Assembly: GCA_022828135.1 (NCBI GenBank)
Contig: JAJEJB010000015.1
Location: 81,484-145,483, forward strand
Reading direction: 5' to 3'
Length of the DNA stretch: 64,000 bases
Source of the DNA: Acidimicrobiia bacterium
GTDB taxonomy: Bacteria > Actinomycetota > Acidimicrobiia > Acidimicrobiales > Aldehydirespiratoraceae
Below, one piece after another: positions 1 to 64,000 of the stretch. A program made the translations under genes and the position numbers. The notes below the pieces were generated by a model. The model searched no databases. It was not told where the DNA came from and was given only the letters and a program-made list of their open reading frames with translations. How positions within the stretch are numbered: the stretch's first letter is position 1; every line of letters starts with the position of its first letter.

Positions 1-3000
1 GTGGCACGAGCCAAGGGCGGCGACCCGCTCGCCCCGGTCACCGTCGTCGTGCCCAACCACTACGTGGGCCTGGCGGCCCGCCGGGCGCTGGGGCGTCGCG
101 AGCACAACGGCACCCGGGGGGTTGCCGCCGTCGCCTTCCACACCGCCTACGACCTCGCCGAGCGTCTCGGAGGAGCTGCGATGGCCGCCGAGGGGCGCCG
201 GGGAGTGACTATGACGGTCATCGCCGCCGCGGTCCGCACCGTGCTGCGGCGCGATCCCGGGCATTTCCGGGGCGTGGAGACCCATCCGGCCACCGAGCGG
301 GCCCTCACCCGAGCCCACCGCGAGCTGTCCGAACTCGAGCACGGGCAGCTCCGGGCGCTGGCTGCGCAGTCGCCGCGGGCTGCCGACGTGGTGAGGATCC
401 ACCGGAAGGTCGCGGCCGACCTCGAAGCGGGCTTCAGCAACGAGCAGCAGCTGTCGAGGGCTGCGGTCGCGGCGGTGCGGGCCGACCCCTCCGCCGCGAC
501 GCGCCAACTCGGGCCGATGATCGTGTTCCTGCCGCAGAGGATCACGGACAGCCAGGCAGGCCTGCTGCGAGCAGTCGGCGAGGCGACGGACACGACGATC
601 GTCGCGGGCGCGACAGGCGCCGAGGACGCCGACGCCGCGGTGGTCGCCTCGGTCGGCAGGCTCGGCGCCGAGCTCGACGCCCCGGCACGGAGAGGCGAGC
701 GTGCTCAGGCTCGAGCCACGGTGGAGGCCCTCAGCGTCTCCGACGCCGACGACGAGGTGCGCCACGCCGTGCGGGCCGTGGTCGACGCGGCCCGAGCCGG
801 CACCCCCCTGGGGCGATGCGCCATCGTCTACGGCGTCGAGAGCCCATACGTGCGCCTGATCAGCGATGCGCTCGACGCGGCCGGCATCGCGCGCTGCGGC
901 GCCACCTCCCGAACGGTGGAGACGTCGCTGCTGGGGCGGTCGCTGCTGGACATGCTGGTCTTGCGAGACCGCGGGTTCTCCCGGCGCGTCGTGATGGCTT
1001 GGCTGGCCGGCGCCCCGGTGAGCGTCAGACGGCCCGACGATTCGAGCGACGACGCAGACGCCCACCGGTGGCAAGGAGTGCCGAGCGCCGCCTGGGAGCG
1101 GGAGGCCCGAGCCGCCCGAGTGGAGTCCGGGATCGACAGCTGGAGACGCAGGCTCACCCGGTACGCCGAGGACTGCACTGCCGAGGCCGATCATCACGCC
1201 GCCGACGAGGAGCAGGCATGGCGCGGCGACAGGCATCGGCGCAGCGCCGAGCGCTCGCTGGAGCTGCTGAGCTTCGTCGAGGAGCTCCACGCCGACCTGG
1301 ATCCCCGCCCGGCGCCGCGCACCTGGGCCGACCTGGCCAACTGGTGCCAGAAGCTGATCCAGAAGTACCTCGGCGGGCGGCTGCGCCGGAGCTGGCCGGA
1401 CGAGGAGCGGCAGATGGCCGAGCGGGTGGACCGCGCCGTCAGCCGTCTCGGAGATCTCGACGGCACCGACGACGAACCCTCGGTGGCCGCCTTCGGGCGG
1501 GCGCTGCGGCTCGAGTTGGAGGGTGCCGCGCACCGGCACGGGCGCCTCGGTGCAGGCGTGCTGGTCGGCCCGGTCGACCTGGCGCTCGGAGTGGAGCTCG
1601 ACTTGGCCGTGGTGTGCGGCATGGCCGAGGGAACCTTCCCCGCCCGCCGCAACGACGACGCCCTGTTGCCGGACCGGGAGCGGTTGGTGACAGGCGGCGA
1701 CCTGCCCGCCAGAGCCGACCGTCCCGGAGACGACCACCGGGCGCTGCTGGCGGTCGTGGCCGCGGCGGGGCGGTCGCTGCTGCTGCACCCCCGCGGCGAC
1801 CTGCGCCGGGCCGCGGACCGGTCGCCGAGCCGGTGGCTGACCGAGGAGGCGGGCGAAGCCCAGGAGGTGCCGTCGTTCGTGGCCGGGCTGCGTCGCACCG
1901 GGTTCCCGGCCCACGCCCAGGAGTACGACACCCGGTGCGTGCTCGACTGGCACGACGCCCGCACCCGCACCGCGAGCGGATGGAGCGAACTGGCGCGGAT
2001 TCCATGTGTGCGACAGCGCCCGGAGCTGCTCCGGGGCATCGAGCTGCGCCGGACCCGCCTGTCACCAAGGCTCACCCGCTTCGACGGCAACCTGTCGGCC
2101 GGCGACCTCCGGGGGACCGTTCTGGCGCACCCGGCCGGCGGCGGCCAGGCGACCTCCGCCTCCCGGCTGGAGATGTGGGCAGGGTGCCCTCACGCCTACT
2201 TCATGCGCCACGTCCTGAGGGTCGAGGCCATCGACGACGCCGACGACGACCATCGCATCAGCCCGCTGGAGCGCGGCAGCCTCGTGCACCGGATCCTCGA
2301 GCGCTGGCTGGCCGAGGCCATCTCCGAAGGCGCTGTGCCGGCGCCCGAGGCGCGCTGGCCCGAATCGTGGCGGACCCACCTGCTCGCCGTCGGGGAGGAG
2401 GAGTGCGACCGGCTCGCAGCGCGGGGCCTGGTCGGGCGCAGGCTCTACTGGGAGCACGACCGCCGCCAGATCCTCGCCGACCTTGTCCGCTTCCTCGACT
2501 TCGACGACGAACAGCGAGCTCGTTACGGATCGCAGCCCACGGCCGTGGAGCTCGGGTTCGGAATGCCCCACAGCGCGAGCGGCCCCGTCAGCGTCGAGAT
2601 CGGCAACGGGCGGTCCCTGAGCGTTCGAGGGTCGATCGACCGGGTCGACGCAACCCCGCACGGCGGACTGCTGGTGGTCGACTACAAGACGGGCTCCGCC
2701 CGCGCCTACGAGAAGCTCAGCCTCGACGACCCGACACTGGGAGGCCACCGTCTCCAACTCGTCCTCTACGACCTCGCGGCCCGCAGCCTGCTCGGCATCG
2801 CAAGCACCGCCCACGGGCACGGCGCCTACTGGTTCGTGTCGACCAAGGGACAGTTCAGCGACATCGGCTACGCCACCAACGCCGCTCGCCGGCGGGTTCT
2901 CGAGGCGGTGAACACCATCATCGACGGAGTCGGTGACGGCCTGTTCCCGCTGCACCCCGACGAGCCGGTGTGGAGGCCGTGGGTCCCGTGCGACTACTGC

Positions 3001-3147
3001 GACCCCGACGGCATGGGCACCCGCGACCAATGGCGCGACTTCCAGCGCAAGCGCGACGATCCGACCCTCGCCCGCTACCTCGACCTCGTAGATCCCGACC
3101 GCGAACGCTCCGAGGCCGCCCAGAGCGCCGGAGGAGCGCCACGATGA
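1..3147 (+). CDS. AddB/AdnA-type helicase-nuclease subunit with C-terminal PD-(D/E)XK (RecB-family) nuclease. The N-terminus is probably cut by the window edge.
   Basis: The ORF is open from nt 1. It has a C-terminal nuclease motif (GLLVVDYKTG ... HRLQLVLYDLAA) with flanking Cys residues (GCPHAYF, PCDYCDPDG). Its stop overlaps the start of the downstream UvrD-type gene (ATGA at 3144-3147). Confidence 0.75.
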   Translation: MARAKGGDPLAPVTVVVPNHYVGLAARRALGRREHNGTRGVAAVAFHTAYDLAERLGGAAMAAEGRRGVTMTVIAAAVRTVLRRDPGHFRGVETHPATERALTRAHRELSELEHGQLRALAAQSPRAADVVRIHRKVAADLEAGFSNEQQLSRAAVAAVRADPSAATRQLGPMIVFLPQRITDSQAGLLRAVGEATDTTIVAGATGAEDADAAVVASVGRLGAELDAPARRGERAQARATVEALSVSDADDEVRHAVRAVVDAARAGTPLGRCAIVYGVESPYVRLISDALDAAGIARCGATSRTVETSLLGRSLLDMLVLRDRGFSRRVVMAWLAGAPVSVRRPDDSSDDADAHRWQGVPSAAWEREARAARVESGIDSWRRRLTRYAEDCTAEADHHAADEEQAWRGDRHRRSAERSLELLSFVEELHADLDPRPAPRTWADLANWCQKLIQKYLGGRLRRSWPDEERQMAERVDRAVSRLGDLDGTDDEPSVAAFGRALRLELEGAAHRHGRLGAGVLVGPVDLALGVELDLAVVCGMAEGTFPARRNDDALLPDRERLVTGGDLPARADRPGDDHRALLAVVAAAGRSLLLHPRGDLRRAADRSPSRWLTEEAGEAQEVPSFVAGLRRTGFPAHAQEYDTRCVLDWHDARTRTASGWSELARIPCVRQRPELLRGIELRRTRLSPRLTRFDGNLSAGDLRGTVLAHPAGGGQATSASRLEMWAGCPHAYFMRHVLRVEAIDDADDDHRISPLERGSLVHRILERWLAEAISEGAVPAPEARWPESWRTHLLAVGEEECDRLAARGLVGRRLYWEHDRRQILADLVRFLDFDDEQRARYGSQPTAVELGFGMPHSASGPVSVEIGNGRSLSVRGSIDRVDATPHGGLLVVDYKTGSARAYEKLSLDDPTLGGHRLQLVLYDLAARSLLGIASTAHGHGAYWFVSTKGQFSDIGYATNAARRRVLEAVNTIIDGVGDGLFPLHPDEPVWRPWVPCDYCDPDGMGTRDQWRDFQRKRDDPTLARYLDLVDPDRERSEAAQSAGGAPR

Positions 3148-6100
3148 CCGCCGCGACACCGCCGCTCGCCGATCAGGCGGCGCGCGACCGGATCGCTACC
3201 GACCTCGACAGCACGCTGTTCGTGGAGGCCGGCGCGGGCTCGGGCAAGACCCGGGCACTCGTCGAGCGGGTTATCGCGCTGATCGGATCCGGTGTGGCCA
3301 TGGAGAACATCGCCGCCATCACCTTCACCGAGAAGGCGGGCGCCGAACTGCGGGACCGGATCCGGGACCGGCTGCGCAGCCCCGACGTTCGAGACGCTCT
3401 CGGGGAGGCCGCGGCTGAGGCCGCGCTCCGGCAGCTCGACGGCGCCGCGGTGGGGACGCTGCACTCCTTCGCGCAGAGGCTGCTGAGCGAGCATCCCGTG
3501 GAGGCGGGGCTGCCGCCCGGTGTGGAGGTGCTCGACGACATCGGCTCCCAGATCGAGTTCGACCTCCGCTGGCGCGACTTTCTCGAGGTGCTCCTCGACG
3601 AGCCCGCCATGGGTCCGACGCTGCTGGGGCTCGAAGTGCAGAGGGTGCGGCTCAACCAGATCCGGGCACTGGCCGTGCAGCTGAACGAGAACTGGGACCG
3701 CCTCGAGAGCTGGGACTTCCACCACGAACCCGACCTTCCGCCCGTCGATGTCACCGAAGCCCTCAAGGCGCTCGACCTGCTGGCCGGCATCCGCGCCTTC
3801 TGCACGGACCCCGGTGACAAGCTCCTTGCCCGCATCGACACGATCGCCAAGCACCGCAGCCGGCTGCTGGCCATGACCGGCGAGGCCGTGCCCACCGAGG
3901 TGGTCGCGGCCGATCACACCGACCGGATCGAGGCGCTGCTGGCTCTGGAGAGTGAATGCAAGGGCACCAACCTCGGCAAGGCCGGCTGCTGGGACGGCCA
4001 GGTTCAGAACGCCCGCGACGGCATCAAGCGCCTCAAGGCGGTCTGCGCACGAGCGCTCCGGTCGGCTGCGGAGGCTGCGTTGCGTCGCCTCGTGGCCCGG
4101 CTGGCCACCTTCACGCTGAGCGCCGCGGAGGAGCGGCGAGCCCGGGGACGCCTCGAGTTCCACGATCTGCTGGTTCGGGCCCGCCAAGTGCTGCGCCACG
4201 ACAGCCACGGACCGGCGGTGCGGGCGGCCTTGCGCGACCACTACCGGTGCCTGCTCATCGACGAGTTCCAGGACACCGACCCGATACAGGTCGAGCTGGC
4301 TGCTCTGCTGGGCTGTGACGACCCCGCCACCGCCACCGCCAACTGGGCCGAGATGGTCCCCGATCCAGGCCGCCTGTTCTTCGTCGGCGACCCCAAACAG
4401 TCCATCTACCGCTTCCGCCGAGCCGACATCGCCACATTCCTGGAGGCCCGCGACTGGACGAGCGGACAGGACCGGGGCCGGACCGAGGGCCTGGCGACCA
4501 ACTTCCGCTCGACACGCCCGATCATCGATTGGGTCAACGCCGTGTTCGGCGAGCTGATCCAGCCGGTGGAGGGCAGCCAGCCCGAGTACGCGCCGCTGGG
4601 CGCGGTCCGCGAACCGGTCCGGCGGGGGCCTGCGGTGACGGTCCTGGGTGCGCAACCGATCGACATCGAGGGCCGGGCCTCCGCCGGCGAACTGCGCCGG
4701 CGGGAGGCCGAGTCGGTAGCGCAGGCGGTAGCCGCGGCCCTCCAGGATCGATGGGATGTCGACGGAGGGTCACCGGCGGAGCCGGCGCCCCGGCGCGCCC
4801 GGCTGGGGGACATCGCCATCCTCATCCCGTCCCGGCTCAGCCTGGGCGACCTCGAGGACGCCCTCGACTCAGCCGGGATCCCCTACCGGGCCGAGTCCTC
4901 CTCGCTGGTGTACAGCACCCGCGAGGTGCGAGACGTGCTGTCGGCCCTTCAGGCTGTGGCCGACCCCACCGACGAGCTGGCCCTGGTCGCCGCCCTGCGC
5001 TCCCCGCTCTACGGCTGCGGCGACGACGACCTGGCTCACTGGCGCCTGGCCTTCCGGGGCAGGTTCTCGCTGCTTCGCCGGATGCCCGAGGACGCGCCGG
5101 CGGACCACCCGGTGGCCGAGGGGATCGCCCACCTTGCCGAGCTCCACCGGGCCAAGCGCTGGACCAGCCCGCCCGCCCTGATCGACCGGCTGGTCCGCGA
5201 GCGCGGCGCCTTCGAGACCGCGGTGGCCGGCGGGCGGCCACGCGACGTGTGGAGACGGCTCAGGTTCGTGATCGACCAGGCTCGAGCCTGGGCCGACGCC
5301 GGCGGCACCAACCTGCGCGACTACCTGGCATGGGCCCGGCTGCAAGGCGCCGACAACGCCCGGGTGACCGAGACGATCCTGCCCGAGACCGATGACGACA
5401 GCGTGCGCATCCTCACCGTGCACGCCGCCAAGGGCCTCGAGTTCCCCATCGTGGTCCTGTCGGGCATGACCACCAGGCTCAGCGCACCCGTCCGCGGGCC
5501 TTCGGTGGCCTTCGACGCATCGGGAGAGCCGGTGGTGAGGCTGCGGGGAGGGATCGAGTCCGAGAACTACGAGGCGTGGAAGCCGATCGACGAGCAGATG
5601 GACGCCCATGAGCGCCTCCGGCTGCTGTACGTCGCCTGCACCCGGGCCCGCGACCACTTGGTGGTGAGCCTGAATCGCCGGGATCCCGGCGAGACCGGCA
5701 AGAAGGAGAACTCGGCGGCATGGGCTCTGGCCGATGCGGGCGCGGCCGGGGCCGGGGCTGTGGACGGCTCGACCTTCCTGGTTCCGGCCGACGAGGGTTG
5801 GGTTCCGGCCGACGGCCGGCCCGCTCCGGCGGAGCCGTCACGGGCTCCGCTGCCCGAGCGCGATGAGTGGGAACACGAGCGCGATCGCTGCCTGGCCCGG
5901 GCTGCGGTGCCTCTGGCGGTGTCGCCCACTGCGCTGTCAGCCGGTGACGTCGGAGAGGCAGTCGACGACCCGGGCCTGGACAAGGACCCCGACGACTCCG
6001 AACAGCCCCCGTGGAGCAAGGGGCGCTACGGCACTGCCGTGGGTCGGGCGGTGCACGGCGTGCTCCAGGACGTCGACCTGTCCACCGGCGAGGGCCTCGA

Positions 6101-6548
6101 AGACCTGGCCGATCGGCAGGCCGCGGCCGAGGGTGTCAGCGGCCGATCCAGGATCGTGGCCGGCCTGGCCCGGGCCGCGCTCGACACGGCTGTGGCCCGC
6201 GAGGCGGCCGCCTCCGAGCATTGGCGGGAGCTGTTCGTGGCCGCGTCGTTCGGGGAGCGCCTGGTCGAGGGATACGTCGACCTCGTCTACCGCGGCCCCG
6301 GCGGGCTGGTGGTGGTCGACTGGAAGACCGACACCATCGCCGGCGACGACGGCGTCGACGCCAAGATGGCCCGCTACCGGCTGCAGGGCGCCGCTTACGC
6401 GGCCGCTCTTGAGGCAGTGACCGGCGAGCCCGTGGCTCGCATGGTGTTCGTGTTCCTCGACCGGGCCGGAGCGATCGAGGCCGAACTCCCCGACCTGCGG
6501 GCTGCGGTGGACGAGGCGCTGGAGGCGGCTGCCGGCGTCAGCGGTTGA
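3144..6548 (+). CDS. UvrD/Rep-type helicase with C-terminal RecB-family nuclease (AddA/AdnB-type)
   Basis: Walker A FVEAGAGSGKT. UvrD-like motifs DEFQDTDP, VGDPKQSIYRFRRAD and TVHAAKGLEF. C-terminal GLVVVDWKTD ... YRLQGAAYA. The ATG at 3144 was chosen over the ORF-track start at 2970 because it overlaps the upstream stop. Confidence 0.85.
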   Translation: MTAATPPLADQAARDRIATDLDSTLFVEAGAGSGKTRALVERVIALIGSGVAMENIAAITFTEKAGAELRDRIRDRLRSPDVRDALGEAAAEAALRQLDGAAVGTLHSFAQRLLSEHPVEAGLPPGVEVLDDIGSQIEFDLRWRDFLEVLLDEPAMGPTLLGLEVQRVRLNQIRALAVQLNENWDRLESWDFHHEPDLPPVDVTEALKALDLLAGIRAFCTDPGDKLLARIDTIAKHRSRLLAMTGEAVPTEVVAADHTDRIEALLALESECKGTNLGKAGCWDGQVQNARDGIKRLKAVCARALRSAAEAALRRLVARLATFTLSAAEERRARGRLEFHDLLVRARQVLRHDSHGPAVRAALRDHYRCLLIDEFQDTDPIQVELAALLGCDDPATATANWAEMVPDPGRLFFVGDPKQSIYRFRRADIATFLEARDWTSGQDRGRTEGLATNFRSTRPIIDWVNAVFGELIQPVEGSQPEYAPLGAVREPVRRGPAVTVLGAQPIDIEGRASAGELRRREAESVAQAVAAALQDRWDVDGGSPAEPAPRRARLGDIAILIPSRLSLGDLEDALDSAGIPYRAESSSLVYSTREVRDVLSALQAVADPTDELALVAALRSPLYGCGDDDLAHWRLAFRGRFSLLRRMPEDAPADHPVAEGIAHLAELHRAKRWTSPPALIDRLVRERGAFETAVAGGRPRDVWRRLRFVIDQARAWADAGGTNLRDYLAWARLQGADNARVTETILPETDDDSVRILTVHAAKGLEFPIVVLSGMTTRLSAPVRGPSVAFDASGEPVVRLRGGIESENYEAWKPIDEQMDAHERLRLLYVACTRARDHLVVSLNRRDPGETGKKENSAAWALADAGAAGAGAVDGSTFLVPADEGWVPADGRPAPAEPSRAPLPERDEWEHERDRCLARAAVPLAVSPTALSAGDVGEAVDDPGLDKDPDDSEQPPWSKGRYGTAVGRAVHGVLQDVDLSTGEGLEDLADRQAAAEGVSGRSRIVAGLARAALDTAVAREAAASEHWRELFVAASFGERLVEGYVDLVYRGPGGLVVVDWKTDTIAGDDGVDAKMARYRLQGAAYAAALEAVTGEPVARMVFVFLDRAGAIEAELPDLRAAVDEALEAAAGVSG

Positions 6549-7074
6549 GCCGCTCGCCCAACTGGAACACCAGGCGCTGCACAGCCGCGGCCAAGCCCTC
6601 GCGTTCGGCCTCGTCGAGGGCCCCGATCTCGGTGTCGAAAGCCTCGAGGACCACGTCCAGGGTCTCTCGGGCCAGGCCTAGGCCCTTGGGCGTGAGTTCC
6701 AAGAGGCTGCGGCGGCCGTCGTCGGGGTCGGCCACCCTGCGTACCAGCCCCTGGCTGACCAGGCGCTGCGTCGTCTTGGTAGCCCCGCCCGAGGTCTGGA
6801 CTATGCGCCGGGCCAGCTCGCCCGCGGTCATTCGGTGCGGCGGGCCGACCAGCCACAGCGCGCTTAGGGCGAAGTAGCCGGAGGTGTCGAGTTGGCGGGC
6901 AGCCAGGGTCTCCGACAGCCACGCCTCGATCTGGCGTCCCGCCAGCAGAGTCCATATCAGCACGTCGACGGTGTGGCGGTGCTGCTTGCCCAACAAGGGA
7001 TCGATCGATTCGAGCGCCTTGTAGTCGAACGCGAACCGCTGCGCCTCGCCTGCGTCCTGCCGGTCCTCCCCCAT
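6538..7074 (-). CDS. MarR-family transcriptional regulator
   Basis: Winged-helix MarR core (MTAGELARRIVQTSGGATKTTQRLVSQGLVRRVADPDDGRRSLLELTPKG). The internal ATG at 7074 is preferred to the ORF-track start at 7182. It lies 17 nt downstream of the preceding minus-strand gene. Confidence 0.8.
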   Translation of the reverse strand: MGEDRQDAGEAQRFAFDYKALESIDPLLGKQHRHTVDVLIWTLLAGRQIEAWLSETLAARQLDTSGYFALSALWLVGPPHRMTAGELARRIVQTSGGATKTTQRLVSQGLVRRVADPDDGRRSLLELTPKGLGLARETLDVVLEAFDTEIGALDEAEREGLAAAVQRLVFQLGERLNR

Positions 7075-7090
7075 CGGTGCCACCGTCCGG

Positions 7091-8452
7091 CTAGTCCTCG
7101 TGGGCCAGTGGGTCGGGGTCGCCGGGGCGCATCCGCCCGGTGAACAGCACGGCCACCCGCTCTCGGGGAGAGACGCCCGCAACCGCGGAGCCGTCGCCGG
7201 TCGCGGTCAGGGCCAGCAGGCCGCCGAGGCCCGCCGCCCCCGTGGGGCACACGTCGATGTCCGTGTGTTCGTGCGCGAGGCGGTGGGCCCGCCGGAGGTC
7301 GTCCTCGGAGGAGACCAGGGGCCATCCACCGGAGGCGAGCATTGCTTCGACTATGTCGACCCAGTCGTAGGTGATGTCGTCGAGGATCCCCGAGGCGTAC
7401 GACACCGGCTCCTTCTCCCACACCCGCATGTAGCGCTCGGGATCGTAGCGCAGGCGGCCTACCAGCTCCCGCAGCCGGTCGCCCTCGATCGGACCGATCG
7501 ACTCGGCGATCGCGGCCCGTCTTCCGTTGTCCATGGTGCCCTCAGGCACGGCTTGAGCACGGACGATCCGGTCGAGGAAGTACGAGCTGTCCCGGGTGTT
7601 CGGAGCGCGCTCCGGCGTGAGCGACTCGAGCGCCAGCGTGTCCCAGGCCCGCACCAGGGGATGGTTGCCCTCGGGCTGAACGGCATGGACCACGGGCAGG
7701 CGGGCCAGATCGCCCCGGTCCGCCGCCGCGGCCAGTCCGGTCACCACCGCGGTGGCCAGCGCGCCCCCGCCGACCTGCACGAACAGCCGGTCGAGGCGAG
7801 CCGGCGAGCCGCCGTCGTGCTCCAACAGGGCGTCCGCCATCTCCCAGGCCAGGGTCCGGCCGCCGTCGATGGTGGCCGGGGTCTCGGTCCCCTGGCACGA
7901 GAACGGAACCGCGCCGGCCTCGATGGCGGCCAGCATGGCGTGGTGGGCGGGGTCGCCGGGCACGCCCGGCTGGCGCTCGCATGGCACCACCCGCCCACCC
8001 AGCTCGGTTATGCGGTCCACCACCGTTTCGTTGGCCCAGGTCGGCACGAACACATCGAGAGGTCGGCCCACGGCCCGGGCCACCACCGCCGCGGCCAACG
8101 CGGCGTTGCCGCAGCTGGCGATGGCGTAGGGCGCGGCGTCGCTGCCGTGGCCGCCGGAATCTCCCAGCCGGTGAGCCAGAGCCACGCCGAACAGGTGCCG
8201 GGCCTTGTGCGAGCCGGACACGTTGCCCGTCTCGTCCTTGACCCACAGTTCGGCGTCTCCGATGCCGACCGCTCCGGCGAGTTCCGGGGCCGGAGCGAAC
8301 GGCGTGGGCTCGAAGCCGTGCCCCTCCACGGCGGCGACGGCCGCGTCGAGTTCGCCGATCGCGGTCGCCACCGCGTCAGAGGTCGCCGCACCCTCGGGCA
8401 CGAGCCGGCTCGCCTCGAGCCGTTCGGCGTAGCCCTCGAAGGTTGATGTCAC
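7091..8452 (-). CDS. PLP-dependent enzyme, threonine-synthase / Trp-synthase-beta fold (specific activity unknown)
   Basis: Lysine motif GNVSGSHKARH and glycine loop VQVGGGALAT. 453 aa with a GTG start at 8452. Confidence 0.6.
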   Translation of the reverse strand: MTSTFEGYAERLEASRLVPEGAATSDAVATAIGELDAAVAAVEGHGFEPTPFAPAPELAGAVGIGDAELWVKDETGNVSGSHKARHLFGVALAHRLGDSGGHGSDAAPYAIASCGNAALAAAVVARAVGRPLDVFVPTWANETVVDRITELGGRVVPCERQPGVPGDPAHHAMLAAIEAGAVPFSCQGTETPATIDGGRTLAWEMADALLEHDGGSPARLDRLFVQVGGGALATAVVTGLAAAADRGDLARLPVVHAVQPEGNHPLVRAWDTLALESLTPERAPNTRDSSYFLDRIVRAQAVPEGTMDNGRRAAIAESIGPIEGDRLRELVGRLRYDPERYMRVWEKEPVSYASGILDDITYDWVDIVEAMLASGGWPLVSSEDDLRRAHRLAHEHTDIDVCPTGAAGLGGLLALTATGDGSAVAGVSPRERVAVLFTGRMRPGDPDPLAHED

Positions 8453-8469
8453 GACTGCTGCCAGTAACG

Positions 8470-8602
8470 CTCAGAGGCCCAGCGGACAGGTGCGCGAACC
8501 CGGCTCATACGGGCGGGGCCGTGGCCCGAGCGGCCCGTGAGCGCAGCGAACAAGAGCGGGAATGACCCCGCTGCAACATGACCGATTCCCACCTATCCGC
8601 GC
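8470..8602 (+). repeat. Dispersed repeat family, copy 1 (long form, about 133 nt), intergenic between two co-directional minus-strand genes
   Basis: It starts TCAGAGGCCCAGCGG. It carries the core GGCCGTGGCCCGAGCGGCCCGTGAGCGCAGCGAACAAGAGCGGG at about 8517-8560. The right arm ATGACCCCGCTGCAAC...CCTATCCGCGC is shared with the copy at 23677-23807. Confidence 0.8.
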
Positions 8603-8608
8603 TCGCCC

Positions 8609-10162
<1,554 letters not shown>

Positions 10163-10215
10163 GCCCCAAGTATCACGGCCCCCCACCGAAATTCCTGTAG
10201 TTGGGAACGGAGCTG

Positions 10216-11784
10216 TCAGATGGCCGTCGCGTGGCCCTCCCAGTAGGGGTCCCGCAGCTTGCGCTTGTAGAGCTTGCCGTTGGGGTCGCGGGGCATCCCG
10301 GTGGTGTAGTCGATCGAACGGGGCAGCTTCTGGCGGCCGATGCGATCGCGCAGCCACTCCAGGACCGCCTTGGTGGTGCCGTCGCCGGGCTCCCATCCCT
10401 CCCGCAGCTCGACCACCGCCTTGATCTCCTCGCCCGTGTCGGGGTTGGGCACCCCGAACACGGCCGCGTCGCCCACCGCGGGATGCTGCACCAGCTCGCC
10501 CTCGATCTCCGCGGGGTAGATGTTCACCCCGCCCACGATGATCATGTCGTTGGCCCGGTCGTTGAGGAACAGGTACCCGTCGGCGTCGAGGTAGCCGACG
10601 TCACCCACGGTGAAGAACCCTCGCAGGCGGCTGGCCGCGGTCTTGGCCTCGTCGCCCTTGTACTCGAAGACGGCCCCCGGCATCTTCATGTAAACCGTGC
10701 CCGACTCGCCCGGCGGCAGGTCGTTGCCGTCCTCGTCGACCACGATCACCTCGCAGCCGGGCCAGGCTTTGCCGACCGTGCCGGGCCGGTCCGTCCACTC
10801 CGCGGCCGACACCGATGTGCCCCCGCCCTCGGTGGCCGCGTAGTACTCCCAGATGGAGTCGCCCCACCACTCGATCATGCGTCGCTTGGTCTCGATCGGG
10901 CAGGGGGCGGCGGCATGCACCATGGCGCGCAGCGAGGACACGTCGTAGCCCGAGCGCACCTCGTCGGGTAGCTGCAGCAGCCGGTTGAACATGGTGGGCA
11001 CCATGTGCGAACTCGTGACCCGGTAGCGCTCGATGCGCTCCAGGGCGCCCTCGGCGGTCCAGCGGTCCATGAGCACCACGGTGTGGCCCAGATGCAACGA
11101 CATCGTGGTCCAGTTGTTGACCGCGGTGTGGTACAGCGGAGCCTGGGTGATCTGGACGTTGCCGTCGTGGGGCTTGGAGCCGAACAGCATCAGCAGCATT
11201 CCCGCGGTGGACGAGGCCTCGTCGGGGGGCCGGGGATCCAGTGCCCGCCGCACTCCCTTGGGCCGGCCGGTGGTGCCCGACGTGTAGAACATGAACGACC
11301 CAGTGGCCAGCTGCTCGTGATCGGGCCTGTCGCCGGTGTGGCCCGCAATGAGTTCGTCGAAGGGTCGGAACCCCTCGACCGGCCCGCCTACGCAGAACCG
11401 GTTCTCGGTGGGCACGACACAGCCGTCGAGCGCCTTGACCGCCTCCTCGGCGAAGCGCTCATGAACGATGAACGCCTTGGTCTCGGCGTCGTTGACGATG
11501 TAGTTGATCTCCGCGCCCACGAAGTGCCAGTTGATGGTGGTCACGTACAGGCCGCTCTGGTAGGCGGCCAGGCAGAGCGCGAGCTGCTCGAAGCAGTTGG
11601 GCAGCAGGGTCGTGACCTGATCGCCCTTGCCGAGCCCGGCGGCCCGCAGACTCCGGGAGATCCGGTTCGTGAGGGCCGCCAACTCGCCGAAGGTCAACTG
11701 GCTGTGCTCGGGGTCGACCACCGCCAGGAAGTCGGGATCGGCCTCGGCGATGTTCCACAGCCCCAGGGCGTCGGTGTTTGCCAT
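10216..11784 (-). CDS. AMP-dependent acyl-CoA synthetase/ligase
   Basis: AMP-binding signature YTSGTTGRPKG, plus GDVGYLDADGYLFLNDR and a C-terminal PRDPNGKLYKRKL motif. Confidence 0.85.
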   Translation of the reverse strand: MANTDALGLWNIAEADPDFLAVVDPEHSQLTFGELAALTNRISRSLRAAGLGKGDQVTTLLPNCFEQLALCLAAYQSGLYVTTINWHFVGAEINYIVNDAETKAFIVHERFAEEAVKALDGCVVPTENRFCVGGPVEGFRPFDELIAGHTGDRPDHEQLATGSFMFYTSGTTGRPKGVRRALDPRPPDEASSTAGMLLMLFGSKPHDGNVQITQAPLYHTAVNNWTTMSLHLGHTVVLMDRWTAEGALERIERYRVTSSHMVPTMFNRLLQLPDEVRSGYDVSSLRAMVHAAAPCPIETKRRMIEWWGDSIWEYYAATEGGGTSVSAAEWTDRPGTVGKAWPGCEVIVVDEDGNDLPPGESGTVYMKMPGAVFEYKGDEAKTAASRLRGFFTVGDVGYLDADGYLFLNDRANDMIIVGGVNIYPAEIEGELVQHPAVGDAAVFGVPNPDTGEEIKAVVELREGWEPGDGTTKAVLEWLRDRIGRQKLPRSIDYTTGMPRDPNGKLYKRKLRDPYWEGHATAI

Positions 11785-11863
11785 GGGCGGCAGTTTGCCA
11801 GCCCGAACCGCTGGCGCGTCCCGATCAGCCCGCGACGACCTGCGGTGCGGGTAGGTTGCCGCG

Positions 11864-12694
11864 GTGGCCGATGAGCGACCCCTCGACGAGCAGGTCCGGC
11901 TCGACTACCGGGACTCGGTGGCGTGGATCACGATCGACCGGCCCGAATCCGGCAATGCGCTGTCCCCGCCGTGCCGGGACCGGGTGCGCGACATCCTCAA
12001 CGGACTCAACACCAGCCACCGGGCCCGTGCCGCGGTGATCACCGCGGCCGGGGACCGGTTCTTCTGCACCGGCGCCGACCTTCGGCACTCCTACGACGAT
12101 CCCGACCGCTCGACCGAGGTGCCCGACAGGATCATGGGCGACGCCCGGCGCATGATGCTCGATGGCCAGTACGCGCTGTTCGACGCGTTGCTGGACTGCG
12201 ACGTGCCCGTCATCGCGGCAGTCAACGGCACCGCGGCCGGGATGGGCGCTCACCTGGCGCTGGCCTGCGACCTGGTGATCGCCGGCGACCGGGCCAAGTT
12301 CGTCGAGGTGTTCGCCCGTCGGGGGCTGGTGCCCGACGCGCTGGGGCCCTGGCTTCTGCCCCGCATCATCGGCGTGCGCCGCACCATGGAGCTGTTCCTG
12401 CTGGCCGAGGACCTGCCGGCGGGCAGGGCCCACGAGTTCGGCCTAGTGAACCGGGTGGTTCCCCATGGCGAGGTGCAGTCGGCCGCGGCCGAATGGGCCG
12501 CACGCCTGGCGACCGGCCCGAGCCGGTCATTCGCGTTGACCAAATGGCTGGTCAACCGCAGCCTGGACGCCGACCGCGCCTCCATGGCCCACGACGAGGC
12601 GGTGGCGGTGGAGTTGAACACCGGTACCGAGGACGCCGCCGAGGGCGTGGCCTCCTTCAAGGAGCGCCGCCCACCCCAGTGGAAGGGCTACTGA
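11864..12694 (+). CDS. Enoyl-CoA hydratase/isomerase (crotonase) family protein
   Basis: Crotonase-fold motifs (FCTGADL, AAVNGTAAGMGAHLALACDLVIA, EDAAEGVASFKERR). Confidence 0.85.
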   Translation: MADERPLDEQVRLDYRDSVAWITIDRPESGNALSPPCRDRVRDILNGLNTSHRARAAVITAAGDRFFCTGADLRHSYDDPDRSTEVPDRIMGDARRMMLDGQYALFDALLDCDVPVIAAVNGTAAGMGAHLALACDLVIAGDRAKFVEVFARRGLVPDALGPWLLPRIIGVRRTMELFLLAEDLPAGRAHEFGLVNRVVPHGEVQSAAAEWAARLATGPSRSFALTKWLVNRSLDADRASMAHDEAVAVELNTGTEDAAEGVASFKERRPPQWKGY

Positions 12695-12697
12695 GGC

Positions 12698-13900
12698 CTA
12701 GCTGAACGCGACCGGCAGGCTGGCCAGGCCCCTGAGGGTGAGCCTCCGCTTCCAGGGCGGATTGTCGTCGAGGGGCGTCCATGTTCCGAACCGGTCCAGC
12801 AGCGCCTGCAGCACGACCTGGCCCTCCAGACGAGCCAGTGCCGCGCCCAGGCAGTAGTGGATGCCCGACCCGAACGACAGCATGGGCACCTCACTCCGGC
12901 CCACATCGAAGCGGTCGGGGTCGTCAACCGCGGCCGGATCACGGTTGGCCGCGCCCAGCAGCATGAGAACCCCATGGCCCTGGGGGATGGAGTGCCCGCC
13001 GATCTCGGTGTCGGCCCGGACGTAGCGGCCGTCGATCTGCACCGGCGGCTGGAAGCGCAGCACTTCATCGAGCGCGGACGGCACCATCGAGCGGTCGGCC
13101 CGCAGCCGGGCCAACTGATCGGGATGGCGCATCAAGGTGTGGACCATGTTGCCGATCAGGTTCATCGTCGTCTCGAAGCCGGCCGCGTAGATCAGCGACA
13201 CCGTGACGGCCACCTCCGCCTGGTTGAGGCGATCCTCGCCGTCGCTGGCTGCGATCAGTCCCGACAGCAAGTCGTCGGCCGGCTCGGCCCGGCGACGGTC
13301 GATCAGGTCGTTCAGGTAATGGTTCACCTTCGTCGAGGCTGCGTCGGCCCGCTCCGTCTCCCCGGGCTGCCGGTTCGGCTCGAGCGTGGCTGCCAGGTCC
13401 GACACCAGCGGCCGGAGCCAGTCCCGGTCGGAGACCGGCACCCCGACCAGCTCGCTGATCACGTTGGCCGGCAGCGGGAAGGCGAGCGCGTCGATCAGGT
13501 CGCACTCCCCCGCCTCAGCCACCTCATCGAGGAGCTCTTCGGTCATGGCCTCGACCGCCGGCCGCAGCCGCTCCACCCGGCGGGGCGTGAACGCCCGGCT
13601 CACCAGCGACCGGATCCGGGTGTGGTCGGGCGGGTTCAGGAACAGCAACGAGCGAGGCCCATCGGGCCTCGGCTGGCGGGCCGCCGCCAGCAGCGAAGGT
13701 GAGTCCTCCCCCGGCTCGGGACTGCCCAGCCGCTGATCGCGCAGCGCGGCCCGGCAGTCCTCGAAGCGGGTCAGGACCCAGAAGTCCGAGAAGCCGCTCT
13801 TGTGCACCGGCGACGTCTCCCGCAGCTCCCGCAGCAGTGGGTACGGGTCGGCGATCACATCCGGGTCGGTGACGATCCGCAACAGCAGTTCGTCGCTCAT
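12698..13900 (-). CDS. Cytochrome P450
   Basis: Heme-thiolate loop FGSGIHYCLGAALAR, I-helix AAGFETT and EVLRF (ExxR). The 400-aa product starts at the ATG at 13900. That ATG overlaps the stop of the upstream gene (ATGA). The 1008-aa ORF-track entry is an over-extension. Confidence 0.9.
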   Translation of the reverse strand: MSDELLLRIVTDPDVIADPYPLLRELRETSPVHKSGFSDFWVLTRFEDCRAALRDQRLGSPEPGEDSPSLLAAARQPRPDGPRSLLFLNPPDHTRIRSLVSRAFTPRRVERLRPAVEAMTEELLDEVAEAGECDLIDALAFPLPANVISELVGVPVSDRDWLRPLVSDLAATLEPNRQPGETERADAASTKVNHYLNDLIDRRRAEPADDLLSGLIAASDGEDRLNQAEVAVTVSLIYAAGFETTMNLIGNMVHTLMRHPDQLARLRADRSMVPSALDEVLRFQPPVQIDGRYVRADTEIGGHSIPQGHGVLMLLGAANRDPAAVDDPDRFDVGRSEVPMLSFGSGIHYCLGAALARLEGQVVLQALLDRFGTWTPLDDNPPWKRRLTLRGLASLPVAFS

Positions 13901-14973
13901 GCGCCGGCTCCCTGTCCGGCTGCGGGGTATTGGGTGAGGGCATCGGCGATCTCGGCGGCCACCGTCGCGTTGGACTCGGCCAGCGCGATGTTGGCCGGCA
14001 CGATCGCCCCGCCGGTGGACTCGGCAAGGGCGGTCAGGACGGCGGGCGTTACGTCTCCCCCCGAGACGCCCGCGCGCCGGGCCGCAGCCTCGGCGCCGGT
14101 CACCAACTCTGCGATCGCTTCCCGGTCGAGTTCGGCCTCGGGTGGGATCGGGTTGGCCACCAGGATCCCTCCGGGATGCCCGAGGGCGGAGGCTGCCCGG
14201 AGAGCGGCCGCCACCTGATGCCCGTCGTGCACGGTGGTCGACAGCTCCGGCCCGCCGTCTCGCACGTAGAAGGCCGGGAAGCGGTCGGTGCGCCACCCCA
14301 GCACGGCCACGCCGAGCGTCTCGAGCCGCTCGAAGGTGAGCGGCACGTCGAGGAACGCCTTGACTCCCGACGAGACCACCGCCACCGGGTGGCTGGCCAG
14401 GGCCTCCAGGTCGGCGCTCACATCGCCGCTGCGGTCCGCGCCGCGATGGACTCCGCCGATACCGCCGGTGGCGAACACCTCGATACCGGCGGCGGCGGCC
14501 AGCGTCACCGTGGCCGACACGGTGGTCACCCCCACCTCGAGGCCGGTAGCCACTGCCGGTCCGAGATCGCGGGCCCCGAGCTTGGTGGAGCCGCCGAACA
14601 GGCGCTCGGCTTGGGCGAAGTTCGCGCCGACGACCGCCTTGCCGTCGAGCACGCCGCAGAGCGCCGGGACGGCACCGGTGGCCCGCACCGCGGCCTGAAC
14701 CCGCTGGAAGCACTCGCGGTTGGCGGGCTCGGGCAGGCCCAGTTCCGAGAAGATGGTCGACTCCAGCGCCACCACAGGGGCACCCGAAGCGAGAGCGGCC
14801 CCGACCTCTGACCCGATGTGCAACGCTTCGACCACGCTTGTGAGGGTAGGACCTAGGCTCCCCCCTGTGACGGCAGACCCGAACGCCTCCGAACTCGTCG
14901 ACGACTTCAACGCGGCCCTCGCCTCGCTGACAGCTCCCGGAGGGCCGTTCGGCTGGACGGTGAGGGAGGTCAA
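13897..14973 (-). CDS. psuG: Pseudouridine-5'-phosphate glycosidase-like (PsuG / IndA family) C-glycosidase
   Basis: Family motifs PVVALESTIFS, ATGGIGGVHRGA and DVSADLEAL. The true start is probably the GTG at 14835 (313 codons including stop) rather than 14973, which would overlap the divergent ligase gene. Confidence 0.8.
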   Translation of the reverse strand: MTSLTVQPNGPPGAVSEARAALKSSTSSEAFGSAVTGGSLGPTLTSVVEALHIGSEVGAALASGAPVVALESTIFSELGLPEPANRECFQRVQAAVRATGAVPALCGVLDGKAVVGANFAQAERLFGGSTKLGARDLGPAVATGLEVGVTTVSATVTLAAAAGIEVFATGGIGGVHRGADRSGDVSADLEALASHPVAVVSSGVKAFLDVPLTFERLETLGVAVLGWRTDRFPAFYVRDGGPELSTTVHDGHQVAAALRAASALGHPGGILVANPIPPEAELDREAIAELVTGAEAAARRAGVSGGDVTPAVLTALAESTGGAIVPANIALAESNATVAAEIADALTQYPAAGQGAGA

Positions 14974-16597
14974 CGGCGTGCCGGTGCGGGTCTACGACAA
15001 CGCCATGCCGGACATGCGGGCGGTGTGGGCGATGTCGGCGGCCCACGGCGACAAGGACTACCTGGTCTACGGCGAGAAGCGCTACAGCTACGCCGAGGCC
15101 CACGCCCGGGTGCGGGCCCTGGCCCATCACCTGCGCACCGCGTACGGCGCCGGGCCGGGCACCCGGGTGGCGATCTCCATGCGCAACTACCCCGAATGGG
15201 TGCTGTCCCACTGGGCCATCATCTCGGTGGGCGCGGCGGCGGTGGGCATGAACTCGTGGTGGACGCGACCGGAGATGGAGTTCGCCCTGAACGACTCCGA
15301 GCCGGTTGCACTGATCCTCGACGGCGAGCGATTGGAGAGGCTGGGACCGGCCTGCGGCGAGATCCCCCTCGTCGTGGCCCGCCATGACGGGGACTTGCCC
15401 GCGTCGGCGCTGCCGTGGGAGGCGGTCGCGGACCCTGCGAACGCACCCGATGCCCTCCCCGACGCGAACATCGACCCCGACGACGACGCCTTGATCTTCT
15501 ACACATCGGGCACGACCGGCTTCCCCAAGGGCGCCCAACTCACCCACCGCGCCGTGGTTCACAACCTGATGAACATGATCCTGCTGACCGCCTCCGGGGA
15601 CGCGGCCCGAGCCCAGCGCATGGCTCGCTCCGGCGCCGAGGAGCCACCGCCTGAGGCTCCGCCACTGGTGGCCCTGCTGCCGGTGCCGCTGTTCCATGTC
15701 ACCGGCTGCAACTGCGTGCTGCACACGGTCACCATCGCGGGCGGCTGCCTGGTGATGATGTACCGCTGGGATGCTGCGGAGGCCCTACGGCTTATCGAGC
15801 GGGAGGGGGTCACCGTGTTCACCGGTGTGCCCAGCATGTCCCGGGAGATGCTGCAGCATCCTGACTGGGAGAACACCGACACGTCGTCGTTGCGCTCGAT
15901 GGGGGGCGGAGGCGCGGCCATCCCCACCGACCTCGTACGGCGGATCGACGACGGGCTGTCCCAGGGGCGTCCCGGCGTCGGCTACGGGCTGACCGAGACG
16001 GCCGGTATCGCCACCGCCATAAGCAACGAGTTCTATGTGGCCAACCCGTCGTCGGTGGGACCGCTGGTGCCGTGCATGGAGGCCATCGTCGTCGACGAGA
16101 ACGGCGCGACCCTCGATCCGGGCCAACGCGGAGAACTGCGGCTACGGGGACCCAACGTGATGAAGGGCTACCTGAACCGGCCCGACGCCACCGCCGAGGC
16201 CATAGTCGACGGTTGGTTCCGCACCGGGGACATCGCCGAGGTCGACGATGGCGGCTGGATCTACATCAAGGACCGGATCAAGGACATCGTGATCCGGGGC
16301 GGTGAGAACATCCACTGCTCCGAGGTGGAGGAGGCGCTCTACGAGTTGGACCAGATCGCCGAGGCGGCTGTGTTCGGCCTGCCCGACGAGCGCTTGGGAG
16401 AAGCAGTGGCCGCGGCAGTAGTTCTCGTTCCCGGCACAGAACTCGACGAAGCCGCCCTGGCCAAGCATCTCGACGGACGTCTGGCCCGCTTCAAGCACCC
16501 GCGCGACGTGTGGTTCCTCGACGAAGCCCTGCCCCGCAACGCCAACGGCAAGTTCCTCAAGCGCGAGCTGCGCGAACGCTTCGCCTCCACTCCCTGA
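14867..16597 (+). CDS. AMP-dependent acyl-CoA synthetase/ligase
   Basis: YTSGTTGFPKG, GYGLTET, GDIAEVDDGGWIYIKDR and NANGKFLKREL. The GTG start at 14867 is a hand choice. The ORF track opens at 14720. Confidence 0.8.
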   Translation: MTADPNASELVDDFNAALASLTAPGGPFGWTVREVNGVPVRVYDNAMPDMRAVWAMSAAHGDKDYLVYGEKRYSYAEAHARVRALAHHLRTAYGAGPGTRVAISMRNYPEWVLSHWAIISVGAAAVGMNSWWTRPEMEFALNDSEPVALILDGERLERLGPACGEIPLVVARHDGDLPASALPWEAVADPANAPDALPDANIDPDDDALIFYTSGTTGFPKGAQLTHRAVVHNLMNMILLTASGDAARAQRMARSGAEEPPPEAPPLVALLPVPLFHVTGCNCVLHTVTIAGGCLVMMYRWDAAEALRLIEREGVTVFTGVPSMSREMLQHPDWENTDTSSLRSMGGGGAAIPTDLVRRIDDGLSQGRPGVGYGLTETAGIATAISNEFYVANPSSVGPLVPCMEAIVVDENGATLDPGQRGELRLRGPNVMKGYLNRPDATAEAIVDGWFRTGDIAEVDDGGWIYIKDRIKDIVIRGGENIHCSEVEEALYELDQIAEAAVFGLPDERLGEAVAAAVVLVPGTELDEAALAKHLDGRLARFKHPRDVWFLDEALPRNANGKFLKRELRERFASTP

Positions 16598-16636
16598 CCG
16601 AGTCGCTAACCCGCGGCGTCGGCCGCCGTGTCCATG

Positions 16637-17818
16637 TCAGCCGGCGAGAGCAGCCAGGCGCTCCACGGCCTGTTCCAGCACCTCGGGGCGCTTGCAGGCC
16701 GCGAAGCGCACGAAGGGCGCTCCCATCGCCTTGTCGTCGCAAAGCACTTGGACGGGAACGGCCACCACCCCGCACCGCTCGGGCAGCGAGCGGCAGAATT
16801 GCAAACCGTCGCTCGCGCCGAGGGGGCGGATGTCGGCGGTGATGTAGTAGGTGCCCTGGGGCACGGCGGGTTCGAAGCCCGCGGCTGACAGCCCATCGCA
16901 CAGCAGGTCGCGCCGGGCTTGAAGGTCGGCGGCGAGGCCGTCGAAGAACTCGTCACCGAGGCGCAGCCCGACCGCCACCGCGGGCTGGAACGGCCCCCCG
17001 CTCACGTAGGTGAGCAACTGTTTGGCCGCCTGCACCGCCCGCACCAGCTCAGGGCGGGCGCACACCCAGCCGATCTTCCATCCGGTGAACGACAGCGTCT
17101 TGCCCCCCGACGAGATCGTGACGGTGCGGTCGGCCATGCCGGGCCGGGTGGCCAGCGGCACATGGGCGTTCTGATCGAAGACCAGATGCTCGTACACCTC
17201 GTCGGTCACCGCGATCACGTCGTGCTCGATGCACAAGCGGGCGATGGTGTCGAGTTCGTCTGGACCGAACACCTTGCCGGTGGGGTTGTGCGGGGAGTTG
17301 AGCAGCAGCATCCGGGTGCGGGGGCCGAAGGCGGCGGCCAACTCGTCGGGATCGAAGGTGTAAGCGGGTGGCCGCAGCTGCACCAAGCGATACGTGGCGC
17401 CGGCCATCGAGATGTCGGCCGGGTAGATGTCGAAGTAGGGCTCGAAGGTCACCACCTCATCGCCGGGACCGGTCAAGGCCAGGATCGAGGCGGTGATGGC
17501 CTCGGTGGCACCCGCGGTGATCAGCACCTCGGTGTCGGCGTCGAACTCCAGGCCCCAGAACCGCGCCTGGTGCTCGGCCACAGCCTGACGCAGCACCGGA
17601 TGGCCGATGCCGGGCGGGTACTGGTTGAAGTCGCCCCGGATGGCCTCCATGGCGGCCTCGGCCACCGCAGCCGGCCCGTCGGTGTCGGGGAAGCCTTGGC
17701 CGAGGTTGATGGCGCTGGTGCGCACCGCCAGCGCCGACATCTCCGCGAAGACCGATGCCCCGCCGAAGGGCTGAAGGCGGTCGCACAGGTACGGCAGGCG
17801 CTCGGCAGTCATCGCCAC
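16637..17818 (-). CDS. Class I/II PLP-dependent aminotransferase
   Basis: Typical fold-type I motifs (LNSPHNPTG, SSGGKTLSFTGWKIGW with the PLP lysine). Confidence 0.85.
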   Translation of the reverse strand: MAMTAERLPYLCDRLQPFGGASVFAEMSALAVRTSAINLGQGFPDTDGPAAVAEAAMEAIRGDFNQYPPGIGHPVLRQAVAEHQARFWGLEFDADTEVLITAGATEAITASILALTGPGDEVVTFEPYFDIYPADISMAGATYRLVQLRPPAYTFDPDELAAAFGPRTRMLLLNSPHNPTGKVFGPDELDTIARLCIEHDVIAVTDEVYEHLVFDQNAHVPLATRPGMADRTVTISSGGKTLSFTGWKIGWVCARPELVRAVQAAKQLLTYVSGGPFQPAVAVGLRLGDEFFDGLAADLQARRDLLCDGLSAAGFEPAVPQGTYYITADIRPLGASDGLQFCRSLPERCGVVAVPVQVLCDDKAMGAPFVRFAACKRPEVLEQAVERLAALAG

Positions 17819-17861
17819 AGACTATGGCTCCGGCGTCGGGCGACGGGTCGCGAGACCGGCG

Positions 17862-18560
17862 TCAGCCCGCGTCGGGCGCGACGAACTCGACCAGGAACTC
17901 CCAGGCCTTGTCGTTGAGCTCGCCGGCCACCCGGGCGACGACCCTGCCATCGGCGGTGACACCGACCGTGTAGGGGAAGCCGCTCAGCCCGTAGGCGTCG
18001 CCGATCTCGCTCTCCGCGGAGTCGCGCACGACCACGGCGGGCCATTGCTCCTCCTCGAACCACACCGACGGCGGGTAGTTGGGACTGCCGGGATCGACGG
18101 CGGTGCTGACCGCGATCACCTCGACACCTGTGGGCAGCTGGTTGTTGGCCATCCAGTCGGCGATCCGGGGCAGCTCCCGCTGGCAATGGGGACACCAGTG
18201 GGCGAAGAAGCCGATCACTTTGGCCGTGCCGTCGCCGGGCAGCACGCTCACCTCGGTGCCGTCGAAGGTCGTCGCCGCGAAGGCGGGGGCCCGCATCTCC
18301 ATGGCGGGATCAGGCTCCTCACCCTCGAACCGCGGCAGCGGCGCGCCTTCGATGCTGACGTCGGACACCTGGGCCACGTTGGTCTGCGCCTGCTGCTCGG
18401 CGTCCCGGCTGGCGAGCAAGGCGACCCCTACGGCTACCGCCACCAGCACGACGACACCGGCGATCATCCACTTCAGCAGCGGATTCGAACCGGAGCCAGC
18501 TCGGTCGCCGGACGGACGGGAACCGCTGCGAGACTTCTGGACGGTGGACCGGTTGCTCAT
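17862..18560 (-). CDS. Membrane-anchored thioredoxin-fold thiol-disulfide oxidoreductase (TlpA/ResA/BdbD-like)
   Basis: CxxC active site FAHWCPHCQRE, with an N-terminal TM segment (IAGVVVLVAVAVGVALL). The ATG at 18560 overlaps the stop of the upstream DsbB-like gene (ATGA). Confidence 0.8.
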   Translation of the reverse strand: MSNRSTVQKSRSGSRPSGDRAGSGSNPLLKWMIAGVVVLVAVAVGVALLASRDAEQQAQTNVAQVSDVSIEGAPLPRFEGEEPDPAMEMRAPAFAATTFDGTEVSVLPGDGTAKVIGFFAHWCPHCQRELPRIADWMANNQLPTGVEVIAVSTAVDPGSPNYPPSVWFEEEQWPAVVVRDSAESEIGDAYGLSGFPYTVGVTADGRVVARVAGELNDKAWEFLVEFVAPDAG

Positions 18561-19075
18561 CGGCCCGACCGTAGCGAAAGCAGAAGCAGGCCGGCGACCC
18601 CGACGAAGCCGCCGCCGGCCATGAACGGGATCGACACGAAGCCGAGGCTGTCCACCCACTGGTACGTGCAGGGAGCCGCCACGTCGCAGGTCGATCCCTG
18701 ATCGGGAAACAACTGCAGTTGGTAGTGGTACACCGACAGTCCCAGGCCGGCCAGTGCCAGGGGGAGCCCGTACCAGCCGCCCTGCCGGTCGCGCCGGATC
18801 AGAGCCACTGCCAGCACCGGCACCAGGGCGTACATGCAGATCCGCTGGTACCAGCACATCTCGCAGGGCAGGTATCCGGCGACCTCGGAGTAGTACAGGC
18901 TCCCGGCGGTCGACACCGAAGCGATCACCAGCGCCAGCGGCAGCAGGACCGGCCGCAACTGGCGGGCGCGGGCGACGGCCCCCGGAGCCAGTGCGGCGGC
19001 TGCGCCCCAGCAGCCGATGAGCAGCGATCCCAGGGTCAGCACCGCGAAGAAATCCGACACCTGACCGACGCTCAC
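18557..19075 (-). CDS. Disulfide bond formation protein B family (BdbC-like)
   Basis: Four hydrophobic segments, a CEMCWYQRICMY motif and a second Cys pair (CDVAAPC). Confidence 0.75.
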   Translation of the reverse strand: MSVGQVSDFFAVLTLGSLLIGCWGAAAALAPGAVARARQLRPVLLPLALVIASVSTAGSLYYSEVAGYLPCEMCWYQRICMYALVPVLAVALIRRDRQGGWYGLPLALAGLGLSVYHYQLQLFPDQGSTCDVAAPCTYQWVDSLGFVSIPFMAGGGFVGVAGLLLLSLRSGR

Positions 19076-19157
19076 GCCCCCAGCCTGCCCCGAACCCGCC
19101 CAGATTGCCTCATTCGCGCATTGCTATTTCCATTGACATAGGATTACATTACTTTTC

Positions 19158-20480
19158 ATGTCAGATCTGATGGCCATGGACACGGAGCGGGCGACGGAGC
19201 TGCGCCAGCGGATGGAGACCGCAGCCGACGACCTCGATTGGGACGCCCAGGCGCTGGAGGGTCCGCTGGCGGAGGCCGCGTCGCTGCTCGGAAGCCCTCT
19301 CCCGGACATCGGTGGCGGTGCCCGCCGGGTGGCCGGCGAGCTTCGAGACGGCGCCCTGGACCTTCAGGAGCGCACTCGCATGGTGCTGGCCAGCGGGCCG
19401 GAGATGAACGAGGGTCTGGGCGCGCTGGAGCGCATCCGGGAGCACTTCACCATGATCGAGTCACGCGGCGACCCGGACGAGGCCGACGGCCTGCTTTCTC
19501 GCCGCGACTTGCGTTGGGCGGTCCACTCCGCCGACTCGGCCACTGCCGCGGCCGCGGGCTGGCTGCTGGACCACGACCTGTTCTTCGATCAGGTCGAGAC
19601 GGCCATGCACAACGACGACTACCTGAACCGGATCCACCAAAGCGAGTTCGCGTTCGATCCGGACGACCGCGACGGCCTGATGAGCCGGGACGACATCGAC
19701 GCCTTCCTGGACAAGACCGCGGCGCGGTCGGCGCTGATGCCCCACGCGGCCACGATCGACGCGGCCGGTGGCGGCCAGCCGGACGGATTCATGAGCCGGG
19801 CCGACCTTGAGGCCTTCCTCAGCGACTACAACCTGACGGCGGAGGAGGCGGGCGCGGTGCAACAGGTGCTCGCCGACCGCGCCTACCACACCACCGGCGG
19901 CGGTATCAGCATGGGAGGCGTGCTCGACGGCCTGTCGTTCGTGCCGGTCATCGGCGATGTGATCGACGGAGCCCGGTCGATCTACTACACGCTGCACGGA
20001 GACTTCGCCACCGCCTCGCTGTTCGCTCTGGGCCTGATTCCCCTGCCGGGGCTGTCGTCGTCGGGCGTGCGGGGCGCCCTGAAGATCGTGGACAGGGTCA
20101 AGGCGGTCGCCCACAAGAGCGGCGCCAAGGAGGCGAGCAGGGAGGCCGGCCGGTTGGCCATGAAGGGCACCGGAGCCAACTATGCGGCCTACGAGGGCGC
20201 CAAGCAGGCCGGCGGGGCGCTCGGCGGCGACCTCGACGTCGACGAGTCGATCGACTACGTGGTCGACGATGTGCTCGGCCCCCAGATAGAGGACCTCCTC
20301 GACGAGGACCTCGACCCCGTGCTCCGAACGCTGCTCACCGACCGGCTGGAGCAGTCCCTCAACGACCGGCTGGACCTCGACGCCCGAGTGCATCTGTCGG
20401 AGGCCAACACGGTGATCGCCCGCCGCATCGCCGAGCATCACGCCTTCGAGGCCATCTTCCGCAACATGAAACCCGGCTGA
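19158..20480 (+). CDS. Hypothetical protein: helical N-terminus, three EF-hand-like DG(L/F)(L/M)SRxD(L/I) repeats, a pre-toxin-TG-like hydrophobic segment and an acidic C-terminal domain
   Basis: A clean 440-aa ORF in the coding-like frame. I recognise no family for the whole protein. It is preceded by a 36% GC island. The start could also be ATG 19170 or 19176. Confidence 0.55.
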   Translation: MSDLMAMDTERATELRQRMETAADDLDWDAQALEGPLAEAASLLGSPLPDIGGGARRVAGELRDGALDLQERTRMVLASGPEMNEGLGALERIREHFTMIESRGDPDEADGLLSRRDLRWAVHSADSATAAAAGWLLDHDLFFDQVETAMHNDDYLNRIHQSEFAFDPDDRDGLMSRDDIDAFLDKTAARSALMPHAATIDAAGGGQPDGFMSRADLEAFLSDYNLTAEEAGAVQQVLADRAYHTTGGGISMGGVLDGLSFVPVIGDVIDGARSIYYTLHGDFATASLFALGLIPLPGLSSSGVRGALKIVDRVKAVAHKSGAKEASREAGRLAMKGTGANYAAYEGAKQAGGALGGDLDVDESIDYVVDDVLGPQIEDLLDEDLDPVLRTLLTDRLEQSLNDRLDLDARVHLSEANTVIARRIAEHHAFEAIFRNMKPG

Positions 20481-20490
20481 GCCGGACCTG

Positions 20491-22035
20491 TCAGCGCAGG
20501 ATGCGGGTCTTGCCGAAGATGGTGCCGTAGAGCAGGCGGCCGTCGTCATCGACGGTGACTCCGCCGCCGAGGGTGTTGTAGCGCGACCCGCCCACGACGT
20601 AGTGGAAACGGCTCTCGCCGGTGGTCCAGTCGACGGCCTCGATGGTCCACTGGCCGCCCCGGGTGCCGCAGGTGTACACGAGATCCGAGGCCTCGGCCAC
20701 GAAGGGCACCGAGTTGGGCGAGGACACCCCGGTGTTGACCCACGCCTCCCGCAGGCGGCGCTCCGCCGGATCCCACTCGTACTTGTGCAGCCCGTAGGGC
20801 GTGTAGGCGGCTTTGTGGCCCAGGAAGAAGCTGAACATGCGGGCCCGGGTGATCGGCCACCCGTCGGGCAGGGACGCCGGCTCGTTGTTGACGGTCATGG
20901 CGCCGTAGCCCGACACGGTGATCGACTGCTCGGTCTTGATCTCAGCACGGGTCGGGTCGCCCATGTGGGCCGGGCCCATCCCCGCGATCCGCCGTGACGG
21001 GGCGCCGGGAAGCTGCTCCCAGTCCTCCGGGATCTCGTCGCGCCACAGCAGAGTGATGTTGACCACGTCGTCGCCGTCGCCGATCACCACGAAGCGGTCC
21101 TCGTCCGGCCCGAAACCCATCAATGAGGGAGTGGTGCCCGAGCCGTCGCCGCCGCCGTTGCGATAGCGGGCCGACCAGGCACCATCGGCGGGGTCGAGCG
21201 ACAGCCGCTCCCCCGTCCAGACCACCTTGTGGACGGTGTCGACCGAGCTGACGTAGATGCCCCCGTCGTCACCGGTGCAGCTGCTGGTGCGCACCCAGCC
21301 GTAGCCGGTATGGCCGTACTCGGCGGCCCGCCGGGCGCAGTGCGCCGCGGCGTCGGTGTCGGCTCCGGGAAGCTGGATGGCTTGGTAATCGCTGAAGTCG
21401 CGGTCCAGGCAGACCACCCACCCGTGGTCGGTGGTCATCACCAGCCGGCCGTCGAAGGTGATGTTGATCCCCACGAAGTACCCGTCGACGCCCTCGGGCC
21501 GGTACCAGCGGTCCCGCTCGACGATGGGGCTGGCCGGGTCGTCCGGATCGACCTCGACGTAGGCCGCGGCGTGGTCCTTGCGGCCCAGGAACAGCGAGTG
21601 GTCGCAGTCGAGCAGCGCGTAGATCCCGTCGAGTCCGGTCATGAAGCGGGCCGCGATGCCTATGGCGTGGCCGACGGCGTCGTCGCCGTCGAGGTCGTCG
21701 AGCCCTGCTTCGAGCGCTACGAGCTCGGTCGGATCGGTGATGGGCTCGGTGCCGGTGGGCAGCGTGGCGAGCACCTCCAGGGTGTCGTAGTCGAGCTTGG
21801 CGATGGTCTGGCGGCCGTTGGACCAGATGACCCGCCGGCCGTTCGGATAGCGCCCCGATATCAGGCCGCCGAAGTGACCCGGTCCCAGCGTCGTGTACTG
21901 GATGTCGGCCGCCTCCAGGACCTCGGTCGGGCCCTCGGGGCCGCGTCCCGGCGTGTTGTCCTGCTGGTCGCACCGGCCGTGGGCCATGGCGTTGCCGCTG
22001 TCGGCCAGATACGGGTTCCGAGGGCCGCTGCGCAT
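20491..22035 (-). CDS. Conserved-looking hypothetical protein (514 aa, probably beta-rich)
   Basis: The ATG at 22035 lies 5 nt after the stop of the upstream LLM oxidoreductase. The ORF-track 832-aa form overlaps that gene in another frame and is rejected. I recognised no motif. Confidence 0.5.
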   Translation of the reverse strand: MRSGPRNPYLADSGNAMAHGRCDQQDNTPGRGPEGPTEVLEAADIQYTTLGPGHFGGLISGRYPNGRRVIWSNGRQTIAKLDYDTLEVLATLPTGTEPITDPTELVALEAGLDDLDGDDAVGHAIGIAARFMTGLDGIYALLDCDHSLFLGRKDHAAAYVEVDPDDPASPIVERDRWYRPEGVDGYFVGINITFDGRLVMTTDHGWVVCLDRDFSDYQAIQLPGADTDAAAHCARRAAEYGHTGYGWVRTSSCTGDDGGIYVSSVDTVHKVVWTGERLSLDPADGAWSARYRNGGGDGSGTTPSLMGFGPDEDRFVVIGDGDDVVNITLLWRDEIPEDWEQLPGAPSRRIAGMGPAHMGDPTRAEIKTEQSITVSGYGAMTVNNEPASLPDGWPITRARMFSFFLGHKAAYTPYGLHKYEWDPAERRLREAWVNTGVSSPNSVPFVAEASDLVYTCGTRGGQWTIEAVDWTTGESRFHYVVGGSRYNTLGGGVTVDDDGRLLYGTIFGKTRILR

Positions 22036-22040
22036 ACCGC

Positions 22041-22982
22041 TCAGGCGCCGGCGGCGGCCTCGAAGGCCTCCACCCAGGGCGCGAGATACTCGGCCGCGGC
22101 CTGAACCCCGGCAGGCGGCTGCAGTCCCGCGCGGAAACCGATGCGGAAATCGGTGACCCCGGCCTCGACCAGACCCCGCACCGCGTCCATGGTGGGACCG
22201 ACCTGCGGGTTGCCGTCGCGGTCGTAGACGAGCGGTAGCGCTCCGGCGACCTCGATGCCGGCTGGGTCCTTGCCCGCGCCGGCCACCGCCTCGCGCATCT
22301 TGGGAATGCCCGAGGCGACGTCGGCCGCGTCGGGTCCCCACGGGATCCAGCCCGAGCCGAAGCGGGCCAGGCGAGCCATCGAGCGCCGGTTGACAGTGCC
22401 GCTGACCCATACCGGCACGGTTCCGTCGGTCGGCTTTGGCATCTGATGCATGCCCTCGAAGCTCAGCTCCTCGGTGCTGACCGAGGCCCGCTCCTGGGTC
22501 CACAACGCGTGGCATACCTCCAGGGTGTGGTCGAGCAGGCGGCCCCGCCCGGCGAAGTCCAGGCCCGCGGCCTCGTACTCCTCCTGCTGCCAGCCCACGC
22601 CCACCCCAAGATCCAGTCGGCCACCGGTGAGCACGTCGATGGTGGCCGCCGTCTTGGCCAGCACGATGGGACGCCGTAACGCGGCCAGCAGCACCATCGG
22701 GCACAGCCGCACCCTCTCGGTCAATGCACCGACCATGGCCAGCACGGTCAGCGGCTCCAGCCAGGCCCCGTCGGGGCCGGTGGGCTGGCGGCCGCCGGCC
22801 AGCCCGCCCCGGGCCGGATCGGCGTAGCGGTCGAGGCGCTCGCCGTAGACCACGTGGTCCGACACCACCAGACGGCCGATGCCGGCCCGGTCGGCCGCGA
22901 CGGCCAGGTCGAAGAGACGCTGCCACTCTCCGGGCGGCTCGGCCGAGAAGTTGACGAGGTGCATCGACAGGCAGGGCTTCAT
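22041..22982 (-). CDS. Luciferase-like monooxygenase family, F420-dependent oxidoreductase type
   Basis: LLM motifs (GRLDLGVGVGW, VWVSG, RLARFGSGWIPW). The ATG at 22982 (MKPCLSMHLVNF...) was chosen over the ORF-track start at 23237. Confidence 0.8.
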   Translation of the reverse strand: MKPCLSMHLVNFSAEPPGEWQRLFDLAVAADRAGIGRLVVSDHVVYGERLDRYADPARGGLAGGRQPTGPDGAWLEPLTVLAMVGALTERVRLCPMVLLAALRRPIVLAKTAATIDVLTGGRLDLGVGVGWQQEEYEAAGLDFAGRGRLLDHTLEVCHALWTQERASVSTEELSFEGMHQMPKPTDGTVPVWVSGTVNRRSMARLARFGSGWIPWGPDAADVASGIPKMREAVAGAGKDPAGIEVAGALPLVYDRDGNPQVGPTMDAVRGLVEAGVTDFRIGFRAGLQPPAGVQAAAEYLAPWVEAFEAAAGA

Positions 22983-23029
22983 GAGGCACTCTCCTCCATG
23001 ACCAGGCGAATCGACAGGCAGGGCTTCAT
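22979..23029 (-). other. 16-codon mini-ORF (MKPCLSIRLVMEESAS) bridging the LigD-pol stop and the LLM start
   Basis: Its ATG overlaps the LigD-pol TGA (ATGA). Its TGA overlaps the LLM ATG (ATGA). Its first 6 codons are a 20-nt exact duplicate of the LLM 5' end. Translation is unproven. Confidence 0.3.
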
Positions 23030-24192
23030 TGAGTTCCGTCCTCCTGTGGGTCGCGGGCCGCCCGGCTCGGCGCCACCCGGGGCGGCTCGTTGGGCATCTT
23101 CGGGTACACCGGCGGCCAGGGGGCGTCCATGAGGCCGGAGTCCATGTCCCGAGCGTGCCACTCCAGCAGCGGCTCCAGCGAGGCGGGCACGCCGTCCATG
23201 GCCGCCCACGGGTCCCCGACTTCGGCCACCCGGGCACCGACGGTGGCGATGGTCAGGTCCTCGGGCTGCACGTCGTCCAGTTCGTCCCAGCTGATCGGCG
23301 CCGATACCTGCGCACCGACCCGGGGGCGGGCCGACCAGGCACCGAACACCGTCTTGTGGGGGGCGTTCTGGTTGAAGTCCACGAACACCCGCCGGCCCCG
23401 CTCCTCCTTCCACCAGGCGTCGGTGATCAGGTCGGGCCGGCGCCGGGCCATCTCCCGGGCCAGGGCCACCGCAGCGGCCCGGACGTCGTAGGAGTCCCAG
23501 CGGGGCGCCAACCGGGAGTAGACGTGCAGTCCCCGCCGTCCCGAGGTCTTGATGTAGACGGTCATCTGCAACTCGTCGAAGGCGGCCTTCACCTCGCTGG
23601 CCGCCTCCCGCACCTGGTCGAAGCCGACGCCGGGCTGGGGATCCAGGTCGATGCGAAGCTCGTCGACTGCGGGACTGCCCGGATAGGCGGGAGCCGGTCG
23701 CGTCGCAGCGGTGTCATCCCCGCTCTTGTTCGCTGCGCTCACGGGCCGCTCGGGCCACGGCCTCGCCGTTCCAAGCCGTTCGCGTCCGCCTGTTCGCTCG
23801 GCCTCAAGGTCCGGGGCGTCGGCCCGGTAGGGCCAGACATGGAATCCGAGGCAGCCCATGTTGACGGCCCACACCACATGGGCGAGGTCGGTCGCCACCA
23901 TGGCGTTGGACAGGGTGCCGTTGGGGGTGCTCACCACTGTGGTCGTGAGCCACTCGGGGGCGCCCTTGGGAACTCGCTTCTGAAAGAAGGACTTGCCCCC
24001 CGCTCCGTCCGGGTAGCGCTCGAGCAGCACGGGCCGGCCCCCCATGGCCCGCAGCAGGGGCTCGGCCACCGACATGTAGTACTCGACGAGGTCGAGCTTG
24101 GTCTCGCCCCTGGTCGAGAAGAAGACCTTGCCGGGATTGGTGACCCGCACCTCGTGGCCATCCACCTCCAGCATCACGACGTCGGAAGCCAC
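23026..24192 (-). CDS. Stand-alone LigD-type NHEJ polymerase/primase domain protein, carrying an in-frame repeat-derived insertion of about 47 aa
   Basis: LigD-Pol motifs (VRVTNPGKVFF, LERYPDG, FFQKR, ELRIDLDPQPG, VYIKTSGRRGLHVY). Residues about 129-175 are encoded by the dispersed repeat. Confidence 0.8.
   Translation of the reverse strand: MASDVVMLEVDGHEVRVTNPGKVFFSTRGETKLDLVEYYMSVAEPLLRAMGGRPVLLERYPDGAGGKSFFQKRVPKGAPEWLTTTVVSTPNGTLSNAMVATDLAHVVWAVNMGCLGFHVWPYRADAPDLEAERTGGRERLGTARPWPERPVSAANKSGDDTAATRPAPAYPGSPAVDELRIDLDPQPGVGFDQVREAASEVKAAFDELQMTVYIKTSGRRGLHVYSRLAPRWDSYDVRAAAVALAREMARRRPDLITDAWWKEERGRRVFVDFNQNAPHKTVFGAWSARPRVGAQVSAPISWDELDDVQPEDLTIATVGARVAEVGDPWAAMDGVPASLEPLLEWHARDMDSGLMDAPWPPVYPKMPNEPPRVAPSRAARDPQEDGTQ
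23677..23807 (-). repeat. Dispersed repeat family, copy 2 (long form), inside the LigD-pol CDS and in frame
   Basis: The core is at 23719-23765 (reverse complement). The left terminus is TTGAGGCCGAGCG. The internal 29-nt segment and the right arm are homologous to copy 1. Confidence 0.8.
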
Positions 24193-24236
24193 GGTGACCT
24201 CAGCGAACCGCGGACCCGAGCACGCCGTCCCGGCAG

Positions 24237-24689
24237 TCAGTCACCCAGCAGATCGATGAGGGCGTCCACTGCCAGCCGGTAGCTGGTGGCGCCGAAGCCG
24301 GCGACGACCCCGGCGCACACCCCGGCGATGGCCGACGTGTGGCGGAAGTCCTCGCGGGCGTACACGTTGGACAGGTGAGTCTCCACCACGGGCACATCGA
24401 CGGCGGCGATGGCGTCGTGCAGCGCGATCGAGTAGTGGGTGAGAGCGCCCGCGTTGAGCACCACGCCGTCGGCGGCTCCCTCACCGCCGGCCGCGGCATC
24501 CTGGATGGCCGCCACCAGGTCTCCCTCGACGTTGGACTGCACGTGGCGCAGGACCGCGCCCCGCGACTCGGCGTGGGCTGTCACTCCGGCGATCAGCTCA
24601 TCGAGGGTGGCGTGGCCGTACACCTCCGTCTCGCGGGTGCCGAGCATGTTGAGGTTGGGACCGTTGACTACCAGGATCGTTAACGCCAT
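24237..24689 (-). CDS. aroQ: Type II 3-dehydroquinate dehydratase
   Basis: The N-terminus ILVVNGPNLNMLGTRE..YG and the HLSNVYAREDFRH motif are typical of AroQ. Confidence 0.9.
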   Translation of the reverse strand: MALTILVVNGPNLNMLGTRETEVYGHATLDELIAGVTAHAESRGAVLRHVQSNVEGDLVAAIQDAAAGGEGAADGVVLNAGALTHYSIALHDAIAAVDVPVVETHLSNVYAREDFRHTSAIAGVCAGVVAGFGATSYRLAVDALIDLLGD

Positions 24690-24696
24690 AGCGCAG

Positions 24697-25203
24697 TTAT
24701 ATCCCGAGCAGCGACATCACCGCGTCGGCCACCTCGTCGGGACTGCGGCCGTCGGTCTCCACCGAGGCGAACCGTGCATAGCCCTCGGCCCGCTCGGCCA
24801 GCAGTTCCCGCACCCGTGCCCGGGCGTCCGCAACGTCCAGCAGCGGCCTCTGGGCGGTGTCGCCGATGCGCTCGATGATGGTGTCGGGGTGTGCTGTCAG
24901 GCAGACCACCCATGCCACTGGTTCCAGGCGGGCGGAGCATGGCGCGTCGAGCATCATGCGGCCTCCGGTGGCGATGACGAGGCCGGTGCGCCCAGCCAGC
25001 TCGCGAGCCACCGCGCGCTCCAACTCGCGGAAGCCCGGCTCGCCCGCTCGCTCGAATATCTCCGGTATCGGGCCGGCTCGCGACTCGATCACCTCGTCGG
25101 TGTCGACGAAGCCGTAGCCGAGGCGGTCGGCCAGGATCCGCCCCACCGTCGTCTTCCCGGTTCCCATGAACCCGGTCAGGACAAGATTGCGTTCCAGCCC
25201 CAC
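24697..25203 (-). CDS. aroK: Shikimate kinase
   Basis: P-loop LTGFMGTGKTTVGR followed by FVDTDEVIE. The GTG start at 25203 gives a typical 168-aa product. The ORF track opens at 25362. Confidence 0.85.
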   Translation of the reverse strand: MGLERNLVLTGFMGTGKTTVGRILADRLGYGFVDTDEVIESRAGPIPEIFERAGEPGFRELERAVARELAGRTGLVIATGGRMMLDAPCSARLEPVAWVVCLTAHPDTIIERIGDTAQRPLLDVADARARVRELLAERAEGYARFASVETDGRSPDEVADAVMSLLGI

Positions 25204-25257
25204 ACATACGAGGCTACGCCCGGCCGGACCGTCGCCCGTCCAACGCGTTCCAACGCA

Positions 25258-25304
25258 TTCTTGATGTAGTTGACCGCACCAGAGCGGAACAACTACATCA
25301 AGAA
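25258..25304. promoter_or_regulatory. Perfect 15-nt inverted repeat TTCTTGATGTAGTTG-N17-CAACTACATCAAGAA (candidate operator) between divergent aroK and the matB-like gene
   Basis: Read directly from the sequence. It is AT-rich against a 70% GC background. It is preceded by a tandem 10-mer CAACGCGTTC CAACGCATTC (25241-25260). Confidence 0.5.
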
Positions 25305-25360
25305 CGACCGGAGTGGCGCGGCCGCGGCGCTCAGCCGCAACGCCGGGCAGACTCGCGGAC

Positions 25361-26806
25361 ATGGACGGCGGCTTCTTCGACCTGCTTCGCCAGCGTTTCG
25401 CGTCCGGGATGGAGCGTCCGATGTTGCGCGTTGCCGGCGGCCCGACCGTGACCTACGGGGAGATGGACGCCCGCTCGGCTCTGGCCGCAGGATGGCTGGG
25501 CAGCCAGGGGGTGTCGGCCGGTGACCGTGTGGTGGTACAGATCCCCAAGTCGAGCGACGCCGTGGCCCTCTACCTCGGAATGCTGCGTCTGGGCGCGGTG
25601 TATGTGCCGCTCAACACGGCCTACACCGAGGCCGAGGTCGACTGGTTCGTATCGGACGCCGAGCCCGCCGCGGTCGTGCGCGACGCCGCCGCCTTGACCG
25701 CGGGGCTGGAACGGGCCAAACCGCTTACCGGATGGGCCGCTCGCCGAGACGATGACCTCGCCGCGCTCGTCTACACGTCGGGCACGACCGGCCGGCCCAA
25801 GGGGGCCATGCTCACCCACGGCAACCTGGCCAGCAACGCGCTGACGCTCAACGAGGCCTGGGCGTTCCAACCCGACGACGTCTTGTTGCACGCCCTTCCG
25901 ATCTTCCATGTGCACGGGCTCATGGTGGCTCTGCACACCGCCATGCTCAGTGCCTGCGAGGTGATCTTCCTGGAGCGCTTCGAGGCCGCTCAGGTGCTCG
26001 CCGACCTGCCCGAAGCCACCGTGATGATGGGGGTGCCCACCCACTACCACCGGTTGCTGGCGACTGGCCGGTTCGACGCCGCGGCCTGCCGCGGCATCCG
26101 GCTCCTCGTGTCGGGATCGGCACCGATGACCGCGGCTCTGCACCGCTCAGTCGCCGACAGCACCGGCTGCGAGGTGCTGGAGCGCTACGGGATGAGCGAA
26201 GCGCTGATGATCACCTCGAACCCCTACGACGAGCCCCGGGTGGCGGGCACCGTGGGTTTCGCCCTGCCGGGCATCGAGGTGCGAGTGTGGGGCGAGGACG
26301 GATGTGCGCCGGCGGGACAGGCGGGGATGGTCCAGGTGCGGGGTCCCAATGTGGGCCCGGGCTACTGGCGCCGGCCCGACGCGACCGCCGAGTCCCGCAC
26401 CGAGGACGGGTGGTTCATCACCGGCGACGTGGGCCGTCTCGACGAGCGGGGCCGCCTGACGCTGGAGGGCCGGGCCGGCGACATGATCATCTCCGGAGGT
26501 CTGAACATCTACCCCGCCGAGATCGAGCAGGCTCTCGACGCCCATCCGGCCGTGGTGGAGTCGGCGGTGGTGGGCCTGGAGCATCCCGACCTCGGCGAAG
26601 CAGCCGCGGCCTTCGTGGTTGCGGAGCACGACATCGGCGGTGACCCCGATGAGCAGATGTCGGACCTGGCCGGCACCCTGGCCGACCTCGCCCGGTTCAA
26701 GCACCCCAAGCGCATCGTGCTGGTGGACGGACTGCCCCGCAACGCCATGGGCAAGGTCCTCAAGGCCGAGTTGAGGACCCGCTACGCCGACCTGTTTCGC
26801 GATTGA
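25361..26806 (+). CDS. Malonyl-CoA synthetase-like AMP-dependent ligase (MatB family)
   Basis: The N-terminal region resembles MatB (DRVVVQIPKSSDAVALYLGMLRLGAVYVPLNTAYTEAEVDWFVSDAEP). AMP-binding motif YTSGTTGRPKGAMLTHGNL. The ATG at 25361 was chosen. Confidence 0.75.
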   Translation: MDGGFFDLLRQRFASGMERPMLRVAGGPTVTYGEMDARSALAAGWLGSQGVSAGDRVVVQIPKSSDAVALYLGMLRLGAVYVPLNTAYTEAEVDWFVSDAEPAAVVRDAAALTAGLERAKPLTGWAARRDDDLAALVYTSGTTGRPKGAMLTHGNLASNALTLNEAWAFQPDDVLLHALPIFHVHGLMVALHTAMLSACEVIFLERFEAAQVLADLPEATVMMGVPTHYHRLLATGRFDAAACRGIRLLVSGSAPMTAALHRSVADSTGCEVLERYGMSEALMITSNPYDEPRVAGTVGFALPGIEVRVWGEDGCAPAGQAGMVQVRGPNVGPGYWRRPDATAESRTEDGWFITGDVGRLDERGRLTLEGRAGDMIISGGLNIYPAEIEQALDAHPAVVESAVVGLEHPDLGEAAAAFVVAEHDIGGDPDEQMSDLAGTLADLARFKHPKRIVLVDGLPRNAMGKVLKAELRTRYADLFRD

Positions 26807-26834
26807 ACACGCCCGGGACCGCGCAGCGGGGATA

Positions 26835-28151
26835 ATGGCCGGGATGAACCGGCTGGCGGGTCGTTCCGAGACCATGGCGACGATCCTGGGGGCAACGCTC
26901 GTCGCAGTGCTGGTGGCTGCGGCCTGCAGCGGAGCCGAGGACACCGGCCGCGCACCCGAGTCCGACAGCCTTGGCGACGGCTCGCTGGGCACCGTGGAGG
27001 TGGACCCGGGCGACGCCGTCCAGATCCGCTCGCTCAACACCATCACCGGCGACGTCGCCTACCTCGGCATACCCAACCAGCGAGGCGTGGAGCTGGCGGT
27101 AGCCGACTTCGGCCCGATCCACGGCTTCGACATCGACCTCGGAACCCGCTACGACGACCTGTGCTCCTCCGACGGCGCCCAAGCCGCGGCCCAGACCATC
27201 GTGGCCGACGAGGACGTGATCGGCGTGATCGGGCCTTCGTGCTCGACCGCAGCCGTCGCCGCTTCACCCCTCATCACCGCCGCACACATGGTGCTCATCG
27301 CCCCTTCCAACACGTCGCCCACCCTCACGTCGGACCTGGCCGGCAATCCCGGCCTCAACCACAGCGTCGGGTACTACCGGACCTCCAACAACGGCCTGTA
27401 CGTGGGCGAGACCATGGCCCGATTCACATACGACGGGCTGGGCCTGACCACCGCGGCAGCCATACACGACGGTGACCCCTACTCGCGGTCGATAGCCCAA
27501 GCCTTCGCCGACAGCTTCGAGCGGCTGGGGGGCACGGTCACCGGGTTCTCGGCCATCAACAAGGAGGACACCGACATGGTGCCGGTGCTGACCGAGGTCG
27601 CCACCGGCAATCCCGAAGCGCTGTTCTTTCCCATCTTCCAGCCCGCGGGCGACTTCCTGACCGATCAGGCACCCGGAGTGCCTGGCCTTGAGGAGACGAT
27701 CCTGCTCACCGACGCCGCCCTGCTCAACGACGGCTTCATGTCGCTGCCGCAGTCGGCCGGCGTTTACTTCTCGGGGCCGGACCTGCGGTTCGGGGCCACG
27801 TCCAATCAGAGCACCGGAAAGACCCCAGGGAGCCTGCTGGACGCTTATGGCGAGATCTACGGTGAACCGCCCTCCGCGCCGTACTGGGCTCATGCCTACG
27901 ACGCCACCACTCTGCTGCTCGAAGCCATAGTGGCCGCGTCCGCGGTCGAGGACGGCACTCTGGTCATCGACCGGTCAGGCGTCAGGCAATACCTGGACTC
28001 GGTGAGCGGGTACGGCGGCGTCATCGGCACGATCAGCTGTGACAGTTTCGGAGACTGTGGCTCCCAGAAGACCACCGTCATCCACCACCTCGACCCTGAG
28101 GACATCGAGGCCAGCCTGGCCAACGTCGTCTTCGAGTTCGCCCCAGCGTGA
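26835..28151 (+). CDS. ABC transporter substrate-binding lipoprotein, LivJ / branched-chain amino-acid-binding (type 1 PBP) family
   Basis: Signal peptide with lipobox LVAAACSG. Type 1 periplasmic-binding-fold sequence (DVIGVIGPSCS, TAAAIHDGDPYS). Confidence 0.8.
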   Translation: MAGMNRLAGRSETMATILGATLVAVLVAAACSGAEDTGRAPESDSLGDGSLGTVEVDPGDAVQIRSLNTITGDVAYLGIPNQRGVELAVADFGPIHGFDIDLGTRYDDLCSSDGAQAAAQTIVADEDVIGVIGPSCSTAAVAASPLITAAHMVLIAPSNTSPTLTSDLAGNPGLNHSVGYYRTSNNGLYVGETMARFTYDGLGLTTAAAIHDGDPYSRSIAQAFADSFERLGGTVTGFSAINKEDTDMVPVLTEVATGNPEALFFPIFQPAGDFLTDQAPGVPGLEETILLTDAALLNDGFMSLPQSAGVYFSGPDLRFGATSNQSTGKTPGSLLDAYGEIYGEPPSAPYWAHAYDATTLLLEAIVAASAVEDGTLVIDRSGVRQYLDSVSGYGGVIGTISCDSFGDCGSQKTTVIHHLDPEDIEASLANVVFEFAPA

Positions 28152-29374
28152 GAAGACGCGCTCTGGCGGTGACGGCCGCGCTGGCGGTCTCCTCCACGCT
28201 GGTGTGGGGGAATCCGGTGGCCACGGCCCAGCAGGCCGTGCCGGACCGTGAGATCGAGGCACGCATCGGCGCACGTTGGCATGTCGACGGGCGCGTCGAG
28301 TTCGGGTTGCAAGTGCGCGCCGACACTGGCGAATGGGGCGAGATCCAGCAGCCGGCCAGGCGCTTCATGCCAGCGGGCCGCCGGAGCTGGCTGTCGACCT
28401 CGCGCTGGCTGTCGACCTCGCCGATCGCCCTCCGGGGCGCCGAGGCCCGCGTCGTCGCACGGCGACTCGCCGACGGCCGGGTCGAGGCCACGCTGAGGGT
28501 GCGCATCGAACGTGGGGAGTGGAGCGAGCGCTTGACCGAGCGGCGACGGTTGCTGACCGGGGGCGGAGAGATCGGCGTCTGGTATTGGTCGTCACCGGTG
28601 AGGCTGGCCGCACAGTGGGCCCAGATCGTCGCGTTCTACGGCCATCCCGGGGTTCCCTCCATGGGGGTGCTCGGCCATGGAACGCCGGCGGAAGTGGCCG
28701 AAGAGATCGCCGAATGGACAGAACGCTACGACCGGCTGAACGGACCCCGCGGCACCGTCGGGGCCTACCACCTCATCACCGGTGTCGCCCAGGCCAATCC
28801 GACATCGGACGGCACCTGGCTCTACCGGCTCCCCCACGACCGCATCGCCACCTATGTCGAGGCAGCCCGGGAGCACGGAATGCTCCTGTTCATCGACAAC
28901 CAGATCGGCTGGAGCGATCCCCTCTCGGAGGTGAAGCTCCTCGAGGACTTCCTGCGGGAGCCGTTCGTCCATATGGCGTTGGACCCGGAGTTCGCGACCC
29001 AGCCGCTGGGGGTCCGTCCGGGGCGGGCCATCGGCGGCATCACCGGCGAGCAGGTGAACGAGGTGCTGCTCTACCTCTCGGAACTGGTGGAGGAGGAGGG
29101 GTTGCCGCCCAAGATCCTGATGGTGCACCAGTTCGCCGACCGCATGCTGCACAACCGGGATGTCATCGTGACGCAACCCGGCGTCGAGCTGTCGATCGAC
29201 ATGGACGGCATCGGGAGCCCCCGGGCCAAGCTGTACGGCTACGAGCTCTACGCCATCACCGAACCCTCGCAACGTCCGACCTTCAAGCTGTTCTTCGACC
29301 AGGACGATCCACTGATAAGCCCCGAAGGGGTCCTGGCGATGGACCCGGTGCCCGACGTGATCATCTACCAGTAA
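28148..29374 (+). CDS. Secreted hypothetical protein: two N-terminal modules of about 40 aa (DGRVE...GEW) plus a C-terminal domain of unknown function
   Basis: Signal peptide MRRRALAVTAALAVSSTLVWGNPVATAQQ. The GTG start overlaps the upstream stop (GTGA). It contains an 18-bp perfect tandem duplication at 28386-28421. Confidence 0.6.
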   Translation: MRRRALAVTAALAVSSTLVWGNPVATAQQAVPDREIEARIGARWHVDGRVEFGLQVRADTGEWGEIQQPARRFMPAGRRSWLSTSRWLSTSPIALRGAEARVVARRLADGRVEATLRVRIERGEWSERLTERRRLLTGGGEIGVWYWSSPVRLAAQWAQIVAFYGHPGVPSMGVLGHGTPAEVAEEIAEWTERYDRLNGPRGTVGAYHLITGVAQANPTSDGTWLYRLPHDRIATYVEAAREHGMLLFIDNQIGWSDPLSEVKLLEDFLREPFVHMALDPEFATQPLGVRPGRAIGGITGEQVNEVLLYLSELVEEEGLPPKILMVHQFADRMLHNRDVIVTQPGVELSIDMDGIGSPRAKLYGYELYAITEPSQRPTFKLFFDQDDPLISPEGVLAMDPVPDVIIYQ

Positions 29375-29472
29375 GGGGCAGTCAGAGGCCGAGCGGAGCG
29401 AGGCCGTGGCCCGAGCGGCCCGTGAGCGCAGCGAACAAGAGCGGGCATGGCACCGCCGCACCGCGAGGCGGC
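29374..29472 (+). repeat. Dispersed repeat family, copy 3 (short form), bracketed by the 14-nt direct repeat ATCATCTACCAGTA
   Basis: The core is at 29399-29445. The left terminus TCAGAGGCCGAGCGG is at 29382. The flanking direct repeats are at 29360-29373 and 29473-29486. Confidence 0.85.
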
Positions 29473-29501
29473 ATCATCTACCAGTAGCGGCGCGCGTGCT
29501 C

Positions 29502-30293
29502 TCAGGTCAGCAGCAGTCCGATCTGTCGGGAGGTGGCGACCAGGGCGCCGGTCGAGTCCCATAGAGAGCCCGACTCGATCATCCGGCCGTCGTGAAGGTC
29601 GTGGCTCTCCTGGCGGACCTGGAGCCATCCCGACGCCGGCACCCTGCGGGCGTGGACGGTCAACTCGATGGTCGGCACCCAGCCGATGAAGCCCAGCAGG
29701 GGATACAGCGAGGGCGGCAGGGCGTCGGCGAAGAAGGGCAGAGCCATCGTGGACGGCGCCGAGCCGTCGTTGAAGCGGATCCAGCCGTCGATGAGCGCCT
29801 GATCGCTGCCTCCCGCGGGAGCATGGTCGGGATGCACGTGCACGTCCACCCGGGAGAGGATCGGCAGCTCCACGCCCTGCTCGAGGCTGCCCCGATGGAC
29901 GCACTGCTGCACCGGCGGGATCGCCGGCGGCGCCTCGGATATCTCCAAGCCGCGGCTGTTGCCCGACGGCAGGTCCGAGAAGGCGGCCAGCACCTCGAGC
30001 CGCTGCCTGCCCTCCTGCCAGAGTGATCCTCGCAGCGTGCTCACGGCGCGGCCGGCGCGGACGACCGAGGCCCGCACCTCGGCGTCGGTGTCGCCCTTGC
30101 TCGGACGGAGAAAGTGTGTGGTCACCGAGATCGGATCGGCCTGAGGTACCAGCGAGCGCATGGCTCTCAGCACCGATGTGAGCGCGTAGCCGCCGTTGCT
30201 GTTGTCCGCGATGTTCCAGCCGGCCGACAAGCGAGTGGCCCACCGGCCCTCGCCCACCGGTTCAACCGCCGTCTCGGCGTCGAACTGACTCAT
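29502..30293 (-). CDS. Thioesterase-family protein (double hot-dog, acyl-CoA thioesterase-like)
   Basis: A 263-aa product from the ATG at 30293 (MSQFDAETAVEPVG...). It resembles TesB-related thioesterase-superfamily proteins. The ORF-track 546-aa form is an over-extension. Confidence 0.6.
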   Translation of the reverse strand: MSQFDAETAVEPVGEGRWATRLSAGWNIADNSNGGYALTSVLRAMRSLVPQADPISVTTHFLRPSKGDTDAEVRASVVRAGRAVSTLRGSLWQEGRQRLEVLAAFSDLPSGNSRGLEISEAPPAIPPVQQCVHRGSLEQGVELPILSRVDVHVHPDHAPAGGSDQALIDGWIRFNDGSAPSTMALPFFADALPPSLYPLLGFIGWVPTIELTVHARRVPASGWLQVRQESHDLHDGRMIESGSLWDSTGALVATSRQIGLLLT

Positions 30294-30401
30294 CGGTGCA
30301 CCGCCAGAAGAGGTCTCCAGCCCTCGCAGCCTCCAAAGGCGCCCGTGAACACGCTGGTAGTCTGGCGCTTTCGCGCGTCCACACAACTCGGAGAATCCCC
30401 C

Positions 30402-31238
30402 ATGCGACTTGTGACCGTCCGGATCGATGGAGCCACCCGTGCCGGTCGGCTGTCGGGCGATGAGATCGTCCTGCTGGACGCTCCCGACGTGCGAGCGGTG
30501 CTCGAAGCGGGGCCGGTGACGACGGGCGGGCTGCCTGTTGCCGAGTCGGGAGGCACGGTGGCCGCAGACGGCACCGACCTGGCTCCAGTGATCCCAGCAC
30601 CCGACAAGATCATCTGCGTGGGCCTCAACTACCGCGACCACGCGGCGGAGACCAACAACCCGTTGCCCACCGCGCCCATCTACTTCGCGAAGTACCGCCG
30701 GGCCCTGACCGGACCCTACGACCCGATCCGGCTGCCGCCGCCGGAGGTGTCGACCAGCGCCGACTGGGAAGTCGAACTGGCGGTGGTCGTCGGCCGGGAG
30801 GTGCGCAATGCCGGACCGGACGAGGCGCTCGGGGCCATCGCCGGCTTCACAGTGCTCAACGACGTGTCGATCCGAGACTGGCAGACCCGCACGACGCAGT
30901 TCCTGGCCGGCAAGACCTTCGAGGGGTCCACGCCGGTCGGCCCGGCACTGGTCACCGCCGACAAGATCGGCGACGGCCGCGGCCTGAACGTGAGCTGCAC
31001 CGTCGACGGGGTCACCAAGCAGTCGTCCAACACCGACCAGCTCGTATTCGGGCCGGCGGAACTGGTGGCCGACTTGAGCACGATCATGACCCTGGACCCG
31101 GGTGACATCATCGCCACCGGAACACCGAGCGGCGTCGGTCACGCCCGGAACCCGCAGGAGGCTCTCTCACCCGGCGCAGTAGTGCGCACCGCCATCGAGG
31201 GCATCGGGGAGATGGTCAACACCTGCGTAGTCGGCTGA
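30402..31238 (+). CDS. Fumarylacetoacetate hydrolase (FAH) family protein
   Basis: An RBS GGAGA lies 8 nt upstream of the ATG at 30402. FAH motifs are present (KIICVGLNYRDHA, WEVELAVVVG, GDIIATGTPSGVG). Confidence 0.85.
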   Translation: MRLVTVRIDGATRAGRLSGDEIVLLDAPDVRAVLEAGPVTTGGLPVAESGGTVAADGTDLAPVIPAPDKIICVGLNYRDHAAETNNPLPTAPIYFAKYRRALTGPYDPIRLPPPEVSTSADWEVELAVVVGREVRNAGPDEALGAIAGFTVLNDVSIRDWQTRTTQFLAGKTFEGSTPVGPALVTADKIGDGRGLNVSCTVDGVTKQSSNTDQLVFGPAELVADLSTIMTLDPGDIIATGTPSGVGHARNPQEALSPGAVVRTAIEGIGEMVNTCVVG

Positions 31239-31272
31239 GGCGCCGTCGGGCCCCGTCCGGGCAGCGACAGTC

Positions 31273-32913
31273 ATGACGACTGGGGGCACCCCGCAACCGC
31301 TGCCTGAGACTCCCACGGTCGCGTCCGTCGCGGTCGCCGGACTCAGATCGCTGGGCGTGGACACCCTGTTCTGCCTGCCCGGCGTGCAGAACGACGACTT
31401 CTTCGACGCCCTCGTCGACGCCCGCGACATCCGGCCCGTGGTCACCCGCCACGAGCAGGGCGCGGCCTACATGGCCCTGGGCGCGGCCCAGGTCACGGCC
31501 CGGCCCGCCGCGCTGTGCGTCGTGCCCGGTCCGGGCATGCTCAACGCCGCGGCCGGCCTCACCAGCGCCTACTGGGGCAACGCCAGGGTGCTGGCCCTGG
31601 TCGGGGCGGTCCCCTCGGGATTGCGGGGCCGCAGCACCGGCATCCTGCACGACCTGCCCGATCCCGCCGCGGTGCTGCGCCAGCTGACCAAACACACCGG
31701 CTATGTCGGCCGCGGCATCGACGCGGTCGGCGTGTGGCAGCAGGCCATCGACGCACTCGCCTCCGGCGTTCCCCGCCCGGTGGCGGTGGAGGTACCCGTG
31801 GACGTGTGGAGCCAGCCCGCCGACGGCGTGCTCGAAGCACCCCGAGCGACCAAGCCCGCCATCGACACCGACCAGATCGAGGAGGCCGCCCGGGTCCTCG
31901 GGCGGGCCCGCCGTCCGCTGATCATGGTGGGCGGCGGCGCCCAGGACGCCTCTGAGCCCGTCAGGAGACTGGCCGAGATGCTGGAGGCGCCGGTCTTCGC
32001 CCGGCACATGGGCCTGGGGGTGATGGACACGCGCCACCGCCTGCACGCCTACCTGACTGTCGGCCGCGATCTGTGGCCCACCTCCGATGTCGTGCTGGGC
32101 ATCGGCACCCGGATGGAGTTCCCGAACGTTGAGTGGGGAGTGGACCCCGCCCAGACGATCGTGCAGGTGAACATCGACGCCGGCGAGCTGGACAGGCACC
32201 GCACCGGCACCGTGGGCGTCCACGGCGACGCGGCAGAGGCGTGCAGGCTGCTCATCGAGGCACTCGGCCGCCACAACCGCCGCCGCGACGATCGCACCGA
32301 CGAGATCGCCGGACTTCGGGCCCGGCATTTCGAGCGGATCGCCTACCTCGAGCCCCAGCTCAGCTACCTGCGCGCCATCCGGTCGGTGATGCCCGACGAC
32401 GGGATCATCGTCGAGGACGTCACCCAGGTCGCCTTCGTAGCCCACATCGGCTACGAGCACCGCCGGCCCCGGACGTATCTGGCCACCGGCGGGGCGGGGA
32501 CGCTCGGCGCGGGCGTGGCCCACGGCATCGGCGCCGCGGCCGCCTCACCGCACCGGGCCCAGCTCACCATCGTCGGCGACGGCGGGATGCTCTTCACCGC
32601 CACGGAGCTGGCCACCGCGGTGCAGCATGGCATCAACACGACGGTGCTGCTGTTCGACAACGCCGGCTACGGCAACGTCCAGCGCCTGCAGCGGCAGCGC
32701 TTCGGCCCGGACCGGACCATCGCCTCGGCCCTGCGCAACCCCGACTGGGTCATGTTCGGGGAGAGTCTCGGCGTGCGCACCGAGCGGGCCGGCAGTCCCA
32801 CCGAACTGCCGCTGGTGCTCGAGAGGTCGCTGGCCCATCCCGGACCGTCGATGGTGGTGGTGGACATCGCCGATGAACCCGACCCGTGGCCGCTCCTGCG
32901 CATCCGGCGCTGA
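31273..32913 (+). CDS. Thiamine-pyrophosphate-dependent enzyme (acetolactate-synthase large-subunit-like)
   Basis: Three-domain TPP enzyme layout, with the TPP-binding motif IVGDGGMLFTATELATAV...LLFDNAGYGN. Confidence 0.8.
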   Translation: MTTGGTPQPLPETPTVASVAVAGLRSLGVDTLFCLPGVQNDDFFDALVDARDIRPVVTRHEQGAAYMALGAAQVTARPAALCVVPGPGMLNAAAGLTSAYWGNARVLALVGAVPSGLRGRSTGILHDLPDPAAVLRQLTKHTGYVGRGIDAVGVWQQAIDALASGVPRPVAVEVPVDVWSQPADGVLEAPRATKPAIDTDQIEEAARVLGRARRPLIMVGGGAQDASEPVRRLAEMLEAPVFARHMGLGVMDTRHRLHAYLTVGRDLWPTSDVVLGIGTRMEFPNVEWGVDPAQTIVQVNIDAGELDRHRTGTVGVHGDAAEACRLLIEALGRHNRRRDDRTDEIAGLRARHFERIAYLEPQLSYLRAIRSVMPDDGIIVEDVTQVAFVAHIGYEHRRPRTYLATGGAGTLGAGVAHGIGAAAASPHRAQLTIVGDGGMLFTATELATAVQHGINTTVLLFDNAGYGNVQRLQRQRFGPDRTIASALRNPDWVMFGESLGVRTERAGSPTELPLVLERSLAHPGPSMVVVDIADEPDPWPLLRIRR

Positions 32914-32929
32914 CACTAGGATCGCTGCG

Positions 32930-34051
32930 ATGATCCGAACCAGTGGGCCTCGCCGCGGGGCGCGGCGCACCGGGGTCGATTGGTTCCTGACCTTCATGCG
33001 GGTGGCGATCCTCACGCTGGTCGCCGTCGGGATCCTGGCATTCATCTGGCAGGAGATCGACACCGACAATCCCTTCGCCCGCTGGGCCAATCCCGACGCC
33101 ACCGGCCTCACCGGAGCCCAGTTCCGGGGGCTGGTCATCTCCGGCGTAGCCCAGGGCTGCATGTACGGGCTGATCGCGCTGGGCTACTCGATGGTCTACG
33201 GCGTGCTGGGGTTCATCAACTTCGCCCACGGCGAGGTGTTCATGGTGGGAGCCATGACCGGGATGATCACCTCCAACAAGCTGGCCGACGCCGGGCTGTG
33301 GGAGAGCAATTTCATCGGGTCGATGGTGTTCATCGTGATCGTCTCGATGATCGTGTGCACGCTGGTGGCGGTGGTCATGGAGCGGGTCGCCTACCGGCCG
33401 CTGCGGGGGTCGCCGCGGCTGATCCCGCTGATCACATCGATCGGAGTGTCGTTCTTCATCCAGAACACGTCGATCGTGCTGCTGGGCCCCGCGGCCAAGG
33501 CCTACCCCGACGTGCCCGACTGGGTGAAGGACAAGCACACCTTCCTGCAGATCGAAGGGTCCAGAATCCTCGTCGTGGTGGTGGCCGCAGTGTCGATGGG
33601 GGTGCTGTGGTACCTGGTGGAGCACACCAAGGGCGGCAAGGCCATGCGGGCGGTGGCCGAGGACGCCGAGATCGCCGCTCTCATGGGCATCAACGTGAAC
33701 CGCACCATCGTGAAGGTGTTCGCAGTGGGCGGCGCCATGGCCGGGCTGGCCGGGATCCTGTGGGGGATCCTGTTCCGCAGCGTGATCCACACCACCGGCT
33801 TCCTGCCCGGCATCAAGGCATTCAGCGCGGCGGTTGTGGGGGGCATCGGCCATCTCGGCGGAGCCATGGCCGGAGGGCTGTCCATCGGCGTGGCCGAGTC
33901 GGTGGGCCCGCTGCTGATCCTGGAGCCGCTGGGGGTCAGCGGCGTGTCGCAGTTGCGCGACGCGGTGGCCTTCGCGGTGCTGATCGGCGTGCTGCTGCTG
34001 CGTCCCGCCGGGATCTTCGGCGAGCGCCTGCCGGCAGAGGACCGGACATGA
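32930..34051 (+). CDS. livH: Branched-chain amino-acid-type ABC transporter permease (LivH family)
   Basis: Multi-TM protein with LivH-like motifs (INFAHGEVFMVGAM, RAVAEDAEIAALMGIN). The ATG at 32930 lies 16 nt after the TPP gene stop. Confidence 0.8.
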   Translation: MIRTSGPRRGARRTGVDWFLTFMRVAILTLVAVGILAFIWQEIDTDNPFARWANPDATGLTGAQFRGLVISGVAQGCMYGLIALGYSMVYGVLGFINFAHGEVFMVGAMTGMITSNKLADAGLWESNFIGSMVFIVIVSMIVCTLVAVVMERVAYRPLRGSPRLIPLITSIGVSFFIQNTSIVLLGPAAKAYPDVPDWVKDKHTFLQIEGSRILVVVVAAVSMGVLWYLVEHTKGGKAMRAVAEDAEIAALMGINVNRTIVKVFAVGGAMAGLAGILWGILFRSVIHTTGFLPGIKAFSAAVVGGIGHLGGAMAGGLSIGVAESVGPLLILEPLGVSGVSQLRDAVAFAVLIGVLLLRPAGIFGERLPAEDRT

Positions 34052-35895
34052 CCGCCACCCTTCCGCCGGAGACGGGGGCGGTGGGCGGTCCGGACGGGAT
34101 GCCGCTGGCGCCGTCGCGGCCCGTGCTGGCCCAGGATTGGCGGCGGCTGGTACGAATGGGCGCCGTCGGAGCGGTCGCGCAGATCTTCATCGCCCTGTCG
34201 AACATGCCGGTGCGCCTCGACGAGCGGGTGGTCGTGAAGCCCGTGCTGAGCCTCGGGTATCTGACCCTGCTGATAGTGCCGTTCGCGGCGGGTTACCGAG
34301 TAGGCCACCAGATCAAGCGGGAGGGTATGCCACAGTACGCAGCCGGCGCGCATGAAGTCGCGGGCGGCGCGGCGTGCGGAGCTCTCGTCGGCGGCGGGCT
34401 GTCGCTGCTGGCCGTGCTTCTGGCCAACTTCGACCTGCGCGAGCCGCTGGTCAACTGGAGCCCGATGCTGGCCGAGCTGCTCGCCTTCGGCAACGCCACA
34501 TGGTTCGCGGTGGTCATCTGGCTGCTGATCGGCGCGGCGATCGGGGCGGTGGGCGGGATCCTTCGAACGCTCGGTCCGCGGACCAGCCGGGCGGTGGTGA
34601 CCATGGCCCTCGCGGTGGCGGGCGCCGCGGTGCTGGAGCCGCTGGTCGTGGATCTGGCCGAGGGCATGAGGCTCGAGGCACTGACCGACCGGCTCTATGC
34701 CCGCCGGGGAGGGGTCAACTGGACGAGTGCGCTGGGCCTCGCGGCCGCGTCCGGCGTCCTCGCGGTGCTCGCCCGGGGACGGGTCCGCCAGGCCCGGGAC
34801 CACATCGCCTCGCTCGAGGGGGCCAGGCGGAACCGGGCCAACCTCGGGCTGATCCTGCTGACCGGCGCGGCGCTGATCATCCTGCCCTTGTTCGCAGGCA
34901 AGCTCACCAACGAGCTGCTGGCCAACGTCGGGTTGTTCGTGCTGCTCGCGTTGGGCCTCAACGTTGTGGTAGGGCTGGCCGGCATCCTGGATCTGGGCTA
35001 TGTGGCCTTCTTCGCGGTGGGGAGCTACTCGGCTGCGGTTCTCACGGCCGCCACGTCACCCAGGATCAACCCGGAGATGCCGTGGCTGGTCGCTCTCATC
35101 GTGGTGGTGATCATCACGGGCCTGGTCGGCCTGTTCATCGGCGCGCCGGTCATCCGGATGCGGGGCGACTACCTGGCCATCGTCACGCTGGGCTTCGGCG
35201 AGATCATCCGGCTGATCTTCCTGTCGGACTGGCTGTCGGGATGGTTCGGGGGCTCCCAGGGCATCACCAAGATCCCCGGCGCCGGGATCTTCGGGCTGAC
35301 CAGCGTGGCCGGCACCGACCCGCGCCGCGTCTTCTACCTGGTGCTGGCCTTCTGCGCCATCGCCATCTACGTCTCGTGGCGGCTGGAGCGGTCGCGGCTC
35401 GGGCGGGCCTGGATGGCCGTGCGCGAGGACGAGACGGTGGCCGAGGCGATGGGCATCAACACCGTCAACGTCAAGCTCCTGGCCTTCGTCGTGGGCGCCA
35501 TTCTGGGATCCTTCAGCGGCGCGATCTTCTCGGCCAAGGTCGGCTCGGTGTTCCCCAACAGCTTCCTGATCCTGGTGTCGATCGTGATCCTGGTGGTGGT
35601 GATCTTCGGGGGAATGGGCAGCATCGTGGGCGTCATCGCCGGCTCCGCGGTGCTGATCGGCGTACTGGGCGGCCCCAAGCAGCCCGGGCTCTTGGCCGAG
35701 TTCTCGGAGTTCAAGCTGCTGATCTATGGGGCGCTGCTGATCTGGATGATGCTGGCCCGCCCGGAGGGTCTGATACCCAGCGTGCGCCGGTCGCGCGAGC
35801 TCCACCAGGAGGAGATGGCCCAGGACGCTTGGCTCAGGGGCCAAGTCGAAGACGATGACAGCGACGGCGGCACCCACGCCGCGCCGGCGACATGA
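34048..35895 (+). CDS. livM: Branched-chain amino-acid-type ABC transporter permease (LivM family) with an N-terminal membrane extension of about 275 aa
   Basis: The ATG overlaps the livH stop (ATGA). The LivM core begins around LGLNVVVGLAGILDLGYVAFFAVGSY. Confidence 0.8.
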   Translation: MTATLPPETGAVGGPDGMPLAPSRPVLAQDWRRLVRMGAVGAVAQIFIALSNMPVRLDERVVVKPVLSLGYLTLLIVPFAAGYRVGHQIKREGMPQYAAGAHEVAGGAACGALVGGGLSLLAVLLANFDLREPLVNWSPMLAELLAFGNATWFAVVIWLLIGAAIGAVGGILRTLGPRTSRAVVTMALAVAGAAVLEPLVVDLAEGMRLEALTDRLYARRGGVNWTSALGLAAASGVLAVLARGRVRQARDHIASLEGARRNRANLGLILLTGAALIILPLFAGKLTNELLANVGLFVLLALGLNVVVGLAGILDLGYVAFFAVGSYSAAVLTAATSPRINPEMPWLVALIVVVIITGLVGLFIGAPVIRMRGDYLAIVTLGFGEIIRLIFLSDWLSGWFGGSQGITKIPGAGIFGLTSVAGTDPRRVFYLVLAFCAIAIYVSWRLERSRLGRAWMAVREDETVAEAMGINTVNVKLLAFVVGAILGSFSGAIFSAKVGSVFPNSFLILVSIVILVVVIFGGMGSIVGVIAGSAVLIGVLGGPKQPGLLAEFSEFKLLIYGALLIWMMLARPEGLIPSVRRSRELHQEEMAQDAWLRGQVEDDDSDGGTHAAPAT

Positions 35896-36701
35896 CTGCC
35901 GCCAACGGAACCGGGCGGCGGCCGCTGCTCGAGACCCGCGGCCTGAGCGTGGACTTCGGCGGTCTGCACGCCCTCGACGGACTCGACTTCGAGGTCCACT
36001 CCGGTGAGATCGTCTCGGTGATCGGGCCGAACGGCGCGGGCAAGACCACCTTGTTCAACGCCATTACCGCCACCGTCGAGCGGTCTGCCGGCGACATCCT
36101 CTTCGAGGGCACCTCGCTGATGGGTCTGGACCCCAACCGGGTCACTGCTCGGGGCATCGCCCGCACTTTCCAGAACGTGCGGCTGTTCGCCAACATGACC
36201 GTGCTGGAGAACGTCATGGTCTCGCAGCACTGCCGCACCCGCCAGCACGCCTTCGGCGCCCTGTTCTACACACCGTCCTTCAGGCGCGAGGAGGCCGAGA
36301 TCCGCGAGCGGGCCGAGAAGGTCCTCAGCTTCTTCGGGTCTCGGCTCGCCGGTTATCGCTTCGACCAGCCGGCCTTCACCCTGTCCTATGCCAACCGGCG
36401 CCGGCTGGAGATCGCCCGAGCCATGGCCACCCAACCCAAGCTGATCCTGCTCGACGAGCCGGTTGCGGGCATGAACCCGGTGGAGTCGGCCGAGCTCACC
36501 GGGATGATCGGACGCCTGCGCGACGAGTGGGGCTTCGCCATCGTGGTCATCGAGCACCACATGGACGTGGTGCGGGAGGTCTCGGACCGGGTGGTGGTGC
36601 TCGACCACGGAACCAAGATCGCCGAGGGCGACTACGCCGATGTCTCCAACGATCCCCGGGTGATCGAGGCCTACCTGGGCCAGGGGACCGAGACGTCATG
36701 A
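35892..36701 (+). CDS. livG: ABC transporter ATP-binding protein (LivG family)
   Basis: Walker A GPNGAGKTT, Walker B LILLDEPVAGM, and an ATGA overlap with livM. Confidence 0.85.
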   Translation: MTAANGTGRRPLLETRGLSVDFGGLHALDGLDFEVHSGEIVSVIGPNGAGKTTLFNAITATVERSAGDILFEGTSLMGLDPNRVTARGIARTFQNVRLFANMTVLENVMVSQHCRTRQHAFGALFYTPSFRREEAEIRERAEKVLSFFGSRLAGYRFDQPAFTLSYANRRRLEIARAMATQPKLILLDEPVAGMNPVESAELTGMIGRLRDEWGFAIVVIEHHMDVVREVSDRVVVLDHGTKIAEGDYADVSNDPRVIEAYLGQGTETS

Positions 36702-37447
36702 GCACCGACCAGGACGGGGCGGCTGTGACGCCTCTATTGGAGATGCGCTCGGTGAACGCCCACTACGGAGCGGTGCATGCCCTGCGGGACGTGGACCTCG
36801 CGATCTATGGGGGTGAACTGGTGTGCCTGCTGGGCGGCAACGCCAGCGGCAAGTCCACCACGCTCAAGACGCTGCTCGGCATGCTCAAGCCGACCACGGG
36901 GGAGGTCGTGCTCGACGGCGAGGTCGTCAACGACAAGCCCACCAGCTACCGGGTGGCCCGGGGCGTGACCATGGTCCCGGAGAACCGCCGGCTGTTCAAG
37001 CGCCTGAGCGTGCGCGAGAACCTCGACCTGGGCGCCTACCTGCGGTCCGACACCGACGACATAGCCGCCGACCTGGAGCGGGTGTTCGAACTGTTCCCCC
37101 GAGTCAAGGAGCGCCTCAACCAGAAGGCGGGCACGCTGTCGGGCGGCGAGCAGCAGATGGTGGCCATGGGCCGGGCGCTGATGGCCAAGCCCCGGGTGCT
37201 GTTGATGGACGAGCCGTCGATGGGTCTGGCTCCCGCGCTGGTGCAACAGAACTTCGAACTCATCCAGCAGATCCACGAGGCCGGGCTGACGGTGTTCATG
37301 GTGGAGCAGAACGCCAACATGGCCCTGTCCATCGCCGACAGAGGCTGGGTGCTGCAGACCGGCCGGGTCGTGCTCGACGACACCGCCGAGAACCTGCTGG
37401 CCCACCCCGATCTGCGAGCCTCCTACCTGGGCCAAGCCGACACCTGA
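36698..37447 (+). CDS. livF: ABC transporter ATP-binding protein (LivF family)
   Basis: Walker A GGNASGKST, signature LSGGEQQM, Walker B VLLMDEPS, and an ATGA overlap with livG. Confidence 0.85.
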   Translation: MSTDQDGAAVTPLLEMRSVNAHYGAVHALRDVDLAIYGGELVCLLGGNASGKSTTLKTLLGMLKPTTGEVVLDGEVVNDKPTSYRVARGVTMVPENRRLFKRLSVRENLDLGAYLRSDTDDIAADLERVFELFPRVKERLNQKAGTLSGGEQQMVAMGRALMAKPRVLLMDEPSMGLAPALVQQNFELIQQIHEAGLTVFMVEQNANMALSIADRGWVLQTGRVVLDDTAENLLAHPDLRASYLGQADT

Positions 37448-37528
37448 CGCACTCCGAGATGGCACGCTGCGAGGTTGCCGTCACCGGGTTCGTTGGATGA
37501 CCGGTCGCCGGCTGCTAGTAACTCCTTC

Positions 37529-39238
37529 GTGGCTGAGACGCGCGACGAGGCGGGGGGCGTGCACCGGCCGCTGGACTTCATCCGGGAGCAGGTGCGGGCC
37601 GACAACGCGGCCGGAACCTACGGAGGCCGGGTTCAGACCCGGTTCCCGCCCGAGCCCAACGGGTTCCTGCACATCGGCCACGCCAAGGCGGTGTGCCTCA
37701 ACTTCGAGGTGGCTGCCGAGAACGGCGGGGCGTGCCGGCTGCGCTTCGACGACACCAACCCCGAGGGCGAGGACGCGGCCTACGCGCGGGCCATAGCCGA
37801 CGACATCGCCTGGCTGGGCTTCGAGCCCGACGGACGAGCCGTCCACGCTTCCGACTATTTCGAGCGTCTCTACCAGTGGGCCGAGCATCTGGTGCAGCAG
37901 GGACTGGCCTACGTGGACGACCAGGACGCCGAGACCATCTCGGCCACCAGGGGCGACTTCAGCACTCCGGGGGTCGAGAGCCCCTGCCGGGACCGCTCAG
38001 TCGAGGAGAACCTGGGCCTGCTGCAGGACATGAGGGCGGGACGCTTCGCCAACGGTGAGAAGGTGCTGCGGGCCAAGATCGACATGGCCCACCCCAACAT
38101 GCTGATGCGGGACCCGGTCATGTACCGGATCCGCCACACCGCCCACTTCCGCACCGGCGACGCCTGGTGCATCTACCCCACCTACGACTGGGCCCACGGC
38201 CAGAGCGACGCCATCGAGGGCGTGACCCACTCGCTGTGCTCGCTGGAGTTCGACGCCCACCGGCAGCTCTACGACTGGTACCTGGAGCACCTGCCCCTTC
38301 CCGGCGACCGTCCCCGCCAGTACGAGTTCGCCCGCTTGAACCTGACCCACACCGTCATGTCGAAGCGGAAGCTGATCACGCTGGTCGCCGACGGCCTGGT
38401 GGACGGCTGGGACGACCCGCGGCTGCCCACGCTGCGGGGCCTGCGCCGGCGGGGCTACCCGCCGGAGGCGATCCGGGAGTTCTGCGCCCACATCGGCGTG
38501 GCCCGGGTCAACGGCGTGCATGAGATCGAGCTGCTGGAGTCGTTCGTGCGGACCCACCTCAACCGCACCGCCCAGCGACGCATGGCCGTGCTGCGACCCT
38601 TGGAGGTGTTCATCACCAACTGGCCGCGCTGGGACCGGCCGGTAGAGCACCGCAGCGCGGTCAACAACCCCGAGGACCCGCTGGCGGGCAACCGGCTGGT
38701 GCCGTTCACGGAGCGGCTGTGGATCGAGCGGGACGACTTCATGCTCGACCCGCCCCGCAAGTTCTACCGCCTGGCGCCGGGCCGCGAAGTGCGCCTGAGG
38801 GCCGGCTACTTCCTGCGCTGCAACGACGTCGAGACCAACTCCGATGGAGAGGTGGTGCGGCTGTGGTGCACCTACGACCCCGAGACCGGCGACGGCCAGG
38901 CCCCCGACGGGCGCAAGGTGCGGGCCACCATCCACTGGGTGGCGGCCGACCACGCCGTGGACGCCACCGTGGCGCTCTATGACCGGCTCTTCACGGACTC
39001 GGTTCCCGGCGCCGACGGCCGCGACCCGCTGGAGTCGTACAACCCCGCCTCACGGGAGCTGATCGGTGGCGCCAAGCTCGAGCCCGAGCTGAAGAAGACG
39101 GCGCCCGGCGAAGTGGTGCAGTTCGAGCGTCTCGGCTACTTCGCCCACGACCCCGACACGCCCCTGCTGTTCCACCGCACCGTCGGCCTCCGCGACGAGT
39201 GGGCCAACATCCAGAAGCGCCGCCAGCAAGGATCCTGA
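37529..39238 (+). CDS. glnS: Glutamine--tRNA ligase
   Basis: RFPPEPNGFLHIGHAKA (HIGH motif), VMSKRKL (KMSKS motif), and GlnRS-like layout throughout. The start is uncertain (GTG 37529 chosen, TTG 37475 in the ORF track). Confidence 0.85.
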   Translation: MAETRDEAGGVHRPLDFIREQVRADNAAGTYGGRVQTRFPPEPNGFLHIGHAKAVCLNFEVAAENGGACRLRFDDTNPEGEDAAYARAIADDIAWLGFEPDGRAVHASDYFERLYQWAEHLVQQGLAYVDDQDAETISATRGDFSTPGVESPCRDRSVEENLGLLQDMRAGRFANGEKVLRAKIDMAHPNMLMRDPVMYRIRHTAHFRTGDAWCIYPTYDWAHGQSDAIEGVTHSLCSLEFDAHRQLYDWYLEHLPLPGDRPRQYEFARLNLTHTVMSKRKLITLVADGLVDGWDDPRLPTLRGLRRRGYPPEAIREFCAHIGVARVNGVHEIELLESFVRTHLNRTAQRRMAVLRPLEVFITNWPRWDRPVEHRSAVNNPEDPLAGNRLVPFTERLWIERDDFMLDPPRKFYRLAPGREVRLRAGYFLRCNDVETNSDGEVVRLWCTYDPETGDGQAPDGRKVRATIHWVAADHAVDATVALYDRLFTDSVPGADGRDPLESYNPASRELIGGAKLEPELKKTAPGEVVQFERLGYFAHDPDTPLLFHRTVGLRDEWANIQKRRQQGS

Positions 39239-39243
39239 CCGCT

Positions 39244-40416
39244 GTGAGCCGCTGGATGCTGGAAGACGGTGTGCTCCACCTGAACCACGGGTCGTTCGGC
39301 GCCACGCCGACGGCGGTGCTGGAGGCCCAGCAGCGGCTGCGCAGCCGGATGGAGGCCAATCCCACCAGATACTTCCTGGGCGGCGAATACCAGCGCGAGC
39401 TGGACTCGGCCCGCCGGGCGGTGGCCGACTTCGTGGGCGGTGACGAGGCCGGGCTGGTGTTCGTCAACAACGCCACCTCGGGCGTCAACGCGGTGCTGCG
39501 GTCGCTGGAGCCGATCCTCGCACCCGGCGACGAGATCGTCGTCAGCGACCACGAGTACAACGCCTGCCGGAACGCAGCCGCAGTGTCAGCGTCGCGGTCT
39601 GGAGCGCGAGTGGTGGCCGCGCGAGTTCCATTCCCGCTGGAGTCGCCCCAGCAGGTCGTGGACGCGGTGCTGGCCGCCGTGACCGGGCGGACACGGGTCC
39701 TGCTGATCGACGCGGTGACGTCCGCCACAGGCCTCGTGATGCCGGTGGCCGATCTTGTCGCCCAACTGGAGCCCGACGTGCGGGTGCTGGTCGACGCGGC
39801 CCACGCGCCGGGGATGATCGACTTCGACGTCTCCGAACTGGGCGCTTCGTATGTGACCGCCAACTGCCACAAGTGGATGTGCTCGGCCAAGGGCGCCGGG
39901 TTCCTGTGGGTCCGACCCGACCGGCGCGACGACGTGTACCACTCCGTGATCAGCCACGGCTACAACGGCGGCTGGCCCTCCGGCGGCGGGCGCCTGCACG
40001 CCCAGTTCGACTGGACCGGGACCGACGATCCGAGCGCCTGGCTGACCGTGCCCGCCGCGCTGGAAGCGGTGGAGGCCATGCACCCCGAGGGTTGGCCCGG
40101 CGTCCACCGGTCGATCCGGGAGCTGTGCCTGGCCGGCCGGCGGGTGCTGCTCGACGCCCTGGAGATCGACCCGCCCGCGCCAGATGACATGATCGGCGCC
40201 ATCGCCTCCGTGCCGGTACCACCCGCCAACCACTCCGGCAGCGAGATCTTCGACCCGCTGATGGCCGCACTGGAGCAGCGCCACCGCATCCAGGCCCCAG
40301 TCTTCACCTGGCCGGCGCCGCCCGACCGCCTGCTGCGCATCTCCGCGCACCTCTACAACGACGAGTCCCAGTACCAGCGCCTGGCTGAAGCCGTCGCCAC
40401 CGAACTAGGCCGCTGA
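39244..40416 (+). CDS. Class V aminotransferase-fold PLP enzyme (cysteine desulfurase / isopenicillin-N-epimerase-like)
   Basis: LNHGSFGATP at the N-terminus and a HKW lysine motif (ANCHKWMCSAKG). The start is GTG 39244 or ATG 39256. Confidence 0.75.
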   Translation: MSRWMLEDGVLHLNHGSFGATPTAVLEAQQRLRSRMEANPTRYFLGGEYQRELDSARRAVADFVGGDEAGLVFVNNATSGVNAVLRSLEPILAPGDEIVVSDHEYNACRNAAAVSASRSGARVVAARVPFPLESPQQVVDAVLAAVTGRTRVLLIDAVTSATGLVMPVADLVAQLEPDVRVLVDAAHAPGMIDFDVSELGASYVTANCHKWMCSAKGAGFLWVRPDRRDDVYHSVISHGYNGGWPSGGGRLHAQFDWTGTDDPSAWLTVPAALEAVEAMHPEGWPGVHRSIRELCLAGRRVLLDALEIDPPAPDDMIGAIASVPVPPANHSGSEIFDPLMAALEQRHRIQAPVFTWPAPPDRLLRISAHLYNDESQYQRLAEAVATELGR

Positions 40417-40448
40417 CCCCCCGGGCCGGGTAGTCGGTCGCCGGGTCG

Positions 40449-41876
40449 CTACCAGTCGGCGGCTATGTACTGGGTCTCGCAGAACTCGTAGATGCCCTCG
40501 CTGGCGCCTTCGCGGCCCAGGCCGGACTGCTTCATGCCGCCGAAGGGGGCGGCCGGATCCGAGACCGCGCCCCGGTTGAGGCCGACCATGCCGGCCTCGA
40601 TGCGCTCGCTGACATTCAGGCCCCTGGCCAGGTCCTCGGTGTAGACGTAGCCGATGAGGCCCATCTCGGTGTCGTTGGCCGCCGCGATCATGGCGTCGGT
40701 GTCGGTGAAGCTGACAACCGGGGCGACCGGTCCGAAGATCTCCTCCCGGGTGATGGGGGCGGCCGGGTCCACCCCGCCGAGCACAGTGGGCTCGTAGAAG
40801 AAGCCGGGCCCGCCGATGGCGGAGCCGCCGGTGACCGCGCTGGCCCCGCCGTTGATGGCACCCTGCACGAGCCGGTCGATGTTGGTAACTGCTGCCGGGT
40901 TGATCATCGGGCCGCAGGTCACGTCGGGATCGAACCCGCTGCCCACCTTCATCGACCCCATGGCCGCGGCCAGCCGCTCCACGAACTCGTCGTGCGCCGG
41001 CTCCTCCACGAAGAACCGGTTGGCCGCCGTGCAGGTCTCGGCCGAGTGGCGCATCTTGGCCACCATCGCGCCGGTCACTGCCGCCTCCAGGTCGGCGTCG
41101 GCGAACACCACGAAGGGTGCGTTGCCGCCCAGCTCCATCACCGTCTTGAGGACTCGGTCGGCGCAGCGCCGCAGCAGCACCCGCCCCACCTCGGTGGAAC
41201 CAGTGAACGACACCATGCGCACGGCCCGATGGTCCACGGCGGCGTCGAACCAGGGACCCGACGCGGTGGTGGGCACCAGGTTGACCACGCCGGGCGGCAC
41301 CCCGGCCTCGGCCAGCAGCTCGCCGACCCTGAGCGCGGTGAGGGGCGCCTCCCGGGGCGGCTTGACCACCACGGTGTTGCCCGCGCCCAGCGCGGGGGCC
41401 AGCTTGCGGGTGATCATCGCCGCCGGGAAGTTCCACGGGGTGATCATCACCACCACCCCCACCGGCGGGTGGCGGGTGATGATGCGCTTGTCGCCGCCCG
41501 GAGCGGTGCCGATCGTGCCGTGGATGCGCACCGTCTCCTCGGCGTTCCAGCGGAAGAACTCGGCCGCGTAGGCGACCTCCCCCACCGCGTCGGCCCGGGG
41601 CTTGCCGTGCTCGAGGGTGATCAGGTCGGCCAGCTCGTCGGAGTGCTCCATGAGGATCCGGTGGCAGTCGCGCAGGATCTCCGAGCGGACCCGGGGCGCG
41701 GCCTCGGCCCAGGCGGGCTGAGCGGCCGCGGCCGCGTCGCAGGCGGCGGCGGCCTCGGCCGGGCCGCCCGCGGCCACCTCGGCGATGCCGTCCCCGGTGG
41801 CCGGGTCGAGCACCTCGATCCGTTCCGAGTCGGGTCCGTCGGTCCAGCGCCCGTCGATGAGCATCTGTGTCTGCAC
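40449..41876 (-). CDS. NAD(P)+-dependent succinate-semialdehyde dehydrogenase-like aldehyde dehydrogenase
   Basis: ALDH motifs (ITPWNFP, VMELGGNAPFVVF, EEIFGPV). The start is GTG 41876 or ATG 41864, 4 nt downstream of the preceding stop. Confidence 0.8.
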   Translation of the reverse strand: MQTQMLIDGRWTDGPDSERIEVLDPATGDGIAEVAAGGPAEAAAACDAAAAAQPAWAEAAPRVRSEILRDCHRILMEHSDELADLITLEHGKPRADAVGEVAYAAEFFRWNAEETVRIHGTIGTAPGGDKRIITRHPPVGVVVMITPWNFPAAMITRKLAPALGAGNTVVVKPPREAPLTALRVGELLAEAGVPPGVVNLVPTTASGPWFDAAVDHRAVRMVSFTGSTEVGRVLLRRCADRVLKTVMELGGNAPFVVFADADLEAAVTGAMVAKMRHSAETCTAANRFFVEEPAHDEFVERLAAAMGSMKVGSGFDPDVTCGPMINPAAVTNIDRLVQGAINGGASAVTGGSAIGGPGFFYEPTVLGGVDPAAPITREEIFGPVAPVVSFTDTDAMIAAANDTEMGLIGYVYTEDLARGLNVSERIEAGMVGLNRGAVSDPAAPFGGMKQSGLGREGASEGIYEFCETQYIAADW

Positions 41877-41880
41877 GGTG

Positions 41881-43407
41881 TCAGCCTCCGAGCTTGGGGA
41901 TGGGGTGGTCGCCGTGGGCGACGGCCACGTTCTTGGTCTCCATGTAGAAGTCGAAGCTCCAGTCGCCTCCGTCGCGACCGATGCCGCTGCGCTTGGTGCC
42001 TCCGAACGGTGTGGGCAGGTGGCGCACGTTCTGGGAGTTGACCCACACCATGCCCACATCGACGGCATCGGACACCCGGTGGGCCCGGCCCACGTCGCCG
42101 GTCCACACGTAGGCGGCCAGCCCGTAGTCGGTGTCGTTGGCGAGAGCCACCGCGTCAGCCTCGTCGTCGAAGGCGATGGCGGTGAGGGCGGGTCCGAAGA
42201 TCTCCTCGCGGGCGATGCGCATGTCGTTGGTGGCCCCGGTGAACAGTACGGGCGTCACGTAGTTCCCGTCGGGCGGCGCGCCCGGGAAGGGGGTGCCCTC
42301 CACCACAGTGGCGCCCTCGGCTGAGGCCAGCTCGATGTAGCCGCGCACCTTGTCGCAGTGGCGGGGGTGGATCAGCGGGCCGATCACGGTGCCGGGATCG
42401 AGCGGGTGTCCGACACAGATGTTGCGCAGCTTGGACGCGAGCCGCTCGGTGAAGTCGTCGTAGATGCTGCTCTGCACCAGCAGGCGGCTGGAGCTGGTGC
42501 AGCGCTCCCCGTTGAGGCTGTAGATCATGAACACTGCCGCGTCGATAGCCCGGTCGAGATCGGCGTCTTCGAACACGATCACCGGGTTCTTGCCGCCCAG
42601 CTCGAAGTGGAGCCGCTTGAGGGTGGCCGCCGACTGGGCCTGGATGGCCGACCCGGTGGCCGACTCGCCCACGAAGGCGACCGCCGCGATGTCGGGATGC
42701 TCGGTGAGGGCCCGCCCCGCGGTCTCGCCCATTCCGTGCACCACGTTGAGCACACCGGGGGGCAAGCCGGCGTCGAGCGCGATCTCGGCCAGCAGGCAGG
42801 CGGTGAGCGGGCTCCACTCCGCCGGCTTGTGGACGACGGTGCAGCCCGCGGCCAGCGCGGGGGCGATCTTCCAGGTGGACAGCATGAAAGGCGTGTTCCA
42901 CGGTGTGATGACACCGACGGGTCCGATGGCCCGCCGGCTGGTGTAGTTGAGGTGATCGGCCGACGGCAGGGCCAGCCCGTCCGACGCGGCCGGGGCCCGG
43001 TCGGCAAAGAACCGGAAGTTCTCCGCGCCCCGCAGCGCGGCCGACGACATGAAGCGGATGGCCTGCCCGGTGTCCACCGACTCCACCACCGCGATCTCGC
43101 CGGCCCGGGCCACGATGGCGTCGGCCACCGCGTGCAGGATGCGCTTGCGCTGCTCGCCCGGTGTGCGGGACCACTGGTCGAAACTCGCAGTCGCCGCGGT
43201 GGCGGCTGCCGCGATGTCGGCCGAGTCGCCCGCGGCGACATCACCCAGGTGCATCCCGTCGATGGGCGAGGCGTTGGCGAAGGTCTGGCCCGAGGTGCTG
43301 GCGGTGGGCTCGCCGTCGATCAAGTGCAGCGTGGGTTCGGCCGCGAAGCGCGCCAGATGCCGGCCAGCGGCGGCAAGGTTCTCCTCGAAGCTGGCTGCGG
43401 TGGCCAT
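41881..43407 (-). CDS. Aldehyde dehydrogenase, 5-carboxymethyl-2-hydroxymuconate-semialdehyde dehydrogenase-like (HpaE/HpcC type)
   Basis: ALDH motifs (ITPWNTPF, HFELGGKNPVIVF, EEIFGPA). The assignment to HpaE relies on context next to the CHM isomerase and hpaG/hpaH-like genes. Confidence 0.7.
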   Translation of the reverse strand: MATAASFEENLAAAGRHLARFAAEPTLHLIDGEPTASTSGQTFANASPIDGMHLGDVAAGDSADIAAAATAATASFDQWSRTPGEQRKRILHAVADAIVARAGEIAVVESVDTGQAIRFMSSAALRGAENFRFFADRAPAASDGLALPSADHLNYTSRRAIGPVGVITPWNTPFMLSTWKIAPALAAGCTVVHKPAEWSPLTACLLAEIALDAGLPPGVLNVVHGMGETAGRALTEHPDIAAVAFVGESATGSAIQAQSAATLKRLHFELGGKNPVIVFEDADLDRAIDAAVFMIYSLNGERCTSSSRLLVQSSIYDDFTERLASKLRNICVGHPLDPGTVIGPLIHPRHCDKVRGYIELASAEGATVVEGTPFPGAPPDGNYVTPVLFTGATNDMRIAREEIFGPALTAIAFDDEADAVALANDTDYGLAAYVWTGDVGRAHRVSDAVDVGMVWVNSQNVRHLPTPFGGTKRSGIGRDGGDWSFDFYMETKNVAVAHGDHPIPKLGG

Positions 43408-43437
43408 GGTCTCTCCTATCGCGGCCTCTGAGGGAGG

Positions 43438-43833
43438 CTAGGTGCGATCACCCCGGGCGAGATGGGTACGGATGTGGTTGCGGTTGATGCGCATGGTCGG
43501 GTCGATCAACTGGACTTCGGCACTGATCGCCACTGGATGGTCGGCCTGAAGAGGGGCCAGCACCTCGTCGACGGTGTCGATGAGGCGGCTGAGGAACCGT
43601 TGAATGGTCTCTGGTTCCCGGCCGGGTCCGATGCGGGCGGTCAGGTACACGAAGCCGTAAGCCGGGTCCCCGTCGGCGACGCGGTAGTGGTCACGGGGGG
43701 CGGCCCTGGTGCGCAGAGCGTCGAGGGCGGGGAGGCCGTCGTCGAGAGCCGCCTGATGGACCGCGTCCACCAGCGCATCCATGTCGGTCAGGTCGGCCAA
43801 ATTGGCAGAGTGTTCGATGATGATGTGAGGCAT
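43438..43833 (-). CDS. 5-carboxymethyl-2-hydroxymuconate delta-isomerase
   Basis: MPHIIIEHSANL at the N-terminus, with the size (131 aa) typical of the CHMI family. The ATG at 43833 was chosen. Confidence 0.8.
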   Translation of the reverse strand: MPHIIIEHSANLADLTDMDALVDAVHQAALDDGLPALDALRTRAAPRDHYRVADGDPAYGFVYLTARIGPGREPETIQRFLSRLIDTVDEVLAPLQADHPVAISAEVQLIDPTMRINRNHIRTHLARGDRT

Positions 43834-43897
43834 GGGCGGTCCCGTCCGCCACGATTGTACGGTTCCCACCCTCCCTGCCGATCCGATGAGGTTCTGC

Positions 43898-44767
43898 ATG
43901 CGCCTGCTCAGCTACAGCGTCCATGGAGCCTCGTCGTTCGGTGTGCTCACCCCCGACGGCACCGGCGTGATCGATCTCGCGGAGCGCATCGACGGGGTCG
44001 CAGATCTCGGCGATCTCATCGCGCAAGATCGCCTCAGCGAAGCGGCCGATTGGGTCGGCTCCGGCACCGCCGCCGACCACGATCTCGACAGGATCGACTT
44101 CGAGCGCCTGCTCCTCCGGCCCGGCAAGATCATCTGCATCGGCGTGAACTACGGCGGGCGGGGGGCGGAGTACGCCGAGGACCCCGGCGACGCCTACCCC
44201 AGCGTGTTCGTGCGCTTCCCCGAGACGCTGGTCGGCCACGAGCAGGCCCTGCTGCGGCCCCCCGAGTCCGAGCAACTCGACTACGAGGGCGAGATCGTGG
44301 TGATAATCGGCACCGGCGGGCGCCGGATCCCGGTGGAGGATGCCCGCAGCCACATCGCCGGGATGAGCCTCGGCAACGAGGGCACCATCCGCGACTGGGT
44401 GCGCCACGGACGCTTCAACGTCACCCAGGGCAAGAACTGGCATCGCAGCGGCTCGATCGGCCCGTGGCTGGTGACCCTCGACGAGATCGGAGACTTCGCC
44501 GGACTGCACCTCACCACCCGGGTCAACGGCGAGCTCCGCCAGGACGACCTCGCCGGCAACATGCGGTTCGGGATCGAGTACCAGATCCACTACCTGTCCA
44601 CCTTCATCGAACTCCACGCTGGTGACGTGATCTTCACCGGCACCCCCACCGGCGCCGGCGCCCGCTTCGACCCGCCCAGATGGCTGAAGCCCGGCGATGT
44701 CGTCGAGGTGACCGTCCCCGGGATCGGCACCCTCCGCAACGCGGTCCGCGACGAGAACGCCTCATAG
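43898..44767 (+). CDS. FAH-family protein (HpaG-like isomerase/decarboxylase)
   Basis: FAH motifs (KIICIGVNY, YEGEIVVIIG, GDVIFTGTPTGAG). The start is ATG 43898 or 43886. Confidence 0.75.
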   Translation: MRLLSYSVHGASSFGVLTPDGTGVIDLAERIDGVADLGDLIAQDRLSEAADWVGSGTAADHDLDRIDFERLLLRPGKIICIGVNYGGRGAEYAEDPGDAYPSVFVRFPETLVGHEQALLRPPESEQLDYEGEIVVIIGTGGRRIPVEDARSHIAGMSLGNEGTIRDWVRHGRFNVTQGKNWHRSGSIGPWLVTLDEIGDFAGLHLTTRVNGELRQDDLAGNMRFGIEYQIHYLSTFIELHAGDVIFTGTPTGAGARFDPPRWLKPGDVVEVTVPGIGTLRNAVRDENAS

Positions 44768-44817
44768 GTCGCCGCGGCCGTAGCCTCACGTCGGACAGAC
44801 CAATAGGAGGCGCGGTG

Positions 44818-45803
<986 letters not shown>

Positions 45804-45807
<4 letters not shown>

Positions 45808-46649
45808 GCGACCTCCCCTCGGGGGACGGGGCAAGCGCGGGACCCTCGCTCACCGAAGAGGAGATCCGGGCGGAGGCCGAACTGCTCGACACCGCCGAGC
45901 GCCAGCGCACGCAGATCCGCCAGACCACCAGCGTGTACCCGCGGATGACCTTCGAGGAGGCCTACCGGGTACAGGCCGCCTGGCTCGACATCCGCCAGGC
46001 CCGGGGCGAGCAGGTGATCGGCCACAAGATCGGCCTGACCAGCCGGGCCATGCAGCAGGCCATGAACATCGACACCCCCGATTCCGGCTTCCTGACCGAT
46101 GCCATGGCGTTCTCCCCCGGTGAGCCCATCGCGTCCGCCGACTTCTGCGACCTGTGCCTGGAGGTGGAACTGGCCTTCGTGCTGGCCGATGACCTGTCCG
46201 GCTCCGACCTCGGGATCGACGACGTGCTGGATGCCACTGACCACGTGACCGCCGCGGTGGAGTTGATCGCGGCCCGCAGCTTCCGCACCGACCCGGCCAC
46301 CGGTCGCACCCGCACCGTGATCGACACCATCGCCGACAATGCGGCCGACGCTGGGATCGTCACCGGTGGCCGGCCGATCGGACCCCGCGACGCCGATCTG
46401 CGCTGGGTGGGCGCGATCGCCTACCGCAACGGCGTCGCCGAAGAGACCGGACTGGCTGCGGGCGTGCTCGACCATCCCGCCAACGGCATCGTCTGGCTGG
46501 CCCGGCGCTACGCCGAGCAGGGGCTGTCGCTGCGAGCGGGGCAGGTGATCCTGTCAGGCTCGTTCACCCGCCCGATGCCGGTCGCGCCGGGCGACGAGTT
46601 CAGCTTCGACTTTGGCCCGCTGGGCTCTTTCAGCGTCCCGATCGTCTGA
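45804..46649 (+). CDS. 2-oxo-hept-3-ene-1,7-dioate hydratase / 2-keto-4-pentenoate hydratase family (HpaH/MhpD-like)
   Basis: Family motif GHKIGLTSRAMQ. The GTG at 45804 overlaps the upstream stop (GTGA). Confidence 0.75.
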
Positions 46650-46690
46650 TCGAACGCTCTGCCGGTTGCGGCGCAGCAAGCGCCTCGCCT

Positions 46691-47476
46691 CTAGCGGCGC
46701 TCGAACACGCTCTGGAGGCCTCCGATGACCGATCCCTCACCCTGGGAGCCGCCGGGCCTCAGATTGGCCACCACCCGGTCGGCGAGCCGGTTGAACGGCA
46801 TCGACTGGAGCCACACCCGGCCCACGCCGGTGAGGGTGGCCAGGAACAGGCCCTCGCCGCCGAACACCATCGACTTGAGGTTGCCGGCCCGCTCGATGGA
46901 GTACTGGATCGAAGGCTGGAAGGCGACGATGCAGCCCGTGTCGACCCGCAGCGTCTCGCCCTGGAGCTGCTTCTCGACGATGGTTCCGCCGGCGTGCATG
47001 AAGGCCAGGCCGTCACCAGAGATGGACTGCAGGATGAATCCCTCCCCTCCGAAGAGACCGGTGCCGAACTTGCGGTTGAAGACGATGTCGAGCTTGGTGC
47101 CCGACGCCGCGCACAGGAAAGCGTCTTTCTGGGCTATGAGCTGCCCGCCTGCTGCGGCCAAGTTGATGGGCAGGATCTTGCCGGGGTAGGGCGCGGCCAT
47201 GGCCACCCGCTGCTTGCCCTGGGGGGCGCTGTTCATGAAGTGGGTCATGAACAACCCCTCGCCGGTGATACCGCGCTTGGCCGCCGACTTGAGCTTGCCC
47301 CAGCCGCCCTGGTCGGGGTCGGAGCCGTCGCCCATCTTGGCCTCGAAGGTGATGCCCTGCTCCATGTACATCATGGCCCCGGCCTCGGCAACGACGATCT
47401 CGCCCGGGTCGAGTTCGACCTCCACGAACTGGAGGTCGTCGCCGTATATCTGGTAGTCGATTTCATGGCTCCGCAT
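46691..47476 (-). CDS. AIM24 / TIGR00266-family protein
   Basis: The N-terminus [36 protein letters not shown] is characteristic of this family. Confidence 0.75.
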
Positions 47477-47590
47477 GGCTGCCTCCTGCATGTTTCGAGC
47501 CGGTCGCCGCGAGGCTAACGGTCACAAGGCAAGAGTCAGTTGATCCCCATTGGCGTTCGTGCCCATCGCTGATCGTGAGCTAGCGGCTGT

Positions 47591-48337
47591 TCAGGTCCAG
47601 GACCAGCCGTGAGTGCTCACCAGGGCGGCGGCTGTCACCAGGACTGCCATTTCGGCGATCTGCTCGGTGGCTCCGAGGACGTCACCGGTGATGCCTCCGA
47701 ACGCCCGCCGCGCGATGACGCCTATCAGCACTGCTCCCGACGCGGCCGCCGCGAGCGACACTGCGCCCGGCAGCCCGAGGCTGGCCGCTGCCGCCGAGGT
47801 GATGACGATTGCGGCCGCGGTCCAGGCCCGTGGCCGGTGGGCCGTGTAGCTGTGGCCCAGGCCGGTGCCGGCGGCTGCGGGGGCCGCGCCCATCACCGCC
47901 ACCGCCATCGTGCGGCCCAACATGTGGGCCACCACCAGCGCGATCAGCCCGTCGACGGCTGCCAGCGAAGACACCGCGAACACCCGCACCAGCGTCGACA
48001 GCACCAGCGCTAGCACCCCGAAGGCACCGACACGGGAGTCCTTCATGATCGCCAGGCGTCGTTCCCGGCTTGCCCCGCCGAGCGCGTCGGTGGTGTCGGC
48101 CAGACCGTCCTCGTGGAAGCAGCCGGTGGCGACGGCGCCGACCGCCACGGCCAGCACGGCCGCGAGCGAAGCGCCCAGTGGACCGTGAAGGGCCCAGTAG
48201 ACCGCGCCGGACAAGGCTCCGATCACCGCGCCCACGATGGGGAACCATGGGACGCTGCGGCCCAACTCCCGGTCGTCGCCCGGATGCGCGCCGCCGGGCA
48301 GGCGGGTGAGGAAGGCCCAGGCCCGCCGCAGGCTCAT
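47591..48337 (-). CDS. cobS: Adenosylcobinamide-GDP ribazoletransferase (cobalamin synthase)
   Basis: Multi-TM protein with a LTRLP...PWFPIVG start. The ATG overlaps the cobT stop (ATGA). The 381-aa ORF-track form is an over-extension. Confidence 0.8.
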   Translation of the reverse strand: MSLRRAWAFLTRLPGGAHPGDDRELGRSVPWFPIVGAVIGALSGAVYWALHGPLGASLAAVLAVAVGAVATGCFHEDGLADTTDALGGASRERRLAIMKDSRVGAFGVLALVLSTLVRVFAVSSLAAVDGLIALVVAHMLGRTMAVAVMGAAPAAAGTGLGHSYTAHRPRAWTAAAIVITSAAAASLGLPGAVSLAAAASGAVLIGVIARRAFGGITGDVLGATEQIAEMAVLVTAAALVSTHGWSWT

Positions 48338-49335
48338 CCCTGGAGGCCCCATTCCTCGAATGTGGCCACGTCGGTCACCGCGGCGGCGGCGATGCGGATG
48401 ATGGGCACTGCCACTAGCGCCCCGGATCCCTCGCCCAACCGCAGGTCGAGCCGCATCAGCGGGTCGAGCCCCAGCGTCTCCAGCGCCCGCTGGTGGCCGG
48501 GCTCGGCCGAGCAGTGACCGGCGAGGCAGTGGTCGAGGCTGCCGGGTCGTGCCACTGCCAGTGGAGCGACCGCGGCGGTGGCAATGAACCCGTCGAGCAC
48601 CACCGGCAGCCGCCGCCGGCGGGCCGCGGCTACCGCTCCCGCCATGGCAGCCAGCTCCCGGCCGCCCAGGAGCCTCAATGCCTCCAGCGGCTGGACCGTC
48701 CCCACCCGGTCCAGCGCGGCCTGGACGACGTCGCACTTGCGGGTCAGCGCCGCGCCGACCACGCCGGTTCCGGGACCGACCCAGTCGGCGGCCTCCCCGC
48801 CCAGTACGGCGGCCGCCACCGCAGCGGCCGCGGTGGTGTTGCCGATCCCGATCTCGCCCACCACCAGCAGATCGGCGTCGGCCCTCTCGACGGCAGCCGC
48901 GCCTGCTGTCACGGCCGCATCGAACTCGTCGCGGCTCATGGCGTCGGTGACGCGGACGTTGCCGGTGGGGTTACCCACCCCCACGTCGACGAGTTCCAGG
49001 GTCGCGCTGGCCTGGCGAGCGAGCACGGCGATCGTGGCCACGCCGCTGCGGATGGCGTCGGCCATGGCCGCGGTCACCTCCGCGGGGTAAGCGCTCACCC
49101 CATCGGTGGCCACGCCGTGGTCGGCCGCGAATACCACCACATGGGGTCGCTCCACCCGCGGCGTCGCAGTGCCCTGCCATCCGGCCAGCCAAGCGGCGAC
49201 CGCGTCGAGACGGGCGAAGGCGCCGGCCGGACGAAGCACGGTGGCAGCCCGGGCCGCCACCTGGTCCCGCGCCGAGCGGTCCGGGCCGGGAAGGTCCGCG
49301 AGCAGCCCGGCAAGAACGCCGGATTCCGCCGTCAC
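48334..49335 (-). CDS. cobT: Nicotinate-nucleotide--dimethylbenzimidazole phosphoribosyltransferase
   Basis: CobT motifs (FAADHGV, GEIGIGNTTAAAA, LRLGEGSGA). Confidence 0.9.
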   Translation of the reverse strand: MTAESGVLAGLLADLPGPDRSARDQVAARAATVLRPAGAFARLDAVAAWLAGWQGTATPRVERPHVVVFAADHGVATDGVSAYPAEVTAAMADAIRSGVATIAVLARQASATLELVDVGVGNPTGNVRVTDAMSRDEFDAAVTAGAAAVERADADLLVVGEIGIGNTTAAAAVAAAVLGGEAADWVGPGTGVVGAALTRKCDVVQAALDRVGTVQPLEALRLLGGRELAAMAGAVAAARRRRLPVVLDGFIATAAVAPLAVARPGSLDHCLAGHCSAEPGHQRALETLGLDPLMRLDLRLGEGSGALVAVPIIRIAAAAVTDVATFEEWGLQG

Positions 49336-49350
49336 AGACGTGTCCGCGCC

Positions 49351-49472
49351 CGAACTGGCAGCGGTGAGTGCCGGATTCGGGCCTGAGCGCTGCCAATTCG
49401 GCCAAGCACAAAGCCTTCAGGCGAGAACTGGCAGCAGAATGCACGCATAGCGAGCACAACGCTGCCAATTCG
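49351..49472 (-). repeat. Two tandem hairpins with conserved 12-13 nt stems (CGAAUUGGCAGC / GCUGCCAGUUCG on the minus-strand RNA) and unrelated loops, between cobU and cobT
   Basis: Arms lie at 49351-49363/49388-49400 and 49424-49435/49461-49472, with a period of about 72 nt. The single non-Watson-Crick position is G-U on the minus-strand transcript and C-A on the plus strand. Confidence 0.65.
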
Positions 49473-49492
49473 TTGGACCGGGACCAGCGTCC

Positions 49493-50050
49493 TCACTCGC
49501 CCGGCCTTCGGCCTCGCAGTCCGACGGCCGGATCGACCAGCGGTAGCAACCGGCCGGCTACCACCAGGTAGGCGGCGTCCGCAGCGCGCACCAACGCCTG
49601 GTTGACGGAGCCGAGCAGGTCCCGGAAGTCCCGTCCCAGCGGCGTGGCCGGCACCACACCCGAGCCGACCTCGTTGGTTACGACCAACCCTTGGCCGGGA
49701 CGCTCGGCCAGCAGGAGCGCCAGCCGGACCGCCTCTTCCACGATGTCGGCGTCGGGTGGACGAGGCTCGGTCAGCATCCGGTTGGTGGTCCAGATGGCCA
49801 GGCAGTCGACAATGATCGTGTCGGCCGGGTCGGCCGCCTCCAGGGCGCCCGCGAGGTCGTGGGGCGCCTCCACGGTGGTCCAGTGGTCCGGCCTGCAGGA
49901 TCGGTGCCGGGCGATGCGCGAGGCCATCTCGGCGTCGCGCGGCTCAGCGGTGGCGATGAACGTCACAGGCGCGCCCGAGGCCCCGGCGGCCGCGACCGCC
50001 GCGGCCGACTTGCCCGACCGGGCCCCGCCGGTGAGCACTGTCAGGGTCAA
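49493..50050 (-). CDS. cobU: Bifunctional adenosylcobinamide kinase / adenosylcobinamide-phosphate guanylyltransferase
   Basis: P-loop LTGGARSGKS, size 185 aa, and cob operon context. Confidence 0.85.
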   Translation of the reverse strand: MTLTVLTGGARSGKSAAAVAAAGASGAPVTFIATAEPRDAEMASRIARHRSCRPDHWTTVEAPHDLAGALEAADPADTIIVDCLAIWTTNRMLTEPRPPDADIVEEAVRLALLLAERPGQGLVVTNEVGSGVVPATPLGRDFRDLLGSVNQALVRAADAAYLVVAGRLLPLVDPAVGLRGRRPGE

Positions 50051-50090
50051 CGGTCCACGCCCGCACCGACGACTCGGGCGGCCGGCCGCA

Positions 50091-50663
50091 TCAGTAATCG
50101 ATGCCCTTCTTGGCCAGGATCCCGGCGTCGTAGGCGTGCTTGGTCTTGACCATCTCGGTGGCGGTGTCGGCCAGTTCCATCATCCAAGCCGGCGCGTCCC
50201 GGCCGGTCAGCACCAGCGACACCTGTTCGGGACGGTTGCGGAACGTGGCCTCCACCTCGGCGGCGTCGATCCAGCCCCAGTTCAGCGGGTAGGTGATCTC
50301 GTCGAACACCACCAGCCGGTGCTCGCTCGCCTCCACCACCGCCCTGCCGTGCCGCCATGCCTCCCGGGCCTCGGCCTCGTCGCGGGTCAGGTCGTCGCTG
50401 TCCCAGGTGAAGCCCTCCCCCAGCGACCAGAAGTCGACGCCGAGCGGCTCGGCCATCAACTGCTCGCCGGTCACCCAGTCGTCCGACTTGAGGAACTGCA
50501 CCACCGCCACCGGCCAGCCCCGGGCCCTGGCCCGCATCACCGTGCCGAACGCGGCCGAGGACTTGCCCTTGCCGTCGCCGGTGTTGACCACCACCAGGCT
50601 CCTGGCAGTGCGCATCCCGCCGGGGCGGGGATCCTCAGTGGGCGGGGAGTCGGCGGCAGTCAT
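50091..50663 (-). CDS. cobO: Cob(I)yrinic acid a,c-diamide adenosyltransferase (CobO/BtuR type)
   Basis: Motif NTGDGKGKSSAAFG. The ATG overlaps the upstream ATPase stop (ATGA). Confidence 0.85.
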   Translation of the reverse strand: MTAADSPPTEDPRPGGMRTARSLVVVNTGDGKGKSSAAFGTVMRARARGWPVAVVQFLKSDDWVTGEQLMAEPLGVDFWSLGEGFTWDSDDLTRDEAEAREAWRHGRAVVEASEHRLVVFDEITYPLNWGWIDAAEVEATFRNRPEQVSLVLTGRDAPAWMMELADTATEMVKTKHAYDAGILAKKGIDY

Positions 50664-51454
50664 GGTTGGTCTCCATTCTGGGCGCTTGCAGCGGTGGTGG
50701 GAACGATCACGGGACCCTCGGGGTCGTCGACGATGCGCACGCTGGCCCCGAAGTGCTCGGCGATGTTCTGCACCGTGAGCACGTCGGCCGGTGGCCCGGT
50801 CTCAGCGACACGCCCTCGGGCGAGTATGGCTATGCGGTCGCCGTAGCGGGCCGCCAGCGTCAGGTCGTGGAGGGTCGCGATGACGGTGAGGCCGCGCTCG
50901 CGTCTCAGAGCGTCGATCAGCTCGAGCACATCCTGCTGATGACCCAGGTCGAGGGCGGTGGTGGGCTCGTCGAGAAGCAGGACATCGGCCTGTTGGGCCA
51001 AGGCCCGGGCCATCACGGCCCGCTGGCGCTCGCCGCCCGACAGCGACTGCACGGTGCGCTCGCCGAAACCGCCTAGATCGAGGCGTGAGAGGACCCCGGC
51101 CGCGATTCTTCGGTCGTTGGCGGTCTCAGCCGCGAAGACGCCCCGATGGGGGGTGCGCCCCAACAGCACGTAGTCGGCGACCAGCATCCCCGGCGGGATC
51201 ACCGGTGTCTGCGGGACGTAAGCGACCTTGCGAGCCCGGGCCGAGCGGCGACGGTCGCTGAGCCCGTCTATGGCGATCTCCCCGTCGAAGGCCACCAAGC
51301 CGAGCAATGCTCGCAGCAGGGTGGTCTTGCCGGCACCGTTGGGGCCGATGATGTTCACCCACTCCCCCGTCGACGCGGCCAGGTCGACGCCACGCAGCAC
51401 ATGCGTGCCGTCGAGGGTGACGTCCAGATCCTGCACGCGGACCGCGGGGGTCAC
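50660..51454 (-). CDS. ABC transporter ATP-binding protein (FepC/BtuD-type, iron-siderophore/cobalamin family)
   Basis: Walker A GPNGAGKTT, LSGGERQR, LLLDEPT. The GTG at 51454 overlaps the permease stop. Confidence 0.85.
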   Translation of the reverse strand: MTPAVRVQDLDVTLDGTHVLRGVDLAASTGEWVNIIGPNGAGKTTLLRALLGLVAFDGEIAIDGLSDRRRSARARKVAYVPQTPVIPPGMLVADYVLLGRTPHRGVFAAETANDRRIAAGVLSRLDLGGFGERTVQSLSGGERQRAVMARALAQQADVLLLDEPTTALDLGHQQDVLELIDALRRERGLTVIATLHDLTLAARYGDRIAILARGRVAETGPPADVLTVQNIAEHFGASVRIVDDPEGPVIVPTTAASAQNGDQP

Positions 51455-52521
51455 CAGATCTCCCTGCGACTGGTGCGCAGCACCAGCACGAAGAAGGGGG
51501 CACCCAGGAAGGCGGTCACCACGCCGATGGGCAGCTCGGCCGGCGCCAGCGCGGTGCGGGCCGCCAGATCGGCAAGCACCATGAACGCTCCCCCGAACAG
51601 CACCGACAGTGGCAGCACGAGCCGGTTGCTGGAGCCGAACGCCAACCGCACGGTGTGGGGCACGATGATGCCGACGAAGCCGATGAGCCCGCTCACCGAC
51701 ACCGCCGCGGCCGCGCCGAGCGACGCGGCCAGCACCACGACCAGGCGGATCCGTCGGGGCTCCAGGCCCAGAGCGGCGGCCTCCTCGTCGCCGACGGCCA
51801 GCACGTCGAGGGCTCGGCGGTAGCGCAGCACCACGGCCACGGTCACCACGAAGTAGGGCAGCATCAGCGCGGGCTCGGACCATCCCGATGTGGCGATCCG
51901 GCCCAGGATCCAGGCGAAGATCTGGCGGAACGCGTCGCTGTTGGCCTGCAGCACGTACGTCTGGCAGGCGGTGAGGAAGCTGGCGACCGCGATGCCGGCC
52001 AGGATCAGCGACGCGGTGGAGCGTCCCCCGAGATGACCGGCCACGTACGACACCGTCACCGAGATGAGCGCTCCCGCGAAGGCGGCCAGCGGCACCGCAT
52101 CGAACACGCCGGCCCCGTCGCCCAGGTTGCTGGTGATGGCGATGGTGGCTCCGAGACCGGCGCCGGCCGCGATACCGAGCAGGTACGGGTCGGCCAGCGG
52201 GTTGCGGAACGCGCCCTGGTAGGTGGCGCCGCTGACGGACAGGGTGGCCCCCACCAGCAGGCCGAGGGCCACCCGGGGCAGCCGGATCTGCTCCACGATG
52301 GCGGCGTGGGCGTCGCTCAGTCCGGAGTCGATCGTCAACCCCGGCAGGCCGTCGAGCAGTTGCAGCGCCACCCGGTGCGCAGCGATGTCCACCGGGCCGA
52401 TGGTCAGCCCGGCGACCACGGCGACGGCGGCCGCGGCTAGACCGGCCGCCAGCGAACGCGGCCGGAGGCCCGATGCCTCCAGGACCACGTGCGGTCCGCC
52501 GTTCGGCTGCGAGTCGCTCAC
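51451..52521 (-). CDS. FecCD/BtuC-family ABC transporter permease
   Basis: Highly hydrophobic protein with FecCD-like motifs (RLPRVALGLLVGA, NPLADPYLLGI, GIIVPH). The GTG at 52521 lies 2 nt after the binding-protein stop. Confidence 0.8.
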   Translation of the reverse strand: MSDSQPNGGPHVVLEASGLRPRSLAAGLAAAAVAVVAGLTIGPVDIAAHRVALQLLDGLPGLTIDSGLSDAHAAIVEQIRLPRVALGLLVGATLSVSGATYQGAFRNPLADPYLLGIAAGAGLGATIAITSNLGDGAGVFDAVPLAAFAGALISVTVSYVAGHLGGRSTASLILAGIAVASFLTACQTYVLQANSDAFRQIFAWILGRIATSGWSEPALMLPYFVVTVAVVLRYRRALDVLAVGDEEAAALGLEPRRIRLVVVLAASLGAAAAVSVSGLIGFVGIIVPHTVRLAFGSSNRLVLPLSVLFGGAFMVLADLAARTALAPAELPIGVVTAFLGAPFFVLVLRTSRREIW

Positions 52522-52523
52522 GT

Positions 52524-53414
52524 CTAGCCAGTCGCGCTGATCGACACCAGGAGGTCGGAGATGGCCGCGACGAAGTCGACCAGCCGGGGACCCCAACGCG
52601 ACGCGGTGTCATCGTTGAGCTCGACGATCCGGCCGTCCTGAACCGCGGTCAGTTGGTCCCAGCCGGGGCGGGCCGCAATGGTCTGGGCGTTCTGGCCGCA
52701 ACACAGGGTGTCGGCCAGGAAGATCACGTCGGGGTCGGCGTCCACCAGGTACTCGTCACTGAGTTGCGGGTAGCCCCAGGCGCTGCCGTCGGCGTCGGCG
52801 GGGTCGGCGACGTTGGTGAGTCCGAACAGGCCGTACACCTGGCCGATGAAGGTGCTGCTGGTGACGGTGTAGAGCGTGTTGTCGAGCTCGTGGTAGTAGG
52901 TCAGGCCGGAAGCGTCCGGCGCGGCCGCTATCAACTCGGCGATCTCGGCCCGCATCTCGGCGACCAGCGCGGCTGCGTCGTCGGTACGTCCTGTGGCTTC
53001 GCCGAGCTGCTCGATCTGGACGTACACGTCCTCGAAGGCGAACGGGGCGTCGTGGGCCCACACCTCGATGCCGAGAGCCTCGAGGCTGGCGCCGACATCG
53101 CGGCTGGTCTGCATCACCACCAGGTCGGGGTCGTAGGAGGCGATGGCCTCGATGTTCGGGTTCCAGCCGTCGAGGTCGGTGACCGGGGCCTCGTCCGGGA
53201 AGTACGAGAACTGGTCGACGGCCACCACCCGGTCGCCCGCACCGATGGCGAAGAGCATCTCGGTCCCGGTCGGCGAGATCGACACGATCCGCTGCTCTGC
53301 GGACTGCTCGCCGTCCGGTGTGCCGCTGCACGCGGCCGCGAAAAGGGCTGCGGCGAGGAGTGCGAGCACAAGTCTGGCCCACAGGGTGGCTCGCCCGGTT
53401 GCGGGGCTGGTCAT
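52524..53414 (-). CDS. ABC transporter substrate-binding lipoprotein (BtuF/FhuD-like, type 8 PBP)
   Basis: An RBS AAGGGAGA lies upstream of the ATG at 53414. Lipobox LFAAACSG. Motif RIVSISPTGTEMLFAIGAGDRVVAVD. Confidence 0.8.
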   Translation of the reverse strand: MTSPATGRATLWARLVLALLAAALFAAACSGTPDGEQSAEQRIVSISPTGTEMLFAIGAGDRVVAVDQFSYFPDEAPVTDLDGWNPNIEAIASYDPDLVVMQTSRDVGASLEALGIEVWAHDAPFAFEDVYVQIEQLGEATGRTDDAAALVAEMRAEIAELIAAAPDASGLTYYHELDNTLYTVTSSTFIGQVYGLFGLTNVADPADADGSAWGYPQLSDEYLVDADPDVIFLADTLCCGQNAQTIAARPGWDQLTAVQDGRIVELNDDTASRWGPRLVDFVAAISDLLVSISATG

Positions 53415-53625
53415 ATGGTTCTCCCTTCTGCTCGAGTTCGGGGCCGAGCAGCGGGAGTGCCACCGCACGAGCCTTCCCTTACCTCGAGGGTCGGTCCGTC
53501 GAGCCGGCAGCCAGGCGATCGGACTTGTCTCACCGGCCGTAGCCGGCGAGCATCACCGCTGCGGGACAGTGCCGGGTTCGCACCGGCTTCGCTGCCTGTC
53601 GGCGCGCCGCAGCCTAGACGCCGGC
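53415..53625 (-). promoter_or_regulatory. Cobalamin (B12) riboswitch with an RBS-sequestering expression platform
   Basis: The minus-strand RNA contains GAAGCCGGUGCGAACCCGGCACUGUCCCGCAGCGGU and the B12-box-like AGUCCGAUCGCCUGGC. Downstream, CUCCCGCUGCUCG can pair with CGAGCAGAAGGGAG, which contains the RBS. Confidence 0.8.
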
Positions 53626-53660
53626 GCCGCTCCCATCAATCGTCGGTGGTGTGCGAACGG

Positions 53661-55319
53661 TCAGCGGCAGACAGGCTCGTAGCGCAGGCCGCGGTCGCCC
53701 AGCCGTTCCAGGGCCATGTCTACGCCCTGGACCGTGTTGGAGCGATCACCGCCGCCGTCGTGCATCAGCAAGACCACTCCGGGCCGCGCCCACTGCACGA
53801 TGTGGTCGGCGATCTCCGCGGCCGTCGGACCGAGCCAGTCCTGCGGGCTGGAGTCCCACATCACCAGCGACAGCCCGTGCGAGGCGGCCCACTCCCTGGT
53901 GCGGGCGCCGACCGACCCGTACGGGGGCCGCAAGCACATGGTGGCCAGGTCTCCGAGGATCGCCTGGGTCTGACCGACCGTCTCGTCGAAGGCCGCCCGG
54001 GACAGCCCGGCAAGGTCCTCGTGCCTCCAGGTGTGGTTGGCGATGGTGTGTCCCTCGGCCGCGATGCGCTGGATGATGTCGGGATAGGCCTGCGCCAACG
54101 AGCCCACCACGAAGAACGTGGCCCTGGCGTCGTGGCGGGCCAGCACGTCGAGCATCTGCGGCGTGTATTCGGGATTGGGACCGTCGTCGAAGGTCAGGTA
54201 GAGGACATCGCCGTCGTCGTCGGGCGTGACCGGTCGGGGCACGGTCACCTTCTCCGTAGTAGTCGTGGGCGCAGGCTCGGGCTCCGGCCGCGGCAGAACC
54301 TCGACGGTGAGCTCGTAGCCGGATTCCTCGGCGTGCGAGGAGACCACAGTCACCTTCCAGGCCCCGGTGGCCGGCAACTCCGACTCCACGAGCTGGGATC
54401 GTTGGGCGGCGGAGGTGACCACCAGGTGGTCCAGGCGGACGTCGAGCCACACGCCCAGGGGTGCTCGCAGTTCAGCGGTGAACGGCTGGCCCTCCGATGC
54501 GTACACCGTGTAGGTCTGGCGCTCACGGAAGTCGATGGTCCCGGACTCGGCGGCGCTCACCGCGCCCGGCTCGAAACGGATTGTCACTTCCGGACGTTCG
54601 GGGCCCGGCAGCGGCTTCTCCTCGATGGGCTCGCTGTCGATCACCGTCACCAGCGGTGCCGACCCCGACAGGTCGATCTCCAGTGTGGTGTGCCGGGAGA
54701 TGACGGTGAAGGGCTCATCCTCGGCCCGGTCGAACAGCGACACCTCGATCAGGCCGTCCCGCACCGTGATCGCGTCCATGACGATCCGGTCGCCGACGAA
54801 GATGGGGGGCAACGCCATGGCAGCACCGCCATCGTCGAGCACCGGCACGACCAGGTGGAAGACACCCGTCCCCGGCGACTGCTCGATGATGTGGGCGACC
54901 ACGTCCTCGTCTCCGTCGCCGTCGAGGTCGCCCTGGGCGACGCGGTTCTGGAGCGTGAAGATGCTGGCCGAGGCGCCGCCGGACGACACGGTGGCCCTGC
55001 CTCCCTCCAGGCGCACGACCTCGCCGTCGACCTCCACGGTGAGGTGCTCCAGATCCTCCCAGCCGATGGGATCGGACTCCACCGACGTGACGGCGGGCGC
55101 GATCTCCACCTCGTCCGGTGGGGACGTGCTGTCGGGAGGGTCGACCTCCATCGGGGTCGTGGTGGTCGACGTGGTGCGCGACACCGTCGGAGCGGTAGTG
55201 GCAGCCGCTTCGGGCTCCCCTCCCGACATGGCCGGATCGCGGCCCGAGGAAGGCTCGCCGCTGCATCCGGAAGCCACCAGAAGCAGCCCCAAGCCGATGG
55301 CGAGAGCCCTAGGCGACAC
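53661..55319 (-). CDS. Lipoprotein with a C-terminal polysaccharide deacetylase (NodB/CE4) domain and an N-terminal region of about 370 aa of unknown function
   Basis: NodB motifs LTFDDGP and ANHTWRH. A GTG start at 55319 gives the signal/lipobox LLLVASGC. An FG-GAP-like segment GDLDGDGDEDVV is present. Confidence 0.75.
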   Translation of the reverse strand: MSPRALAIGLGLLLVASGCSGEPSSGRDPAMSGGEPEAAATTAPTVSRTTSTTTTPMEVDPPDSTSPPDEVEIAPAVTSVESDPIGWEDLEHLTVEVDGEVVRLEGGRATVSSGGASASIFTLQNRVAQGDLDGDGDEDVVAHIIEQSPGTGVFHLVVPVLDDGGAAMALPPIFVGDRIVMDAITVRDGLIEVSLFDRAEDEPFTVISRHTTLEIDLSGSAPLVTVIDSEPIEEKPLPGPERPEVTIRFEPGAVSAAESGTIDFRERQTYTVYASEGQPFTAELRAPLGVWLDVRLDHLVVTSAAQRSQLVESELPATGAWKVTVVSSHAEESGYELTVEVLPRPEPEPAPTTTTEKVTVPRPVTPDDDGDVLYLTFDDGPNPEYTPQMLDVLARHDARATFFVVGSLAQAYPDIIQRIAAEGHTIANHTWRHEDLAGLSRAAFDETVGQTQAILGDLATMCLRPPYGSVGARTREWAASHGLSLVMWDSSPQDWLGPTAAEIADHIVQWARPGVVLLMHDGGGDRSNTVQGVDMALERLGDRGLRYEPVCR

Positions 55320-55932
55320 GCCGCAACACCCGCAGCGAGCCGACCACCGCCTGATCCTCGAAGCACCCGTCGGACAGGGCCCGGCACCAGATCTCATACG
55401 GCGGCCGTCCGCCGTCGGCGGGGTTCTCGAACACGTCGTGTATGGCCAGGAGCCCTCCGGGCCTTACATGGGGCGTCCAGCCCTCGTAGTCCCGGTGAGC
55501 GGGCGCGGCGCCGTGCCCTCCGTCGATGAACACCATGGACAGTGGAGTGGCCCACAGCGATGCCACCGTCGGCGAGTCGCCCACCACCGCGACGATGGTT
55601 CCCTCCAGACCGGCGTCGGAGATGGTGCGGCGGAAGAACGGCAGCGTGTCGATCACGCCCAGATCGGGGTCGACCACCTCCGGGTCGTGATGCTCCCAGC
55701 CGGGTTGGTTCTCCTCGGAGCCGCGGTGGTGGTCGACGCAGAAGAGCACCCGTCCGGCTTGCTGCGCGGCCGCGCCCAGATACACCGCTGACTTGCCGCA
55801 GTAACTGCCCACCTCCAGCAGCGGCCCGTTGACTTCGAGCGACGCGGCGGCCCTGTAGAGGGCCAGTCCCTCGTCGGCCGGCATGAAGCCGCGTGCTGCC
55901 TCAGCCGCGAGCCGGAGCCGATCTTCCATCAT
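55309..55932 (-). CDS. Class I SAM-dependent methyltransferase
   Basis: SAM-binding motif LLEVGSYCGKSAVYLG. The start ATG at 55932 overlaps the end of the GtrA-like gene. Confidence 0.7.
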   Translation of the reverse strand: MMEDRLRLAAEAARGFMPADEGLALYRAAASLEVNGPLLEVGSYCGKSAVYLGAAAQQAGRVLFCVDHHRGSEENQPGWEHHDPEVVDPDLGVIDTLPFFRRTISDAGLEGTIVAVVGDSPTVASLWATPLSMVFIDGGHGAAPAHRDYEGWTPHVRPGGLLAIHDVFENPADGGRPPYEIWCRALSDGCFEDQAVVGSLRVLRRVA

Positions 55933-56365
55933 CGCCGGCTCGGGGCCACAGCACCCGGTCGAGGAACACGTACTTGGCCACCCACACGCTGCCGTAGGCA
56001 ACGAGGTTGCCGGCCACGACGAGCAACGTGCGCTGGGTGAATTGCTCGATGACCGCCACCGCCAGCGACGACAGCGCCAGGCCGACCAGCGCCATCACCC
56101 AGAAGGTGAGCACCTCGCCGCCCAGCCGGTGTGGACCGCTGCGCTGCCACACCCATGCCCTGCTCAGGAGGTATGCGGGCGCCGTGCCGACCATCCAGGC
56201 TGCGAGGTTGGCCCCGACCGCTGGCCACCCCAGCACGCCGTGGCAGATCGCCAGCACACCGACCCCGACCGTCACGTTCACGACCGACACGCCGCAGTAG
56301 CGCAGGGCCTTCAGCCCGTGCTCGACTCGTAGCCTCTGAAGGGCGGAGGCCGGCGTGGTGGTCAC
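55901..56365 (-). CDS. GtrA-family membrane protein
   Basis: A small 4-TM protein (LRYCGVSVVNVTVGVGVL..., YLLSRAWVW) typical of the GtrA-like family. Confidence 0.75.
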   Translation of the reverse strand: MTTTPASALQRLRVEHGLKALRYCGVSVVNVTVGVGVLAICHGVLGWPAVGANLAAWMVGTAPAYLLSRAWVWQRSGPHRLGGEVLTFWVMALVGLALSSLAVAVIEQFTQRTLLVVAGNLVAYGSVWVAKYVFLDRVLWPRAGDDGRSAPARG

Positions 56366-56405
56366 GACCGCAGGCTATTGCCCACAACCGGGGCATGATG
56401 GGCTG

Positions 56406-57248
56406 ATGCAGACGGCGCTGGACAATGTGGTGGCCCTCCTCGACCTCGAAGCCATCGAGGTCAACATCTTCCGGGGCCTCTCCCCCGACGACGATCGCCA
56501 GCGGATCTTCGGCGGCCAGGTGGCCGGCCAGGCGCTGGTGGCCGCGGCACGGACCGTGGACGAGGGTTCGGTGCACTCGCTCCACGCCTACTTCCTGCGG
56601 GCCGGCGACCCCAGAGCCCCGGTGCTCTACGACGTGGACCGCATCCGCGACGGCCGGTCGTTCACCACCCGGCGGGTGGTCGCCATCCAGCACGGCAGAG
56701 CGATATTCCAGCTGGCGGCGTCATTCCACATCGCCGAGGACGGATACGAGCACGCCGACCCGATGCCGGAGGTGCCCGACCCGGAGTCCCTGCAGCCTCG
56801 TACCAAGAGGATCAAGGCCGCCGATCCGGACCGGGCTCGACCCGACCGCCTGCAGGCACTGGACATCCGCTATGTGACCACCAGCCCGCTCGATCGCAGC
56901 GGTCCGCTGCCGCCCAGGCAGATGGTGTGGATGCGGGCCAACGGCACCCTCGGCGACGACCCGGTGCTGCACGCCTGCCTACTCACCTACGCCAGCGACC
57001 TGACCCTGCTCGACACTGCGCTGGCGCCCCACGGCACCAGCGCGGCCAACCCGCAGGTCATGCTGGCCAGCCTCGACCACGCCATGTGGTTCCACGGCCC
57101 GTTCCGAGCCGACGAGTGGCTCCTGTACGACCAGCACACCCCGGCCGCGAGCGGCGCGCGGGGGCTGGCCACTGGCAGGGTGTTCACCCGCGACGGCCGG
57201 CTGGTGGCATCAGTGGTGCAGGAAGGCTTGATCCGGCGGATCAAGTAG
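56406..57248 (+). CDS. tesB: Acyl-CoA thioesterase II
   Basis: TesB-like sequence (LLDLEAIEVNIFRG...RIFGGQVAGQALVAA, DGRSFTTRRV, SLDHAMWFH). Confidence 0.85.
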   Translation: MQTALDNVVALLDLEAIEVNIFRGLSPDDDRQRIFGGQVAGQALVAAARTVDEGSVHSLHAYFLRAGDPRAPVLYDVDRIRDGRSFTTRRVVAIQHGRAIFQLAASFHIAEDGYEHADPMPEVPDPESLQPRTKRIKAADPDRARPDRLQALDIRYVTTSPLDRSGPLPPRQMVWMRANGTLGDDPVLHACLLTYASDLTLLDTALAPHGTSAANPQVMLASLDHAMWFHGPFRADEWLLYDQHTPAASGARGLATGRVFTRDGRLVASVVQEGLIRRIK

Positions 57249-57276
57249 GTGCCGCGTGCCGACGTAGCCTTTAGCC

Positions 57277-58074
57277 ATGGCCACCAAGTCGAGGAGCCAG
57301 CAGCGACTGGTGCGGCCCTGGACCGGCGAGGGCTCTGGCGAGGACCGGCGGGCCGACCGGCTCGCATCCGAGGAGCCCATGGCCATCGAGTTGGACGACG
57401 TGCGGGTGGCCACCACCATGCGCACCCCGGGCAACGACTTCGAGCTGGCCGTGGGCTTCTGCTTCGCCGAGGGCCTGCTGGACGGCCACCGCGTGACGCA
57501 GGTCAAGTACTGCGCCAAGGGCTCGGCCGCGGCCACCGACTTCAACGTGGTGTCGGTCTCCACCGGCGGCAAGGCCCCTGCGCCCCGGCCCCGGCTCACC
57601 ACCACCACGTCGTCGTGCGGTTTCTGCGGCACTAGCGAGATCGACGAGCTCGTCTCCAAGCTCGATGCAGTCATCGGCGAGCCGATGCCGTGGGAGGCGC
57701 TGGCCTCCGCTCCCGAACAGCTGCGGCCGGGACAGGAACTGTTCGACGCCACCGGTGCGGTCCACGCCGCGGGCGTGGTCGCACCGAACGGCTCGGTCTC
57801 GCTGGTCCGTGAGGACGTGGGCCGCCATAACGCGGTCGACAAGCTCATCGGCCGGCTGTTCCTCGACAGCCGTCTGCCCGCCACCGGGCTGGGCCTGGTG
57901 GTCAGCGGCCGGGCCAGCTTCGAGTTGGTGCACAAGGCCTGGGCCGGCGGTTTCCGCGCCTTGGTGGCGGTGAGCGCCCCCACCGCGCTGGCTGCGGCCA
58001 CGGCTGAGGCGGCCGGCATGCAGCTGGCCGGCTTCGCCCGCAACGGCGCCATGACCGTCTACGTCGACGCCTAA
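57277..58074 (+). CDS. fdhD: Formate dehydrogenase accessory sulfurtransferase FdhD
   Basis: EEPMAIEL, RTPGNDFELAVGF, the SSCGFCG cysteine motif and VGRHNAVDK. Confidence 0.85.
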   Translation: MATKSRSQQRLVRPWTGEGSGEDRRADRLASEEPMAIELDDVRVATTMRTPGNDFELAVGFCFAEGLLDGHRVTQVKYCAKGSAAATDFNVVSVSTGGKAPAPRPRLTTTTSSCGFCGTSEIDELVSKLDAVIGEPMPWEALASAPEQLRPGQELFDATGAVHAAGVVAPNGSVSLVREDVGRHNAVDKLIGRLFLDSRLPATGLGLVVSGRASFELVHKAWAGGFRALVAVSAPTALAAATAEAAGMQLAGFARNGAMTVYVDA

Positions 58075-58101
58075 CCGTCGGCCGGGGCTTCGTAGACTGC
58101 G

Positions 58102-58779
58102 GTGATGCTGGAATCGGTCGGCGTGGGCCAGGGGCTGGTCGTGGTGCACCTCTTCTGCGCCCGCACGCCCGACACCGACGACGCCGCGGTGCTCAACGCG
58201 GTGAAGGACGCCACCGAGACGGGCACCCAGGTGGTGACGGTGGCGGTGCTGGGCCACAAGGCCCAGCTGTGCTTCATGGGCCTTCACGCCGACGCCTGGG
58301 CGCTGCGCGACCTGCAGACCGGCCTGGTGCGGGCCGGCCTGGACATCGTGGACAGCTACGTGTCGATCACCGAGCTGTCCGAGTACGCCCTGGGACTGCC
58401 GGCGGAGATGGCTGACATGCGCCTGAATCCCAAGCTGCCCCCACCGGACAAGCCGGCCTGGTGCTTCTACCCGATGACCAAGCGGCGCAACGTCGGCCAG
58501 AACTGGTACGAGCTCTCCTTCGACGAGCGCAAGGAGCTGATGTACGAGCACGGCGCCTCGGGACGCAAGTTCGCGGGGCGCATCGTGCAGCTGGTGACCG
58601 CGTCCACCGGGCTCGACGACTGGGAGTGGGGCGTCACCCTCTTCGGAGAGGACATCGGCGCCCTCAAGGAGACCGTCTACACCATGCGCTACGACCGGGC
58701 CTCGGCCGCTTACGCGGAGTTCGGGCCGTTCGTGACCGGCCTGGTGGGACCGGCCGACGAGATCCTCGCCCGTGTCTGA
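58102..58779 (+). CDS. Chlorite-dismutase-family coproheme decarboxylase (HemQ/ChdC)
   Basis: Family sequence (WCFYPMTKRR, NWYELSFDERKELMYEHG, GLDDWEWGVTLF, YAEFGPF). Confidence 0.8.
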   Translation: MMLESVGVGQGLVVVHLFCARTPDTDDAAVLNAVKDATETGTQVVTVAVLGHKAQLCFMGLHADAWALRDLQTGLVRAGLDIVDSYVSITELSEYALGLPAEMADMRLNPKLPPPDKPAWCFYPMTKRRNVGQNWYELSFDERKELMYEHGASGRKFAGRIVQLVTASTGLDDWEWGVTLFGEDIGALKETVYTMRYDRASAAYAEFGPFVTGLVGPADEILARV

Positions 58780-59476
58780 ACCCTCCGGACGGCAGCTTCC
58801 ACCGGTGGGCGAGATCGACATCCTGCGCTGGGCCGAGAGCCTGGCCGGTATAGCCCAGACCGGCCTGGGCTTCACCGAGAGCCGCTACGAGCAGGAGCGC
58901 TTCGAGGAGGTGCTGGCAGTGGCCGCCGACATCCGGGCCCACAGTGCGGTCGGGATCGACGCGGACGAGCAGGTGCAGGACTGGCTCGGCGGCGTCGGCT
59001 CCGGCATCGCCGGATACGTCACGCCCAAGATCACCGTCGGTGCCATCGTCGGCGATGACGATGGCCGGATACTGCTTGTGCAGCGAGCCGACTCCGGCTG
59101 GTGGCTCTATCCCACCGGTTGGTCCGACGTGGGCTACTCGCCGTCGGAGGTCGCCGTCAAGGAGGTCCGCGAGGAGACCGGGATCGACTGCGAGGTAGTC
59201 CGCCCCATCGCCATCCTCGACGGGATGCGCCTCGGCTTCCACCGGGTGCCGCTGGTGTCGATCGTGTTCCACTGCCGCAGCCTGGGCGGGGATCTGAAGG
59301 CCCACCCGCTGGAGTGCTCAGACGTGGGCTTCTTCGCCGAGGGCGAGCTGCCCGAGCGCACCGCCCGCCCCGAGCTGTGGGCCCCGCACGCCTTCAGCGC
59401 CATCCGGGGCGAGCAGGTGGAAGTGCTCTTCGACCATCCCCGCAGTCCGCCTTGGCGGGGCGAGCCCGAAACCTGA
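58772..59476 (+). CDS. NUDIX hydrolase with a Nudix N-terminal helical domain
   Basis: Nudix box GWSDVGYSPSEVAVKEVREETGI. N-terminal GIAQTGLGFTESRYEQERFEEV. The GTG start overlaps the end of hemQ. Confidence 0.8.
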   Translation: MSEPSGRQLPPVGEIDILRWAESLAGIAQTGLGFTESRYEQERFEEVLAVAADIRAHSAVGIDADEQVQDWLGGVGSGIAGYVTPKITVGAIVGDDDGRILLVQRADSGWWLYPTGWSDVGYSPSEVAVKEVREETGIDCEVVRPIAILDGMRLGFHRVPLVSIVFHCRSLGGDLKAHPLECSDVGFFAEGELPERTARPELWAPHAFSAIRGEQVEVLFDHPRSPPWRGEPET

Positions 59477-59556
59477 GAGAGCGAGCTAGTTCTTCCCGCT
59501 CTTGTTCGCTGCGCTCACGGGCCGCTCGGGCCACGGCCTCGCAAGCTCGGCCTCTA
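59477..59556 (-). repeat. Dispersed repeat family, copy 4 (short form), filling the whole gap between convergent genes
   Basis: The core is at 59495-59541 (reverse complement). The left terminus TAGAGGCCGAGC contains the TAG stop of the PAC2 gene (59554-59556). Confidence 0.8.
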
Positions 59557-60447
59557 GCCGCCTTCGCGTAGGAACTTCTCGACCTCGGCCACCAGCCGGT
59601 CGGGGTCGTCGCTGAGGGAGATGTCGTCGCTGTCCTCATCCTGCCCCGCGTCCCAGGCTCTCTCGAGGCGGGCCACATACTCCGCGGTCTCATCGTCCTC
59701 GGCCACGATCCTGGTGATCTCCCGCTCGTAGGTCTTGGCCCGCTGCTCCAGATCGAAGGTCGGCACCGGCGCCTTCATCAGGGCACAAACCCGGTTGACC
59801 AGCGCCAGCGCAGCCTTGGGGGACGGCGCGGCCGGCATGTACGACGGCACCGCAGACCAGAACGACGCCGTGCGATAGCCGGCGTCGCGGCAGGCCGACG
59901 ACAGCACGCCCACGATCCCGGTGGGTCCCTCGTAGGTGGACGGCGTGAGGCCGAGCTCGGCTCGAAGCTCCTCGTCGTCGGTGGAGCCGTACACCTCCAC
60001 GTCGCGGCTGTGGGGCACCTCGGCGAGCAGCGCACCGAGAGTGACTATCCGCTCCACGCCCAGCATCCCGGCCAGAGAGATCAGCTGGTGGGTGAACGTC
60101 CGCCATCTCAGTTGCGGCTCCGTGCCGATCAGCACGACCGCGTCCGTGCCCGGGTCGTCCAGATGGGCCACCTGCACCTCGTTCACCGGCCATTTGATGC
60201 TCCGCGCTTTGCTCTCGTCCAGGTGAACGGTCGGACGGGCCGCTGTGAAGTCGAAGAAGGGCTCTGGATCTATCTCCGCCACCGGCACGCACCCCCAGCG
60301 ACCGGCCAGGTGACCGGCCGCGGTGGTGGCCGCGTCGCCGGCGTCGTTCCAGCCCTCGAAGGCCGCGATCAGGGTGGGGCGTTTCAGCTCGGGCCGCGGC
60401 CCGGACCACAAGACATGCTCTGGCTCGATTGACACGGGCGACACCAT
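59554..60447 (-). CDS. PAC2 (proteasome assembly chaperone 2-like) family protein
   Basis: The characteristic LIAAFEGWNDAGDAATTA motif and the typical size (297 aa). Confidence 0.8.
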   Translation of the reverse strand: MVSPVSIEPEHVLWSGPRPELKRPTLIAAFEGWNDAGDAATTAAGHLAGRWGCVPVAEIDPEPFFDFTAARPTVHLDESKARSIKWPVNEVQVAHLDDPGTDAVVLIGTEPQLRWRTFTHQLISLAGMLGVERIVTLGALLAEVPHSRDVEVYGSTDDEELRAELGLTPSTYEGPTGIVGVLSSACRDAGYRTASFWSAVPSYMPAAPSPKAALALVNRVCALMKAPVPTFDLEQRAKTYEREITRIVAEDDETAEYVARLERAWDAGQDEDSDDISLSDDPDRLVAEVEKFLREGG

Positions 60448-60469
60448 ACCGTCGCCGCGGCGGTGCCGA

Positions 60470-62431
60470 TCAGGCCAACTCGGGACGGTCGCGGAAGTGC
60501 TCCAGAGCCTCAGGGTTGGCCATCGCCGAGGTGTTTCGCACCGGGCGCCCGCAGATCACGTCCCGCACTGCGGTCTCGGTCATCTTGCCCGATCGGGTCC
60601 GGGGTATGTCGTCCACCGCGGCGATCACCGCGGGCACGTGGCGGGGAGACAACTCGGCGCGGATCCGGCTGCGGATCACGTCGCGAAGTTCGTCGGTCAG
60701 CTCGTGTCCGGACGACATCCTGACGAACAGCACGATGCGGGTGTCGGCCCCGTACGGCTGACCGACGGCGATGCTCTCGTCGACCTCCGGCATCGTGTCG
60801 ACCCGGCGGTAGATCTCGGCGGTGCCGATGCGCACCCCGCCGGGATTGAGCGTGGCGTCGGACCGGCCGGAGATCACGAACCCGCCCGACGGGGTCCGCG
60901 ACGCGAAGTCGCCGTGGTGCCAGACGCCCTCGATGCGCTCGAAGTATGCGGCCCGGTAGCGGGCTTCATCGGGGTCGTCCCAGAAGCGCAACGGCATCGA
61001 CGGGAACGGGCTGCGGCACACCAGCTCACCCTCCATGCCGGGCGGCAACGTCTCGCCCGAGTCGTCCACCACGTCTATGTCCATGGCCAGGCCGGGACGC
61101 TGGATCTCGCCCCGCCGGACCGGCGATGTCGGGTCACCGGCGACCAGGCAGCCGCACAGGTCGGTGCCTCCCGAGATCGACGCCAGGTGCACGTCGGCCT
61201 TGACGTTGCCGTACACCCAGTCGAACCCTTCGGCCACCAGTGTCGAGCCGGTCGACGTGATGGTGCGCAGCGACGACAGGTCGTGGGTGGCGGCCGGGCG
61301 GATTCCCGCGTTGCGGCAGGCGTCGACGAACTTCGCGGAAGTCCCGAAAAGGGTGATGCCCACCTCGTCGACTAGGTCGAACAGGCGCTCGGGGCCGGGA
61401 TGGGCGGGCGAGCCGTCGTATAGAACCGCGGCCGCGCCGCACGCCAGGGTCGAGGCGAGCCAGTTCCACATCATCCAGCCCGTGGTCGTGAAGTAGAACA
61501 CCCGGTCGCCGGGCCGCACGTCGCAGTGCAGCCGGTGCTCGGCCAGGTGCTTGACGAGCAGCCCTCCGGCCCGGTGCACGATGCACTTGGGCGGGCCGGT
61601 CGTGCCCGATGAGTACAGCACGTACCAGGGGTGGTCGCAGGGCAGCTCCCGGAACACCGCAGGGGTCGGCCCGGCTCCGAAACCGGCTCCGTAGCCGTCG
61701 AGCCAGCCCGGCTCGATCAGCACGGTGCGGCGCAGCGACGGCAGGCCGGCCGCGATGTCGGCCAGGCGCTCCGTGCAGTCGTGGCGGCGGCCGCCGTAGG
61801 GGTAGTCGGCGCAGGCGAACAGCACGGTGGGCGAGATCTGGCTGAAACGGTCGAGCACGCCCGTGGTGCCGAAGTCGGGCGATGTGGAGCTGAACACCGC
61901 GCCGAGGCCGGCCGCGGCCAGCATCACCGCATAGGCCTCGGGGCGGTTGGGCATCCAGGCCGCCACCCGGTCTCCGGGACCCACGCCCGCGTCGATCAGC
62001 AGCTGCTGGACCCGGCCAACCATGTCGTGCAGCTCGGTCCGGGTCAGCTCGATGGCTTCGCCGTCCTCGCTGCGGAAGACGATCGCGGTGTCCGTCGACG
62101 GCTCGCCCAGCAGGTTCCGGGCCACGTTGAGCCTGGCGTCGGGCAGGAACCGGGTGCGCCGCATCCGCTCGCCCGGGTCCGGGCACCGGCCCTCATCGGG
62201 CGACTCGACGAGGCGTTCGCCCCGGTCGCCCTCGACGCCGCACCAGTCCCACACTGAGGCCCAGAACTCGCCGCTGTGGTGCACCGACCACCGGTGCAGG
62301 CTGGCCCAGTCCGGCAGGTCCAGGCCGCGGCGCTCGTGCAGCCAGCCCCTGAAGCTCTCGAGGTTGGAACCGGCTATGCGCTGCGGCGAGGGCGTCCACA
62401 AGGGCGCGGCGGGGGCACCCGGACTGCTCAC
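60470..62431 (-). CDS. Acetoacetate--CoA ligase (acetoacetyl-CoA synthetase)
   Basis: N-terminal LWTPSP...FW...WDW region typical of AacS. YSSGTTGPPKC. C-terminal PRTRSGKMTE motif. The GTG start overlaps the stop of the upstream GNAT gene. Confidence 0.85.
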   Translation of the reverse strand: MSSPGAPAAPLWTPSPQRIAGSNLESFRGWLHERRGLDLPDWASLHRWSVHHSGEFWASVWDWCGVEGDRGERLVESPDEGRCPDPGERMRRTRFLPDARLNVARNLLGEPSTDTAIVFRSEDGEAIELTRTELHDMVGRVQQLLIDAGVGPGDRVAAWMPNRPEAYAVMLAAAGLGAVFSSTSPDFGTTGVLDRFSQISPTVLFACADYPYGGRRHDCTERLADIAAGLPSLRRTVLIEPGWLDGYGAGFGAGPTPAVFRELPCDHPWYVLYSSGTTGPPKCIVHRAGGLLVKHLAEHRLHCDVRPGDRVFYFTTTGWMMWNWLASTLACGAAAVLYDGSPAHPGPERLFDLVDEVGITLFGTSAKFVDACRNAGIRPAATHDLSSLRTITSTGSTLVAEGFDWVYGNVKADVHLASISGGTDLCGCLVAGDPTSPVRRGEIQRPGLAMDIDVVDDSGETLPPGMEGELVCRSPFPSMPLRFWDDPDEARYRAAYFERIEGVWHHGDFASRTPSGGFVISGRSDATLNPGGVRIGTAEIYRRVDTMPEVDESIAVGQPYGADTRIVLFVRMSSGHELTDELRDVIRSRIRAELSPRHVPAVIAAVDDIPRTRSGKMTETAVRDVICGRPVRNTSAMANPEALEHFRDRPELA

Positions 62432-62895
62432 AGCGTGTAGCGGTAGACGTTCGACTCTCGCTTCTCGAAGCCCATGCGGGCGTAGAGGCGGTTGGCCGCC
62501 TCCCGCGAGGGCCTGGAAGTGAGGTCGGTGCTGCGGGCACCCAGGCCTCGGGCCACCTCCAGCGCGGCCTCACTGAGGCGCTCGCCCACTCGCTGGCCCC
62601 GCAGTGTCTCGTCCACCACAACATCCTCGATGCGGGTACGCACGCCGGTGGGGATGCGGAAGGCGACCAGGGTCAGCGCGCCGACGATGCGGTCCCGCTG
62701 CCGGGCCACGAACAGCGTGGTGGCGGGCGAGGACACGATCTCCTCCAGCTCGGCCCGGCCGGGTGGAGGGTTCGACGAAGACAGCTGAGGGATGAGCCGC
62801 TGCATCGCCTCCACGAGTTCGTCAGTGACGGCGAGGCACTCGTGGACCTCGATCCCGGGTGCGGGAGCCGCGGTGTCGTCTGAGGGCGCGGTCAC
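62428..62895 (-). CDS. GNAT-family N-acetyltransferase
   Basis: Acetyl-CoA motif A LRGQRVGERLSEAALEVARGLGA. 155 aa with a GTG start. Confidence 0.8.
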   Translation of the reverse strand: MTAPSDDTAAPAPGIEVHECLAVTDELVEAMQRLIPQLSSSNPPPGRAELEEIVSSPATTLFVARQRDRIVGALTLVAFRIPTGVRTRIEDVVVDETLRGQRVGERLSEAALEVARGLGARSTDLTSRPSREAANRLYARMGFEKRESNVYRYTL

Positions 62896-62965
62896 AGCAG
62901 CGGAGGGTAGACGAAGCGCGCCGCCTCGACGCTGCCTGCGGGCGTCTCGGCGGTCAGGCGCGGTC

Positions 62966-64000
62966 TCATCGGGGGACGATGCGGGCGACGGTGCCGTTGA
63001 GCGACAGCGCGTAGAGCTCGCCGTCGGCGTCCTCGCCGAACGACGCGAGGGAGCCGCCGAACACTTCCGCTCCCAGGTCGCGGAACTCGACTTCGCCCCT
63101 GGAGATCTGCAGGGCCCACAGGCGCGACGTGCAGTAGTCGCCGAACACGTAGGCGCCGTAGAGGTCTTCGATGGCGCTGCCCCGGTACACGTACCCGCCG
63201 GTGACGCTGCAGCCGTCGTCCTGGCCGTACTCCCACACCGGGTCGGCGTGGTCGGGGGGCTCGTCGCCGGTGAAGCGGTGCAGGCCCTCGCGGAGGCGCC
63301 AGCCCAGATTGGCGCCGAGCCCGCCTCCGTTGGCCGCCAGCAGCACAGTCACCTCCTCGTAGGCGTCCTGGCCCACGTCGGCTATCCAGAAATCGCCGGT
63401 GGCCCGGTCGAACGAGAAGCGCCACGGGTTGCGCACGCCGGTGAGGAAGATCTCGGGCCGTCCCGTTCCGTCCTGGCTGGCTGCGAAGGGATTGCCGGCC
63501 GGCACGGCGTAGGGGTCAGCGGCGTCGGGCGTGGGCTCGATCCTCAGAACGGCCCCCAGCCAGGTGGTGGGGTCCTGGCCGGCATTGAGCGGGTCGCCTC
63601 CCGAGCCGCCGTCGCCGAAGGCCACGTAGAGGAACCCGTCGGGCCCGATGGCCAGGTCTCCGCCGTTGTGGTTGCTGAAGGGCTGGGCTTGGAACAGTAT
63701 CGTCCGCCGACGGCCGCTCAGGCCGGTGCCCTCGCGTTCGAAGGCATCGACCTGGGTGTGGCCCGCGAGGTCGGTGAAGTTCGCGTAGAGCCATCGGTCG
63801 GTCACCGCTATGCCGAGCAGGCCCTGCTCGCCGGTGGCTTCGGTCTCGGCGGCGATGTCCAGGATCGTCTCCACCACCGCGCCCCGCTCCAGGTCGACCC
63901 GCGACACGCGGCCTGCCCGCTCCGCGATCCACACAAGGTCGTCGCCGGGGGCCACCGCCATGTCGATCGGCTCGTCGAGGGTCAGCACGGTCTGAAGGGC
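62966..64000 (-). CDS. PQQ-dependent (soluble glucose/sorbosone dehydrogenase-type) sugar dehydrogenase, 5' end beyond the window
   Basis: Beta-propeller GSDH motifs (FSNHNGGDLAIGPDGFLYVAFGDGGSGGDP, GVRNPWRFSFD, GGYVYRG). The ORF is open to the window edge. Confidence 0.75.
   Translation of the reverse strand, partial: ALQTVLTLDEPIDMAVAPGDDLVWIAERAGRVSRVDLERGAVVETILDIAAETEATGEQGLLGIAVTDRWLYANFTDLAGHTQVDAFEREGTGLSGRRRTILFQAQPFSNHNGGDLAIGPDGFLYVAFGDGGSGGDPLNAGQDPTTWLGAVLRIEPTPDAADPYAVPAGNPFAASQDGTGRPEIFLTGVRNPWRFSFDRATGDFWIADVGQDAYEEVTVLLAANGGGLGANLGWRLREGLHRFTGDEPPDHADPVWEYGQDDGCSVTGGYVYRGSAIEDLYGAYVFGDYCTSRLWALQISRGEVEFRDLGAEVFGGSLASFGEDADGELYALSLNGTVARIVPR

What the first reader, a model, noticed from the sequence alone, without database searches (positions are those of the whole stretch)
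23677..23807. Repeat element inserted in frame inside the LigD NHEJ polymerase gene, next to the catalytic D-x-D motif
Residues about 129-175 of the 388-aa LigD-Pol ORF read LEAERTGGRERLGTARPWPERPVSAANKSGDDTAATRPAPAYPGSPA. They are encoded entirely by a long-form copy of the dispersed repeat, in reverse orientation.

- The insertion is about 141 nt, a multiple of 3, and has no stop in that frame.
- It sits between the conserved GFHVWPYRADAPD segment and VDELRIDLDPQPG, which carries the metal-binding aspartates.
- So either a repeat has been domesticated as a surface loop of a DNA-repair polymerase, or the gene is a cryptic pseudogene that still reads open.
- The same element-relative frame (ARPWPERPVSAANKSG) is also open in the intergenic copy at 29.4 kb.
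- No Ku or ligase gene is nearby in this window.
Basis: partly seen in the sequence, partly recalled or inferred. Interest (0 to 1): 0.8.

Follow-up and report, generated by a model that had tools for sequence, protein, structure and literature searches.

The report
Repeat element translated inside repair polymerase
A ~140-base dispersed repeat of sponge-associated Acidimicrobiia has landed in frame inside a Prim-PolC-type DNA-repair polymerase gene, where it appears to be tolerated as a floppy 46-residue loop, much like the palindromic elements known in Rickettsia genes.

Summary
Window 23667-23807 (- strand) is a long-form copy of a dispersed repeat. It sits in frame in a 388-aa LigD-like Prim-Pol gene, six residues before the catalytic D-x-D strand.

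- **Absent from close orthologues.** Syntenic orthologues 94-96% identical outside the insert lack it, as do 78 of 80 more distant relatives (the other two could not be scored).
- **The gene.** It is a stand-alone Prim-PolC type (excision-repair gap filler), not the polymerase domain of a LigD ligase. This fits the absence of Ku and ligase nearby.
- **The repeat.** It is an apparently undescribed MITE-like family: imperfect inverted arms and a nearly invariant ~48-nt core. It occurs in at least 119 loci of Acidimicrobiia MAGs. It is also in frame in a hydantoinase B gene and an XdhC gene.
- **Selection.** Filled alleles are under purifying selection (dN/dS 0.14-0.33). The insert evolves neutrally (dN/dS about 1) and is predicted to be disordered.
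- **History.** At least 17 distinct filled proteins exist, carrying two element lineages. Filled alleles are not monophyletic. Some relatives keep a 15-nt deletion footprint.

Best reading: a tolerated passenger insertion, segregating as a filled/empty/footprint polymorphism. It is neither a pseudogene nor a domesticated loop. This is a new example of the kind known from Rickettsia palindromic elements.

The parts
23026..24192 (-). Stand-alone Prim-PolC-type (LigD-like AEP primase-polymerase) gene, 388 aa, carrying the insertion
   Evidence: ORF list. Pfam LigD_Prim-Pol, E 3.7e-85, in two stretches. PDB 6sa0/5op0 Prim-PolC, E 1e-96. Foldseek TM-score 0.86-0.87 normalised to the target. Conserved synteny: SKI, DHquinase_II, PrimPol, Bac_luciferase.
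23667..23807 (-). In-frame long-form copy of the dispersed repeat. It is 141 nt including a possible 3-nt target duplication, a net gain of 138 nt. It encodes residues about 129-176.
   Evidence: Inverted-repeat match to 8474-8618. Junction comparison with empty orthologues. Alignment with 44 other copies.
23719..23766 (-). Nearly invariant core of the repeat. It encodes ARPWPERPVSAANKSG and contains a GGCCG...CGGCC hairpin.
   Evidence: 48 nt are identical to 59495-59542 and complementary to 29398-29445. Alignment columns 43-88 are invariant or nearly so in 45 copies. The hairpin pairs are invariant.
23641..23649 (-). Codons D182-L183-D184, the metal-binding D-x-D of AEP motif I, 6 residues after the insert ends
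   Evidence: These columns are invariant in 100 homologues. They align to DLD of Prim-PolC. The catalytic role is taken from the Prim-Pol literature (PMC7442782).
8472..8612 (+). Intergenic long-form copy, 141 nt. It fills the gap between two genes, and its 3' end (CTCAG) overlaps the stop codon of the minus-strand gene 8609..10396.
29383..29505 (+). Intergenic copy with a shortened 5' arm, lying between convergent genes. Their stop codons are TAA at 29372-29374 and TCA at 29502-29504.
59473..59556 (-). Short-form copy, 84 nt. Its first three bases (TAG) are the stop codon of the gene 59554..60447.

Best explanation
**What it is.** A non-autonomous, MITE-like repeat of about 135-141 nt has inserted into codon 129 of a Prim-PolC-type repair polymerase gene. 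The repeat has imperfect inverted terminal arms around an almost invariant ~48-nt core. It normally sits at gene ends, abutting stop codons.

**Why the gene still reads open.** The copy lies in the orientation and frame that has no stop codon in this copy. It is therefore translated as 46 extra residues.

**What it does to the protein.** The residues form an unstructured loop between beta-strand 114-119 and the D-x-D catalytic strand 176-185. The enzyme tolerates this loop:
- The gene stays under purifying selection.
- The insert itself drifts neutrally, constrained only to stay open and a multiple of three.

**History.**
- The filled state is one allele of a long-lived filled/empty/footprint polymorphism in a clade of sponge-associated Acidimicrobiia related to Ca. 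Aldehydirespirator.
- Two element lineages (A and B) occupy the same site.
- Recombination has shuffled alleles among lineages.
- At least one lineage has lost the element by an imprecise deletion that left 15 nt behind.

**Shown.**
- The insertion, its absence in orthologues, and membership of the repeat family.
- The selection pattern.
- The deletion footprint.
- In-frame copies in two other genes.

**Inferred.**
- Translation of the insert and retained enzyme activity.
- Spread of the element by transposition.
- Recombination as the cause of the patchy distribution.
For: **The insertion and its repeat identity.**
- Shown: **Absence from relatives.**
- Syntenic orthologues 94-96% identical outside the insert lack it.
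- 78 of 80 JGI metagenome relatives have the canonical spacing. The other two could not be scored. None of the 80 loci carries the element core.

**Not an assembly artefact.**
- The window's exact protein is recorded on 3 contigs.
- At least 17 distinct filled proteins exist.
- Contig lengths tie three of them to complete chromosomes in the genome scan: OZ241894.1, OZ220743.1 and OZ242297.1.

**Selection.**
- Flanks have dN/dS of 0.14-0.33 in all pairs. Examples: P0001-P0005 0.155, P0004-P0030 0.142.
- The insert has dN/dS of 0.77-1.77.
- In type B alleles, amino-acid diversity is 0.142 in the insert and 0.030 in the flanks.
- Catalytic and loop motifs are invariant.

**Structure.**
- In the AF2 model, residues 121-174 have pLDDT below 50 and no secondary structure. 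The flanking strands are confident.
- The fold matches Prim-PolC, TM-score 0.86-0.87 normalised to the target.

**Deletion footprint.**
- P0007-9 read TACCGGGCC|GGCAGTCCCGCAGTC|GAT. The 15 nt are identical to the 3' end of the window element, and the DAPDF codons are missing.
- P0014 has the same remnant with 3 substitutions.

**Family behaviour.**
- The core occurs in at least 119 loci, all in Acidimicrobiia MAGs.
- The arms are paired in 66% of cells against 30-48% in slid controls, with some covariation.
- A canonical copy folds with z = -4.3.
- A Hydantoinase_B gene carries an in-frame copy. Its PDB alignment is contiguous (809 to 810) across a 55-aa insert.
- An XdhC gene carries one in its interdomain linker.

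**Recombination.**
- The gene is a mosaic. P0006 is 4.4% from P0001 in the left half and 7.9% in the right half.
- P0003-P0006 differ by 9.6% on the left and 5.9% on the right.
Against: - There is no direct evidence that the 388-aa protein is made or active.
- The insert ends only 6 residues before the catalytic D-x-D strand. I could not inspect coordinates to confirm that the loop points away from DNA.
- Low pLDDT suggests disorder but does not prove it.
- Splitting the distances onto branches by hand gives a somewhat higher ratio on the P0001 branch (about 0.22) than on its empty sister P0005 (about 0.09). The counts are very small.
- One type B allele (L211) is split by a 2-nt insertion just upstream of the element. 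It could be a true pseudogene or an error in a contig whose name indicates about 4x coverage.
- Filled alleles were found through intact protein calls, so disrupted ones would be under-sampled.
- The core stays nearly unchanged inside the gene. P0001 and P0002 show 0 differences at a flank dS of 0.225. Pure neutral decay does not explain this.
- No target-site duplication is unambiguous, and no partner transposase was found.
Confidence: 0.78

Rival explanations
1. Domesticated loop. The element-encoded peptide, or its conserved core ARPWPERPVSAANKSG, has gained a function in the polymerase. It could serve as a partner-binding or regulatory loop, and selection would keep it for that reason.
For: - The insert keeps exactly 46 residues in at least 17 distinct proteins across several flank backgrounds.
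- The core stays far more conserved than the arms even inside the gene.
- For Rickettsia palindromic elements, compatibility of the insert with protein fold and function has been predicted (PMC10969869).
Against: - The insert has dN/dS of about 1.
- Of the 5 core substitutions seen in P0003 and P0004, 4 change the amino acid.
- Insert diversity is 5 times that of the flanks.
- No structure is predicted for the insert.
- Close relatives function without it, and some deleted it.
- The same core is equally conserved in intergenic copies, so its conservation is a property of the DNA element, not of the peptide.
Confidence: 0.08
2. Cryptic pseudogene. The insertion inactivated the polymerase, and the frame is open only because decay has not yet produced a stop in this GC-rich sequence.
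For: - The insertion is immediately upstream of the catalytic strand.
- 44% of intergenic copies of this type are open in the same frame by chance.
- One split allele exists (L211).
Against: - Flank dN/dS is 0.14-0.33 for filled alleles, indistinguishable from empty ones.
- Synonymous divergence among filled alleles reaches 0.33, yet there are no frameshifts or stops.
- All motif residues are invariant.
- Type B alleles have kept conserved flanks while the insert diverged.
Confidence: 0.07
3. Recurrent, site-directed insertion. The element family actively targets this exact position, so the filled alleles arose several times independently and did not spread by recombination.
For: - Filled alleles are not monophyletic on the flank tree.
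- Two element lineages occupy the same position.
- The odd left arm of type A has its nearest relative in an intergenic copy (L049, 84%). The left arm of type B matches the family consensus (89%).
- The flanks of P0004 resemble its empty sister P0030 right up to the junction.
- The left arms of P0001 and P0004 differ by 4%, while the adjacent gene sequence differs by 9-11%.
Against: - Intragenic mosaicism shows that recombination among these lineages is real.
- No conserved target motif was identified at other insertion sites.
- Gene conversion from paralogous copies could also replace the arms in place.
- Selection for tolerated in-frame positions filters what can be seen.
Confidence: 0.3
4. 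Intervening sequence. The element is removed after transcription or translation, like an intron or an intein, so the mature enzyme lacks it.
For: Canonical copies fold into a stable multi-hairpin structure.
Against: - No Rfam family matches, even at E of 1 or less.
- The in-gene copy folds no better than shuffled sequence, z = +1.0.
- No intein or other Pfam domain was found in the protein.
- All intact filled alleles found keep a multiple of three and an open frame. Splicing at the RNA level would not require this.
Confidence: 0.02

Closest known systems
Rickettsia palindromic elements (RPEs)
   Same: Both are dispersed palindromic repeats of about 140-150 bp. Both are found repeatedly in frame inside unrelated, still-functional genes. 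Both add about 45-50 residues, and the inserts are predicted to be compatible with the protein fold (PMC10969869). This family also occurs in intergenic regions.
   Different: - The host phylum is unrelated (Actinomycetota, Acidimicrobiia, about 70% G+C). Sequence similarity to RPEs was not tested.
- This family has an asymmetric, nearly invariant ~48-nt core between variable arms.
- Most copies here abut stop codons in intergenic regions. Only about 3 of roughly 120 sampled loci are inside genes. For RPEs the review reports nearly half inside ORFs.
- Here the same site carries two element lineages plus a deletion footprint.
Mycobacterial Prim-PolC (M. smegmatis; PDB 5OP0, 6SA0, 6SA1)
   Same: - Best match by sequence and by fold.
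- Stand-alone AEP Prim-Pol.
- D-x-D, Loop 1 and Loop 2 (WWKEERG) are conserved.
- The C-terminal Loop 3 segment (PWPPVYPKMPNEPPRVAPS) is present. It defines the short-gap excision-repair subfamily (PMC7442782, PMC5663958).
   Different: - About 43-44% identity.
- It carries the 46-residue insert at the position of chain residue 131, which is outside Loops 1-3.
- The Loop 3 locating-pin residue N321 appears to align with V362 (by my count from the alignment).
- No LigC gene is adjacent; the neighbours are shikimate-pathway and luciferase-like genes.
Bacterial MITEs with intragenic in-frame copies (for example ERIC; see review PMC10969869)
   Same: Small size, no transposase, terminal inverted repeats, many dispersed copies, and occasional in-frame fusions with host ORFs.
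   Different: No unambiguous target-site duplication and no partner insertion sequence were identified here. Modular forms exist: long, short, arms only, and a 36-unit tandem array of the core.
REP / REPIN elements
   Same: Hairpin-forming repeats concentrated just after stop codons, often between convergent genes.
   Different: REPs are 20-40-nt palindromes mobilised by RAYT transposases (stated from memory). This element is longer and has a non-palindromic conserved core. RAYT association was not tested.

Membership tests
Prim-PolC subfamily of LigD-like AEP primase-polymerases | LigD_Prim-Pol catalytic domain with the AEP motifs (D-x-D, sGxGxH, hD) | tested here: met
   Pfam PF21686, E 3.7e-85. 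D182, D184, G218, G221, H223 and D272 are invariant in 100 homologues. The residues align to Prim-PolC.
Prim-PolC subfamily of LigD-like AEP primase-polymerases | C-terminal Loop 3 extension, which defines the short-gap-filling subfamily (PMC7442782) | tested here: met
   Query residues 173-381 align to 6sa0 residues 131-340 and include DAPWPPVYPKMPNEPPRVAPS opposite DLPYPPNYPKMPGEPPRVQPS. The segment is invariant in 100 homologues.
Prim-PolC subfamily of LigD-like AEP primase-polymerases | Stand-alone protein, not fused to ligase or nuclease domains | tested here: met
   388 aa with a single domain family. Orthologues are 334-346 aa.
Prim-PolC subfamily of LigD-like AEP primase-polymerases | Genomic or functional partnership with LigC | tested here: not met
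   No ligase is among the called genes within 10 kb or in the orthologous loci. A partner elsewhere in the genome was not searched for.
Prim-PolC subfamily of LigD-like AEP primase-polymerases | Ribonucleotide gap filling on 1-3-nt gaps | not testable with these tools
   Biochemical assay needed.
LigD (multidomain NHEJ ligase) polymerase domain | Fusion to, or operon with, an ATP-dependent ligase domain and Ku | tested here: not met
   Single-domain ORF. No Ku or ligase within 10 kb. Identity to the LigD PolDom structures 2iru and 2fao is only 25-29%, against 43-44% to Prim-PolC.
MITE-like / RPE-like palindromic repeat | Small size, no coding capacity for a transposase, many dispersed copies | tested here: met
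   84-141 nt. Four copies in 64 kb. At least 119 loci across many Acidimicrobiia MAGs.
MITE-like / RPE-like palindromic repeat | Terminal inverted repeats or an overall palindromic fold | tested here: met
   A 22-pair terminal helix is paired in 66% of cells, against 30-48% when slid. Pairs 14/138 and 15/137 covary between GC and AU. L036 folds at -80 kcal/mol, z = -4.3. RNAalifold on its own did not predict this helix.
MITE-like / RPE-like palindromic repeat | Target-site duplication | tested here: inconclusive
   A 3-nt NAG-like duplication is possible. P0003 has CGG on both sides, and window copies have CTCAG and TCAG at both ends. It would account for 141 = 138 + 3. It is not consistent in all copies.
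MITE-like / RPE-like palindromic repeat | Partner autonomous element with the same ends | tested here: inconclusive
   A search of the held loci for inverted arm pairs 0.4-4 kb apart found only neighbouring small elements. Whole genomes were not available.
MITE-like / RPE-like palindromic repeat | Recurrent in-frame residence in unrelated genes (the RPE hallmark) | tested here: met
   Prim-PolC (this window), Hydantoinase_B in L096, and XdhC in L070.
Any curated RNA family (Rfam 15) | Covariance-model match | tested here: not met
   No match at the gathering threshold in the window. No match at E of 1 or less in three element-rich loci.

The most novel reading that the evidence does not exclude
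The repeat is an undescribed mobile element family whose invariant ~48-nt core is a functional module, such as a recognition site or a structured nucleic acid. The family would home repeatedly to this one position of the Prim-PolC gene, either by sequence-directed insertion or by core-mediated gene conversion. The result would be a balanced filled/empty/footprint polymorphism in a DNA-repair polymerase of sponge symbionts, possibly modulating repair activity.
Probability: 0.15. Interest if true: 0.65.

Novelty: new member of a known kind. Interest (0 to 1): 0.45.

Why it matters
- It extends the Rickettsia-style phenomenon of selfish palindromic DNA translated inside working genes. The new setting is a distant, GC-rich phylum and symbionts of marine sponges.
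- It identifies a repeat family that appears to be uncatalogued: no Rfam match and no literature hit for its core.
- The natural series of filled, empty and footprint alleles shows that a 46-residue disordered loop can be tolerated six residues from an AEP polymerase active site. That is a ready-made experiment on insertion tolerance.
- For annotation, such genes should not be called pseudogenes or 'DNA ligase D'. Short ORFs called on intergenic copies of the repeat are spurious.

Tried and rejected
- **Peptide search.** Searching the 47-aa peptide against the protein database returned only 28 short ORFs of 30-79 aa. These appear to be spurious gene calls on copies of the element. It did not return the known filled genes, so it says nothing about how many genes carry the element.
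- **RNAalifold on 45 copies.** It predicted only the invariant core hairpin. The terminal helix had to be specified by hand.
- **Rfam.** Nothing at gathering or relaxed thresholds.
- **Literature search for the core sequence.** No paper.
- **Search for an autonomous partner among held loci.** None found. It did turn up an arms-only mini-form.
- **Frame openness as evidence of selection.** 22 of 50 intergenic copies are open in the same frame. Filled alleles were ascertained through intact proteins, so I drew no inference.
- **JGI metagenome scan.** No further filled alleles. It is useful only as evidence that the insert is absent from relatives.
- **Split allele L211.** I did not count it as proof of pseudogenisation, because the contig name indicates about 4x coverage.
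- **A single ancient insertion inherited vertically.** Rejected for three reasons:
  - Filled alleles nest among empty sisters.
  - The arms of types A and B belong to different subfamilies.
  - The left arms of P0001 and P0004 are far less diverged than their flanks, while the right arms are far more diverged.
- **Precise excision as the origin of empty alleles.** Rejected as unlikely. Empty alleles keep the F/Y-A codons shared with distant outgroups. The one clear loss is imprecise.
Full report
**1.

The minus-strand ORF 23026..24192 encodes 388 aa. Residues 129-176 read LEAERTGGRERLGTARPWPERPVSAANKSGDDTAATRPAPAYPGSPAV. This stretch is a copy of a repeat found three more times in the window:
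- 8474-8618: 145 nt, 80%, opposite orientation.
- 29398-29466: 69 nt, 93%.
- 59495-59542: 48 nt, 100%.

A 32-nt core is exact in all four copies and appeared 0 times in 100 shuffles. Pfam LigD_Prim-Pol matches in two stretches, and the second resumes at profile position 100 at residue 176. Against M. smegmatis Prim-PolC (6sa0), the two aligned halves abut at chain residue 131, so the insert has no counterpart.

**2. The gene.**

The best sequence and fold matches are Prim-PolC structures (5op0, 6sa0, 6sa1):
- Sequence match E of about 1e-96.
- TM-score 0.86-0.87 normalised to the target.
- 43-44% identity.

LigD polymerase domains are well behind at 25-29% identity. The protein is a single domain. 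It keeps the C-terminal Loop 3 segment that defines the short-gap excision-repair subfamily (PMC7442782, PMC5663958). So it is a stand-alone Prim-PolC-type enzyme, not the polymerase domain of an NHEJ ligase. Ku and ligase are absent within 10 kb, which is then unremarkable. LigC is not adjacent either, unlike the mycobacterial arrangement as I recall it.

The neighbourhood is conserved in all orthologous loci fetched: AMP-binding (opposite strand), shikimate kinase, dehydroquinase II, Prim-Pol, luciferase-like, and a 514-aa unknown.

**3. The insert is absent from close orthologues.**

- Of the 120 best homologues, four 90%-identity clusters are 388 aa and carry a 46-residue insert at the same position.
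- Nearly all the others are 325-363 aa and none has an insert at this site. The two longer ones carry a C-terminal extension and an internal duplication.
- These include syntenic proteins 94-96% identical to the window protein outside the insert.
- Empty alleles read GAC TTC GCC GAC GAG (D F A D E).
- Filled alleles read GAC C[TT/CA/CG/TG]GAGGCC ... G(T/C)C GAC GAG, a net gain of 138 nt.
- In 80 further relatives from JGI metagenomes, 78 have the canonical 21-residue spacing. The other two could not be scored. None of the 80 loci contains the element core.
- Several empty alleles come from genomes that do carry the repeat family. P0010's 3,536,242-nt contig matches OZ241903.1 in length, and that chromosome holds copies L007, L041 and L061.

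**4. The repeat family.**

The 32-nt core occurs in at least 119 loci, all in Acidimicrobiia MAGs. These include Ca. Aldehydirespirator, Ca. Poriferisodalis and bins from sponge metagenomes.

Long forms of about 141 nt have this layout:
- A 5' arm, (N)AGAGGCCGAGCGGATAGGCG...
- A nearly invariant core, GCGAGGCCGTGGCCCGAGCGGCCCGTGAGCGCAGCGAACAAGAGCGGG.
- A variable segment.
- A 3' arm, ...CACCTATCCGCGCNNGCTCTNAG.

Evidence on the fold:
- The arms are imperfect inverted repeats. 66% of cells are paired against 30-48% in slid controls, with GC/AU covariation at two pairs.
- A canonical copy folds into a long terminal stem with three hairpins, z = -4.3.
- The in-gene copy folds no better than shuffles, z = +1.0. 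This is consistent with a decayed relic.

Other forms exist: short forms, an arms-only mini-form, and a 36-unit tandem array of a 46-nt core unit.

In the window, the intergenic copies abut or overlap stop codons of the flanking genes. No Rfam family matches. No paper contains the core sequence.

**5. In-frame residence is a property of the family.**

About 120 sampled loci were scanned for long open frames that span a core. Apart from the Prim-PolC copies, two of the frames tested proved to be real genes:
- A Hydantoinase_B gene in L096. The PDB alignment is contiguous (809 to 810) across a 55-aa element-encoded insert.
- An XdhC gene in L070. The element lies between the XdhC_CoxI and XdhC_C domains.

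With Prim-PolC, that makes three unrelated genes. This is the behaviour described for Rickettsia palindromic elements and, less often, for other MITEs (PMC10969869).

**6. Is the filled gene alive?**

- Nei-Gojobori dN/dS on the gene outside the insert is 0.14-0.33 for every pair. This includes filled against nearest empty: P0001-P0005 0.155 and P0004-P0030 0.142.
- Inside the insert it is 0.77-1.77.
- Among nine type B filled proteins, mean pairwise amino-acid difference is 0.142 in the insert and 0.030 in the flanks.
- All AEP motifs and Loops 1-3 are invariant.
- All intact filled proteins keep exactly 46 inserted residues.
- In the AlphaFold2 model, residues 121-174 have pLDDT below 50 and no secondary structure. 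They lie between confident strands 114-119 and 176-185.

So the gene is under purifying selection and the insert is not constrained at the amino-acid level.

Caveats:
- There is no expression or activity evidence.
- One split allele sits on a contig whose name indicates about 4x coverage.
- Ascertainment favours intact proteins.

**7. History.**

- Filled alleles are not monophyletic on the flank tree. P0001 pairs with empty P0005, P0003 with empty P0006, and P0004 with empty P0030.
- Two element lineages occupy the site.
  - Type A (the window, P0149-152, P0004) has an unusual left arm. Its nearest relative is an intergenic copy, L049 (84%).
  - Type B (P0002, P0003 and others) matches the family consensus (89%).
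- The left arms of P0001 and P0004 are 96% identical, while the adjacent gene sequence differs by 9-11%. Their right arms are only 66% identical. This points to exchange with a breakpoint in the conserved core.
- The gene is itself a mosaic among lineages.
- P0007-9 carry TACCGGGCC|GGCAGTCCCGCAGTC|GAT. The 15 nt are identical to the 3' end of the window element, and the DAPDF codons are gone. P0014 has the same remnant with three changes. This is an imprecise deletion of a filled allele.
- P0008 differs from the intact-empty P0010 by a dS of only 0.029.

Simple vertical inheritance of one insertion is therefore rejected. I cannot decide between two remaining readings:
- Recurrent site-directed insertion or conversion.
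- One or two insertions spread by short-tract recombination.

I give recurrence about 0.3.

**8. Comparison and verdict.**

The case works like a Rickettsia palindromic element insertion. A selfish palindromic repeat is translated as a surface excursion of a working enzyme. It is not a member of the RPE families. The host phylum is unrelated, and the architecture differs, with an asymmetric conserved core. Sequence similarity to RPEs was not tested.

I file it as a new member of a known kind, in a repeat family that appears undescribed. The two-lineage, same-site polymorphism with a deletion footprint, next to an active site, gives it moderate interest. The unexplained conservation of the core inside the gene, and the site recurrence, are the parts worth following.

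Noticed in passing
L108:2358-4000: A tandem array of 36 identical 46-nt units. Each unit is the repeat core plus GCAAACACAACCCC, and there are no spacers. The core can evidently amplify head to tail. Smaller duplications of the core occur in L096, L119, L094 and L047.
   Followed up: partly
window 8472-8612, 29383-29505, 59473-59556: The intergenic copies fill the gaps between genes exactly. Their ends (TAG/CAG at 5', CTCAG at 3') coincide with or adjoin the stop codons of the flanking genes, including convergent pairs. This suggests a stop-codon-like (TNAG) target or a role at gene ends.
   Followed up: partly
window 29360-29373 and 29471-29484: A 14-nt direct repeat, ATCATCTACCAGTA, flanks most of the 29.4-kb copy. 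The first unit supplies the last codons and the stop of the upstream gene. The second lies in the element's 3' arm. Similar long direct repeats flank copies in L116 (31 nt), L008 (14 nt), L110 and L113. They are not explained by a simple 3-nt duplication.
   Followed up: no
window 22952-23044: A tandem duplication of about 47 nt (78% identical) covers the start region of the downstream luciferase-like gene (MKPCLS...). In relatives such as L126 and L128 the Prim-Pol and luciferase-like gene calls overlap or abut. In the window, and apparently in the P0005 locus (same 43-nt gap), the two genes are separated by about 43 nt, which the duplication would explain.
   Followed up: partly
L075:4959-5005: An arms-only mini-form of the element (TAGAGGCCGAGCGGATCGGAGGTCCGGGCGCGCTCTCAG) lies directly after a short-form copy. 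44 of 142 occurrences of the 5'-arm 11-mer in the held loci have no core within 130 nt, so the family is broader than the core-bearing set.
   Followed up: no
P0166 (ENA contig of 156,693 nt): One type B filled Prim-Pol allele is fused in frame to the downstream luciferase-like gene, giving a 696-aa product. This implies loss of the Prim-Pol stop codon in that assembly.
   Followed up: no
P0121-P0148: Public gene calls of 30-79 aa with no Pfam domain appear to be translations of copies of this repeat. They are likely spurious ORFs.
   Followed up: no

Follow-up and report, generated by a model that had tools for sequence, protein, structure and literature searches.

A core-centred, MITE-like foldback family of sponge-associated Acidimicrobiales, with a gene-end copy probably made by templated copying

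The dispersed repeats described here form a MITE-like family centred on a 47-nt core, and the copy that lies at the end of gene 28148..29374 was probably made by templated copying from a resident copy. This focal copy is a recent insertion, absent from a relative with 98% protein identity. Its insert is 99 nt of a resident family member, with 12 nt that would be the donor's left flank and without the right arm. Canonical copies of the family insert at CTNAG and duplicate it.

In the window, by which we mean the whole 64,000-nt stretch of DNA that was analyzed, the 47-mer core has four matches and the 14-mer ATCATCTACCAGTA occupies exactly two sites (29360-29373 and 29473-29486), with a chance expectation of none in either case. 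The four cores are as follows.

8514-8560, plus strand, core of copy 1, with 1 mismatch
23719-23765, minus strand, core of copy 2
29399-29445, plus strand, core of copy 3, the focal copy
59495-59541, minus strand, core of copy 4

The initial annotation had described a family of dispersed repeats sharing an invariant core, on the strength of these four near-identical 47-mers, together with common flanks starting (T)(C/T)AGAGGCCGAGCG and three GAGCGG boxes. Each core was found where it had been placed, with the single mismatch listed above, and the flanks and boxes are present in the window copies. The family itself is borne out well beyond the window. A scan with a 23-mer from the core, using one genome per species, returned at least 119 genome loci, and among the matches listed all lie in Acidimicrobiia MAGs; the carriers include Ca. 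Aldehydirespirator, Ca. Poriferisodalis and the sponge 'SB06xx' bins, the first two being from different families of Acidimicrobiales. JGI metagenomes added at least 120 further loci, for a family total of at least 239, in keeping with the many dispersed copies of a MITE. Viral contigs, plasmids and phages yielded 0 copies when searched. The literature on sponge Acidimicrobiia repeats, CTNAG, Poriferisodalis and the core sequence yielded no published description, and the family is apparently an undescribed one of MITE-like foldback elements in sponge-associated Acidimicrobiales.

An insertion at the end of gene 28148..29374

The focal copy comprises an insert and two copies of the 14-mer.

29360..29373, plus strand, left 14-mer of the target duplication, the native 3' end of gene 28148..29374
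29374..29472, plus strand, inserted 99 nt, delimited by the empty-site alignment and the nhmmer family profile
29473..29486, plus strand, right 14-mer of the target duplication, followed by the native spacer GCGGCGCGCGTGCTC

The left 14-mer holds the codons I-I-Y-Q and the TA of the stop, ORF 28148..29374 reading ...PDVIIYQ. All 120 of 120 database homologs of this 408-aa protein end in (I/V)IYQ, at identities down to 56% and with Chloroflexi MAGs included, so the left 14-mer is native. The initial annotation had read the 14-nt repeat as the mark of a target-site duplication or of a templated insertion. Empty orthologous loci with a single 14-mer were sought, and three were found: L120 (98% protein identity), L121 (90%) and L122 (90%), each laid out as ...GTGATCATCTACCAGTAG, 12-14 nt and the stop of a convergent thioesterase-like (4HBT_3) gene. 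When aligned to these loci, the window differs by one clean block, 29374-29486. Since the 14-mer occurs only once in each, followed at once by the native spacer, this block is a true insertion of 113 bp that duplicated 14 bp of its target. Outside the insertion, L120 and the window differ here by one spacer base (window 29488) and have the spacer G(T/C)GGCGCGCGTGCTCTCAGG in common.

Two other readings of the boundaries were rejected. The left 14-mer resembles the family's right arm, and its interpretation as the remnant of an older element is excluded by the 120 IIYQ-ending homologs and the single-14-mer empty sites. Likewise, GCGCGTGCTCTCAG, which lies 3' of the right 14-mer, cannot be the element's right terminus, as it is native in the element-free L120.

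The insertion left the protein unaltered. It changed the stop from TAG to TAA, with TA supplied by the target and A by the first base of the insert, and it lengthened the spacer to the convergent gene, whose stop TCA lies at 29502-29504 after GCGGCGCGCGTGCTC, from about 14 to 127 nt. The 99 nt run from AGGGGCAG and TCAG through a short left end (AGGCCGAGCGG/AGCGAGG) and the core at 29399-29445 to the inner right part ...CACCGCGAGGCGGC. They lack the distal right arm and the right terminus, and the nhmmer profile aligns the focal copy to family-model positions 44-142 only.

Canonical copies, their target and their constant core

The other three window copies delimit the usual forms of the element.

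8470..8612, plus strand, copy 1, canonical full-length: element 8475-8607, with CTCAG at 8470-8474 and 8608-8612
23668..23805, minus strand, copy 2, full-length and in frame within the LigD-type primase-polymerase gene 23026..24192
59473..59557, minus strand, copy 4, short form: CTAG, AGGCCGAGCTTGCGAGG, core, GAAGAA and CTAG, then CTCGCTCTCTCAG

The anatomy was taken from a line-up of about 250 copies. Canonical copies measure 133-150 nt, within the size range of MITEs, and have no transposase-coding capacity. Read from the left, CT(N)AG is followed by the left arm AGGCCGAGCGGATAGGCGAG, then by an inner left segment and the core. After the core come the inner right hairpin, to which the core 3' end contributes, the right arm CTCACCTATCCGCGCnCGC and a second CT(N)AG. 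The inner left segment comes in several interchangeable types, either one of at least two long types, with the left end lying 64-65 or 74-76 nt ahead of the 23-mer probe, or else the short GAGCTTGCGAGG. The arms, of approximately 25 nt each, are imperfect terminal inverted repeats (TIRs) around the core. The initial annotation had seen neither terminal inverted repeats nor a strong hairpin and had set MITEs aside; this view is overturned for the long form, which is a TIR-bounded foldback with a 5-bp CTNAG duplication.

Pairing of the arms was measured in 26 type-A copies, where 73% of cells pair compared to 34-52% with the partner slid, and compensatory changes are present, as at pair 17-133, which is GC 10 times and AU 7 times. 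Shuffle controls reached the arm pairing in 10-21 of 500 trials. Folding energies were barely better than those of shuffled sequence (z -0.7 to -2.1), and an RNAalifold consensus recovered no arm stem and no covariation, after which the arm structure was tested by a manual pairing model. The arm pairing is therefore to be taken as a TIR/foldback property and not as proof of a structured RNA. The same ends also bound core-less mini-foldbacks, such as L001 and the near-perfect foldback L037. Head-to-tail elements sharing T(N)A occur at five loci (L012, L059, L110, L087 and L060), and some copies carry tandem expansions of sub-modules of 20, 27, 46 or 71 nt within or around the core.

The target was defined at the copy 1 site by comparing four orthologous loci, L127-L130. 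Three of these (L127, L128 and L129) are empty and read GACGACGA-CTGAG (or CTAAG)-CGTTACTGG...GTG, with the pentamer once, and the window has CTGAG, the 133-nt element and CTGAG. From these filled and empty sites it follows that canonical copies are TIR-bounded and duplicate CTNAG, or TNA within it, as a MITE duplicates its target. A general 14-bp duplication for canonical copies is excluded by the 5 bp of the copy 1 empty sites; degenerate flanking 14-mers were not enriched around copies either. A comparison of flank similarity in canonical copies, same-element versus cross-element, was a weak test, with p about 0.035. Empty orthologous sites are known for copies 1, 2 and 3, giving the presence/absence polymorphism of a MITE, and a search of empty sites with an nhmmer short-arm profile gave no usable match.

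Because CTNAG contains TAA, TGA or TAG-like triplets, many copies land precisely at a stop codon and restore it. The stop of a gene-like ORF fell within the left terminus in 38 of 157 cases and within the right terminus in 17 of 73, compared to 3 of 149 in the control. Copy 1 lies between two minus-strand PLP-enzyme genes, antisense to both, and its right CTCAG holds the TGA stop of gene 8609..10396. Copy 4 fills the spacer of two convergent genes and gives both the TAG stop of a PAC2 gene (59554-59556) and the TGA stop of a Nudix gene (59474-59476). A Logan contig that encodes an identical PAC2 protein ends inside copy 4.

Some copies lie within genes. Copy 2 adds 138 nt, or 46 codons, to the primase-polymerase gene a few residues before the DLD motif, at a point where solved homologs (6sa0) are contiguous. 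Orthologs at 87-89% identity keep the 46-aa insert, and closer ones (93-96% outside the insert) are without it. Approximately 12 of 203 copies are in frame in this sense, inside frames open for at least 120 codons on both sides and with coding-like GC3.

No transposase with matching ends was found in 1.87 Mb around copies, so the mobility of canonical copies is inferred from structure and from presence/absence. Our guess is that they were moved by a DDE transposase acting in trans on the TIRs. IS5-family and PIF-Harbinger-type transposons duplicate TNA, and by analogy they are a possible source of such an enzyme. Near copies, neither a transposase, an integrase nor a reverse transcriptase was found. 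Candidate autonomous partners were rejected on their contents: the L069 inverted pair encloses tlyA/ppnK-like genes, and other TIR-like pairs enclose housekeeping genes.

The core is far more constant than the rest of the element. At the primase-polymerase site, identity among the three filled genomes is 89-94% for the host gene, 96-100% for the core and 51-68% for the arms, except for one left arm at 97.5%, whose neighbouring right arm is at 51%. L130, the 91% ortholog examined for copy 1, holds a different subtype in the same place and orientation, with a mutated core. Eight further orthologous pairs have flanks 85-98% identical and arms often only 57-69% identical, and in two of the eight the left half of the core is not conserved. 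When copies were found via the left arm, 71 of 92 had no more than one mismatch in the 47 nt. The initial annotation had offered recent spread or selection on the core; recent spread as the sole cause does not fit a core so much more conserved than the arms beside it, and constraint, concerted evolution or both best explain the invariance. The divergence of arms at orthologous sites fits two readings, re-use of the site or replacement of arms by recombination between copies. In the latter case, the 47 identical bases could serve as a recombination anchor that lets copies swap arms.

This constancy bears on a tentative alternative, which we think rather doubtful, that the core is a domesticated functional RNA or protein-binding site and mobility is secondary. 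Candidates would include an sRNA, an mRNA 3'-end stabilizer or terminator between convergent genes, and a site for a nucleoid or recombination protein. Besides the core identities at the orthologous insertion and the left-arm-found copies, it draws on the pairing of the core 3' end with variable downstream sequence in differing registers, on retention of the stem around a variant enlarged loop, and on the frequency of copies at gene 3' ends and between convergent genes. However, Rfam returned 0 matches for the whole window at the gathering score and, around a full copy with E up to 10, a sole match at the chance level (E 4.8). Promoter-like or terminator-like signals were absent, and folding is not clearly better than that of shuffled sequence. 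Copies also lie either way round with respect to genes, some of them within coding sequence, and core sub-modules expand as tandem arrays and are sometimes mutated.

Long duplications and the origin of the focal copy

The focal copy departs from the canonical form in several respects. Its duplication is 14 bp compared to the canonical 5 bp, and its left arm is shortened. On the left it has 12 extra nt, AGGGGCAG-TCAG, before the normal first base (AGGCC...), and these 12 nt correspond to flank plus duplication at a canonical locus. On the right it ends at ...GAGGCGGC, where related copies run on into the right arm ATCACCTACCCGCG. All copies were scanned for flanking direct repeats, and long duplications (14-42 nt) were found in about 6 of roughly 250. 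Those other than the focal copy are listed below.

L009, 14-nt duplication, GAGTTCGCTTCCGC
L072, 14-nt duplication, GCTGACGCCAGAGG
L247, 15-nt duplication, GCCGCTGAAATCCGC
L219, 28-nt duplication, core cassette within a core-less mini-foldback
L188, 42-nt duplication, CGACGCG...CTGGGCGCTGAG

Copies with long duplications have non-canonical boundaries, with one side intact and the other truncated at differing points. Four independent duplications measure 14 or 15 nt, a hint of a fixed stagger, and so of an enzyme, against free template switching.

The focal copy most probably arose by microhomology-guided templated copying, as copy-choice or as break repair involving two template switches. Having already copied ...ATCATCTACCAGTA, the end of a growing DNA strand would switch to a resident element and copy it from its left flank as far as the point where the right arm starts. 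Because the right arm resembles the gene end, it would then return to the original template at the similarity between the right arm (ATCACCTACCCG) and the gene end (ATCATCTACCAG), and copy the 14-mer a second time. The return junction is ATCA, with 4 exact bases, and 10 of 12 bases match over ATCAyCTACCmG, common to the missing right arm and the gene end. The donor in this scheme would read ...AGGGGCAGTCAG/AGGCCGAGCGGAGCGAGG...GAGGCGGC/ATCACC; no such donor was found, and the short-left-end junction GGCCGAGCGGAGCGAGGCCGTGGCC of the focal copy had no match in JGI metagenomes. Similarity between target and right arm is modestly significant at the focal site (p about 0.02) and not significant for L009 and L072 (0.24 and 0.26). 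The proposal that targets in general resemble the right arm was therefore dropped, given these p values, and is kept as a suggestion for the focal site only.

Of the other long-duplication loci, L188 tells the most. There, the replaced segment runs from CGACGCG, 7 nt found in both the canonical inner right arm and the upstream flank, to the CTGAG duplication. Two short homologies within one locus are the arrangement expected from template switching.

An enzyme could instead have acted aberrantly, which we consider unlikely. A transposase supplied in trans would have used a cryptic end, or a tandem or circular version of the element, and inserted a shifted or permuted segment; in a variant of this reading, a second enzyme has a 14-15-bp stagger. 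Independent copies show exact flanking duplications of 14 nt in three cases and of 15 nt in a fourth, as such an activity could leave, and a junction of right end, duplication and left end would have the look of the TCAG just before the canonical left end of the focal copy. Head-to-tail elements sharing T(N)A do exist, and in copy 3, L009 and L072 the missing piece is approximately as long as the duplication. Against this, no two long-duplication cases have the same boundaries, some duplications measure 28 and 42 nt, and no transposase, integrase or Cas1-like gene was seen adjoining any copy. With a canonical duplication of 5 bp, a second activity would also be required. Conceivably, AGGGGCAG is a fragment of the right terminus, which would imply a circle junction; a similar motif to this 8-nt sequence, GGGCAGTC, was no commoner near cores than in the background. 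If the long-duplication events are enzyme-driven, the family would point to an unknown mobility mechanism.

Two further readings would have the core copied out by a dedicated or RNA-based process. It is very improbable that the core module has its own copy-out mobility, by target-primed reverse transcription or by a guided integrase that uses circular or tandem intermediates, giving duplications of at least 14 bp. If it had, the CTNAG foldback would be merely the most successful carrier, and the 47 nt would serve a bacterial mobility system of a new kind as its recognition or catalytic component, as RNA or DNA. The least probable reading of all is SINE-like copying, in which a transcript starting in or reading into the flank is reverse-transcribed at a nicked target: it would account for one intact end, sometimes with donor flank, a variably truncated other end and duplications of 14-42 nt. 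But no reverse transcriptase was linked to the family, and copies have neither a poly-A-like end nor any other fixed priming end. The pattern is also confined to about 6 of roughly 250 copies, the family as a whole consisting mostly of TIR-bounded copies with 5 duplicated bp, and L188 is fully explained by its two short homologies in one locus. Templated copying from a resident element thus remains our preferred account of the focal copy.

Significance and comparison with known systems

The family matters for the annotation of widely used sponge-symbiont MAGs. Since copies break short-read assemblies, supply stops and add in-frame peptides, one of them to an NHEJ primase-polymerase near its catalytic motif, gene models and pseudogene calls around them need care. 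Filled and empty sites across related genomes offer a natural system for studying stop codons as safe landing sites for foldback elements. The family is equally a system for studying a central segment that has stayed near-invariant in at least two bacterial families, with the ends around it diverging and being exchanged, and for studying repeats that seed templated insertions elsewhere in the genome.

Among known mobile systems, the sponge family resembles IS5-family and PIF-Harbinger-type transposons in its TNA-centred duplication within a CTNAG-like site and in ends beginning (A)GAGG/GGCC-type, and differs in that no transposase gene with matching ends was found for it. Casposon-type integration, by a Cas1-family integrase with TIRs and a 14-15-bp duplication, matches in duplication length alone, and the element ends here vary between events. 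REP/REPIN-RAYT systems combine 20-40-nt palindromes, many of them arranged as inverted pairs, with a single-copy RAYT (IS200/IS605-like) gene that the palindromes flank. The sponge family instead has TIR arms around a 47-nt non-palindromic core and a CTNAG duplication, and no RAYT-like gene was seen adjoining copies.

MIRU are tandem minisatellites of mycobacteria, with a unit size of about 46-101 bp and with neither TIRs nor target duplications. Like them, the sponge family belongs to Actinomycetota, lies between operon genes, has ends that overlap stop or start codons and can occur in tandem; unlike them, it consists mainly of dispersed single foldbacks with TIRs, target duplications and empty sites. 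The MIRU-like label of the initial annotation thus holds loosely, for the stop-codon overlap, the intercistronic placement and the occasional tandems, and fails for most copies, which are single and TIR-bounded with a target duplication. Rickettsia palindromic elements (RPE) are palindromic mini-elements found in frame inside protein-coding genes. They share with copy 2, and with about 6% of copies, the addition of a peptide in frame with the ORF kept open. Their sequence and host are unrelated, and the sponge copies are mostly intergenic or on stop codons, with clear TIRs and a target duplication.

Correia/NEMIS elements of Neisseria and ERIC/IRU elements of enterobacteria are MITEs that carry TIRs, duplicate a short target of fixed length and insert at gene ends or close to them. 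The sponge family is like them in being approximately 100-150 nt long and non-coding, with an imperfect TIR foldback and a TA-containing duplicated target, and in having tens to hundreds of copies that are intergenic, in or at the ends of transcription units, and polymorphic for presence or absence. It has no sequence similarity to them, and it duplicates CTNAG (5 bp, or TNA) rather than TA. Its best-conserved part is the central 47 nt and not the TIRs, its arms are interchangeable, a minority of its copies have 14-42-bp duplications, and its hosts are Acidimicrobiales. A Porphyromonas gingivalis MITE is reported to contain a minisatellite (PMC4596501). It and the sponge family have interior tandem units in common and differ in phylum and in sequence.

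Insertion-site history among relatives

Two of the fetched loci, L130 and L124, lie on one contig (ERZ25072196 ctg191044) from a relative that is about 90% identical, and the insertion sites of both copy 1 and copy 2 of the core-element family are common to this relative and the window. Neither insertion is present in relatives at about 96% identity. This implies that elements either inserted repeatedly at the same CTNAG or were excised precisely. At the empty sites for copy 3, the orthologous loci without an element, short spacers of 12-14 nt were found.

Spacers at the copy 3 empty sites
L121 3204-3225, spacer TAGAGCCGCGGCGCCTCAGG
L122 3282-3304, spacer TAGAGGCGCCGCAGGCTCAGG

These spacers resemble abutted element termini (TAGAGGC...CTCAG); they are possibly an old footprint, or else a minimal relic.

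Genes carrying copies

23026-24192, reverse strand, LigD-type primase-polymerase containing copy 2
28148-29374, forward strand, conserved 408-aa protein with the copy 3 insertion in its 3' end

The primase-polymerase frame stays open across a 46-aa element-encoded insert, which lies near the catalytic DLD motif. An insert at the same site is kept in orthologs at 87-89% identity, while closer orthologs are without it. The 408-aa protein had no match in Pfam; its homologs number more than 250 and come from MAGs of Acidimicrobiia and Chloroflexi, and all those examined (n=120) end in (I/V)IYQ. Its presence in more than one phylum suggests that it is a sponge-symbiont gene.

Core variants and terminus-like sequence

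Tandem arrays built from core sub-modules were observed in seven loci (L024, L116, L099, L093, L119, L112, and L152), with periods of 20 nt (GCGGCCTGAGCGGCCCGCCC), 27 nt (GAGCGCAGCGAACAAGAGCGGGAGATG), 46 nt, and 71 nt. In L188 and L160, a core variant has a bigger loop in the first core hairpin (GAGGCCGTGGGCAGTGTC...TTGGGCGGCCC), with the flanking stem bases retained. A conserved gene 3' end (...AAGTCGGCGCTCGGCCTCTGA) with no core attached resembles the reverse complement of the element left terminus.

Left-terminus mimics
L095 ~3397, reverse strand, gene 3' end
L017 ~1492, reverse strand, gene 3' end

The resemblance may be due to chance, or the gene end may be a natural target-like sequence or an ancestral one.

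A second foldback repeat and short-read assemblies

A small foldback repeat of ~60 nt, (G/C)AAATCTG...GGGT.TTGCC.CTATRTGACGGGTTTCTCTACAGATTTG, is unrelated to the core family and occurs four times in three loci.

Second foldback repeat
L029 ~3655, reverse strand
L083 ~7558, reverse strand
L216 ~1502 and ~5799, reverse strand

It interrupts a core element or tandem core array in two of the four occurrences. A Logan short-read contig with an identical PAC2 protein stops within copy 4 (L251 1281-1304); the core-element family therefore breaks short-read assemblies.
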